Notes: generated by a model from the sequence alone, not told the origin. A DNA stretch of 63,188 nucleotides, filler included, from Ministeria vibrans ATCC 50519 (GCA_943704425.1; 8 parts of 8 records of this genome joined end to end with filler, not necessarily neighbours in it), one strand, 5' to 3'; numbered from the whole stretch's first letter, positions 1 to 63,188 are shown. A program made the numbers and translations.

Positions 1-51
1 CCCCCCCACCTCTCACCCCCTCTCCTCTCTCCCCTCCCTCGAATAAGCAGG

Positions 52-3000
52 ATGAGAAGTTGTAAATTTCTGCCGTTGACGCTCATATCATATCTTTATG
101 TGCTGCTGACGCTTCCAAGCTCAACAGCTGCGACCACCTGTGTCGAGGGCTACTGTCAAAATGGAGGCATGTGCCACTCGCAGGGCCTACCCAGCGCCTC
201 ACCTGTGTACACCCAAGTCCAAGGCGGTGCCACACACACGTATGTGCTGGCCTCGTCCGCGACAACCTGCTCTGCCGGTGCTACGCTGGTGGTTCGGGCA
301 ACAGGGGATTTCCGAGGATACGACCGCTATGTTACACTGGAGGCCGGCTCTTGGACCCATACCATTCGGGGCAATTCAGACGATGTTGCGGGCAGCACGG
401 TGCCCGCCGACAATCATTGTGCGCCTGTGGACCTGGTGCGTCACATCTCTCTGTCTCAGCAAGAAGTAAGTAAAGGAAGACGTTTGGCGCTTTTATGTGT
501 ATTTCACACCTTTGGTTTTTCCATTCTGCCTCGTAGGTCAATGCAATGGCCGGACATGCGTCAGCTCTCGGCGCCATCAACATGAAAATGTCTTTCTCGG
601 CCTCTGTTACCCCGTGCTCCGCCGCCAAAATCCAAGTGACGCTGACGCCACGCGTGTGCTGCGAGTGCACCGCTGGCTACTCTGGTTCTACGTGTGCCCT
701 GCACGGCTGTGCAACCCCCGAAACTCTCTGCGCCAATGGTGGTACATGTGCGTGCAGCGGCACGGTTTCTGTGCGCCTCTTGGGTGGCACTGGATTTCCT
801 ATCGGCGCTGACCCTTATACATTAATTTTGAACGGTGCAGTCGGATGGTTTTCCACAAAGACCTACTCCAATCTACCTGTTTCGGTATGTCACCCTAACC
901 CGCTTTTAAAGAGGAGAGTGAAAGAAAAAAATCAAGTGGCTGTGAAATCAAACTGAAATTCTTCTCTTAACCCCCCTGGGGTTGTGTGCACGTAGGACTT
1001 TACGTTTCCGGCTTCGGAGCACGTCTCGCTGCCAGCAAATTGTGCTGATACAATCTCAGTGGGTATTTTTGAGGTACGTCAAATTAAAATTACCTGTGGG
1101 AGTTTATTTATTGAGAGGATGTTTCTACATTTCTAGTGCCCTGGTACTGTGGCCTCGTGCAACCAAAAATATCAAGCCGGCTTGCCGCTCTACGGCATAT
1201 CCAAGACGGTGCTCTCAGAGTAAGAAGGAACTTTTTTTTCACGATCAATAATGAGAAGAATGAGGGCAGTATTTAATTATCATTAATAAATGGGTTGTAT
1301 TCTTCTTCTTCTAATTATTATTATCTAATAATTATTATTATTATTATAATTATTAATAATAATTATTTATTATTATACCTTAAACATTGCTGCCGGTATG
1401 ATAATAATAACGTCTTTATTATTATTTTTGTCGTTATGTTTATTGCCGCGTTATTATTATCAGTGTATTGTTTTAAAAAAAGTAACGGTGTCCAGTCTTT
1501 GAAAATAAATTAATAACGTCACGATAATTTTTTTACATTTTTTATTACAGCTATTTCAATGCGGAGATCAAGACAGTTGCGCTCAAAAATGGGGGTCAAG
1601 CGCGGTATGCAATAGCATTCACGGGCACAAGCACGAGTTGCTCGTGCAAGCCGGGCTACACAGGCACTCTGTGTCACACCAACATTGACGAGTGCGCGAG
1701 CCATCCGTGTGCCAACGGCGCCGCCTGTCACGACGGCGTCAACAGCTTTTCGTGTGCCTACTGCACCTCGTCACCCTGCACCAACGGTGGTTCCTGCATC
1801 GATGGACCCGACATTGCTCACGTGTGTACGTGCCCCACTGGGTTCACCGGCACGCGCTGCGAGATCAACATCAATGATTGTCGCTCTACGTCGTGTCTCA
1901 ACGGAGGCACCTGCGTCGACGGTATCAACGCGATGTCGTGTACGTGTTCCCCTGGCTTTGTTGGCGACACATGCGAGCACAACATCAACGACTGTCTGTC
2001 GGCACCGTGCTTGAACCAAGGCATGTGCAACGACGGCGCCAGCAGCTTCACCTGCTCCTGTGGCGTTGGATTCACTGGGCCTGTGTGTCAGACAATGATA
2101 AACATGTGCGCCTCTTTGCCGTGTCTCAACGGCGCAACATGCTTTCACGGCGCTGGCTTCTTCACGTGTGCGTGCCCCAAGGGCTTTGCGGGTGAGACCT
2201 GCGCCGACGTCTACCGCTCAAGGTTGTGCGAGGATCTCAAGCCGTGTCTCAACGGAGGTACATGTACGGATGGTGTCGACAGCTACTCGTGCGCCTGTGC
2301 GGCAGGTTTCACGGGCACTGCCTGTAGCACGCTCGATGAGTCCTGCTCGTGCACTGTGCGAGTCACACTTGTGAATGGAAGTGGGTTTTCAAACGGAGTC
2401 AATCCGTATGCCGTTGTCTACTTGAATGGTGTGCACAAGTACACTTCGTGGGAGTATGCCAACGTTCCAGGAGTAAGACAACAATGATCAACAATCAAAT
2501 CTCATAAGTTTTTACTCATCTCGATTTCTCATTGTTTTTGTTTTAAAGTCATTCACTGCACGGTCGGACGACACTGCTTCCTTTGCGGCTTCGTGCGGCG
2601 ACTCGCTAAGCATCAAGTTCTACGAGTGCAATGAGCTGTCGTGCGACCATCACCATTATGCTTCGTCTTCCTTCTTCGGCGCAACCACCGTCACGCTCAA
2701 GCGGTAACTAGCTCGCAGTGTATCAGCGTGTTGTTGTGTGGTAGTAGTGGTGGTGGTGGTCGTAGAACGTAGAAGAGGACGAGGTGTGGGGCAAGAACTT
2801 GTTTTGTTGAATTACTTTTCCCGTTGCAGACCCTTTACGAGCGCAAAAACGCACACAACTCCCCTGAAAGACTCGAGCCAAGTCACGTTCACCTACGACT
2901 TCTCGCAGTGCATCAGTGTCGGGCGTCGCGACGTGCCACCTGCAGTGCTGGAGCGCAACGAGCGAGCCGTCGACATGACCAGCAAGATTCATTGCCACAG

Positions 3001-6000
3001 TCTGCCTGCTGGATTTGCATATGGCGAGGGACAATCGATGTGTGACGACAAGATGGTCGGTTGCTCGTATGGCCACTTCTACCAGGTGTCTACATCGACG
3101 CAAAAAGCGACTCTGACAACACCGCGCGGTGCCGATGTGTCCATCGGCCTGTTCGAAGCGACCCTGAACAAAGTTGCGGAGTTTGCTGGCAAACTCGGCA
3201 CACCCAGCGTTGAGACTTACCTGCTCGTATGCAAGACTGGACTCGTCGCCAAGTATAACTTGCTTTTTGTTGGTGACAAGTCGAACCAAGCGGTGTCAGC
3301 GTCCACGTTCGAGAACAAGTGCAACGAAATGGGGAACACGACGTCGTACAACATCTTTGGCACGTACACCTTGCAGTCCATTGTCAAGCTTCCAACAAAG
3401 CATTCATACACTTGCTCTGTGCCGGAATTTTACGACAACCAAATGCAAGTATTTGCGAGCATTTCAGCTGGTTTTGCGAAATGTCATTTCACGGTGCCGT
3501 TGGTCGCATCGAATGGATTGCGCGCCGACATGAAATTTCTGTTCCCTCCGGGCCTGGCATTCACGTTTAGCCCAGGCTTCTCCATTGGCAATGCTGTTCA
3601 CGGTGGCATGGGTGGAGCGCTCGGCAACTGCAACACTTGTGGCTCTATCAACATGATTGTGTTTTATGTGAGGCGACAATGTGGTCCATCGCGTTCGTAC
3701 TGACCATTGCTAATGCATCTCCCTTTTTCAAATTTATATAGAGTGACGATGGAGCCGTTATGCCTTATTCGATTGCGCAGTATTTTGCTGACCGAAAAGT
3801 CAAAAAGAACACGCTGGTGACGACCGGAACACCAACCTCTGTGATGGGCAAGGCCGAGCGTCTGCTGTACGAGGATGTAGTGCTCTCGGTGAAGAAGATG
3901 ATGTCGCCATGTCGTGTGCATTACAATCTGTTCTTCGAGTTTGGCAGTATGAAACCAGCATGACACAAATGATGCGATGGTCTCTTTTTATGCCATTCTT
4001 TCACGTAGTTGCCGATACGGCGCTTGACAATACGAATGCAATTGCCGGCAGTTTCAACGACGGTGCCTTCAAAGGTTTAAACACAAATGGATTGATGAAC
4101 TACTGACTTTGTGAGGCTGTTTTGTACATACTTTCACCTATACTCTCTCTCTATCACTTTATTCCTCTCTAACTCTCTCTTCTATCTCTTCTCTCTCTCT
4201 CTCTTGTCTCTCTGGTTTGAACTGCCTCTCTTTCTCTGTCTTTCTCACATTTCCCCCTCCTCCCCTCTCTTTCTCCTTCTTTCTTTCCCTTCTATCCCTT
4301 TTGCCCACCCTCTTGCTCTCTCCCTCTCTATCTCTCTTTGTTTATTTTCCTCTCTCTTCCCAACTCCTTCTTTATTAGGAAGCGTCATGAACACCGTCGT
4401 TCGTTTTCAAATTGTCAATCCCTTTAACATGGCTGCGCCTGCTCGTGACACATGCGCAAAGGCGAGCGAATACCGACAAGAATGATCAATTGAACTGACA
4501 AGTGACGCATAAAATTGTAGATTCTCACTATGCCATACATTGGTCGTTACCGCTATGCACTCGTTCCCAAGCGCAGTTTCCATCTTGAGCTCACTTTTCG
4601 GTTCAAAATTGATGCACAGGGAGCTGGTGCGCAAAATTCGGTTGTAATTGAGGTAACATATATAATTGAATAATAACAATGATTGCACACCTAGATTTTG
4701 CTTTTGTGTCTCAAACTTGCACACCCACACACTAAGACTATTTTTTGTAGGTTGGTGTGGCGGTACAATCACAGAGCCAATTTCTTGAGAATTTTGTTTC
4801 CAAGAAGCGAAACAAACCAGCGAGCAACTACGAATCAGTGGCGCGCAATCAATTGTGTCGCATGTTTATTAACAGCGGGTAAGATTCCGAGAGAAAGAAA
4901 CTTCAAAGTAGGGGCTATGTAGCAATGTTGGTCTGGGTTGATGCAATTAAATGTGATGCGTTTACTCGACGGCCGCTCTTCCCTTCTGAATTTCTAACAT
5001 TCTTTTCCCCATCACTTTTACAGTTGCGGCGGGGACCTGACGAACTGCGCTCGTTACAAGAACCCGCAGAACGAGAAGTACTTTGTTGGCGCCCAGAGTG
5101 TGCGTGCAGGCACAGCCACTCCAGACATGTCTTGCAAGCCTGGATTTGGCGCAGACAAGTCTCTTGGAGCGGCGCAGGCTAGTGGAGCAATGCGGACGCC
5201 TAACACTGGTGTCAGTTTGGCCTTCTTTGCGCGCTTTCCCGAGATGTCTTTTCGCCATTTTCTCTGTCTGGCAAAGAAAGTTGGATGGAACTGTCAGTTG
5301 GATTTGGGACACAGCTTTTTTGACGCGTTTCTCGACTTGAAGCTCACTGCTTCGCCTTTGGCTCACAATAAGATGTCGCTGATGTCGGCGTCGCTTAATG
5401 GCGGCTTGGGCTTTAAGATGGGTCCGACAGTGTCTGTTTTCATGACCTTCAACCCACGTCGTGTGTTCCTTCGCCTCGAAGCCCTGTTCAAATGGCCAGT
5501 ACTACCAATGCCGCTGTGCCCAGTCGATATCAACATCGAGATTAAGAGCAACAAAGTGCACTCAGCCCCACAACGTCGAGCTCTGGGCGGCATGAATCTA
5601 GTGTTTGGCATGACGATGGCGAACACGACACTGTTCGAAGCGGCGTCTGCGCTCGGTATTTCTGGTCTGGCTGATGCACTGGACACCGCTGGGTTTGGGT
5701 CTGTTTGCTTGCAGATTGGCGTGGCCATCTCGATGCAACGCGTTCTGGCGGCGTCGGCGCCGCATCTGCTGCCCAACGACGGCCTCTTTGATGGCATTCC
5801 TGTCATTGGTCAAGGTATCACGTTGGTCGCCAAGCTCACGCTGCCCAAGCCGTGCCCGCCGTCGAGCAAAGTGTGTGAGTTTATGGAGCGCACCCTTCAG
5901 GTAGGCACCGACGTGTACCTGACGGCAACCGTTCTGTTTGGTCTGCACAAAAAGGTATGAATGACAATTTTTATGAGATTATGTCTGTAGAATTCTTCCA

Positions 6001-9000
6001 ATGACCATTGCATGATTAATTGTTAGGGCTTTGGACTGGCACTCGGTAACATTGTGGTGTCGCGCGACGAGTGTTTGCAGTCTGGACAACCGCTTGCGCG
6101 ACCCAAGACGACCCTGAGCAGTGTGGGCCTGTACATTGGCATGGGTGTGACCAAGGAGATTTCCTTTTCGCTCGAGATGAAGCTCGATGTCAGCGGTCTA
6201 AACAAGAACCGACGTTCATTCGACTCTTGCTTTCCCCAAGAGGTGAGGAGTGACCCGCTTGGTTGAGACCACTTTATAATTTTTTATTTTTATTTTTTAT
6301 TCAGTTTATTTACCTGCAAGGTGCCGTGTCTGTTGTTCAGAAACAGACCGTGACGACATTCACCCTCTCCGTCACAATGACTGGCATATGGAGTGGCGCC
6401 TTTGGCCTTCCTCGACTCAACGTTGGCAACTTGCTGCTTGAAATGTCAATGAATCTGCAAAAACCCGGGTTTCCAGGTAGGAGGGGGAGATTGTTGCAAG
6501 AATAGGGAAAAGCGCAGATTTGTTGTGCACAAATGACAAATGACTGTATGAATTGAATATCTGTAGCATTTCGAATTGGCGGTGCGGTGCGCTACGGTGT
6601 CAACTGTACGGTGACGGGCAGTGGTGGAGCAGTAGCAACGTGGAACAATGCGGCCACTGCGAAGTGCATTGGTGGAGAGATGTATCTCGGATACAGCCCG
6701 AGCAACCCCAGCGACAACGTACGAGCAACGCCCTACTATCCTGTCTTCTTATGTTCTTTCCCTTACTCCATTGCTCCTTAGTTCTTCTATGGTGGCCTCT
6801 ACGGGTTTACTGTGCGCGACATCATTGAGGCAACTGCCCAGACACCTCAAGCAGCAGAGATGATGATTGCTGACCTGCCAGAAGGTACACGAGAATGTCG
6901 AATAATTTTCTCATCTTTCTGTTTTATTGTTACTTTCTTTGAACTCTCTTTGTAGATTTGCTCATGTCTGGTTTCCCCAAAGTACCGACTGTGGTGAAGA
7001 ATGGTGTTCAGCACTACGGAGCAAACCCTGAGATTGCTTTCTGCATGCAGCCTATGGGTTGCTTTGTCCCTGGCAAGCCGCCGGTGAGTACTATAAGAAA
7101 GAGAGACACGGGGGGGGGGNNNNNNNNNNGGGGGGGGGGTGAATTGTCCCTCTGTTTCATTTGAAATAACAAAGAAAGCGTGTGTGATTTGCAATTCATT
7201 CTTCCTCTCTCTCTTCTCTGATCCAGATTTCAATGGGCCTCAAGTTCTACGGCCTACTTGATATTATGGGAGTGAAAGCGGGTGCAGACGTTACCATCTC
7301 GCCGGCAACAAACCCTGCTGTGTTTCGCTTCAAGGTAAAAATAAACGACTTGTTTCATACTTAATAGAATCAATGGTGAATCAAACTTTTTTTTTTGGCA
7401 GTTTTGGCTGAACGAGCCAGTCAGACTGGGGGGAGGGGTGACGCTGGCGCGTACGTGTGATGCGGGCGAGCAGCGTGGTCCATGGTTCTACGCGGGTCTC
7501 AGCTTCAACTACATGCCACCCACAGTGGAAGAGCTTTATGTCAACATTAGTGCGGCGGGTGCGTTCTTTGGCCTCTGCACATCGGTTGTGGTCAATGTTA
7601 ACAAGACGAACACCCTCATTGAAATTGACGGGTTCCCATTCTTTTGGGTACTCACTTCCTATGTGCGTATCACTGCCGCCTATGCTTCCGTGGAGAATGC
7701 TAGCTTTGCGGCACTTTTCCAGGTCACAGGTGAGAAACTATCCGCGGCGCTCACGGCTGTGAGAGAGGCACTGGTAGAAAGATCCAAGGCGTTCAACAAG
7801 GCTATGGAGCAGGCCAAAGGCGACTGTGCGCAGGTATTTCTTTTACTTTATTTTGCATGTTGCTGTTTGAGCCGAAAAGTATAATATCGGGTTTGGTGTA
7901 GTTCTTTGAAGATGTTGGAACGACGGTTGTGGAAGCTGTCACGTTTATCGGAGAGGGCCTTCAGAAGGTTGGCCAAGCGATTGCGGCTGCCGTTCAATAC
8001 GTTGCACTAAAGGTACTTGAGAGTTGAGACTCTATCTCGATTTTGGTCATGCAAGTCGTATGTCTCCTTGTTGATAATACTATTATTTTCATCTGTAGCT
8101 GTCACAATTTGGTTCGGACGTTGCAGAGGCTTTTAGCAAGGCGGCAAGCGAGATTGAGGCGGCCATTTTGAATGGCGATTTTGCTGCTCTTGGGCGTGCT
8201 ATTGGCAAGTTGGCTCAGCGTCTGCTTGCTGCCGCACTCAAACTCGTCGATGCCTCGTGCTCGGCCAAGTATAAGTAAGTGGGCATGTGTAAGTCTGTGT
8301 GGTCAGAAGACACTGAATCTCCATGTTTCTTGTCTTTTTTTTTTCAAAAAAGCTATGTGGAGGTGTGTAGACAACGCAATGCAAAGTTGAACACGGCCCT
8401 TACAACGTACAAGCGTGACGTGGACCTTCAGATTGGCGCCCTGAAGGACTTCAACGCGCGCTACATTGCTGTAGCCAAGCAAGTGCGAGATGATTTGTCG
8501 GCCTTTGCAAAGCTGCAGACATTCACATGTGATGGCGCGTGTAAGCTCACCAAGCTGGATGAGATCGAGGTGCGTGCAGCCGGCATGACAGAGTTCATTT
8601 CCAAATTCGCCACGCTAAAAAAGATATGGCTCAGTCGTCTCGAGACGGACATTGCCTCGGTGGCGTCGTTTGTGAAGGCGCGGGCAAGCCGCCGCCGTGA
8701 AATGGTGCAGATCATGACTGGAACCGCTGATGCGTCTCCTTTGAACGTTGCTCAGGCGGCGAGTCCCCATGAGCTGACGCTGGACGAGCAAGTCGATTGG
8801 GCCTTGCATGCCGTCTTTGGCGATGACCTGCGTCGTGTGCCGACGAGAGTGCACTCGGAGGTGACACGCGTGATTCGTGCACGGCGGCTTGGCAAGCGCT
8901 GGTCTTCGCTTGTCTCGGCTGTCTCGTCTGCAACCAAGGCTGTGGCAAAGGTCGTTGCCAAGGTGATTGATGCGGTGCTCGACTGCGACGAGAAGCTCAC

Positions 9001-12000
9001 CAACGATCGCCGCATATGCGACCTTGGCATGCAGGAGGTAAGAGTGGGTGGGGTCTGGAGCTAGTGGAGGAACGACAAGATTGAGGAATTTTTTTTTTTT
9101 TTTTGGATTTTTTTAAGACTGCGCGTCAGAAACTGGAAGCACTGCGTGAGGCGTTGTCGGTGATTGAAATGACGGCACTGGGTCAGGCCGGGGATAACAA
9201 TGAGTATCCGCACCGAATTCTCCTGGACGAGATTGCGTATGCGCGACGCCTCGAGCTCACCTCAATGTTTAAAGCGCATCCTGTTCACTCGAAGGTACAA
9301 CCATTTTCGTGTTGTGGCCCGTGATGAATCCACACTCTTAATTATTTTAGGCGGCCGTGTTTGCTGATCGCCGCCAGAAGGAGTATCTGCGCGAGCGTTT
9401 TACTGTGACTGGCAAGGCATGTGTGCCATTTATGTTTCAGAACCATCGCTTTGAAGGCTGTACGACGCTTGGCCGCGAGTTTGAGTGGTGCGCGATCAGC
9501 GTGATATCGACGACGGGCATTGTAAAGGAGTGGGAACGGTGCGTGACAACGTGGGCTTTTGATGAGATTAAGATTGTGTCCAAGGAGTCCACGGGACTTC
9601 GTGATTTTCGCTTGTTTGACGAGTCGTTTGCGCCGTTCAGCCACGCTACCCTTGGCACATCCGTCTTGTCTGGGGCGACCGGGAACGTTATTGATGGGCA
9701 CTTGTCAACGAACTCACCCCTGGTCGGCACTCAAACGGTCGTCCATGTTCATTTTGACAATCCAATTCCCGTATTGGCCATCGCCCTCAGCTCGACAACA
9801 GCGACGGCATGGAGGATTTTAGGGCGCGTCCATAATCAGTGCAGCAACGGCCACGGCAGTTGGCATACAATTTTGGACGAGTGGAACCCGCGGCGCTTTC
9901 ACCCGGCCACGGGGCTCACCGACTCTGCGCTGGGCAACACGCCGATTGTAAGCCTGACGGCACCCTCGTGGGCAGGCCTGAACAGAGTGGTGGCGATGAG
10001 TGTGACAATTATTGAGGGCGAGCAGGACGCGCAGACGGCGACCATCTCGGAGTTACGCTTCAGGCGCGGCAGCAAGGTGGTCAATGTGCTGGCGGCGCAA
10101 CCAACCCACCAGGTGGCCAGCAGTGCCAATATTTCACCGTCGCAGTGTGTGCACTCTTTACTTGATGACAGTACAACGACATCGTGTGGCTTTGCCAGTG
10201 TCGAGTTTTCGTTGCAGCAGCCAGTGCGCGTGACGAACGTTGAGGTGGTCTCGACTGCGGGACAACGGCCGGTCCGTTGGTCGATTTGGGGTCGGCTCGA
10301 GGACACATGTGAGTGGGTACCAATGCTGGAGTTGACCCAGTCCGAGTCGGGCGACCCTAAGACCGGACTGCTGACGTGGACTTCGCGTACGTTCAAATTT
10401 GGTGGCTACTTTGCGTCAGTGGTAGCGGGCAAGTTGACTGATGCAATTTCGCTCGCGCCCGTTGCGGATGGCTTTGTGGGAGTGCGCAATAGCGGTACTC
10501 CGTGGGGCTGGTACGGTAGCGACCAGTCGTTGGCAACCAAGACCTACAGTGATGGCGGTCGTCGTGTGGTGTACCTTGAGTTTGACTTGAGCACCGTGTC
10601 GTCCTGCGAAAGTGCTACTTTGTCATTGTGGGCGAAGGTGCGTGCAAGTGGAAAAGACTCTGAGGTTGTGGCGGTGTCACCGAGCGCGCACGATTGGCGT
10701 GCGTCCGAGACGGTATCGCCGGGTCCATTTTTCGCTGTGACGCTCGGTGCGGTGGTGTGCAAGTTGAGCATGAGTGGTGTGAAACGCTACACATCATGCT
10801 CGGTCTCGTCGGCGGTGTGTCGAGCAATTGAAAGAGGCGACAAGTCGATTACTTTTGCCGTACGCGCGTCATATGCGACAAATGCCGATGTATTTTCGTC
10901 GCGTGAAGATGAAGCACATGCGCCCAAGCTGGCAGTGATGCCGAGGTTTGTGAGCAATGACACAACAGTCACCATTCCTGATCCGCGTCGTGGCTTTACC
11001 TTTTTTGCTTGGGCGGCATTGCCAGGCGATCAGCGAGCATTGTGTCGATTGCCGTCTGTCACGGCTGGCGTGGTGTTGGGCGAAACCACGATGAAGATTG
11101 GTGCGGATCGTGGCGCAATCAACATGATGGACGAGGCGTGCACGCAACGAAGTTGTGAGCTTGCAGCTGTGCGGGTGTTGCTGTTGTGTGACGGACGAGT
11201 GGCGGTCGAGATGGAGCAGCGCAATTGTGCGCGCCGACGAGCCGTCGTGTCCGCCGACTCGACGGCTGTGCTGCGGCTTGACGGCTGGCGCTTGAGCACG
11301 TGGAATCACTTTGGCGTGATTGTAGAGCCGGAGGCGTTGAGCTTTCGCTTTTTTATCAATGGTGTGGCGTCGGGTGTGGGCGTGTATAACTTCAACGCTG
11401 TGGTCGAACCGGATCTGTTTGCGAGCGAGCCTGCGCCATCTGGTATGGTGTTTCGCGCGCGTGGTTATGGTCGTGCACTACCTGCGCTGTTGTTGCACAC
11501 GCTGGTCGGACACACACAGCCCTCATCGGTGGGACACGTGGGTGACGTGTGCCGTGAGAATGGCAAGCAGCGAGCACTGTGTGTGGAGCTCTCGACGTGC
11601 TCATGGCAGCAAGAAACTGTGACTCGATGTCGCCAGACGTGTTTGTACTCAGGGGACGAACTGGATCCGAATGGCTACTGCAAGCACTACGAGAGGGTGT
11701 GTATTTTGTGGGAGGATGAATGAGAGAAAAACAGAGAGCTGAAGATGCCTTTTTTTGTTTTGTAGAATCGCCCGTTGGGTGCAGTGTGTTCAAAAACGAG
11801 CGAGTGCGCCTCGGAGGCGTGTGTGATGCCTTCGCGCACGACCACCATGGGCCATTGTGGCGTGAGGATGGGCGGTAGCGGTTGCTCGACGAGTGTCCCT
11901 TGTCAGGGTGTCGCCTTCAATCAAGCGACGTACGCGGAAGTGTGTTGTTGTGGAGATGACTACTGATATACATTTTTTGAATGTGTTTATAGTTGTGTAC

Positions 12001-14037
12001 ATGGACAATGTGTGGAAATTTGTCTGTTGAATGAGATTCAGCACGATTCGGGAGGAAAATGTCTTTACTCTGGTATGATCGTCGTCTTTGAGTCGAGGCG
12101 CGATGTTTTCACTGAATATTTTGTTTTTTTCTTCTGCATTTTCACATTTTATATGGATGTAGGATGGAATGATCTTCCCGTAGGGCACCACTGCCATTCA
12201 CGCAACAACTGTGAAACAGGACTTTTGTGCATTGCCCAACAATGCGCAGCGTGTGAAGCGAAAGCGCCGTCACTACTGTTCAGTCAACGCTGGTCTATTT
12301 CCTCAGCATCTTCCGGTGCGTCCGTTGTCAATTCAAACACGGATTTTCTATTGCTGCGCAACTACGTAAGTTATCATGCTTTTTCTTTTTTTCCTTATAT
12401 TTTTGCCTCATCCTGTAACTCTGTAGCATTATAATTGGGGATCGCGTTTGTCCGCACACGTTTTGATTCAAAACTCAGGGAGTACTTGGATGCAATCAAG
12501 TGGCTGTAGTGTGATTTTGCGGTTTACGTTCACATCAACTGGAAATGGGGTAAGAGAAAGAGAGCAAGAGAGGCAGGCGAGAGACAAATGACAAATCTAA
12601 TGTTGGGCCGATTTGTATCTCACCTTTAATGTGTAGGCGGTGGAGATACATCGGGGAAGTCAGAAGCTGTGCTCATTTGCTAATGCTGGCACACACGAGT
12701 GCGACATCACCTCCGTGTATGCCCAGGCGCGCTCTGGGTCTCTAGTGTTGGTCTTTTCAAGCCCAACATTTGCGTATGTGACAATCACACTCTTTGCATT
12801 CATCAACTCATTTTTTTGGTTTTTTTTGTCTCTGACCTCATTGGATTAGGTGGATCACTACGAAAATTGCACTGCAGAGCAATCGTCCTACAGTGGTGTT
12901 CCGACCACCTGCAGCGAATGGTCAGCGTCGCGCTGAAGATGTGGAGGATGAGAGTGACGTGTTTGGTGATGAAGCGATGTCACGAGTGCCAGTTGAGGAG
13001 GTGTTGGGGGCGCGGCTGATGTGTACGAGCGCGGATGATACGCGTGATGCCGACGGAGCGTGTGTGTGGGCAGCAGGGGAGGTACCCAGTGGGCATGCGT
13101 GTATGCTGGACAGTGACTGTGCGGTATGTGTGCAGAGAGGTTTCTTTTGCATGGTTGGGACTTGTTTTTGATGATGTTCGACAATTTTGTTTTTGGTAGT
13201 CGAACGTGTGCTCGGTGGACACGCAGAAGCGGTACATGGTGGCTCATGGAACGTGCATGGGGTTGCATGTGGAGCGACGTGCAGTGGTTGAGCAGGCGGA
13301 GGAGTGGACATCGAGCAGCAGCAGTAGCACCGCACTTGTCAGTGGAACTTGTGCGTGGGGTGAGGAGGCACAGAACCAGCGATACCGCAATGCTCGCAAC
13401 TCGCTGTGCGATGCGACTGTTGGACTGGTGCGTCATGAGAGAGTTTGAAGGAGAGAGAGAGGAAGAGGAAGAGGAAGAAGAAAGAAACAAAAGGATGGAG
13501 AGTGAGAGAGGGGGAAGAAAGAAACAGTTAGTGATATATTAGAGGAATAGAGAGAGAGGGAGAGAAATAGAGAGAGAATGACTTATTGACATGCATGATT
13601 GTGTGTGTACTGTTGGTGTGTTAGGTCCAAGCTGTTGGCAAAGTCGGGTATAGCACTCTGGAGATAATGATTGAACTGTTTATGTCTGCATTCAACCTGC
13701 GTCTGCTGGAGCTCAGTATTGATCTGCAGCCCGGCAAGCTGGCCGGTTCGATTGGCGTAAGTTTGAAGAGAGCAGTGTAAACACGTGGTATAGACCCGAT
13801 GGCTAACGTTTTCGCGTTGTGCTCTCTCTCCGTCTCATTCGTTTATTTATTACTCGTCTGTAGTTCAAGCTGTTTGCGCGTATCTTTGGGTCGGACGTGA
13901 GCTTGAACTGGACTGTGGATCTCAGTAGTATCGCGCGAACCATTGACCATCTCATTCTTGGATTGGCTGCCAAGATTTGTACGCATCTAGCTATTGGATC
14001 GTTGCTCTGCATCGAAATTACCAACACGATGGCCTAA
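52..14037 (+). CDS. Giant secreted multidomain protein (~3,500 aa, ~34 exons): signal peptide, EGF repeats, two C2-like domains, beta-rich core, coiled coil, fibronectin type II, CBM/discoidin-like, CBM96/DNRLRE-like, LamG-like and Cys-rich modules
   Basis: ATG52 with signal peptide MRSCKFLPLTLISYLYVLLTLPSSTA. Exons spliced in phase by hand: 52-465, 537-884, 996-1073, 1137-1219, 1551-2472, 2549-2703, 2830-3667, 3742-3946, 4009-4074, 4379-4461, 4521-4652, 4751-4878, 5024-5955 ... 9351-~11697 ... 13626-~13756, 13864-14037 (TAA). Ca-EGF repeats (NINDCxSxxCLNGGTCxDG); FN2 (TGKACVPFMFQNHRFEGCTTLGREFEWCA...WERC); ADGFV...RRVVYLEFDLS...SATLSLW; WNHFGVIV...FFING. Some exon boundaries between 6 and 13 kb are approximate. 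Confidence 0.8.
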
Positions 14038-14178
14038 AGAGTGTGTGTGGCAAAGAGGTGTGTTCGGAGGCTCAAGGGTGATGAGAGAGAGAAAAAAAAA
14101 CCAAAAAAACCAAACCAACCGGAAAATGAAGCAATCACACTCTTTCTTTGTGTTTCAATCAAGTAAAATATAATTATT

Positions 14179-15635
14179 ATGATTGTAATTCGTCTCTATG
14201 TAAGGATGAGCAACAATTGAAAAGTGTGAAGTTGACTAGTTGAGTACGTACACTCACGGTTTCACTAGTCACTACACTGTACGTTATGGGAGCTGGCAAA
14301 CGAGGGAGATGCCCTCCAGTGTGAGTCATTCGTTTATCGTTTCTTTCAATCTTGATGACTTGTTTCATATGATTGTTATTTTCAATTTTGCTTCTCCACA
14401 TTTTTCTGCTCTCTCTTTCTCTTGCTCTTACTTTTGGAGCATCAGTCATCAACGCCTGTGATTCTGTGACACATTTTCCCAAGCACTTGTGGTTGATTCG
14501 TGTCTTGCGGTGGTCATTATGCGGTTTTCACTTCACTCGGCGTTTGTGGTTTTGCTGCTCTGCTCAGTGTCACGCTGTGCTCTTGCGGAGAGACAGCGCA
14601 AGCCAGGCAACATGGCGCCTGGAAACAAAGCTCACACTGGCACCCTGGAGGAAATCGGTACGTCAGAAGACGCAGAGAGAGAGTGAGTGAGTGAGTGAGA
14701 GAGAAGCGAAAGCCAATTGTCGTTCTTTCTGCTACGCTCTGCTTTGCTCCTTCGACTGTTGCTGAAGCGCCATCCCTAGCTCTGGTTGGTCTTCCACAGA
14801 CAATCAAACACATGGGTGGGTCTCCTACTCTTATAGTGTGTGTTATTGTTGTCCTTTTTGCTTTGACTCAAAATATGACATTTTGGTCCTTTCAATCTAA
14901 TTCTGCAACGTGCTCATCTCTTCTTTATCTTTTTTTGAGAGTTAATCAGGCTTCGGCGTAAACCTTGCCTTGTTTACTTTGTTGACGTATTATTATTATA
15001 ACTTTTTTTTTTTTGCTTTCTGCAGCTCATATGATACAATTGACTCAGTGTGTTATTTCTCAAAGCGTCTTTTTGGTTCTTCCCGTCTTTTTTAATACTT
15101 GATCTGAGCTTGTTCAGTTTTGGCGCATGTACATCATATTGCTTTGGTGTCATTTGTTTTGCGTTTAAATCTAAATAAGATCTGCTCTGCAAACTCTCTC
15201 TTTCTGAACATTTTTTTTGCAGAGAAAGACGTGGACCGAATGCTGACCAATCGTAAAGCCTCCCTTCCGGCTCTTCGAGATCTTGCCTTGACCTTAACCA
15301 CAAAGGGTACGCAGAAAATTTAGGATCCGCTCAATCATTATTATAAAAATAATACGTCGTCAACTTTTTTTTGTGTCTGTTGATTTTAGTGGAACATTTG
15401 CCCTTTTGCATCAAAGTCTTCGAGTACGTTTATATAATTATCTTAAAAAAATGCCGTATGAATGGTGTCTCGGGTTGTTTTTGGTAGGGAGCTGGTCAAA
15501 CGTTTGCCCTCAGAGCTGTCGGCAAGACAGGATCTCGCCACAGCACTGATGAGCTACAGTATGGCCATTGGCGACACGCTGGATCAACAGACGCGCACTA
15601 AACACATTTGGGTAAGACAATGGTGATACATACAT

Positions 15636-15684
<49 letters not shown>

Positions 15685-16409
15685 TTATTAATATTATTAT
15701 GTTACACTAGTATAAAATTTTCGAAAACCTTATTCGTGCGCACTCTCTGTACAACTCGGTTGTAAAGGTAAATTTCTGATTATTTTATTATTAGTATCAT
15801 GAGAACCACGACCAACCACTCTGCGTCTCAATATTGTTTAGAAACTGCCAGCTCCTACACGCAAGGACGTGATGGAGTCAATGGCGCGAATCCGACACGT
15901 GCTGAAGCAAAACTTTGCCGAGTACGCCATTATAATAATATAATATATAATTAGATGTTGGTGTTGTGTGTTTTTTTTTGTTTTTCATTTTTATTGATGA
16001 TTGTAATTTTTGGGGTTTCATGTGAGTCAAGATGAGCAATATACTGTCAGCTATAATGCCTCTGTGATATTTAATTTTGATGTTGGGTGTTAGTTTGTGT
16101 CCGAGCTTGTCGTGCCTTATGCGCAAGACCCTAAGCTCGTCAGATGATGTGCCATTGGCTCCCGTCCAGACGGAGGAGGACATTTCAAAGGTGATTATAT
16201 ATAAATAGCAGTCATAATAATAATAAAACAAAGTATATTAACAATTATTACGGGTTTGTTTTGATTGTTGCGATTAGGTGCTTGAGAGGGACGCTCGTTT
16301 GGAGGACGAAGGGGCTGGTGCGCTGCTTGAGAATGACGACGAGGAGACGCATGACGAGGCAGACGACGACGAAGACATGGACAAGCTCTTTGGCAGTGAT
16401 GAGCTTTGA
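14179..16409 (+). CDS. Uncharacterised multi-exon helical protein with acidic C-terminus and several micro-exons
   Basis: GC-richer exons with GT-AG flanks read MIVIRLY|SLHCTLWELANEGDALQ|LSRCALAERQRKPG...EKDVDRMLTNRKASLPALRDLAL...ELVKRLPSELSARQDLATALMSYS...VLERDARLEDEGAGALLENDDEETHDEADDDEDMDKLFGSDEL*. The 5' exon structure is uncertain and no family was recognised. Confidence 0.5.
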
Positions 16410-16834
16410 AAAGTTCAATAGTATAATGTTTATTGACTTTTCCTGAATAATAATAAGTATGACCGAATATTCATCATCCACTTTTTCTTGTCGTTGACTC
16501 GTTGGTGGCACCACAGTGGATGACTACGTAGTTGTAGGCAGTAGGGGGTGTTTTCTGGAGTGCGCAATGCGGCGAAATGAATGGAAGAAATTGAATGTTT
16601 TTGCAGAGCCGTAAATAATATCTCATTTAAAACGTCTTTGTCATTTTCAACTTGAAACTTTATTTTCTCAAACTTAAGCTTTCTAAGAACAGCTGTTTGT
16701 GTTTTAATGTTTTTTTTTTTGTGAATTGACATGTTGTTGTTTTTGTTGTTGCAGCTCAGATACAATTTTCATCTTCACAAGAGAAAAATTAATCGAAATT
16801 CGAAAAAATCAGAATTACTCGATTGACTTTGCAG

Positions 16835-17233
16835 ATGTTGGACATCTACGATCCACCGGACGACGGAGAGAACAAGAAGGCGAAGCGAGTCGAGACGCCT
16901 TACGTGCTGGAGAGGGAAATTGGCATGCTTCGTGAAATGGCGCCCGATTTGGGCATCTCACAGGCCCTTCAGCAGGCTGCCAAGCGAGTGGACGGGTATG
17001 CGGCGCGCGTGCGCGTGGACACGGAGTCCGTCCTGCCGGGAGCCGTCTTTTGTGCAGTGGGCGCGTTGTTCGTTGCCGTCGTTGTGCGCCATCGGCCCCT
17101 GCCGCAGCGAATCGCGCTTCCCTGGAGCGCCTTTGCCGTCCTTGCCTACGCGAACTACCCACGCACCCTACGGAACATCGTGCGACCGCCCCCGGCGTCT
17201 CAGCAGGACGAGCAAGACCATTTGGAGTTGTAA
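16835..17233 (+). CDS. MICOS subunit MIC26/MIC27 (apolipoprotein O family)-like
   Basis: LDIYD...TPYVLEREIGMLRE...ESVLPGAVFCAVGALFVAVVVRHRPLPQRIALP...YANYPRTLRN fits the ApoO/MIC26 pattern of two hydrophobic segments joined by a basic loop. The ATG follows TTGCAG, so an upstream exon is possible. Confidence 0.65.
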   Translation: MLDIYDPPDDGENKKAKRVETPYVLEREIGMLREMAPDLGISQALQQAAKRVDGYAARVRVDTESVLPGAVFCAVGALFVAVVVRHRPLPQRIALPWSAFAVLAYANYPRTLRNIVRPPPASQQDEQDHLEL

Positions 17234-17250
17234 CTTATTTTGTATACATA

Positions 17251-17513
17251 TCGATTGATTTCAGCCACAAGAACGATCAGTATTACGTGTGGACCAGGAT
17301 GACACACTACGCCTGCACGATAGGCTGTTGTTGCTGCTCTCCATATTTTACAGTTGTATCTAAATACCGATTGATTTCAGCCACAAAAACGATCGGTATT
17401 ACGTGTAGAGCGTAAGCCACTAAGACCAGGATGAGAATTGATACACTACGCCTGGTCTGTCTGTCTGTCGCCTGCACGATAGGGTGTTGTTGCTTTTCTT
17501 CATTTTCCATATT
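17251..17513. repeat. Imperfect tandem duplication (~100 and ~145 bp copies)
   Basis: CGATTGATTTCAGCCACAAxAACGATCxGTATTACGTGT...GACCAGGATGA...CACTACGCCTG...CACGATAGG...TGTTGTTGCT...TCCATATT occurs at ~17252-17347 and ~17368-17513. Confidence 0.9.
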
Positions 17514-17605
17514 CGCCGATTAAATTTTCGCTAAATTTTAACCATTATTCACAAACAGTGCATTTTTTTTTCTCCCTCTGACCACACACTGACACTCTGT
17601 CTGCA

Positions 17606-22382
<4,777 letters not shown>

Positions 22383-22505
22383 CTTTGTAGAGTTTTTTGA
22401 TCGAGAGGCGATAAAATAAAAAAATGGAGGAATGTATATTTTTTCACAATCATTTAGATATGTAAAACTGTAAAATTGTATAGACACTTATTTTCTCTCA
22501 TTCTC

Positions 22506-22631
22506 TCAAGAGATGACACCATTGCCGTACTTGTACAGAACAATGTCACCGTTGTTGGCTGTGCCTCCGCTCCACTCGTTCCAGATGCGCCCCACCAGCG
22601 CAGACTGGAACGTGTTGCTACGGTCCAGTGT
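22506..22631 (-). CDS. 3' end of an unknown gene truncated by the contig edge
   Basis: Minus strand reads TLDRSNTFQSALVGRIWNEWSGGTANNGDIVLYKYGNGVIS-TGA with coding-like GC, convergent with the FG-GAP gene. Confidence 0.45.
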   Translation of the reverse strand, partial: TLDRSNTFQSALVGRIWNEWSGGTANNGDIVLYKYGNGVIS

Positions 22632-22731
22632 NNNNNNNNNNNNNNNNNNNNNNNNNNNNNNNNNNNNNNNNNNNNTTAATTAATTAANNNNNNNNNNNNN
22701 NNNNNNNNNNNNNNNNNNNNNNNNNNNNNNN
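22632..22731. other. Artificial contig spacer N44-TTAATTAATTAA-N44 (six-frame stop linker)
   Basis: Identical 100-nt blocks also at 28649-28748, 44097-44196, 49559-49658, 53486-53585, 57348-57447 and 60409-60508. Genes are truncated at each. A separate 10-N scaffold gap lies at 7120-7129. Confidence 0.98.
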
Positions 22732-22747
22732 TCGCATTATTATATTG

Positions 22748-25834
<3,087 letters not shown>

Positions 25835-25994
25835 CTCTCTCCTAATCTCTCTCTCGCTTTTTGTTTTTGTACTCTCCTTTTCTTCTTCTTCTCTCTCACT
25901 TTACATTCTCTTCTACTTTTGAATGAAGAGAACTCAAATAATAATTATTATTATACCAAAAAAGAAGGAAAATAAAAAGTTCATTCGGGACCTA

Positions 25995-27223
25995 CTACTG
26001 ATGGGCCTTGCGACGAGAGCGGACCTGAGAGGCATGGCCTTGGACGCGCTCCTCAAAACGCAGCGGCTGCGACTTCTTCTTGCGCTTGGTAGGCTGCAGG
26101 GCGGCTGCTGAGGGCGAATGGGCGAGGGGGTCACGCTTGGTGACGGGAATGGCGGGAGGGGCGGGAGGGGCGGCGGTGGCAGGGGACGCAGCCGTCTTCC
26201 TCTTCTTCTTGGTGGCGGTGGCCGTTGTAGCGGGGGCAGCAGTGGTAGTGGTAGTGGTAGTAGTAGTGGTAGTGGCAGTAGAGGTGGGGGCAGTCGCAGC
26301 GGCGGCGGCGGCGGCGGAGGAGGAGGACGAGCCGGCTACAAGGGTGTCCCATGTCGCCTTCGCCTTGCGTTTGCGGCTCTTTTTGCCTGTCTCCAACACC
26401 TCATCGTCAAGTGTGCTCACATCGATGTCGTCCGACGGCACAGGACCCACTGTCGCCTCGTGAGCGTCCAGGGCAGCAGCAGCACGCTCTCCGCCATGCA
26501 GGTCGTCCGCATCAAAGTTGGCCATGACACGGATGCCTCGGAACGACTGCTCCACCGTCGGCATCTTGGCGCGACGGAATCCCTTCATGCCCGATACAGC
26601 CCCCTCTGCCTCCTCGGTAGTCTCTTCCTCGGCCGGCGGCGCAGGAGCAGTCTTTGCCTCAGCAACAGCAGCATCGGAGGAGGATGGCAGCGGTGCACCC
26701 CCTCCAGTTTCAGTGGTAGTAGTAGAAGTAGTGGTAGTCGTAGAAGTAGTGTCAGTGGTGGTGGCAGTGGCCGGTGGGTCATCGTCAAAGGGGGGGCGAG
26801 AGAAGTACGGAACGCGACCACGCAGCCAGTCGTTGAGAAGCATTCGCGCCGCTGTGTTCACGTCAGGTTCGCCTCCCTATGTAGCCCAATAAGTGGTTAG
26901 CTTTTGTTCGTGTGCGTGTCATTGTGGTTTTAGGTGCGTGTGTTTGGGTACTTTGAGGAGACGACCGCCACGACCAGCCACTTGCTCAAGGAAGTCAATG
27001 TGGTTCTTCCACTTGACCACATTGTACGTCTGAGATGAAAACAGAAAGTGAGTGAGTGAGTAAGTGTGTGTGTAGGGGTCGCACTAAAAGTATGATACCT
27101 TGACGAGATACTCACGCTTGACGCGGGCCATGAGCTCCTCCACGTAATCCGCAGGGTTCTTCACAGCCTCCACACGTACCACTCCCTATCGCACAGAACA
27201 GTCAAGAGTCAAACAAAAAGCCC

Positions 27224-27296
<73 letters not shown>

Positions 27297-28366
27297 AGAG
27301 AGAGAGAAACATAGTGATAGAGAGAGAGAGGAGGGAGAAAGAAACAAAGTAATAGAGAGAGAGAGAGGAGGGAGAAAGAAACAAAGAGAGAGAGAGAGAG
27401 AGAGAGAGAAAGAGGGAGAGAGAAAAGACAGACAAGCATACACACGCATCGTCCCCACCTTGAGAATAGTGTCCGTCTCAGTGTCTCCCGAGTCATAGAC
27501 GACGCCCGGACAGTCGACCAGGAAGATTTTGCGTGTCAATGTGATGTACTGCCACACTTTGGTCTCGCCCGGCACTGGCGCAACCATGCAGACCTTCTTG
27601 GCGCGCAGTGTGTTGATCAGAGACGACTTTCCCACATTCGGATACCCAATGATCCCAACACTATAATGATAATAATTTAATAAAATAATTATTATGACTC
27701 ATTTGATCAGAATTGGTTATAAAATATAAGTCTCACCTGATCTGTTTCTTGTCGGAATGCAAAAGGGAGAACTGGCGCAAGAGCTGAATGAGAGAGCCCT
27801 TGCCGAAGGGATGGGCAATGCTGGCGTGAAATGCGATAGTCGGGTACTCATGAGAAAGCAGGCGGACCCAGCGTGCCGTCGCCCAGGTGGGGACCAAGTC
27901 ACACTTGTTGAGCACAAACACAAGGTGCTTGTGCGGCTTCTCGGTGCGGATGAACTTCTCAATGTACGGTGATCGCGTGCCCATCGGATTGCGCGCATCC
28001 AGAACCTACGTCATGTTCAGTCACTCGTATTGGCACACGGGCACAGGGGTCTTACCTGAATGATAATGTCACTGCTGTCAATCACTTTGTACAGCTCGTT
28101 CCAAATGCGCTTTGACTGTCCTTTGCTGAAAATGCGCTCTCCCAGCTCCTTTCGCGTGCCATCGTCCTCCTGTACAATATTCTTGTCCTAACACACAAAC
28201 GACCAACACGAGAACACAACCAACAGTGAGTTGAAGCAACAGTGACAAAAAAAAAACAAAAAAAAGACAGACCTTTTCAGGCGCATACGACTCGGCCAGT
28301 TCGTCGCCTCGTTGCGCGAGTTCTTCCACGCCTGAAATTGTCAGTTTGGGTCTTTTTCTTTGTCCT
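25995..28366 (-). CDS. GNL2: Nucleolar GTP-binding protein 2 (Nog2/GNL2), 5' truncated
   Basis: [84 protein letters not shown]...[12 protein letters not shown]. Confidence 0.95.
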
Positions 28367-28479
28367 CTATACACAAGAAAGCAATAAACAGTGTCAAGAG
28401 AGGAGGGGGAGAGGAGGGAGAAGAAATATGAAAGGAGAGAGAGAAAGGAGGGAGATGGAAACAAAATGATACAAAGGCG

Positions 28480-28565
<86 letters not shown>

Positions 28566-28751
28566 TGTGTGTGTGTGTATGTATGTATGTGATAATGATG
28601 ATGATGGTGGTGGTGGTGATGATGATGATGCTGATAAAATAGAGCGTCNNNNNNNNNNNNNNNNNNNNNNNNNNNNNNNNNNNNNNNNNNNNTTAATTAA
28701 TTAANNNNNNNNNNNNNNNNNNNNNNNNNNNNNNNNNNNNNNNNNNNNACG

Positions 28752-28818
<67 letters not shown>

Positions 28819-28865
28819 TCAAATAGGATTAGAGGTCGTTCTGGGACATCTTTTTTAGACGCGTA

Positions 28866-29771
28866 CTCTGAGAGAGACACAAGTGACTGAAGTTGCGCCG
28901 AATCGGAAATGTCGTTTCCTTCTATGTTGAGTAGCTCAAGATGGGGCAGTGTGAGTGGACAGGAGATGTGGGTGAGGCCGTTGTAGCAAGTGTGGAGTTG
29001 CCGAAGCGAGGGCATCGCAGCTGTGATCAAACTCAGTTGGTTCCAGTCGCGTAGTCGCGATTTGTTGATGAACAAGTGCGTGAGTCGAGCAAAGGAAGCG
29101 CACGGTCGCAGTGGACGTTCGAGGGGTGCAACAATGTTGCCGCTGACGTCGAGCTGACGCAGATCGCGTAGACCACGTAGCACACGGTGCAATGATGTCC
29201 ACGAGGAAAACAGATTGTCGCCAATGTTGAGTTCGACGACGCGTGGAATGAGCTGCGCCAATTGGGCTTGGCCGCACTCGTCCGTGCCGTCACAACAACA
29301 CGCACACTGGGCTTGCTCGTCGCTCTCCGCTTCCTCCGCCTTCTCGTCGTCGTCGGCACGCGAGATCACAAGTCCTTTGCACACCACCTTGACGAGGCGC
29401 GCCAGCTGGCTCTGCTTCTCTGCGACTTTATCGGCGCCGACAAAAGTGACGGAGATGTCGTGACCCGAACGTCCGTCGCGAATTCGCATGTCACTGGAGC
29501 AGTCAGCGGCGTCGCCGTAGCGCGACACAATGGCGCTTGCAAGTGACTGAGTCTTGGTGACCTTGGACAGCCTCACAAAGCTGGCAGCGGTCGGCGAGTC
29601 GCTCAGACGACACTGGAAGTACCGCCGCCCTTTGTGCGCTCCGTCGTGTCGACCGCGCGTCGGATCGTCCCACTCGACGCCGATCCACTCGCCCTCAACG
29701 CCCTCCACCCCTCCCACAAACCGTACGGTGGCGCGGTGGCCGGCGATATCGACTCTGTCAAGTTCCTTCAT
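28866..29771 (-). CDS. TBCE: Tubulin-specific chaperone E (CAP-Gly + LRR), 3' truncated
   Basis: ATVRFVGGVEG...WIGVEWDDPTRGRHDGAHKGRRYF...ASFVR followed by leucine-rich repeats. Confidence 0.9.
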
Positions 29772-30023
29772 CAAAAATTAATTGAATATTAATTTCATTG
29801 GAAAAAATTATTCATGGAATTATGGATAATGGAAACGTATACAAAGAGTAAAGAACTCGTCACGAGCGCGTAACTCCAATCTCCGCAAACAAATTCACAT
29901 TTCAAGTCTTTTCAGTCATTTGCTTGATCAACGAATCTCATCCAGTCAATTCATTCGCAAGATAGTGCGTCTTTGTGACCAAACGAAAAATTAAATAACC
30001 AAAAAAAAATTATTTGTCTTCAA

Positions 30024-32606
30024 TCAGATCAAGTTGCGATATTGATTGACTGAGTCATCAAGCCCCGGCTGCGGCGTCTGACCGGGCTCGTTGAAGTAGT
30101 AGCCAAAGTACAGTGATGGGGCGTAGTAGTCCGCAAGACCATACGCTTTGAAGGACGCCCACTCCTCTACAAACAATGCTCAGTCAACAATACATTAGTA
30201 TGTATTTCCGTACGATCATAATGCGAAATGGCTTCAACCAACGCCGAATGGTTGTAAAAGGGCAGATTATGGTCGTGTGCATAGCCGTGCGCCATGACCG
30301 TCCATCCCTCGGCAATGATCGAGAAGAGATGTACTCCGTACCAGAGCGACGAGTTGAAAAAGGCGCGTGTGTCCTCATCGACAATCTTGGCGGCAATTTC
30401 CGTCTCGTACGTCTGTGCCATCTCCAGGAACATCCCAGGAGCACTCCGCTTGTTCTTCAGCAGCACTGCCGTGCCCGTGGCACTCCCAGCCGCCTCCGAA
30501 AACACACCACTGAGCTGGTGGAGCCCCCCCAGTCGGTCGTCGCGCATCGTTCCTGTCAGACAGCCCCCCTTGGCACTGCCCGCAGACGGACAGTAGTGCC
30601 CGTACAGCACCGCATCCGCCGACCGCAACGCAATCTTCCGCACTGCCCCGCAAAACGCAGTATCCTCCGTCCCAAAGTATTCATGACACCAATCCGCAAA
30701 CACGAGCGTTTCGTCGCGCGTCCCATTCTTCAAAAACCACTGCGAAATGACATACACATTCACATCGACCCACAGCTCATGCCCATGAATGTACGGACCC
30801 CACCAACCTCCGCCACGCGACCACGTCCACAGGCCCCCTAAAAAGAAATATAAGAGTGAAAGGGAGAAAATCACAAGTGGGAAAGAGAAGCAAAAAACAA
30901 AAGAATAGAAAGAGAAGAAGAAGAAGAAAGTGATAGAAGGAGAGAAGAAAGAAACAAAGTAATAAGAAGGAGAGAAGAAAGAAACAAAGTAAGAAGAATG
31001 AAACAAATAGAAATAGAGCAAGTAAGAAGAATGAAACAGATAGAAATAGAGCAGGTAATAATAAAGAAACAAATAGAAATAGAGCAAAGTAATAAGAATG
31101 AAACAGATAGAAATAGAGCAAAGTAATAAGAAAGAAACAAAGTATAGAAATACAGAAGAAAGAAACAAAGAAATGAGAAAAAAAGTGATATGAGTTTGTT
31201 TTTTGTTGAGTCGCTACGAATCTGTGGCTTGTGCACAACACTGGAAATGCCCACTTTTGGGTTCATCTCTGAGAAGCCGTTGATCACTCCGTCCATCACA
31301 TAGTCGGGATGCGCACCCTTTCCTTCATACTCTCTTTGACATTCCACCTAAAAAAGACAAGAGTGTAAGTATCATTTTCTCTTTTCTCTTAATCTCTGAT
31401 CAAATATTATGCTTCGGTTCAAATACCTCAATGATTTGCGCGTGTTTCCCTGTGCCCAACTGTTCATTGAACGATGTAGTACGAAAAAAGTCACCCGGAG
31501 TGTGTTTGATGGAGAAATAGAGAAGCGGATGGGTTTCGATGGGGTCTGAAATAGCTGCGTAGGTGCTCGCAGACGAAGCTACAAGAACGACAACGACGAC
31601 AACAACAACAACAACAGTCAATAATTTTGTCATAGGATGGACTATACGTTACTTACACCAGTTGTCCCATGAGCGAAAGAAAACCTGGCGATAGGGAAGC
31701 AAGGGACAAAAAGAATGAGATGATCAACGCCTTGTGACTTGTTCTACATCGAAGTGGAAGTAGAAACTTCCTCACCTTCTTGTTGTGGCGCACACACACA
31801 GTGTCGCGCAGAAACGAAATGAACTGGGTCCACAGCGCATTGTGTTGGCTGCTCGGCACATCCTTGGTCGGTGAATTGCCCTTGTGGTACGGCGTGTCAA
31901 ACACGTATGTCTCGCCGGTGCGCACCACAATGCCTGCAGCAGTGGGCAGCAGCGCAAACGCCTCGTCAAATTGCATCTGGTGGAACGAGAGAATAAAGAC
32001 GAGCACAACTCCCTCGACGCCTTGCCTGCATCAATTGACGTGTCTTGTTGTTGAACTGAACGTTGCCATTCGAGTCGAGGATGTCCGCCTTGAAATGCTC
32101 AATGAGGGTCGTAGGAAAGACCATCAAGTCCACAAAGTAGTACAGTGGCATCTGAAGACGGTCCGAGCGCGTCTGAAGAGCCTTCTGGCCACTTCGAAAC
32201 GCATCAAGCCATGCGCGTGATGATGAATTGGACGGGAAAAAGTCGCCAAGAGAGCTGAGAGCGGACGAGTTACATTTTGATTCGGATTCGCTGAGTTAGT
32301 GTACCCGAAACTTGCGGAGAGTGTCAGCGACAATTCGCCCGTTGGCACGCGTCCGGTGTAGTGAAGGTTCTTGGCAACAGTAGGATTGGCATACTTGGTC
32401 TGTTGCCAGCCGACAGGGTCTCCCTAAGGCGAAAGAAGGAGGAACAACAACACCATAATAACTATTATTGTTTCACTTGTGTGTGTTATTACAGGGTTGT
32501 TTTGAATCATGTCAAGCATGACCCATTCGTTGACAGTAGGATCTGCATGGCCTACAGCTGCCAGTCCACCGCCGATCAACAAAGCAAAATGAAGGCAAAA
32601 ATTCAT
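30024..32606 (-). CDS. Secreted bacterial-like protein, putative glycoside hydrolase (TIM-barrel type)
   Basis: Signal peptide MNFCLHFALLIGGGLAAVGHA; motifs MIQNNPGDP, GIVVRTGETY..DTPYHKGN, FSIKHTPGDFFRT, HAQIIEVECQREYEGKGAHPDYVMDGVING, GLWTWSRGGGWWGPYI. Recalled as an uncharacterised family common in Bacteroidota. The gene model is solid; the function is tentative. Confidence 0.65.
30925..31195. repeat. Intronic purine-rich minisatellite (GAAAGAAACAAAGTAATAAG / GAAACAGATAGAAATAGAGCAAAGT units)
   Basis: Tandem 25-36 bp degenerate units related to the dispersed GAAACAAAGTGATAG motif. Confidence 0.8.
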
Positions 32607-32723
32607 TGAAAATTCTGAATATTTTTTTCTGCGGATCAATGATTTCATTTGATAAAGGATAAGGTGATTCATTTATTTCGCATTCATCCACAACGGAATT
32701 GAGTGGACAATCGTCTGAATCGT

Positions 32724-33717
32724 TTACTGGCGAGGAAGCATCTCGTCCAGATTGGCGACGGCATAGGCAGCGACGGCCCAGGCGGCGGTGGCGACGTCCA
32801 TGTCGTGGGGGTCCATCACGGTCATGGAGTCGCCGTGGCTGTGGTGGTAGTAAAAGTAGTGCTCGTTGTGGTTACCCAGCGACGCGCCCGGCACGCCCGC
32901 ACTCATAAACGGCCCAATGTCCGTCCCTTCACCGTTGGGCAGCAGCTTGTCCGCCCCAATAGGCTTCAGCAGCGAAACAACCTCCGCCATGACACTCTTG
33001 GCCGCAGCGGGACCCGTAAACTCAATGCCCGTCGCGCCAAACTAGAATACAAAAGAAGGAGTGAGATTGACGGCGCACAGCCTCGTGCCATCCTTACCAC
33101 GCCCATGTCGCTCTCCATGACCAGCGAGTAGTTGTTCGTGTTGTTCTTCTGGCTGTCAAAGTACGCCTGTGCGCCCACTCCACCCACCTCCTCGCACGTC
33201 CACATGACAAGACGGATGGTGCGCTTAGGCCGGATGTTGAGTGCATAGAGTGTCGACAGAGCCGTCCACGAGATGAACGCACCGCCGCCGTCGTCCATGG
33301 CGCCGTTGGTCACATCCCACGAGTCAAAGTGGCCCGACACCAGAACAATCTCATCAGGCTTTTCACTCCCCACAAAGTCCGCCACAATGTTGCGCGACTC
33401 CACAGGCTCGTGGTTCTGCGCCTCCATCGACAGATGGATCTCCATCTTCTGTCCGCGCTTCTGCATTCGCGCCATCATCTGCAAAGCAACACCACAGGGG
33501 CGCCACAGAGAAGAAGGGTGTGTGTCATATGAAATATCACCGTGAACACTACAGTGTATCGTGTGCGTGTGCGTACCTCTGCATCTTCCACCGTAATGCA
33601 CGCAGTGGGAATTTTCTCGACACCCGAACCGTACGTCTATAAAAAAATATGTCAATCTGCATCCGAAAAAAAAAAAAAAACAAGAAAAAAAACAAGAAAA
33701 AAAACAAACAAACAAAG

Positions 33718-33783
<66 letters not shown>

Positions 33784-34765
33784 ACTTGCATTCCGGTGTG
33801 CGGAGAGTAAATGGAAAATGGAGTAATGGAACGGATGAGACTGGCAACAGCACCGACCTTGGCAGCGGCGGTCGCGCCCTGCGAGCGGTAAGCCACACTC
33901 ACACCATAGCTCACCCAGATCTGGTTGAACACGACAATCTTGCCCTTGGCCTCGGCCGCGCGTGCCGTGAGCTCAGTAAAGTTGTGCACCACAAGCACTT
34001 CGGCAGTGATACCCTCTTTGGGTGTACCAACGCTCGTACCCAGTGCCATCATGCCAATGTTTTGCTTGCGCGGCTGAACAAAACACACGAAGAGGGTGTG
34101 GTGTGAGCTGATGAGAGTCTATTGTGTGGGCATATACCGTCAAAAGAGTCGCGTACTCCTCACCACGCGTCCACCTAAACCCAAAAAACAAAACAACAGG
34201 ATTGAATACACCACACACTCATAACCATGTTGTGTTCTTAGTCACACAAAGACACCCATACTTATAATAAACACACACACACACTCACACATAATTATAA
34301 TACACACACATACATACACACACAGACATATCTACTTACTTGGGAACCATAGCAGGCTCGGTGTGCACGTTGGGCAGGGCCTTGTCAGCATTCTTCATGA
34401 AGGCCACTTGGTAGTCAATGGCGTCCTCCAGAAACTTCGAGCCGCACTGGCGCGGCCCCACCGTGTCTGTGGTCTCCGCCAGCCGCTCCCACGCAACCCC
34501 CTTCATCGTACCATTCACAAGAGCACTCATAATCTTGTCGGCATCGCCTACAGCGAGCACAGAGAGTCAAAAAAAACAACGTTGTGTTTTTTTTTCTTTA
34601 CTTTGCATGTCCTTCACTTGCTCGGCAATACTGCGCGCATCGACCACTACAATGCACCACAAACGATATCCATCAAACACCTCCTCGCACCCCAAACACA
34701 AAAAACGCAATCGTACGGGCAGCGCAAGAGCACAATACCGCAAGAAGAGATGTAATCTTCATCAT
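32724..34765 (-). CDS. CPQ: Carboxypeptidase Q / plasma glutamate carboxypeptidase (peptidase M28, PA domain)
   Basis: Signal peptide; AWERLA..TDTVGPRQCGS; WTRGEE; ALGTSVGTP; SIYSPHTG; VSGHFDSWDVTNGAMDDGGG; WTCEEVG; MESDMG; YFYYHHSHGDSM. Confidence 0.95.
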
Positions 34766-34813
34766 GACTAAAAAGAATGAAAAATAATTATTGATCATTA
34801 TTTGATTTGTGTA

Positions 34814-36244
34814 ATGGACTACAATCAAGCGTCCGCTGTCACCTCTCATTGGCGCTCCATTGGATCGTGGCACTATGCATTTGCCACGCTGCCTCGCGTG
34901 CTTCCCCATGAAATCCGCCTCGCGTCGTGGAAAACGCTTCCGCTGGTCGTCGCGCTCTGTCTTCAGCGGCAGGTCGAGCACCATCGTGCGCAAGTGGCGT
35001 TGGCGATCCGTTTGGAGCGTGCCGTCCATGTTGCAGCGGGCGCGCGGCGCTTGCTGGGGGACGAGTCCATCGTCAAGTCGCTGACCGAAGCACCCTCGCC
35101 GCCCCCGTCCTTCCTGGTGCGCCACTGGCTCCGTTTCACCGTGTGGGGCACCGGTATGTTTCTTGTTTTTCGCTTTGTGGTGCCTCGCGTGCCGCTACTG
35201 ACCGCCGTTGTGCGTGACTTGCGAGCAACCGCTCTGTTGTTTGTGCGCAACTACGTTGTTTCGCCGCTTTGCCAAATCTACGAGACTATTCGTCATAGCG
35301 ACAGCACTGCGCAGTCACTCGTAGGCGATCGATCGTTGGAGACGGAGCGCGAGTCGCTCACACGCATGATGGTGGACTTTTCGCAAGAGATTGGTGACAA
35401 GCACACCAACGTTGACAATCAGGCGCTGTTGGCGGCCATTGTCGCGGCCGACGTGGTCGCCGGAGACCTCTCCATGGTGAACCGTGTGGTTGAGGACGAG
35501 ATGAAGAGCCCGTTGCGCAACGCCTTCTTTGGCCACATCATTCGCTCGGTGATCATTCAAATGCAAAAGGCCAAGGTCGACGCACAGGCATCGATGGCAG
35601 CCATGGACAAACTCTTGCGCGCCAACGAACTCACGTTTGCCATGATCTCAGCTATCCCTGCGCTTTTTTCACTTTCCTACGTGTGGAATGCATGGCTTAA
35701 GTGGCTTGGGCGACGTGGGGGTGCCTCAGCCGCCTCGGCCCGTCGCTCGATGTCACTTGCCCTGCGCCATCTCGACCGCCTGCTCGTGTGGCAACGGGCA
35801 GCTCAGGCAGCGACTGTTCGCGTCACAGAAGGCGCCTCTCTTGATCACAACAGACACATTCATGTCGACGATGCACTCCTGTCGATGTCGAAAAGCAACG
35901 TGGTGCCCTTCTTTGTGGAGGGCGAGTCGCGTCTGTACCGCCACCCTACCGAAGAAGGCGAAGACGAAATTGATGATCGAGATGCATCGCATCTGCTCAC
36001 TCTCATTGGATCGTTGATCAAGTCAACATTGACACCTCCACAACAGCGCCATGTACTCTACCTGCTCGAGAGCGAAGGACGCGTGTGCGCAGCCGCCTGT
36101 GCTCTCCGCACAGCCGCGCGCGCAGCTCTGCCCACGCGCGACTGTGCACTTGTGGACGAGGATATCGCCGACTTGCTTGCCTATCCTCTCCAGATGGTTG
36201 CTGAGCGTAATGCCATTGTCCGTCGCCTCCAGACTCTCTTGTGA
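34814..36244 (+). CDS. NCA2: Nuclear control of ATPase protein 2 (NCA2/DGS1 family), intronless
   Basis: FVRNYVVSPL.QIYETIRH; SLETERESLTRMMVDF; GDLSMV...EDEMKSPLRNAFFGHIIRSVIIQMQKAKVD...AMDKLLRANELTFAMISAIPA. Confidence 0.9.
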   Translation: MDYNQASAVTSHWRSIGSWHYAFATLPRVLPHEIRLASWKTLPLVVALCLQRQVEHHRAQVALAIRLERAVHVAAGARRLLGDESIVKSLTEAPSPPPSFLVRHWLRFTVWGTGMFLVFRFVVPRVPLLTAVVRDLRATALLFVRNYVVSPLCQIYETIRHSDSTAQSLVGDRSLETERESLTRMMVDFSQEIGDKHTNVDNQALLAAIVAADVVAGDLSMVNRVVEDEMKSPLRNAFFGHIIRSVIIQMQKAKVDAQASMAAMDKLLRANELTFAMISAIPALFSLSYVWNAWLKWLGRRGGASAASARRSMSLALRHLDRLLVWQRAAQAATVRVTEGASLDHNRHIHVDDALLSMSKSNVVPFFVEGESRLYRHPTEEGEDEIDDRDASHLLTLIGSLIKSTLTPPQQRHVLYLLESEGRVCAAACALRTAARAALPTRDCALVDEDIADLLAYPLQMVAERNAIVRRLQTLL

Positions 36245-36314
36245 TGAAACGAATCATAAAACCAGTATGAATAGTAAGTACAGTGTATTAAAAATAACTA
36301 TTAATGTTGTGCAA

Positions 36315-37799
36315 TTATTCGTTGTTGAATTGACGGATTTGCGCGAGACTCTCGAGCAGCGTTGGACGAATGAGAATGAACGCGTCGAGAAACGAGAGGT
36401 GTGCGCGCTCACGTTCTGCCTGAGACACGAGAGCCGACTGAACGGGTGAGAGAGTCGCGGGGTGGGGTGTGGCTGTACGGGCGAAGAGGGTGCGTAGAGA
36501 GAGGCAGAGACGTGTGAAAAAGCGCGAAACCCGCGATGGGATGGGCGTTTGTGGGGCGGTGTGGGGCGCAGAGTGCACCTGTAGGGTGTGCGTGGGCTCT
36601 TGGAACATATCCGGGTCGAAGAGCATCTCGTGCCATTCGCGAAAGGGCAAGGGTGCATCTGATGTGCGTGTGAGGCTGATGGCAGCGCAGCGGACAATCG
36701 TGGCGCCCAAAGGTTGAGTGTAGCGCAACACAATGGCCGTGTGCTCGGCGGCCGTTAAAAATTGGCAGGACCAGCGCTCGTGAGGTGCAAGCTGTATTTC
36801 CAGTAGAGGCGTACACAGCTCGTAGGGCTGAAGAGACGCGTGGACATTGTGTTGAAAGCCTTCGTCGTCGAACTCGTTGATGAGAGCCAGCTCTAACGAG
36901 ACACCGAGTTTTTCGCGCGCCAGACACTCTTCCAGCCGACGACTAAAGCTGCGAGCTCCTCCGACCCGGCGGCCCGCCAGCAAGAGGCTGTTCTTCTTCG
37001 TATTGTTGTCTGTGTCGACCTCCGTGTCAGCTTCGTTGGACGTCGGTCGACTAACAGTAGAGAGAATGCGGCAGGCGATGCGGTCGCGATAGGCAAAGCG
37101 CTCTTGGACGAGTGGCTCACGCTCGCGGTGCTCGGGTAGCAAGAGAGGGAAAAGATACTGGGGAATGCGCACACCGTCCGTTTCGGTCAACTGTGGCATG
37201 TCACGCATGTACTTGCTGTAGCGGTCGACGCCAGAGAGCAGCTCACGGCGCGAGAGGGAGTCGGTCGGCACAGGGTGGTCGCTGTGGAACACCCGCTCGG
37301 CACAGCGACACATTCGACGCGCAGACCCAATCAAAGAATGGTAGGCTGCTGGCTGACGCCGTGTGTACGCAAACGGGGCAATGCCAGAGAGACCACACAC
37401 ACACGGCGACTTCTTCCGATGCTCGACCATGCGACAGTGACATCGCGACGATCGCTCCAGCCACTGACTCGCACGCACCATTTTTCGCAGAATCACACCC
37501 GTCTTGGCGACATTGAGTACATGCTGAATGTGGTCTTCGTCGACGAGTGTGGCAGGAGGAAAGAACTTTCGCCAGAGAAGCTGATAGTTTGGATTTGGAG
37601 CAAAAGAGGGTTGAGTGTCAAGTTTATTCACTCACAAGTGACACGAACAACACACCTTGTCAGATGCCACGCAAGACCATTGTCGGCAAACTTGTGCAAC
37701 CACTAGAAGCTCTTCAAACTGGAGCTGGCTGAAGATCTTGACGAGCAGTTCGTCGGGCAGCCAGTTTGAGGTCGGTTGAGTGGTCACAAGAGTGCACAT
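36315..37799 (-). CDS. F-box protein with uncharacterised C-terminal domain
   Basis: Exon 1 (37656-37799, absent from the ORF track) MCTLVTTQPTSNWLPDELLVKIFSQLQFEELLVVAQVCRQWSCVASDK splices in phase (GT..AG, 37581-37655) to LLWRKFF, completing a canonical F-box. Confidence 0.85.
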
Positions 37800-38141
37800 A
37801 CATACAAGACAAATTTAGTGATGAATAATAATTATTATTATTAATATGATCAATGTGTAATGATGAGGGAAACTCAGGGAATAAAACTCTAATAATTGTT
37901 TTTAAAAAGGATCAGACTTCAGAAATAATAAAAATAAGATTTTATACGTTTATATTCATAATTTTTTTTTTAAAATACATTTCCCTTTCCCTTCCCGCTT
38001 TGTATTTTCTTTGAGAAGTTCCTGCCATTTTCGTTTGTTTCTCAGTTTTCAAAAAATGGAAATGTGGGTTTTACTTCTCTCTCACTCTCTCCTTTCCGTC
38101 ACTGCTCTGCATCACACAAACTGATCTTGAGTTAATCTTCC

Positions 38142-39835
38142 CTACGCCTGTACGCCCAGCTTGTTAAGCGCACCCACACCCTGCTCGTCCCACTCCGCCT
38201 TGGACACCCAGAACGTGTCCTTATCCTAAGAACAAAGAAACACCACAAAGTGAGTAAGGCTGAGGCAAAATTGAGTCAAAGTTTAATACCTTCATAATGT
38301 CAGCGAGAACAGCGCCGCCCAGGAAGACCATGTGCTTGCGACGGGGCGGGTCCTCAATGCGAATCTTAAACCTCTCAAGACCGGCGACGTTGCCCTTGAG
38401 CACTCGGTCGAGGTACAGCTGCTTCATCTCACGCTACACACAATCACCAGTCAGCACACCTTGAAGCACTGAGCACTTAAGCAAGCACCACAAAGACATA
38501 CATACATGCATATACACAAACGCACACGCAAACACACACACATTTCCTTTTCACACACACACACTATTTTGTTTCCTTTCTCTCTATGTTGTATATTCAT
38601 ACCTCGAGACGAGAGGGCATTCCTGGGTACATGGTGGAACCACCCGAGAGGACAATGTGCTTGTAGAAGTCTGCGCGAGTGTCAATGTCGGCCGCCTGGA
38701 TGGTGTTGAACAGCATCTCGGCGCAGCCGGGCGCCTCGACGTTGATGAGATGCGGCTGGAACAGTGCCTCGGGCGCCTCAAAGCGCTCCTGACCCACACG
38801 AATCACACGGCCGTCGGGAAGCGTGTACTTCTCCACAAGCACAGTCGTGTCCAGTGCCAGTTTTTGCTCCGCCTCAATGTCGTATCTATGTAAATAACAA
38901 AATAGCGTAAGTTACGTGGCTGGGAAACAAAAGCGTCTTTTCTCTTACCCAACGTAGCAGAGCTTCTCTTTGATGTCACGGACAGTCTCAAAGTCAGCAG
39001 AGTGGTTAAACGCATAGCCACGGAGAAGCATCAGCTTAATCATGTACTACACATAAAACGCAATCAGAAGACAATCAAAAGATGCATCGCGGTGACCAAA
39101 ATAATATACCTTTGTGACATCGCGACCGGCCACATCGAGACGACGCGTGAGATGGGGCAGGGCAAAACCTTCGTACACGGGCACAATGTGCGTCACGCCG
39201 TCACCAATGTCCACCACAACACCCGTCAGAAGACCTGCAAACAGCAACGGTGCCTTGAGTACAATAATACTTTCATACAATGATTATACTATTGCGTCGT
39301 TTTACCTTGGGCGTAGAGTGTGAGCACCGCCTGAATGGCAAAGTAGGCGCCGGCAAAGCCATACTTCTCAAACATGACCTCAGCCATGCGTTCTCGGTTC
39401 TTCTTTGGGTTTTGCGGCGGCTCTGTCAACAGGATTTTCGTTGTCGTCGGGTCAATCTGGAGAACAAAGAGCCGAGTAAGAAATAAAATCACAATTTAGT
39501 ATGACATAGGCTTGATTCTTACGCCAAGTTTCTCCTGGAATGTGTAGTCCCAGACAATGTTCATGTCGTCCCAGTTGCGCACAATTCCGTTGTCCATAGG
39601 GTAGTTGATCTCGAGCATCTGGCGCACCTTGGCAGCCTCATCTCCAACCATAATGTCCTGATACAACCACAACGAATGAGAAACCTTGGGTGATGCACAG
39701 TTCCTCTCCCTCTGCTCACCTTCACTGTAACACCCTCTACTTGCTCCTCGGAACGCAGAATAGGTCGCCCGACCATGGAGGGGAAAATGTGTGCTGGGAA
39801 GTTTGAGCCGGCAAAGCCACACTTGACAAACTATA

Positions 39836-39927
<92 letters not shown>

Positions 39928-40796
39928 TGAGCTGATGAATGGTCCCAAAACAGTTTCGGGTTTTTCGCACACACACACACAATGAACGCGACGAAAAAAG
40001 AGAGAGAACGTGCGACGGCAAAACACCAAACAGCCACGGCAGAGAGCGGCGACGGAGGCAGCTGTGGGAGAGGGTTTTTTCCTGGAGGAGTTGTGTGTTG
40101 GTCTTTTTCGTACACGTCCCACAGCGGCGTCTATGGCGCACCAGGGAGACGGGATCCTCCGCGAATCAACAGAAACGTGGACACGTGGCGTAACACAACA
40201 GCGAGTGGCGCGCGCAATGCGACAGGTCACGCTGAAAACAGTGACTGTTGAAAAAAAAAAAAAAAAACGAAATATGGAAAAAAAAAAATTGTCGTTTTGC
40301 TGACAATCGGGATTGTTTGAAGGACGGGGTTGGAGGATAGAGGGTAGAAGGGTCGAAGCACAGGGTTGGGTTTGGCGGGGAGGGGCGGAGCGAGACGGGA
40401 GGAAAGGGAGCGCAGAGAGCCAAAGGGACACAGACCGAATGCGACGCAGCGAGCACGGCGACGGGCACGGCGACCGCGGCGGGGTGGGCCCCCGAAGTGT
40501 CCGCGGCGGGCCAGAGGGAAGGGCGCCCGCGACGACGCGCGCCTTCCGCTGGATGGCTCATTTCTTGAAAAAAAAACCCCATCCCTTCATTTGCTGAGTC
40601 CGCTAAGCCAATGGCACACGGCAGAAGCCCACAAAGAGACCATGATAGTCGAAGGGGCGCAGGTGCGAGGAAGATGCGGCGAAGGGAGCGGCCAGTTGGA
40701 GGGAGAGAGAAGAGCGACGAGAGCGACACAGCGCAGGATACTCACCCCCGTGCCATTGTCGCAGACAATGACTTTGTTGCCTTGAGCGTCCGTCAT
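38142..40796 (-). CDS. ACTR2: Actin-related protein 2 (Arp2/3 complex)
   Basis: [17 protein letters not shown]|[26 protein letters not shown]; DIMVGDEA; [18 protein letters not shown]; [12 protein letters not shown]; [17 protein letters not shown]; [19 protein letters not shown]. Confidence 0.97.
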
Positions 40797-40902
40797 TATG
40801 ATAAAAAGAGAAGAAAATTGTACAAATCACAAATGAGTATTGACTATTGATCATAATAATTTTATGGAAAATTGACTTTTTCATATTAATTTTATTGCAA
40901 CT

Positions 40903-41183
40903 ATGCTGTTTCAGGCGGTCTACGGGCCGCTCTTCCGAGCCTTCAGCAGGTCGGTGACGCCAGCAGGAATTCTGATCCAGGACTCGCTCGACGAGGCCGG
41001 ACTGGAGACGCCTCGCGTTGCGCACATCGAAGTCGCCTGGCTCATCGGCGTCGCGCTCTTTTTCCTGCGCTACGTCATCGAATGGTATGCCGAACGCTGC
41101 TGCTGCTGCTGCTGCATGTGATGCACGCAATGGCGAGCCATCGTTGAGACACGAGAAAAAAAAACGCTGACTCGCTCTATCTA

Positions 41184-41237
<54 letters not shown>

Positions 41238-43600
41238 CACTAGGCTCATTTTCGATCCCCTTGCCCGGCGCATCCTTGATGTCCGTGGCAACAAGACGCC
41301 CAAGGCCGCCCCGAATCCTATCCTGGAGCGGAAATTCATGTACGGGATGAGAAGAGAGAACGACACCCGTCATACACACAACGCACATCTGACGACTGTT
41401 TGGTCGCTCGTACAGGAAGCAGCGCAGGCCCACGCAGGCTGAGTTTGAAGAATTCGCCCGGGAAACAAGTAGGCGTTATCAAATCAGACGACACAGTGAG
41501 TTTAATTATTATTCCATTGTCAGATATGTCTTCCAAAGCGGTGCAGAGCTGGTACCGCCACAAGCGCAACGAGCTTCGTCCAAGTCTGCGCAAGAAGGTT
41601 TGCGAGGCAGCCTTCCGTTTTGTTGCCTATACCTTTCTCACGATTTTCGGAGCGTACATTCTCAAGGACGTAAGTGTGTGTGTGTCTGTGTGTGTTGTCC
41701 GCGTTTGTGTGAAAACATGCGTGTGAGTGAATGTATGTATGTGAGTATATATATATAAATTATTATATATATGTGAGTGTAGATATGTATGTAAATGTAT
41801 GTGTGTGCGTGTGGCGTATGCGTGTGACAGAATGATAATATATTATAATTGATTTGTGTAGATGCCATGGGTGAAAGACGACCAACGCTACGTGTGGGAC
41901 CATGTGTTTACGTAAGTGTCGTCAGTTGCCCTGTTCATTATTTTACTGTTTATCATTCTCCTTTTTGTACATCTCTCTTTTTTTGTACTCACCTCCTTTT
42001 TTGTACTGCGTAGTGGTCAACCGACCGAACCGGAAGTAAAATACTTTTACTTTGCTCAGTTGGGCTTTTACATCTCGCTGGCCATCTCACAGTGCAATGA
42101 CGTTAAGCGAAAGGTATTATCGAAAAAGATATTGAAAAGGATATCTAAAACAAATGGGAAATTTTGGGGGGTGTAGGATTTTACTGAGATGATTATCCAT
42201 CATGTTGTGACCATCTCGCTAATTTCCTTCTCGTACGCTTGTGGTTTTATGCGTGTCGGAACACTCGTGTTACTCGTAAGTATAAACACGCAACACGAAC
42301 ACACACAGTGGCAGAGAGAGAGAGGAGGGGGGAAGAAACAAAGTGATAGAGAGAAGAGGGAAAGAAACAAAGTGATAGAGAGAAGAGGGAAAGAAACAAA
42401 GGGATAGAGAGAAGAGGGAAAGAAACAAGGGATAGAGAGAAGAGGAGAAAGAAACAAAGGGATAGAGAGAAGAGGGAAAGAGACAAAGTGATGGAGAGAA
42501 GAGGGAAAGAAACAAAGGGATAGAGAGAAGAGGGAAAGAGACAAAGTGATGCAGAGAAGAGGGAAAGAAACAAAGTGATAGAGAGAAGATGGAAAGAAAC
42601 AAAGTGATAGAGAGAAGAGGGAAAGAAACAAGGGATAGAGAGAAGAGGAGAAAGAAACAAAGGGATAGAGAGAAGAGGGAAAGAGACAAAGTGATGGAGA
42701 GAAGAGGAGAAAGAAACAAAGGGATAGAGAGAAGAGGGAAAGAAACAAAGGGATAGAGAGAAGAGGGAAAGAGACAAAGTGATGGAGAGAATAGGGAAAG
42801 AAACAAAGTGATAGAGAGAAGAGGGAAAGAAACAAAGTGACAGAGAGAAGAGGGAAAGAAACAAAATGATAGAGAGAGAGTATGAAACAGAGGCAGAGGG
42901 AAAGAGACAAAGTGATGGAGAGAATAGGGAAAGAAACAAAGTGATAGAGAGAAGAGGGAAAGAAACAAAGTGACAGAGAGAAGAGGGAAAGAAACAAAAT
43001 TTAATGATAGAGAGAGAGAGTATGAAACAGGCAGAGAGAAATCGTGGCAGAGGAAACAACCCCTAACCACAACTTTATTCCCGTAGTCTCATGATCTTGC
43101 TGATGTCCTTTTGGAACTCGCTAAGATCTTCAATTACCTTCAATGGTCCGTCCTCTCTGACACCACATTTGGTATTTTTGCCATCTTCTTCATTATCACT
43201 CGGTAATCACCCAAAGCAGTCCTTCCAATCAAAAAATTACTCAACAAAAAAAACTTCACTTTGTCTCGTTGGTCCTCAGGTGCTTTGTGTACCCAGTCTA
43301 TGTGATCTCCTTGACCATATTCGACTATTGGGCTGTACATGGCCCCGTCGCCATGGCAACCGTCTTCCAAATTCTTCTTTGTACTCTTCTCGTAAGAAGA
43401 ACAGGCACAATCTCTCTCACTTTCTCTCTCTCTTGTCTCACGTCTCCTCTTTTTTTTTTCAGGCGCTGCACGTCTTCTGGTCGTATACTATTGTGTATAT
43501 GGTTCATCGAGTGGTCATTGTGGGTTTTGTGGAGAAGGACGCGCGTTCAGAGAGCGAACAGTCGTCTGATTCCGAGTCAGAGTCCAAAAAGAAGAAGTAA
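40903..43600 (+). CDS. Ceramide synthase with Hox-like homeodomain (CerS2-6/Schlank type), TLC/Lag1 domain
   Basis: PNPILERKF...EFARET-DMSSKAVQSWYRHKRNELRPSLRKKVCEAAFRF; YYFAQLGFYIS-like segment; DVKRKDFTEMIIHHVVTISLISFSY; RVGTLVLL.HDLADVLLE (Lag1p motif); ends EKDARSESEQSSDSESESKKKK. Confidence 0.95.
42330..43030. repeat. Intronic minisatellite, ~29-bp unit AGAGAGAAGAGGGAAAGAAACAAAG(T/G)GAT, >20 copies
   Basis: Direct tandem array inside the CerS intron 42278-43086. Confidence 0.95.
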
Positions 43601-43704
43601 AAGTACTCAGACACTCGTTCCGTCCTTTTCGTTTCATCATACTCGTACAGCATCAAGTTCATTCACAATGATACACACAATGACGTATTGTTTACACTTA
43701 AAAA

Positions 43705-44029
43705 TCAGATCCAGGGAGTAAATCCCTCAAACATCCGACACAAATTGTCCACATTGGTCGCTTCTCTCACCAGCCGATCAACCTACAAGAAAAAAAAAAA
43801 AAAAAAAAAAAAAAAAGGAGACCGTAACAAAAACAAACCAATCGTATTAATAATAATTATTATACATTAAAAGCTAGAACCATCAACAGTACCTGTTCAG
43901 GAACAGACTCAACTGTAGCACTGTGACGGCCTGGAACAGCCGATGTGGGCTCACCCACCACTCTCCCTTCCAACTTGGACCGCACGCGCTTCCACACTCC
44001 CACCGCAAAAGCATTCTTCTTCTGTTCCA
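43705..44029 (-). CDS. SMG1: PIKK kinase SMG1, last two exons (FATC domain); remainder beyond the contig edge
   Basis: KKNAFAVGVWKRVRSKLEGR...SVPEQ|VDRLVREATNVDNLCRMFEGFTPWI-TGA matches the SMG1 C-terminal pattern NxxAVxVWKRVKxKLEGR...SVxEQVDxxIxEATxxDNLxxxYEGWTxWV. Confidence 0.9.
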
Positions 44030-44259
44030 CTACACAAACCCACAAAAAATGAAAAAAAGGAAAAGAAAAAAAAAGAAAAAAAAAAACAGAAAGGCCNNNN
44101 NNNNNNNNNNNNNNNNNNNNNNNNNNNNNNNNNNNNNNNNTTAATTAATTAANNNNNNNNNNNNNNNNNNNNNNNNNNNNNNNNNNNNNNNNNNNNGGGG
44201 GGGAGGGAGGGGGGTGAAGGAAGATCCTTGGGTCAACACTACACAATTGAATAGCATAC

Positions 44260-45166
44260 GGTTTCGAGCACTGTCACGTGTCATCAACTGTGCTAGGTCC
44301 CAGTCGGTCGCGTCAACACTGTCCGAGTCGGCAATAAGAGCAGTGTTGTCGCGACTCTCTCTGCCCACACCCAACGGCGTTCGTTGTACGAGCTCCAGTG
44401 ACCCAATCACGCTCATTTTTGATCCATCAATTCCACCCGAGTGTTGTGCAAATGTAAGCCCTTGCATGGTGAATTGCGCACGTTCCTACGTCGTAAGCAA
44501 ACCAAAAGCAAGAATTCAACAGTGTGTCAATCAGTGTCAAATTAGAGTACTTTGAGAGAATAGTCGAAAAAGAGAAACAGTTGGGCGGAAAGGGCCGTGC
44601 TTGCTGCTTCCATGGGAAAAGTGACTGTAAGCTGCAGCAGGTCGTTGCGACCGTCGTTGTTTTCGTCCACTTCAAAACTCTGGTGGAGGTGAAAACATTT
44701 TTTTTTTCTACGGGGTGACATTGTTTCATACGTACCTCAACGACGGGCGTTCTCAGCTGATTGCCGATAAGGGTGTTGAAGCCTGGAAAGGTGCTCCATG
44801 CGATCAGAGATTCGGGAGTGGCTCCTTGCACAATGGCGATGAGTTCTTGCCGATACGACACCGATGGCTGTTCCCAATACACTTCCGTCTTGAGCCAAAA
44901 ACCTGCGCGCACATGAGCAAACAAGCATGATGTGTGATATTAGAGTACATACATACATATATACGAGGGGCACGTTAATCATGACTTGTTTGAAAGAGAG
45001 CCTATATATTATCTGACTGTAGTATAATGATACCCTGTGTTGCGTAGCCTATGACAAAGGGGAGGATGACGGCCGAAACAAAGAGAACGAGTTGAAAGAG
45101 AACGGCCAACGAGCAGAGGCTTGCGCGGTGGATCGTAACCACGGATTGTCGATACACCTCAAACAT
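44260..45166 (-). CDS. TMEM231: Transmembrane protein 231 (ciliary transition zone, MKS complex), 3' truncated
   Basis: MFEVYRQSV...RASLCSLA...ILPFVIGYATQG|FWLKTEVYWEQPSVSY...WSTFPGFN; MQGL..AQHS..IDGSK..VIGSLELVQRTPL. Confidence 0.88.
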
Positions 45167-45285
45167 GGCAAGATGTGAAGAATAAAAATTAAAAAAATAA
45201 TAATATTATTTTTATAATATTTTGTATTATTATTATCTTATCATCGCGATTAAACACAAGGCAAAACACTTTTTATTATTATATT

Positions 45286-48200
45286 TTATTTCAGTTTGTA
45301 TACATTGTCGGAAAATGAAAGTAACTGATCGCGCACTTTGGAGTCGAGAAACCTCTTCAACTGTGGTAACGAACAGTTGTACTGCTGTGGACTGTGGAAA
45401 GACGATGCAGTGTGAGTGAGTGAGTGAGTGAGTGACACAAGTAGCGCAAGACACTTCTTACCCATGCTGAACAAACACGCCGAGCATCTGATGAATTCGG
45501 TCAATGGGACACGCTCCCAGGTTGGTAAGCATCCCTACAACATAGCTCCAGTACACATCCATTTCCTTCTCCTTCTCGTCCGCCGCCGATGCAAGCACGT
45601 CGTCTGTGAATTCAGCCGCCCCTCCAGGCCCAGACCCATCCTCATCCTCACCAGCCTCCTCCTCCTCCTCCTCATCGTCATCATCATCATCATCATCAAC
45701 AGCATCCTCGTCTTCTTCCTTCCCATCATCGCCCTTGAGCTTCTCCACCTCCTCCTTAGTGTTATCATCGTCTTGTGCTGCTGCTGTGCCGACACCTCCA
45801 GCACCACTACTGGTCTTCGTCGCAGTTCTCGTTGCACTCTTTTTCTTCTTCTTCCCCAGCGTACTGGCTGTGTCTCCCGCCGCCGGTGCCACGACTTTCT
45901 CCACCACGGCAAACACCCCCACCGATTTCTCGACGAGAACACCTTTTCCAATCCAAAAGTCAACACGCTTGCGCATCGCCGAGCTTGGCAGACGCATTGT
46001 CGTGACAAGCTCGGCCAGCGACCACGACGGCCGATCTTCAAATAACATGATGAGGTTGGCTAGTGACGCAGGCACAGTCAGTGCTACGGTACGGTCTTCA
46101 AGCTCCAGCTCTAGATCCACCGAGCCCACACTAGGCTTCCACGCGAGTGTGCGCCCCGCCTTGAGCACGCCGTACGCCGCATTGTATTGTTCCATGGCAA
46201 GCGCAGTCCGTCGGTGAGGCTGAAAGTCGTCATCGCGAAAAGACGGCCAAAACAGTCGCGAGAGTACAGTGACATCCAAAGGTATAGACACGGGTGCGGG
46301 AGACGCGTTAATGGTGGCTGTCTCGACACCCCGTTCCTCCAGCATGCTGTGCACGGTCCCGTTGATGCGCTTCGAGTCAGCAATGTCCTTGAGCATCACC
46401 TCGCACTGCAATAGGTTGCCTTCGCCAAAGCGCAGCTTGAGCAGTTCCACATTGCGCGCCTCGCGCGTCGTAGAGAAGTCCAGTGCCGAGAGGAGTCGGT
46501 CGGCCAAGAGCGCACGGTACTCCTTGACAAAGAGCTCCTGACTTCGATATATGTTCACGAGCAAACTGACAATGTCGGCCGCACGGCGTTCGCGCACCGC
46601 TCCCGCACTACTACCACCGACACCCATTGAAGCTGCGTGTGCTGCCGCTGTCCGTGCGCTACTTGCGTATGCAGCTGCAACAGAGCCCCCGTGCGGCACA
46701 TCAATGGGGTCGGGCACCCAGTCGTCGCCGCCACCGTCACTGTCGTCACCGGCCGCCATCATTTCCGCATACGCCGAAGTATCTGCAGCCATAGCCGCAT
46801 CCCCGCCAGCACTAGCAGCACCACTAGCAGCAGTAACATCAACCGTGGCGTCGTTGGCTGCACCTGCCTCGGTGGTTTCGGTAGTGGCCACGTCGAGTTC
46901 GTTGATGAGGTCGCTTGACTCGTCGAGCAGCAGTGTAATAATGCAGCGGATGGTGTCGCGGCGTTTGCGCAAATAGGCTCGCACCGGCTCGCACACCAGC
47001 TCAAGCGTAGTGCCAGTCGAGTCGAGAATGCGAAGCGACCGAATTGCATTGATGTATTGAGACAAGATGTCGGAGGTATTTGCGCCCGGCTGCAAAAGGC
47101 GACGTTCAAAGGCAAGGCGAAGCGAGCGATGGAGCGTGTGTGACCGCTGCTCCGAGGGCGCCAGACACTCCCGCAGGTCGAGCAACGCCGGATGACTCTC
47201 GGGAAAGTCCACAATGATGTTGAACATTTCGTCAATGCGCAAGGCAGCAAACGAGTCGTACAAGTGCACCAAAAGCTGCTGTTGAATGGTGTACAGGTGG
47301 GGTGCGGCAACGCCGTCGGGGCACAGTGCCCACATTACCCAGGGCATAACCACGTCACTTAGCCAGGTACACTGGCTGCCAAAGAGACGCTTGTCAAAAC
47401 GACCCGCACATGTGCGCTTGACATGGTTGGCGACAGCATTGCGCGAGGTCAACGACACCTGCTCCCCTACGAGTAGCTTCAACCACTGGCATTGCTGTAG
47501 TCGTAACCCAAAGCGCTTGAACGTTTCAAAAAAGACACCGACATGTGACTCGCCGATTTGTCGGGGCTTTTCGTCGTCATCGTCGTCATCATCATCACTG
47601 TCGCTCTCGTCTTCGCCAACGTTGTCGTCATCGTCATTGCTCTTGTTAGGGTGTACAAGTGGAAATGAGTTGAGCGAGACGTCGTAGAGTGTGGCAAGGA
47701 TCCCGGGATGATGGCGTCCTTCTCCTCCAAACACAACGGCAAACGCTTCGGCAATAATAGTGGAGCTGTTGAGATGAAACATGAAAAAAGTAAGGCAAAT
47801 TGATCTGAAGGAGTGTTGTGCGTGGTGTACCGCAACGACCACGACTGCGTCTCGGACTGAAGCGCATCAACCAGATCAATAGTGGCGTCCATAAAGCGGA
47901 CAAGAGACACGGCCAAGTCTGTCGAAGAGGCGTCCAGTTCGGAGTGTACCGTCTGAACCAAAATGCAAATGAGTGAGACGGAGAGAGAGAGGAGAAAAAA
48001 AGAAAGCGATTGAGAGAAGAAAAAGAAACGAAGTGATTGATAGAGAGGGAGAGAGAGAGAGAGCGACTCTTACCGACAAGGCGCTCCAGTAGCGAGGTGC
48101 CAATTCATTCAGCACCCGAGACCGCATTGTTTCTACACAGGTCGGTGCAAGGGAGTGCGTTACACAGGTCCAATCCGTTTTTGTTCCCTCCTGCTGTACC

Positions 48201-48317
48201 CACTCCTAGAGCGTCCAGCAACTCGCGAGCCTCCGCCGAAAGGTCAGAATTGGATCCGTTTCGGACATTATCGACAACTTGAAGCCATTCTTGAGCGAGA
48301 AGCTCGGCAGAGGCCAT
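45286..48317 (-). CDS. ANAPC2: Anaphase-promoting complex subunit 2 (cullin-like)
   Basis: LRIDEMFNIIVDFPES.PALLDLRECL; RRLLQPGANTSDILSQYI; YLRKRRDTIRCII; WVPDPID; LFVKEYRALLADRLL; ELLKLRFGE...CEVMLKDIADSKRIN; YWSYVVGMLTNLG..PIDRIHQML; last exon ends NVYKLK-TAA. Confidence 0.96.
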
Positions 48318-48445
48318 CGTGCAAATAATATAAAAGTGAAAATTTTGACTACTTTTTCGCTTTCGTTAGATCAAAAATTAAAAAGATTATTAATTATTAA
48401 TTTACGTTTGTGTAGCAACGGGGAGTGGGGTGTATCTAAGAAGCA

Positions 48446-49558
48446 ATGATGATGCCTCGGACAAGGATCGGGGTGGTGGGCGTGGCCGTCCTCCTGGTAG
48501 TGTTGCCAGTTGCGGTGTGTGCCGTTGCCGTTGCGGTCGATTCGCCACGCACACTTGGCGTGGGTGCGTATGCGCCGGCCGCTGGGCAGAAGCGACGGGC
48601 GTTGGGTTGTCCTGCTGGGAGAGCGGCGAGCGGCACCTACTGTTGCAGCAAGGTGAGCATTTCATCCCTTATGCGATGATTCACTTGTGATTTGCTCGCA
48701 GGACTGCGGATCGTGTGTCAAAGCGACGTGCTGGAACTGCAAGTCATGTTGGTCGTGTGGGGAGGTGTGCGTCGATCAGTGCAGCTTCTGCTCCGACTGT
48801 CCTTCTGGCAAATACTTGTCGGACGAGACGACCTGCTCTGACTGCGCAGCGGGTACTAATAGTGACTATAATATTCATAATAATTCCTAAGACTCAATTC
48901 GTAATAGGCTCATACTCACCGGGTCTCACGACCGTGTGCCCACTGTGTCCTTTTGGCAAGTACAGTCGCGCGTCGGCATCGGTGTGTCTATCGTGTACTG
49001 CCGGTCGTTATGCGAGCATTGAGGGAGCGACGACTTGCAGTGACTGCACGCCGGGTAAGTACGCGGCGGAAGAAACCACTAAGAGGTGCAGCGACTGTCA
49101 TGCGGGCCGGGCCTCGAGCGCAATTGCAGCCACAGTGTGCGATCAATGTGCGAGCGGTTGGAAGGGCGACGAATGCGACCAAGCGGATTGTCCCGGCACG
49201 CCCGATTGCAATAATCGCGGTGTGTGCGACGCGACGGTTCTTCCGGAGCCGTCATGCAAGAATTGCACAGATGGCTGGATGGGTTTGGCATGTGCCACAC
49301 CGTGTGTCAACGGAACGCAGACGCCGCTCAATTCGGGTATTTGCGTGTGTGACGCGTGCTTTAGCGGTGGCTCGTGCAACGTCGAGTGCAGTGGTCACGG
49401 AGCGTGCGACGGCACCGGCCCGTGTGTGTGCGAGAGCAAGTGGCGTGGTGACCAGTGTCAGACGCAGAGTTGTGCGGGTTCGCCTGGTCCGTGCTCGGGC
49501 CACGGTACGTGCAACACAGCGGCACAAGAGTGCTTCTGTAACAGCGGTTGGCAGGGTG
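48446..49558 (+). CDS. Secreted or cell-surface cysteine-rich protein (GCC2_GCC3/ephrin-receptor-like repeats + tenascin-type EGF), 3' truncated
   Basis: Signal peptide, QKRR|ALGC; CxxCxxGxY repeats; CSGHGxC EGF repeats running into the spacer. Confidence 0.8.
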
Positions 49559-49851
49559 NNNNNNNNNNNNNNNNNNNNNNNNNNNNNNNNNNNNNNNNNN
49601 NNTTAATTAATTAANNNNNNNNNNNNNNNNNNNNNNNNNNNNNNNNNNNNNNNNNNNNGGGGGGGTTTTTTTTTTTTTTTTTTTTTTTTTTCGATCTTCG
49701 ATTTCTGTTTTTTTTTTGTGGGGTTCACTTTGTACCGTGTTGTGATGGCGCCGTCTGTATGTGGAAATGGCCTTCAAGGCGTGTGAGTGCGACGCGCACA
49801 ATGGCCGTGTGTGTGCGCTGACACGGTCGTGTGTGCACTGTTGTGTTGCAG

Positions 49852-51336
49852 ACTCCATTGACGATGAGGACGAGGTGCTTGCCGCCCTTGCACTGGAGCT
49901 TGGCGCCTTTGTGCCCCTGGTAGGCGGCGCACGGTATGGAGATTGCCTCATTGCCCCGCTCGAGAAGCTGGCTACAGTGGAAGAGACAGTTGTTCGCGAC
50001 AAGGTAACTTATTTTACAGTTTTTTTTACTCTTCCCCAAGACGTTTTTATTTTTAATATTTTTTTTTCCCCTGCAGTCTGTTGAGTCGCTGAAGCGTGTG
50101 ACCGCTGAGCTGACCAACGCACATGTGAGTGACCATATTGTCCCGCTGATTCGTCGTCTGGCAACGGGAGACTGGTTCACGTCGCGGACAAGTGCGTGCG
50201 GACTGTTTGCAGTGGCGTCGCCCAAGGCGACGGAAGGACAGCAAAAGGAACTGCGTGATTTGTTCAAGCAGTTGTGCGAAGACGATACGCCTATGGTGCG
50301 ACGAGCAGCAGCGAGCAAACTCGGCGATTTTGCAGCGGCATCGTCCGTCGAAGCCGTCAAGGCGGATCTGGTCAAGGTGTTTCAGGGACTTGCGGACGAC
50401 GAACAGGACTCGGTGCGCCTGTTGGCCGGCGAGGCTAGTGTGCCCATTGCCGAGCTGCTCACCGAGCAGGACAAGGAGACGATGCTGATGCCGACCATTC
50501 GCAACTTGTGTGCCGACAAATCGTGGCGTGTGCGCTACACCATGGCCAACAAGTTTGACGACTTGCAAAAGGCCGTGGGCAAGGAGATCACCAAGAACGA
50601 CCTGATTGTGTGCTACGGTAGACTGCTTAAGGACGTCGAGGCCGAGGTGCGCACCGCCGCGTCCTTCAAGGTCCCCGAGTTCTGCAACACGCTCGACGCC
50701 TCCATCCGCGAGAGCACCATTCTTACCAGTATCCTGCCCTGTGTCAAGGAACTCGCCGCCGACCAGTCTCAGCACGTCCGCGCCGCCCTCGCTTCGTCTA
50801 TCATGGGCCTGGCACCTTCCCTGGGCAAAGAGAACACCATTGAGTCGCTTCTGCCTCTTTTCCTGGCCCTCCTGCGCGACACTGCCCCCGAAGTGCGTCT
50901 CAACATCATTTCCAAACTGGATAGCGTCAACAAGGTCATCGGCATCGACCTGCTTTCCCAGTCGCTCCTTCCGGCTATTGTTGATCTCGCCGAGGACCGT
51001 CAGTGGCGCGTCCGCCTTGCCATTATCGAGTACATCCCCCTCCTTGCCTCTCAGCTCGGTGTCGCCTTCTTTGACCAGAAGCTCAGTAACCTTTGTATGA
51101 CCTGGCTCGGCGACTGTGTCTTTTCCATTCGCGAGGCTGCCACCGAGAATATCAAAAAGGTACAAAATTGGTTGGCATCAGGGAGGAGAGACAGACAAAC
51201 AACTCATTTTTTTCGCACAGCTCATTGACACGTTTGGACCTGAGTGGGCTCAGAACAACATTGTGCCCAAGGTGCTGGCTATGTGCAAGCACCCCAACTA
51301 CCTCTACCGCATGACTACCCTCTTTGCAGTCAATGT

Positions 51337-51400
<64 letters not shown>

Positions 51401-51689
51401 GATTGTCGTGTGATACTCATTTTCTCCTCATTTTTTTTTGTTGTAGTTGATGACACAAAACGTCGCCAAGGAGTGTCTGTCGTTGACAGTGCTTCCAGTG
51501 ATCTTGGCCATGGCGGGCGACACTGTTCCCAACGTTCGCTTCAACGTCGCCAAGACGCTTACGGCCATTGGCGGTAAGATTGACCATGCCAAGTTTATGA
51601 GCGACGTCAAGCCCGTGCTCGAGACCCTCGCTGCCGACCAGGACGTCGATGTCAAGTACTTTGCCCAGCAGGGCCTCAAGCTCGCCTGA
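49852..51689 (+). CDS. PPP2R1A: Protein phosphatase 2A scaffold A subunit (HEAT repeats), 5' truncated
   Basis: [13 protein letters not shown]; [12 protein letters not shown]; [13 protein letters not shown]; [15 protein letters not shown]; DKSWRVRY; [15 protein letters not shown]; [10 protein letters not shown]; [10 protein letters not shown]; [10 protein letters not shown]. Confidence 0.97.
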
Positions 51690-52367
51690 GAACAGAAAAA
51701 AGGGAACAACCGAAACAATAGAGAGTGATAGAGAGAGAATGTGGGCCATTGTGTTTTTGCCTGTGTGGAAATCAATTAAAAATATAGCACCTTTTGATAC
51801 AATGAAGAAAAATCTAAAATAGATAATCAATTATTATCAAATATCAATGATCAATCATATTTTTATACTCTTGCGTCTTGGCTCTTAACAGCAGACGAGT
51901 ACACGAGAACAAGACCGCTAAGGGCAGGCTGCCAAAGGGAATGGAGAAAGTACAAAAAACAACACAAAAATACACATCACCGCTCAAATTGACTTGGTGT
52001 TGCACAGGAGAACACATCGAACATTGTTACAAGTCGTTTTACAAGTCATCGTTCACCCACACTCACATCAAAGTAAGACGAACGCTCTCGACGTGAACCG
52101 TCACATCTGTCAAAATTGGTTTTTTTTAAAAAAAAAATTCAAATTTTCCAATCAGTCTCAGTCTTCACAACACTCACTTGCGTTCTCCTTGTCTGTCTTT
52201 GCCCCTGTTTCTGTCTCTCTTCTCCCCGGCTCCGCCACGCGTGGCGTTCTTGGTACAGGCGAGCGACGGACAGTCAGAATCCTTCTCTGCTTGACACACC
52301 ACACCGAGACACGCACACCAAGCGTCTCTTGCCGACAGTGCCTGCAAAGCACCCTACTATCGACGCG

Positions 52368-52700
52368 ATGGAGGCGACGCCGCAGGCAGCCGTCGAGGAG
52401 CGCCGCGCCAACACAACCGTTGCCGAAACTGCTTGTGCCACTACACCCGCAACTGCCATCGACGCTGAGCCCTCGGCCCCAACTGACGATGTCAACAGCT
52501 CGGCGATGAGTGTCGATGACTTCACGGATGCGCGCGAGGAGGTATCTTTTTTGTGTGTGTGTTTGAAAGACCCTTGAAAGTGTTTCAAAATTTTATCTCT
52601 CTAATTTCTCTCTCTATCACTTTGTTTCTCTCTCTATCACTTTGTTTCTCTCTCTATCACTTTGTTTCCCTCTCTCTCTCTCTCTCTCCTATCGCTTTTT

Positions 52701-52735
<35 letters not shown>

Positions 52736-53485
52736 TCTATTACTCTGTTTCTCTCTCTATCACTTTGTTTTTCTCTCTCTCGATCACTTTGGTTCTCTCT
52801 CTCTCTCAAATTCTCTCTCTCAAACTCTCTCAGTTTGGGACGCCTTCGCGCATCCCTGCCACGATGGACGACCTGTCTATGCTGGAAACGGCGGGCAACA
52901 ACGCATTCAAGGACTTGAGCCGGCTGCGACAGTCGCTCTACACGCGCTTTGATCCCTTGGCGTCACCCGAGAAACCTGCGACGACGACGACCACCACCAC
53001 CACTACTGTTGCCACTGACGGCTCCGAGACTACCACTGTACCGTGCGTCGTGGAAGTGTCGTCTGCGAAGAGCACTGTCGCCCGCGCGCCTGTCATGTCG
53101 GAGCGTCTGCTTGACCTAACTCCGGTCAAGCCCATGGAGACGGCCGCGCCCGAGCGCGCCAAGCCTGTTGCGTTCTCGCTCGATTTTGATGAAGTGTCTG
53201 TGGGCGGTGACGCTAACCCGGTCGAAGAGAAGGAGGAGAAGACAGCAGAGGAGATCGTTCCGGTCGAGGCAGTCGAGACAAACACATTTGACGATGTGCC
53301 AGTCGGCGGAGGTGTTAAGCTGGATATTCCCGAGTTTCCTGAGATAGAGCCAAAGGAGGAGGCGGTATCTGCTGCCACGCCGCCCAAGAGCGCATTTGAC
53401 GAGCAGCCGGTGGGAGGAGGTGTCAAGATGACCATGAGTGAATTCCCAGAGGAGGCTGCAAAGGAGGAACCTGTTGTTGCCACGC
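52368..53485 (+). CDS. Transforming acidic coiled-coil (TACC)-like protein, N-terminal part; 3' truncated
   Basis: DFTDAREE|FGT...DDLSMLETAG..AFKDLSRLRQSLYTRFDPL resembles TACC3 SFRDPAEVLGT..VDYLEQFG.SSFKESALRKQSLYLKFDPL. The C-terminal coiled coil is not in the window. Confidence 0.7.
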
Positions 53486-53585
53486 NNNNNNNNNNNNNNN
53501 NNNNNNNNNNNNNNNNNNNNNNNNNNNNNTTAATTAATTAANNNNNNNNNNNNNNNNNNNNNNNNNNNNNNNNNNNNNNNNNNNN

Positions 53586-53586
53586 C

Positions 53587-53665
<79 letters not shown>

Positions 53666-53768
53666 GTCGTCCGCCCAACAGCAACCGCAACCCACCCGCT
53701 CCACTCATCTTGGCGATCCTTTTGTTGGTGGAAGTCACTCGCTCCCTTCCTTTCCCTACAATTCTTAA
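53586..53768 (+). CDS. Poly-Gln-containing C-terminus of a truncated gene
   Basis: (CAA)n continues in frame as QSSAQQQPQPTRSTHLGDPFVGGSHSLPSFPYNS-TAA. Confidence 0.4.
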
Positions 53769-53892
53769 ATGTGCCGTTGTAATTGATTCGCGACGAATTA
53801 TAATTATTGTACCATAATGTGTTTCAAAATAAAATGTTTCTCTCCTCTTCGTCGTTTGATTGCCTTTTTTGTGTTTGCTTCATTATTTTCCA

Positions 53893-53956
<64 letters not shown>

Positions 53957-54004
53957 CAATCGGGTTTTTTCTTTCTTTTCTTTGTTTGTTTTGTTTTGTC
54001 TGTC

Positions 54005-54753
54005 ACTCGTTGAAGCTAAACACGTCCATCGTGTACGACTGCGATCCCTTGATAGCCGTAGCCGACTGAGCTCCACTACGGTATCCCTGGAGAAAAATGA
54101 TTCGTCACGTTTCTTTCTTTTTTTATACTTTCCAAGGTTTCGTTAATTCCCATCAAATCCTCACCTTGGAACGACTCTGAGTGCGCGCACGACCTGTTTC
54201 GTTTCGACGGAGTGGCGTAGTTGTCGAAAACGACTGAGGCATTGACGGAGCGGGTGACTTTTTCTTTGTCTGGTACTCCGTCTGAGGGAGAGAAGAAGAG
54301 AGTAAACAAAAAAATGTATCATCATTAGGTCTACAGTGCGGAGAAATGATATTTTCTGCACTGTCATACCTGAGCAGGACGACTCGCAGGTGTCTTTAGC
54401 TGTGAATAAATTCAAAACAAGAATGAATTTGAGAGTTGTAACAATAATTGTATCGACCTTCTTGACAGGGCGCGAAACAAGCGACGCTGGCTTGAATTGC
54501 ACTTCAATGTCAGGTTCGCTGAAAGAAAATAAACTGCGGTCAAAACGGCTGTTATTTTGACTCTTTTTGAACTATACCTGCTCATCTCAGCGTCACTCTG
54601 CCGCTCAGAAAAGTACTCATCGTGCTCATCCTCCACCATAAACGTCATCTGTATTGAAAAGTTTAATACACGGATCAAAGTTTAATGATCATAATAATAA
54701 TTTGAATAATAGAGAGTTGAGAGTCGTACTCATGAATGATTATTATTATTATA

Positions 54754-54831
<78 letters not shown>

Positions 54832-55023
54832 ATAATATTATTATTATTATTTCATCTCATTGTCATTCAATGCGTCCCTTTTTGTATAGCTTTCTGATTG
54901 GTATTTTGCGAACGATGCGACTGTTCGTGGCTTCCGCGCTCGTCCCGTTGTTGGCGGTTTCTACGCACGAATGCTATTTGACACTGATTGAACTCAATAT
55001 ATTTTAAGCACAGTATTGAATAA

Positions 55024-55059
<36 letters not shown>

Positions 55060-55199
55060 TACTCGTGATATCCAAAAAAATATTAGCTGATAGTATTTTT
55101 CATAAGCAAAAAAGAAACAGACAATACTTTCAAAAGCTCTGTTGAATCTACACCTGCAAAGTTGAGCTTGTAGACGTCGCGTCCCAACACATCCGACAT
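54005..55199 (-). CDS. Possible uncharacterised multi-exon gene
   Basis: GC-richer blocks with GT/AG flanks (MSDVLGRDVYKLNFAGVDSTELLK; MTFMVEDEHDEYFSERQSDAEMS; DGVPDKEKVTRSVNASVVFDNYATPSKR). A consistent full model was not established. Confidence 0.3.
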
Positions 55200-55213
55200 A
55201 ATAATAACAATGT

Positions 55214-57304
55214 TTAATCGTGCATTTTGGCAATAATACAAGTCAAATAGTTTCCAATCTCAGGCGCCCATGGGTTCAACGGATGATCAGGAGCCGCATC
55301 TGAAAACGAAACCCATTTAGCGTATTGATTTTTTTTTTCCTTTCACTTATTCCTTTTCTTTCTACGTTGAATATGGACAAAAGAGGCAAATCGATTTGCC
55401 TGTGAAATCGCATTTCGGACCATTCCCGGAAATCGGTTTGACATGGTAATTTCTCCTGAACATGTATTGGTGACCAAATACCCGTTTGGTGCAACAATTG
55501 AAGCGGCGAGTCTAATTCAGTAAAAGAGTAAATTTAATTATTATTATACACACAATTTAACAAAATTCAAGGGAACGAAACAAAAATAATAATAATTGTC
55601 ACCGAATTTTAAAACACAAGTACACTAAAACTTAAGTAAAGAACAAAATATAATAATAATTATTATATTTTTGTTATTCTTATTTATATATTATCAAATG
55701 CCTATCATTCAGATTAATACAATACTGATTTAAAAAAATAATTATATAGAAAAACAGTAAAACAAAAGACAAACACCAATATCAATAAGTGTTATTATAT
55801 TCATTTCTTACTTGTTGATTGCGTGATACATTTTCATTCCACTTTCAACGTGTTTGACAGACGGAACAAACTTTGGCGGATCCAGAATGACCACATCAAA
55901 TCGCTTTCCTTCACTCACAGCCGCTTCAAGAAACTGGCCAACATCCGACTGAACAAATTCAATGCGACCCTTTAAACCGTTTAGCTCTGCATTGTGCTGC
56001 GCATCGGCAATGGCCGCCTCACTGCGCTCCACCGAGACCACTTCAGTGGCCCCAGCACGCGCCGCGGCCAGCGAGAAAGCACCCGTAAACGAGAACAGAT
56101 CAAGCACGCGCACTGTACAATCACCATTGGAAGATGCTCCCTCTGCACTGTTCATACTGCGAGTCAGTGACTTCACGAGCGTCTCAACGCGCGCACGGTT
56201 GTCACGCTGATCACAGAAATGCCCAGTCTTCTGCAAAAACCGTACTTGGTACTTCAGTCCGTTCTCGCGCACCTCAATGCTCTCTTCCCGTGGCAACACC
56301 AGCACTCCCTCCCCTCCTCCTCCTCCTCCTTCCTCCTCCTTCAGTTCCTGCTCAATCACTGTCACGGGCCCAATACTCTCACAATACCCTTCACGCGCTT
56401 CCCGCAACACCTTTACATGCGACGCGCTTCCATCCATCAGCAGCATTTTTTCGTTGCGACGCCACAGCACACGTCGCAGCTCAGGCAACAGACTCGACAG
56501 AATCTCCACAATCCCATTGCGTAGTAGCTCCACGAAGACGGCACTCGACACAACCACAGCCGTGTCACGCCCGTACACATCCACTGCAATCCCATCCACC
56601 GCATCGCCAATGCCGTGGAACAGTCGATAGGTGTCTGTCTCGCTGTTGGGCAGATCCAGAGAACGTCGTAGTGCGAGTGCGTTCCTAAATCGGTCCTGAA
56701 GCCACTACAATAAAATAAATATTATGATTAATAACAATGGGATAATTCGGCATTGTTACGTATAGTGCTGGTGCTGAGTTGTTATACTGACTGGCCTGGA
56801 TGACAGAGAGCTTTGGTTCTTCACTATCATCGCTCCCTTCCTCCGTTTCCGCTGCCTCGTCGTCGCCCTCCTCCTCTTCCAACTCGGTGAAGGAACGCCC
56901 AAAGAAGGGTTCTATCAGTCGCAAGGCGTAGTTGGAGTGTCTATTCACCAGTGCCGTGCCCACGTAGGTCTCTTTGTTGCTCATGACGTACACCAGGTCG
57001 GAGGGACGTGCTCGAAAGGGTACCACCTCAACCTACAGTGACAACAACAATACACACACAAACACACATTGTAATGACACACAAGACGACACGCAATACA
57101 CAGACACACATTGTAATGACAACAAGACGATACACAATACACAGACACATTGTAATGACACACAAGACGATACACAATACACAGACAGACCCTTTTTGCG
57201 TACCTGTTTGCGAAATGCGTACGGAGCACCATTGGCAAGCTTCGTAGCAAACGGCATCTGCACAACAGCAAACGGACCATCCTCAAGCTTGTGGCTCGAT
57301 GTCT
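55214..57304 (-). CDS. RlmI/YccW-like rRNA m5C SAM-dependent methyltransferase, 5' truncated
   Basis: YRLFHGIGDAVDGIAVDVYG; ENGLKY; QKTGHFCDQRDNR; VLDLFSFTGAFSLAAARAGA; FDVVILDPPKF; spliced 3' exons LAASIVAPNGYLVTNTCSG...AAPDHPLNPWAPEIGNYLTC...TAA at 55214. Confidence 0.9.
57040..57190. repeat. Intronic ~41-bp tandem repeat x3 (ACACATTGTAATGACACACAAGACGATACACAATACACAG)
   Basis: Three direct copies inside an intron of the methyltransferase gene. Confidence 0.85.
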
Positions 57305-57478
57305 GAAACACACACACACACACCAAAAAAAAAAAAAAAAAAAAAAANNNNNNNNNNNNNNNNNNNNNNNNNNNNNNNNNNNNNNNNNNNNTTAATTAAT
57401 TAANNNNNNNNNNNNNNNNNNNNNNNNNNNNNNNNNNNNNNNNNNNNCTTTTTTTTTTTTTTTTTTTCAATTTCGTAC

Positions 57479-57570
57479 TTGCGACGCAACTGAGGCGGAA
57501 CTTCTTCCTCTTCGCTGCTCTCCTCGCTGCTGCTATCGCTGACGTGTTCTGCCGAGCGTATTCTCGACAT
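57479..57570 (-). CDS. Probable first exon of an unknown gene, truncated
   Basis: MSRIRSAEHVSDSSSEESSEEEEVPPQLRR followed by a GTACG donor, preceded by an AT-rich leader. Confidence 0.4.
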
Positions 57571-57730
57571 AGAAGTGAAAGATAAAAAATGTTATTTAAT
57601 GTGAGTCTTGTGATCAAGATCAAAAAGTTAATCACTATATTGTGTCAAAGTGTTTGTAAGCGAGCTTTACATCATGTATATTCGAGTCTGCTGTTTCGTC
57701 TCGCTATGGACAAATGAGATTGAGTTTGCT

Positions 57731-58696
57731 TTACTTGAGAATGAAGGGCAGGACAGCAAGGACAAGGGTGAGCACAATGCCTCCCTTGACCAGCATGATG
57801 TGCTGGGCATCTTCTCCGATGTAATTGGCAAAGTAGCCTTCGTCGGCAGCCACAAAGAGGGCAGTGCATGCGAGGGCGAGGGTCAGGAAGCCAAAGAGAC
57901 GATGGAGCATGCGGGGGGGTCGCTATGAGAGGTCGAGGTCAAGAGAGGTCGAGGTCGTGTGAGAGAAAGTATGTGTGTGAGTGAGTGTGTGTGTGTGAGT
58001 GTGTGAGTGAGTGAGTGAGTGAGTGAGTGAGTGAGTGAGTGAGTGAATGTGTGTGTATGAAGCAAAGTGTGTGTGAGAGACAAAGTGAGTGAGAGAGAAA
58101 GCGTTGAGTCAAAGAGACAGAGACAGAGAAAGAAACAAAGTGAAAGAGACAAAGTGAAAATAATAATAATGTATGTGTGTGTGCGTGAGGGTGTCAGTGC
58201 ATGGCGGGGCGGGGCGTACGAGGAAGGAGCCCGGGCGCACGACATTGAGCAGCACTCCACTGACGAGCATTCCGTCGCACAGCGCAGCAGCCGCATAGCC
58301 AAAGGTGCCGTGCCAGCTGGTCATGTGGTCCTTCTGGTATGCCTCTTTGGTCACGTAGATGGCGTAAATCCCAACGGCGCAGAGCTACACAGAGAGTGAG
58401 AGTGAGAATGCGAAACAAGGGAATATGATTAATTATGGTGCGACTTTTTCGATTCTTACCGCAAATGCGATGAACTGAAGAAACGAGTGGCGTGACATGC
58501 GGGTGGCCCGATCCGGCTGGCGAGGGTGCATGTAGGAGATGCCGAGGGGCGTGACGACAAGGAAGCAGGCGGTGAGGAGAGTGGGATGGTACGCAAACCA
58601 AGTGTCGTAGGGCGCGAGCGGCTGCGCGATCATCGCCGTCAGGCCGCCGCCAAAGACAAGCGCCAGAGCAACCGAGAGGGTTGTCAAAAGGGACAT
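57731..58696 (-). CDS. Cytochrome b561 domain-containing protein (CYB561D1/D2-like)
   Basis: Three exons; WFAYHP.L, SRHSFLQ, K...KDHMTSWHG, MLHRLFG supply four heme-ligand His residues in TM helices. Confidence 0.88.
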
Positions 58697-58768
58697 GTTA
58701 TGAATAAAAATATAATTATTATCCTTTCTTATTTTACAGATCAAGTGATCGATTAAAGTCAAACACAC

Positions 58769-59041
58769 TCATCTGGGCTCAAGATGCCCGAGAGAGAGGC
58801 GTGAGGCACCAGTTCCGACATGTTGAAGGGCCTCAAAGTTGACTTGGCAGAGATTGCCATGACTTGCGTCGTAGAGAAAGGAGAAATAAGAACGACGAAG
58901 CGAGTGCGGCTCAAAGAAGAGCGCATGGAAGAGAAGAGCACACGACGACGCATACAGGGCAATGTCGCCGTAGTAGAAAGAACCCCACAGACCATCCTCA
59001 ATCCCTTTGTAGTACAATCCTGTCGAAGAACGAATAGTGAG

Positions 59042-59131
<90 letters not shown>

Positions 59132-60345
59132 ACAAAGTGAAGTGATTGGAAATGAAACAAAGTGATAGAGAGAGAGAATAAAAAGTAATCGTGTGTGTGT
59201 GTGCGTGTGCGTGTGTTTGAGTGAGAAAGGAGCACCTTCAACTGCCTTGCTGAGCAGATAGGCAGTGAGTTCGTGGAGCTGTCCATCGCCAGTGCCCAGC
59301 ACCAGCGCAGCGCCCAGTGCACCCGCCGCACTCCCCACAACCGTCCCAAGAGCATCATCACCCTCACAGCCACTCGTGCTACTCATGGTTCTACTACTAC
59401 TAATTCTGTCACTGCTACTTGTGGTGTCGCTTGTGCGCGGTCGATGAGTGGCGCTTGGTTGTCGGGCTATCCACTGGCGCACCGCACACGCGACGGCTTT
59501 GTTGGTGCCCGTCAGAAGCAGCAGTGCAACAGGCAATCGAGCGTTGTCTCGCGTGAAAATGGCAGAGATCAGTGTCGACACACTTTTCCGTTTTTCTAAG
59601 AAAAAAATGTGAGCAAAAGAGTAGAACAAGAGCATACAATGGATACGCTTAGTGGCGAAGGAGAAGAGAGAGATGGCAAGGCGGACAGCACAGCCAATGA
59701 GAGAAGCACGGAGAGCAAAGCGAGTGATGTGGAGGGCACACGAAGGCGAATCGTGAGGGCAGACGGACTTGTGCTCGGGTGGACTGGGCGAACTGGGCGG
59801 ACTGTGCTCGGGTGAACTGGGGTGAGGCGGAGTGCGTGTCATGAGGAGTGCCACAAGCCACTTGTCGATGACAGGAAGTCTACATAGTGGAGAAGGATGG
59901 AAAGGGGGGAGGGAATCAGTGGATGGCGACACTCTTAAGTGGGGGCGACCTACTTGGGGTCGGGTGAGGGGGTGCTGGTGGAGGGGCTGCGGTGACCACA
60001 GAGCAGGTTGAGGAGGGTGGATGCACCTTGAGGAAGTGCACTAGGGGCGTGCTGGTGCAGAAAGAGGAGCACTGTCAGCGAGAAGGTCAGCAGGAATGTG
60101 TCGCTGTGGGGTATGCGCTGGAGGAGGTTCCGACTGGAGCGAGTGTCAGTAATCGTCGTTCTGTTGTGTGTTCTTCTGTCTCGTACCTAACGCCCATGTT
60201 GTACAGGCAGTCGGCGGCGTGGTTTGCGCAGTAGACAGCCAGCTCGGGTCGTCGTCGCTTGGTTTCAAACAGCATGGACAAGACGGAGGCGAGAAGACCC
60301 GGAAGGAAGCTCACGGTTGGAAAGGAGAAGCCGCCCAGCCCTTGC
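58769..60345 (-). CDS. TMEM135: Transmembrane protein 135 (peroxisomal/mitochondrial), 5' truncated
   Basis: FETKRRRPELAVYCANHA..LYNMGV; CPH...CA; YLLSKAVE.LYYKGIEDG...GDIALYA.SCA.LFH...EPHSLRRSY..FL...GTGAS align with the TMEM135 pattern. Confidence 0.88.
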
Positions 60346-60508
60346 CTGCGATGCGCGCAGAAATAAGAGTGGGCTTAGAGAGAGAGGGGGGGGAGGGGGG
60401 GAGCGGGGNNNNNNNNNNNNNNNNNNNNNNNNNNNNNNNNNNNNNNNNNNNNTTAATTAATTAANNNNNNNNNNNNNNNNNNNNNNNNNNNNNNNNNNNN
60501 NNNNNNNN

Positions 60509-60672
60509 TCAAGCGTGACGTTGTTCACTACGAGCGACGCAACAATGTTGATCTGTTCGCCGCGCACGAGCAGATCGCGGTCGTCAGGCCCACTTGAGCC
60601 AACCGAGGCAACCTCGATCGTCTTACCACCACCCACGAGAAGTAGGAAGGTGATGGCAGTTGAAAGGAACAT
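60509..60672 (-). CDS. N-terminus of a secreted protein, truncated
   Basis: MFLSTAITFLLLVGGGKT signal-like segment followed by DRDLLVRGEQINIVASLVVNNVTL, running into the spacer. Confidence 0.45.
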
Positions 60673-60902
60673 CAATCGAAAAACTGTGTGTGAACTGTTA
60701 GATCTTTATTGTAAATGTGAAGCAGTGCAAGAATGAAAGATCAAAGACGTCCAATACGAAACCCGGAACTCCCCCCAAACCCATGTATTACTAATTTGAA
60801 ATGGTCGCGACTTGGGCAATGGTATGCACTCTGACTTACTTGAGTCTTGATACTTCAATAGTGTGTCTTACTGTTTTTTTTTTTTTCTCATCTCTTTTCA
60901 AC

Positions 60903-62906
60903 ATGTTGAGTATTGAATTGTGGGGAGCCATCCTTGAACACTGTGACATTGAGACAGCTATTACGTTGCGCGGCGTCTCGTCGATGACCCGTGCCGCGGT
61001 GATCACCGACGGTTGGCGCGTCCAACTCGACGACTTTTCTTGTCGTGTCTCCAGCAACCGTCTGCGCGCCCTTGAAACCCTGTTGCGCCCCGAGACATGC
61101 ACGTCGGGTGAAAGTTGGCGAAACATAGCGCATAAGCGGATCAGGCGGCCCATTTCGAGCGTGTGTGTCCGCGACGCGTTTCGTCAGCGTCTTCCCCACG
61201 TCGTCTTGCTCTTCCTTCACGTCCGCGGCACCCAGTCGGTACTCATTGAGCACGCCAAGGAGTTCCGAGAGCACATCACATGGCCATGTGTCGAGGGCCA
61301 CTCCGAGTTGGTGAAGGCGCTCACTCCAGTGTACTCTTTGTTGCCTGGAGATACACTGACTCGCGTGGTGAACGCCTGTGCGCGCACTGGTCGCACCCAG
61401 CTGCTCGCCCAACTGCTACATGACATCACATGGGTAAAACGACACTGTGACGAGGCGGGCATCGAGGCCGTTGAGAATGGCCACTCAGATACACTCGATT
61501 TCATTTTGTCTCACAGCAACGAACGGCCGACCGTCTCGATGCTCTTGGTCGCCAGCGAATTGGGACATACCCGTTGTGTACAAGTGTTGTTGCGTCATCG
61601 TGTTGAGGTTTACGTCAAGCAAGGGTCTTTTCGTCGTGCGCTCGACAACGCGGTGGTCCTCGGACATGCGGACACAGCACGACTGCTGATGATGACGCCA
61701 ATGTGTACACGCGATGCCAGCACACTCTCCTCGGCCCTCGTCTTCTCCAGCCAGGGCGGCCACCTTCCTTTGATGATCAGTATCCTGGAACACGCTTCGC
61801 GAGAGATTCCCGACGGCACCTTTTCGTCCACGTCCGATGCGGTGTTGCGCTCGCTCGTGGCCAGTGCCGACAACGGTCACGTTGATTGCTTTCGATATTT
61901 GTTCCGGCTTGCCGACGAAGTCCCGTCGCGGTACACCAGTGAGGCACTGTGCGGTGCGGCGAAGCATGGTCACCTTGAGATTGTACGACTGTTGTTGGAG
62001 GACGAGCGGGAAGCAAGTCGGGCAGATCCGGCCTACCACTCCAACAGCGCGCTTCTGGCCGCAGTGGAGGGACACCATACAGAGGTGGTGCGTCTGCTGT
62101 TGACCGAGCCAACTCTCACTCGCGTGGTCAGTCGGTCGTCGGTGGGTCTCTCGACGGCGTTTGTGAGCGCCTGTCGCCAGGGCTTGCTCGTCGTGGTACA
62201 GCTCATGATGGCCGTGCGACAGGTAGATTTGAGTTGGAAGGACAACCTGGCGTTGTGTGTTGCGAGCCAGGAGGGTCACTTGGAGATTGTGCGTCGATTG
62301 TTGATGCGTGTGGATGCTCAGTGTGGCGGTGGGATGGCTTTGGAGGGGGCTGCTGGGCGGGGCCACTGTGAAGTTGTACGTGAGCTGCTCACCCAGACGA
62401 CCGTGCGCGCCTCACACAATGCAAGTGCGGCGCTGCGCAAGGCCGCTGCCAATGGTCACAACGAATGTGTGTTGCTGCTGCTGGCGCAGCGCATTCCTGC
62501 TGATCCGAGTGCACGCAACAATGAGGCACTACGAAGCGCCGCGACGAACGGACACCTTTCTGTTTTGCGCACACTACTTCGACAGCGCGCAGTCGATGCG
62601 AGTGCAGTGGACAACGCACCTCTCCGCAGTGCGTGTGATCACGGCCACGCCGATGTGGTACACGCACTGCTCGCGTCCAAAGACGTCAATCCTAGCGCGC
62701 GTCAGAATGAATGTTTGCGCATGGCTGCACGCAATGGCCACATCGATGTTGTCCGACTGCTGCTTGCCACTGACCGTGTGAATGTGGCCGCACGCAACCA
62801 CGAAGCATCACGTGCTGCCTCTCGCAACCACCACACAGCCGTTGTTCGGCTGCTTTCGATCTATGGCGGGGAGGCACCCCCCATCACGAACCATGTTTGT
62901 ATGTAA
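60903..62906 (+). CDS. Intronless N-terminal F-box-like + ankyrin-repeat protein
   Basis: MLSIELWGAILEHCDIETAITLRGVSSMTR (F-box-like); >12 ankyrin repeats of the DPSARNNEALRSAATNGHLSVLRTLL type. The ORF is also open from ATG60801. Confidence 0.88.
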   Translation: MLSIELWGAILEHCDIETAITLRGVSSMTRAAVITDGWRVQLDDFSCRVSSNRLRALETLLRPETCTSGESWRNIAHKRIRRPISSVCVRDAFRQRLPHVVLLFLHVRGTQSVLIEHAKEFREHITWPCVEGHSELVKALTPVYSLLPGDTLTRVVNACARTGRTQLLAQLLHDITWVKRHCDEAGIEAVENGHSDTLDFILSHSNERPTVSMLLVASELGHTRCVQVLLRHRVEVYVKQGSFRRALDNAVVLGHADTARLLMMTPMCTRDASTLSSALVFSSQGGHLPLMISILEHASREIPDGTFSSTSDAVLRSLVASADNGHVDCFRYLFRLADEVPSRYTSEALCGAAKHGHLEIVRLLLEDEREASRADPAYHSNSALLAAVEGHHTEVVRLLLTEPTLTRVVSRSSVGLSTAFVSACRQGLLVVVQLMMAVRQVDLSWKDNLALCVASQEGHLEIVRRLLMRVDAQCGGGMALEGAAGRGHCEVVRELLTQTTVRASHNASAALRKAAANGHNECVLLLLAQRIPADPSARNNEALRSAATNGHLSVLRTLLRQRAVDASAVDNAPLRSACDHGHADVVHALLASKDVNPSARQNECLRMAARNGHIDVVRLLLATDRVNVAARNHEASRAASRNHHTAVVRLLSIYGGEAPPITNHVCM

Positions 62907-63078
62907 TTTTTGTAAACAAACACAATATTTTTTCAATGAGACAGAGGATCTACGACTAATATCAAAAATCGAAATTAAGAACAACTTCAACCAAAATGAA
63001 ACTCATAGTCGAAAGAGCAAAAAAGAACAAAAGAAGATCTACAGAGTTTTAGCCTTTTTATATTCATAATAATAATTT

Positions 63079-63160
63079 TCAGATTGGGGCTCCGTTGAAT
63101 AGTGCCGACTTGATCGCGTGGCCCATCAGTCCCTGAAGAACTGTCATTGCGGTACTCGTG
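63079..63160 (-). CDS. COPS5: Last exon of COP9 signalosome subunit 5 (CSN5/JAB1)
   Basis: After a TAG acceptor the exon reads TSTAMTVLQGLMGHAIKSALFNGAPI-TGA, resembling the CSN5 C-terminal helix IHGLMSQVIKDKLFN. Only 27 residues are available. Confidence 0.6.
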
Positions 63161-63188
63161 CTACACACACACACACACAAAAAAAAAA

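Follow-up and report, generated by a model that had tools for sequence, protein, structure and literature searches.

Positions 52–14037 (plus strand) of the 63,188-nucleotide stretch of Ministeria vibrans DNA analysed here (the window) are, with near certainty, a single expressed, intron-rich gene encoding a protein of some 3,400 residues that is predicted to be secreted. The gene has roughly 30 exons, and the predicted protein comprises 3,098 aa up to position 11907 and about 300 aa beyond (Table 1). Here we describe its structure, its modules and paralogues, and the possible roles of an orphan beta-rich domain at its centre.

Table 1. Coordinates of the features of the giant gene
Feature	Position	Strand	Basis
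Exon 1: ATG at 52, signal-peptide-like start, Cys-rich EGF-like stretch, further segment	52–465	+	Translation; predicted splice
Exons 2–3: weak EGF-like motif, first C2-like beta-sandwich, intron-split	537–884, 996–1120	+	Pfam EGF, E 0.08 only
Five EGF domains and first half of second C2-like domain	1551–2472	+	Pfam EGF; hEGF
Second half of C2-like domain	2549–2703	+	Intron 2473–2548, score 14.2; RNA contig starts inside, at 2579
Stretch with no recognised domain, six exons, ~480 aa	2830–3667, 3742–3946, 4009–4074, 4379–4461, 4521–4652, 4751–4878	+	RNA joints
Orphan beta-rich core, eight exons	5024–5954, 6027–6242, 6305–6476, 6567–6718, 6782–6884, 6956–7083, 7227–7334, 7402–7833	+	RNA joints, paralogue profile
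Intron with assembly gap (N 7120–7129)	7084–7226	+	GT..AG joint 7083>7227 in X7 and X8; frame preserved
Ala-rich amphipathic helices, ~400 aa	7700–9294: end of 7402–7833, 7902–8012, 8099–8274, 8353–9037, 9118–9294	+	
Single 782-aa exon: FN2-like (9426–9500), CBM96 (10449–10937), LamG-like (11127–11687)	9351–11696	+	
Cys-rich repeat tail	11766 to ~11907/11940, ~11993–12086, 12163 onward, exon ending 13123	+	Profile matches; alternative splice sites
Closing module, three exons, the last including the stop	13200–13427, 13625–13756, 13864–14037	+	Paralogue C-termini

Gene extent and transcript support

Within 2300–8299, spliced RNA contigs come from two studies, P3 (runs X7 and X8) and P8 (run X18). 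In X8, a single 8,972-nt contig starts at 2579, reaches 8282 and extends for a further 4,858 nt. After refinement, 17 introns are RNA-supported (16 GT-AG and one GC-AG, at 4462–4520), and the joined exon chain 2579–9000 contains no stop in 1,584 codons, compared with 54 and 55 stops in the other two frames. The exons of 5025–11906 all match a three-paralogue profile in order (positions 788–2742), and the tail exons of 13013–14025 match paralogue C-termini, again in order. The assembly gap is intronic and the exons flanking it occupy adjacent positions of the profile (1183–1215 and 1218–1253), so no coding sequence has been lost. The end of the gene is placed at 14037 because the frame of paralogue C2679 stops seven residues past its match to the closing segment. 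The exons of 52–2472 are predicted without RNA coverage (depth is 0 in 2300–2499), and splice sites are ambiguous at 885–1566 and 11907–13013.

A first-pass annotation, made from the sequence alone, had proposed one giant precursor ending at 14037. Both the single precursor and its end agree with the RNA-supported introns, the open codon chain and the co-linearity with paralogues over 5025–14037, while the proposed length of ~3,500 aa gives way to one nearer 3,400 aa. The motifs that it listed all lie within RNA-supported exons, at positions conserved in the family.

Mistaking an assembly chimera, or more than one gene, for a single gene is highly improbable here. Such an error is suggested by the region 52–2578, which lacks an RNA contig, by the N gap within the locus, and by the start of the piece, where just 51 nt of sequence separate the ATG from a run of N (C263:6400–7584). 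It is opposed by the single RNA contig extending from 2579 past 8282, by the intronic position of the gap, and by the C2-like domain that straddles intron 2473–2548. Moreover, in paralogues the EGF arrays, the core and the closing module lie together within one frame of several thousand codons, as in C2679, where core and closing segment share one uninterrupted frame of 6,505 codons.

Modules of the giant protein and its paralogues

The N-terminus, as read from the translation, has a short basic start, a hydrophobic run of ~16 residues and a small-residue cleavage region, with a hydropathy maximum of 1.55 at residues 3–21. This reading suggests that the protein is secreted, and a hydropathy scan along the protein found no transmembrane-grade hydrophobic segment besides the signal peptide. 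The first splice (donor 466, acceptor 536) was placed by splice-site matrix and frame (score 12.7). Intron 885–995 was picked because it divides the first C2-like domain in the way that the second one is divided, and the intron after exon 3 has two candidates (1121–1550 or 1074–1566).

The EGF array in 1552–2472 comprises five stretches with the six-cysteine pattern (PF00008, E 1.4e-41, 140.7 bits with a cut-off of 21.5); the same exon matches hEGF (E 5.5e-24) and shares 36–39% identity with the EGF arrays found in paralogues C2679 and C2524. The C2-like assignment comes through C2679, in which Pfam C2 (PF00168) is matched with E 5.4e-6 (27 bits, cut-off 22). Exon 2549–2703 matches residues 4486–4521 of this paralogue (E 3e-6), corresponding to the C-terminal part of the Pfam C2 segment, while the half-domains of the window searched alone gave no Pfam C2 match. 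Judged from their sequence, the C2-like modules are missing some of the aspartates that usually bind calcium. The six exons that follow (2830–4878) contain no Pfam domain found by our search and have weak matches only to paralogue C957 (one short match) and to C1992.

The core, described below, is followed by Ala-rich amphipathic helices, whose helical hydrophobic moment exceeds that of shuffled sequences in three exons (z 4.7, 4.0 and 2.1). In a paralogue model, residues 603–680 are predicted at low confidence to form one long helix. Introns 7834–7901, 8013–8098 and 8275–8352 in this region are RNA-supported, and introns 9038–9117 and 9295–9350 are predicted (scores 19.3 and 18.3).

The long exon 9351–11696 is 26–45% identical to its paralogues over the full length. 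Its CBM96 domain (PF24517) is matched over model positions 4–162 of 164 (E 5e-12, 46.3 bits against a cut-off of 26); the founding member of CBM96 is alginate-specific (PMC9971899). The FN2 match (PF00040, E 1.2e-3, 19.3 bits) lies below the 22.2-bit cut-off, and C2524 and C2679 have the same sub-threshold fn2 match at the equivalent position. Laminin_G_3 (PF13385) has no Pfam match in the window and is found at the homologous place in C2524 only (E 1.7e-3, 18.9 bits against a 27.6-bit cut-off); the label LamG-like thus denotes resemblance only.

Profile matches of the Cys-rich tail lie at 11766–11948, 11991–12086, 12162–12260 and 13016–13123, bounded by introns 11697–11765 (score 20.1) and 13124–13199 (score 20.0). 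The closing module, in which no Pfam match was found, is co-linear with the last ~160 residues of C2679, C2524, C499 and C957 (E 9e-6, 1.5e-14 and 1.8e-9); its other introns were picked by score and paralogue spacing.

The signal-peptide-like start, the helices after the core and the conserved closing segment of the first-pass annotation are thus all recovered, as is its order of modules. Among the modules it named, EGF and CBM96 are firm, and FN2, C2 and LamG are weaker, being sub-threshold or recognised via paralogues.

Core-bearing loci in this 29.7-Mb genome comprise at least six giant paralogues. Their common C-terminal cassette consists of the core, ~400 aa of helices, FN2-like, CBM96 and LamG-like modules, Cys-rich repeats and the closing module, with a C2 domain inserted after FN2 in some paralogues. 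The N-terminal arrays differ, with EGF and C2-like modules in the window, and EGF, TSP1 and ephrin-receptor-like (Ephrin_rec_like) repeats in C2524 and C2679.

The orphan beta-rich core

The core exons follow one another on the paralogue profile (positions 788–1402); the family-conserved portion begins near 5420 and contains about 10 conserved cysteines, which would suit a rigid disulfide-bonded extracellular domain rather than a membrane-inserted barrel. No relatives of the core were found in Pfam or PDB. A HMMER search of exon 5025–5954 against 1.84 billion representatives returned one match, 100% identical to a paralogue from the same genome, and word-based protein searches and pattern scans gave no relatives outside this genome. 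The core thus has no known family in the searches run, as first proposed, and the sponge, cnidarian and amphioxus relatives suggested in the same proposal were not recovered by any of these searches.

AlphaFold2 models were of paralogue cores rather than of the window protein, with alignments of only six related genes (pLDDT 60.6 and 77.7, the better one with pTM 0.69). They predict about 23 long antiparallel strands followed by amphipathic helices, with a mean Kyte-Doolittle value of +2.6 on one strand face and −0.95 on the other. The likeliest form of the core is an amphipathic antiparallel beta-sheet, a single layer of about 23 predicted strands; one hydrophobic face would also be expected of a sandwich or a plugged barrel.

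Top matches in the VIA fold search are nearly all membrane beta-barrels (Z 10.5–7.5, rmsd 7–18 Å), and a second fold search is headed by the lipid-wrapping beta-belt of apolipoprotein B-100 (ApoB-100, residues 2852–3404; Z 10.5, rmsd 11.5 Å, 295 residues aligned, 7% identity), where the typical best Z for unmatched models is 7–8 according to the guidance of the fold-search tool. The matches are weak throughout, with Foldseek E-values no better than 1.8e-3, TM-scores of at most 0.32 and rmsd usually above 10 Å.

A purely structural or adhesive matrix protein would call for a different core, compact and disulfide-bonded, either a sandwich or a flattened barrel, with a hydrophobic interior packed with protein. 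It would have no lipid or membrane role and, together with the coiled-coil-like helices, would form a spacer or a platform for oligomerisation, as in thrombospondin/laminin-type matrix proteins. Every recognised module is of an adhesion or recognition type, and the variable N-terminal arrays resemble adhesin-family diversification. The conserved cysteines also point this way, as do the high rmsd to round barrels, which fits a non-barrel shape, and the sliding-window beta-amphipathicity of the window's own core exons, which is not above shuffles (z 0.1–1.5). However, solved structures should have matched if the core were a two-layer sandwich or had another soluble beta fold of a common kind, and the top fold matches include none, consisting almost entirely of lipid-facing sheets in a single layer. 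The two faces of the strands also differ strongly, and the core leads directly into amphipathic Ala-rich helices. We regard such a matrix protein as a serious possibility, if a rather doubtful one.

The ApoB-100 match, which ties for best look-alike, bears on whether the protein is a lipid carrier or bridge, either with a groove like that of VPS13, ATG2, AsmA or TamB or of the vitellogenin/ApoB large lipid transfer type. In Foldseek, ApoB-100 is matched with probability 0.63 (TM 0.20–0.22) and honey-bee vitellogenin at rank 45, and amphipathic beta segments alternate with alpha ones broadly as they do in ApoB. Nevertheless, Vitellogenin_N, Chorein_N, VPS13, AsmA and TamB have no Pfam match up to E 10 in the core exons or the paralogue cores, and no internal sequence repeat was found. 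Groove proteins, moreover, are cytosolic or periplasmic bridges rather than signal-peptide proteins with EGF arrays. Groove-protein chains, those of VPS13, ATG2 and TamB among them, are absent from the top 50 of five fold-search lists, as are those of MACPF and aerolysin, and the earlier suggestion of a repeating-beta-groove or known pore-former fold is not upheld. A carrier or bridge seems improbable.

The barrel-like look-alikes could also be read as those of a membrane-attacking toxin that docks on prey via its lectin and C2-like modules and inserts its beta core as a pore. EGF beside C2-like modules is reminiscent of perforin's layout, the N-terminus is signal-peptide-like, and the organism is probably a heterotroph, since one Pfam search found light-harvesting-complex genes to be absent from its genome. 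By contrast, MACPF/CDC, aerolysin, Tc and other toxin families have no Pfam match, nor does a toxin family appear among the top fold matches. Known beta pore-formers contribute one or two hairpins per subunit rather than a 23-strand single-chain sheet, single-chain barrels require insertion machinery, and conserved disulfides would hamper refolding. Six paralogues with matrix-type modules are likewise unlike a toxin arsenal, and we consider a pore-forming toxin quite improbable.

Proposed function

Our overall reading, held tentatively and at somewhat less than even confidence, is that the protein is a secreted scaffold for adhesion and that its orphan cassette may be in contact with lipid. 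It would be exported to the matrix or the cell surface and serve there as a multivalent scaffold for adhesion and recognition, in which the CBM96/LamG-like block would bind polysaccharide, and the ligands of the EGF, FN2 and C2-like modules would be proteins or membranes. The core and following helices would present a hydrophobic face, or bury it at rest, and would hold lipid or dock on the membrane of the cell itself or of a target.

The adhesive role is probable. Since the protein lacks a membrane anchor, the core-helix cassette is the best candidate for a part contacting lipid or membrane; that the core does so is weakly suggested by its amphipathic predicted sheet and by weak look-alikes that are nearly all lipid-facing. 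A toxin or lipid-transfer role for the giant protein is unproven. A bolder version of this proposal, in which core and helices form a previously undescribed extracellular lipid-facing module, a single-chain sheet of ~23 strands akin to the ApoB belt or an outer-membrane barrel, in a secreted protist adhesin, loading lipid or docking on or inserting into a target membrane, appears unlikely; if true, the family would be a new class of lipid- or membrane-engaging machine for which current databases gave no relatives.

Comparison with known proteins

The predicted core resembles outer-membrane and organelle beta-barrels (porins, TamA/BamA and VDAC/Tom40) in its all-next-neighbour antiparallel meander, whose strands are long and hydrophobic on one face, but belongs to a secreted eukaryotic protein, has about 10 conserved cysteines in the domain and shows no sequence relation to them. 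Insertion by BAM/SAM-type machinery, with residence in an outer membrane, is made less likely by the signal peptide, the conserved cysteines and the EGF context. VPS13, ATG2 and AsmA/TamB are also very large proteins with a long hydrophobic-faced beta-sheet, as predicted for the core, and the repeating-beta-groove fold is made of repeated five-strand units; here, by contrast, there is no family HMM match, fold match or repeat unit, and the secretory route differs from contact-site bridging.

Perforin/MACPF proteins (MACPF-EGF-C2) share secretion, EGF and C2-type modules and a large beta-rich domain, and differ in the MACPF domain, which neither Pfam nor the fold search detected here, and in the partial lack of calcium-binding aspartates in our C2-like modules. 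ApoB-100 is likewise a secreted giant, and its beta-belt, like the predicted core, is a long single-layer antiparallel amphipathic sheet followed by amphipathic helices; the giant protein differs in having no Vitellogenin_N or other family signature and in its setting among adhesion modules.

Thrombospondin/laminin-type extracellular mosaics, like the giant protein, combine a signal peptide, EGF arrays and a long helical stretch with LamG-like and lectin-like modules at the C-terminus, and are rich in disulfides; TSP1 repeats also occur in paralogues. The family here lacks thrombospondin C-terminal, laminin and von Willebrand modules, carries the orphan ~600-aa beta domain at its centre and, at 3,400 to >6,500 aa, is far larger.

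Gene structure and transcript evidence

The plus strand between 52 and 14037 carries many short open frames, the pattern expected of an intron-bearing eukaryotic gene, and its sequence is found both in sequencing runs of DNA from 'organism A' and in several others that resemble RNA. Four runs were mapped onto 2300-8299, and spliced contigs over this interval came from X7 and X8, two sequencing runs of the same study. An 8,972-nt contig from X8 covers 2579 to 8282 and continues for 4,858 nt more beyond, and a contig from X18, a run of a different study under a different organism label, shares two of these joints, with no mismatches. After the cuts were moved onto splice dinucleotides, 17 introns are supported by RNA (59-304 nt), of which 16 are GT-AG and one is GC-AG (4462-4520, supported by both X7 and X8). 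The exon chain from 2579 to 9000 contains no stop in 1,584 codons, against 54 and 55 stops in the remaining two frames. An assembly gap (N, 7120-7129) lies inside the intron 7084-7226, where the RNA joint from 7083 to 7227 keeps the frame, and the exons flanking it match adjoining positions of the paralogue profile (1183-1215 and 1218-1253). The intron 4075-4378 includes a CT-rich low-complexity run within 4100-4380, which was treated as a repeat and skipped in read placement, and an AT-rich tract of the trinucleotide-microsatellite kind is located in the intron near 1277-1510.

The spliced product to position 11907 is 3,098 aa long, and the whole protein has ∼3,400 aa. Splice sites are ambiguous in two intervals, 885-1566 and 11907-13013. 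The exons at 52-2472 lie outside the RNA cover (the X8 contig begins at 2579, and the zero depth at 2300-2499 in the RNA placement may be a filter effect). We infer that they are joined to the rest of the gene because a C2-like domain is split by the intron 2473-2548, because the EGF arrays of the paralogues share a frame with the core, and because an unsystematic reading of the translation by eye showed no start codon within exon 2549-2703. Directly upstream of window position 1, the contig holds 1,185 N (C263:6400-7584), so that only 51 nt are readable 5′ of the ATG, and the promoter and a possible upstream exon are unreadable.

The first-pass annotation had read the fragmented frames as a single precursor. 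The 17 RNA-supported introns, the stop-free chain, the intronic position of the gap and the co-linearity of the exons with the paralogues bear this out, and we regard the gene and its family as solid.

Extracellular modules and probable secretion

The recognised modules of the window protein (see table) are all extracellular recognition modules. Pfam searches of the largest pieces of 52-14037 gave no matches beyond EGF, CBM96 and FN2. The FN2 match falls below the Pfam cut-off, yet it recurs at the corresponding position of two paralogues (C2524 and C2679, named by their contigs in the same genome, G000). The two C2-like halves of the window protein have no Pfam match by themselves; exon 2549-2701 matches a segment of C2679 (E 3e-6) that Pfam scores as C2 at 27 bits. 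Thus, of the modules listed in the first-pass annotation, EGF and the carbohydrate-binding module are firm, while FN2 is sub-threshold, C2 is supported through a paralogue, and LamG is represented by one 18.9-bit match, in C2524 only. In their N-terminal halves, C2524 and C2679 contain additional TSP1 (seven stretches) and ephrin-receptor-like repeats.

From its sequence, the N-terminus of the window protein reads as a signal peptide, and a hydropathy scan found no transmembrane-grade hydrophobicity elsewhere in the protein. The founding CBM96 member binds alginate (PMC9971899).

Features of the window and long paralogue frames
Feature	Position	Strand	Evidence
EGF x5	1528-2484	+	Pfam E 1.4e-41; firm
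Core (orphan beta-rich domain)	5024-7833	+	eight exons
CBM96	790-codon frame 9351-11720	+	Pfam E 5e-12; firm
FN2	frame 9351-11720	+	Pfam E 1.2e-3; sub-threshold
Closing module	13200-14037	+	conserved C-terminal segment
Small open frame, ApoO/MIC26-like	16793-17230	+	PF09769 E 3e-6, 27.6 bits, just below the 31.4-bit cut-off
Multi-exon gene, EGF_3 and FG-GAP	17625-22631	+	EGF_3 E 1e-6; at least 5 FG-GAP repeat matches, E down to 6e-12
Trinucleotide microsatellite	21358-21618		∼85 units; poly-Tyr, poly-Ile or poly-Leu across three frames
Uninterrupted frame, C2679 paralogue	G000:C2679:46898-66412	-	6,505 codons
Uninterrupted frame, C2524 paralogue	G000:C2524:22896-39704	-	5,603 codons

Paralogue family

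An exon-by-exon search of the organism's own genome (29.7 Mb, 2,860 contigs) identified paralogues of the window gene on C2679, C2524, C1352, C1993 and C957, of which the intronless ones served as contiguous references. A profile built from three paralogues matches the window exons of 5025-11906 without exception and strictly in sequence (profile positions 788-2742). The conserved centre, consisting of the beta core and the helices that follow it, spans ∼1,000 residues and has been retained by six or more paralogues, of which some have single frames of 5,600-6,500 codons; over a 701-aa core segment C2679 and C2524 are 58% identical. The C957 copy has many exons, like the window gene, for which the full model has ∼30 introns, 17 of them RNA-supported. 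The C2679 and C2524 copies are intronless frames, the longer one of 19.5 kb, so that the family contains both intron-rich and intronless members. Both of these long frames begin within a Cys-rich repeat, and more upstream exons are therefore likely.

The two parts of the closing segment, 13625-13777 and 13864-14034, match the final ∼100 residues of the long C2679 frame, whose stop comes seven residues later, and four tail exons of the window gene align in order with the C-terminal ends of C2679, C2524, C499 and C957. Since the C2679 frame also bears the core, core and closing module are parts of a single protein, and 14037 is the end of the gene, in agreement with the closing segment and gene end proposed from the window sequence. 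The family is a conserved C-terminal cassette combined with variable N-terminal arrays.

The closing module may also be separable, serving other genes as a C-terminal domain. A complete copy lies at G000:C499:16866-17138 (-), within an 897-codon frame, and its second half at G000:C1425:6559-6699 (-), with no core found on either contig. On C2524, a 1,214-codon frame with the closing module (G000:C2524:19251-22895, -) directly follows the 5,603-codon frame; either one stop codon, a short intron or a sequencing error lies between the two, and combined they would give ∼6,800 aa.

Searches for relatives of the core

Pfam searches with all large window exons and the paralogue cores, down to E 10, left the core without a match, as did PDB sequence and profile searches. 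A HMMER search of 1.84 billion representatives with exon 5025-5954 yielded a single protein (P0001), a 142-aa metagenome fragment 100% identical to the C957 paralogue; the query of this exhaustive search was the least conserved core exon alone, which limits the negative, and the better-conserved core regions were covered by searches needing shared words or patterns. Of these, word-based protein searches (lengths 79-252, 375-1,192 and 1,669-5,311 aa) and pattern scans of bacterial and archaeal genomes and metagenomes gave no relatives. The relatives in sponges, cnidarians and amphioxus suggested in the first-pass annotation were absent from the HMMER (exon 5025-5954), word and pattern searches alike. 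In the ESM Atlas, the window exon 7402-7833 gave an uninformative best score of 0.85, and the C2524 core scored 0.94 to unnamed bacterial hypothetical proteins (313-361 aa, without ids), which we take as a lead only. An internal repeat search found no repeats within the core.

Predicted fold and possible function of the core

Because the window core is spread across eight exons, contiguous paralogue segments were folded instead, using shallow alignments of six genes, and the models are thus not of the window protein itself. Short exon rows misplaced by MAFFT were removed from the alignment ahead of the second fold. The C2524 model (681 aa, pLDDT 60.6) is confident at residues 190-480 and has a long helix thereafter, and the domain-alone model of C2679 (488 aa, pLDDT 77.7, pTM 0.69) contains three short helices besides ∼23 strands, each 7-15 residues long.

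With neither model did Foldseek give a match that reached E 0.001. The top rows of an exhaustive structural aligner are nearly all membrane beta-barrels, including MtrB, porins, TamA/BamA, VDAC/Tom40 and ushers (Z 10.5-7.5, rmsd 7-17 Å), and a Z of ∼10 barely exceeds the aligner's stated background of 7-8. When the Foldseek list was re-aligned, the beta-belt of ApoB-100 (residues 2852-3404) tied for first place (Z 10.5, 295 aligned, rmsd 11.5 Å). Teneurin and Tc-toxin shells appeared as low-probability Foldseek rows, with one short teneurin match from the structural aligner. A repeating-beta-groove or pore-forming core had been suggested from the window sequence, but VPS13, ATG2, TamB, MACPF and aerolysin chains are all missing from the top fold-search rows, and neither a pore-forming toxin nor a groove-type lipid bridge is supported. 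The first-pass interpretation is supported in part, in the giant mosaic with a beta-rich core of no known family.

The predicted strands of the paralogue model have one hydrophobic face (Kyte-Doolittle mean +2.6) and an opposite face at -0.95, and the exons after the core encode amphipathic helices (z 4.7 and 4.0 versus shuffles). With modest confidence, this beta-plus-helix cassette may be considered the foremost candidate for contact with lipid or a membrane, given that the protein lacks an anchor and that the core look-alikes are all lipid-facing sheets. It is nearly as likely that the core is a plain structural domain: in the core exons of the window gene itself, sliding-window scanning found no excess of beta-amphipathicity, and ∼10 conserved cysteines would suggest, from sequence, a rigid extracellular domain.

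The window protein is a giant mosaic with an undescribed conserved cassette, most likely an adhesin that acts as a secreted scaffold. Giant secreted mosaic proteins are common among protists, and the architecture by itself is ordinary; the notable part is the conserved ∼1,000-residue centre, without a relative in the searches run. A lipid-facing core, if true, would represent a new eukaryotic coupling of glycan and protein recognition to extracellular lipid or membrane contact, and even if that reading is false the family represents a new domain deserving a Pfam entry.

Source organism and neighbouring genes

A sequence-run search found the organism's DNA in algal and seawater metagenomes, and one Pfam search of the genome found no light-harvesting genes. 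The organism seems to accompany algal cultures, as a co-inhabitant or a contaminant. Spliced window-gene transcripts are present in runs under other organism labels (B and D; runs X7-X10 and X18-X19), and a metagenome scaffold (L003, ENA ERZ23497041 scaffold_57341) encodes a 142-aa protein identical to C957; a literature search for the sample behind this scaffold gave no results.

Downstream of the giant gene, the ApoO/MIC26-like frame is probably a separate small gene lying before the next gene. The latter, which runs off the edge of its part of the window, resembles an integrin alpha chain or a related beta-propeller.
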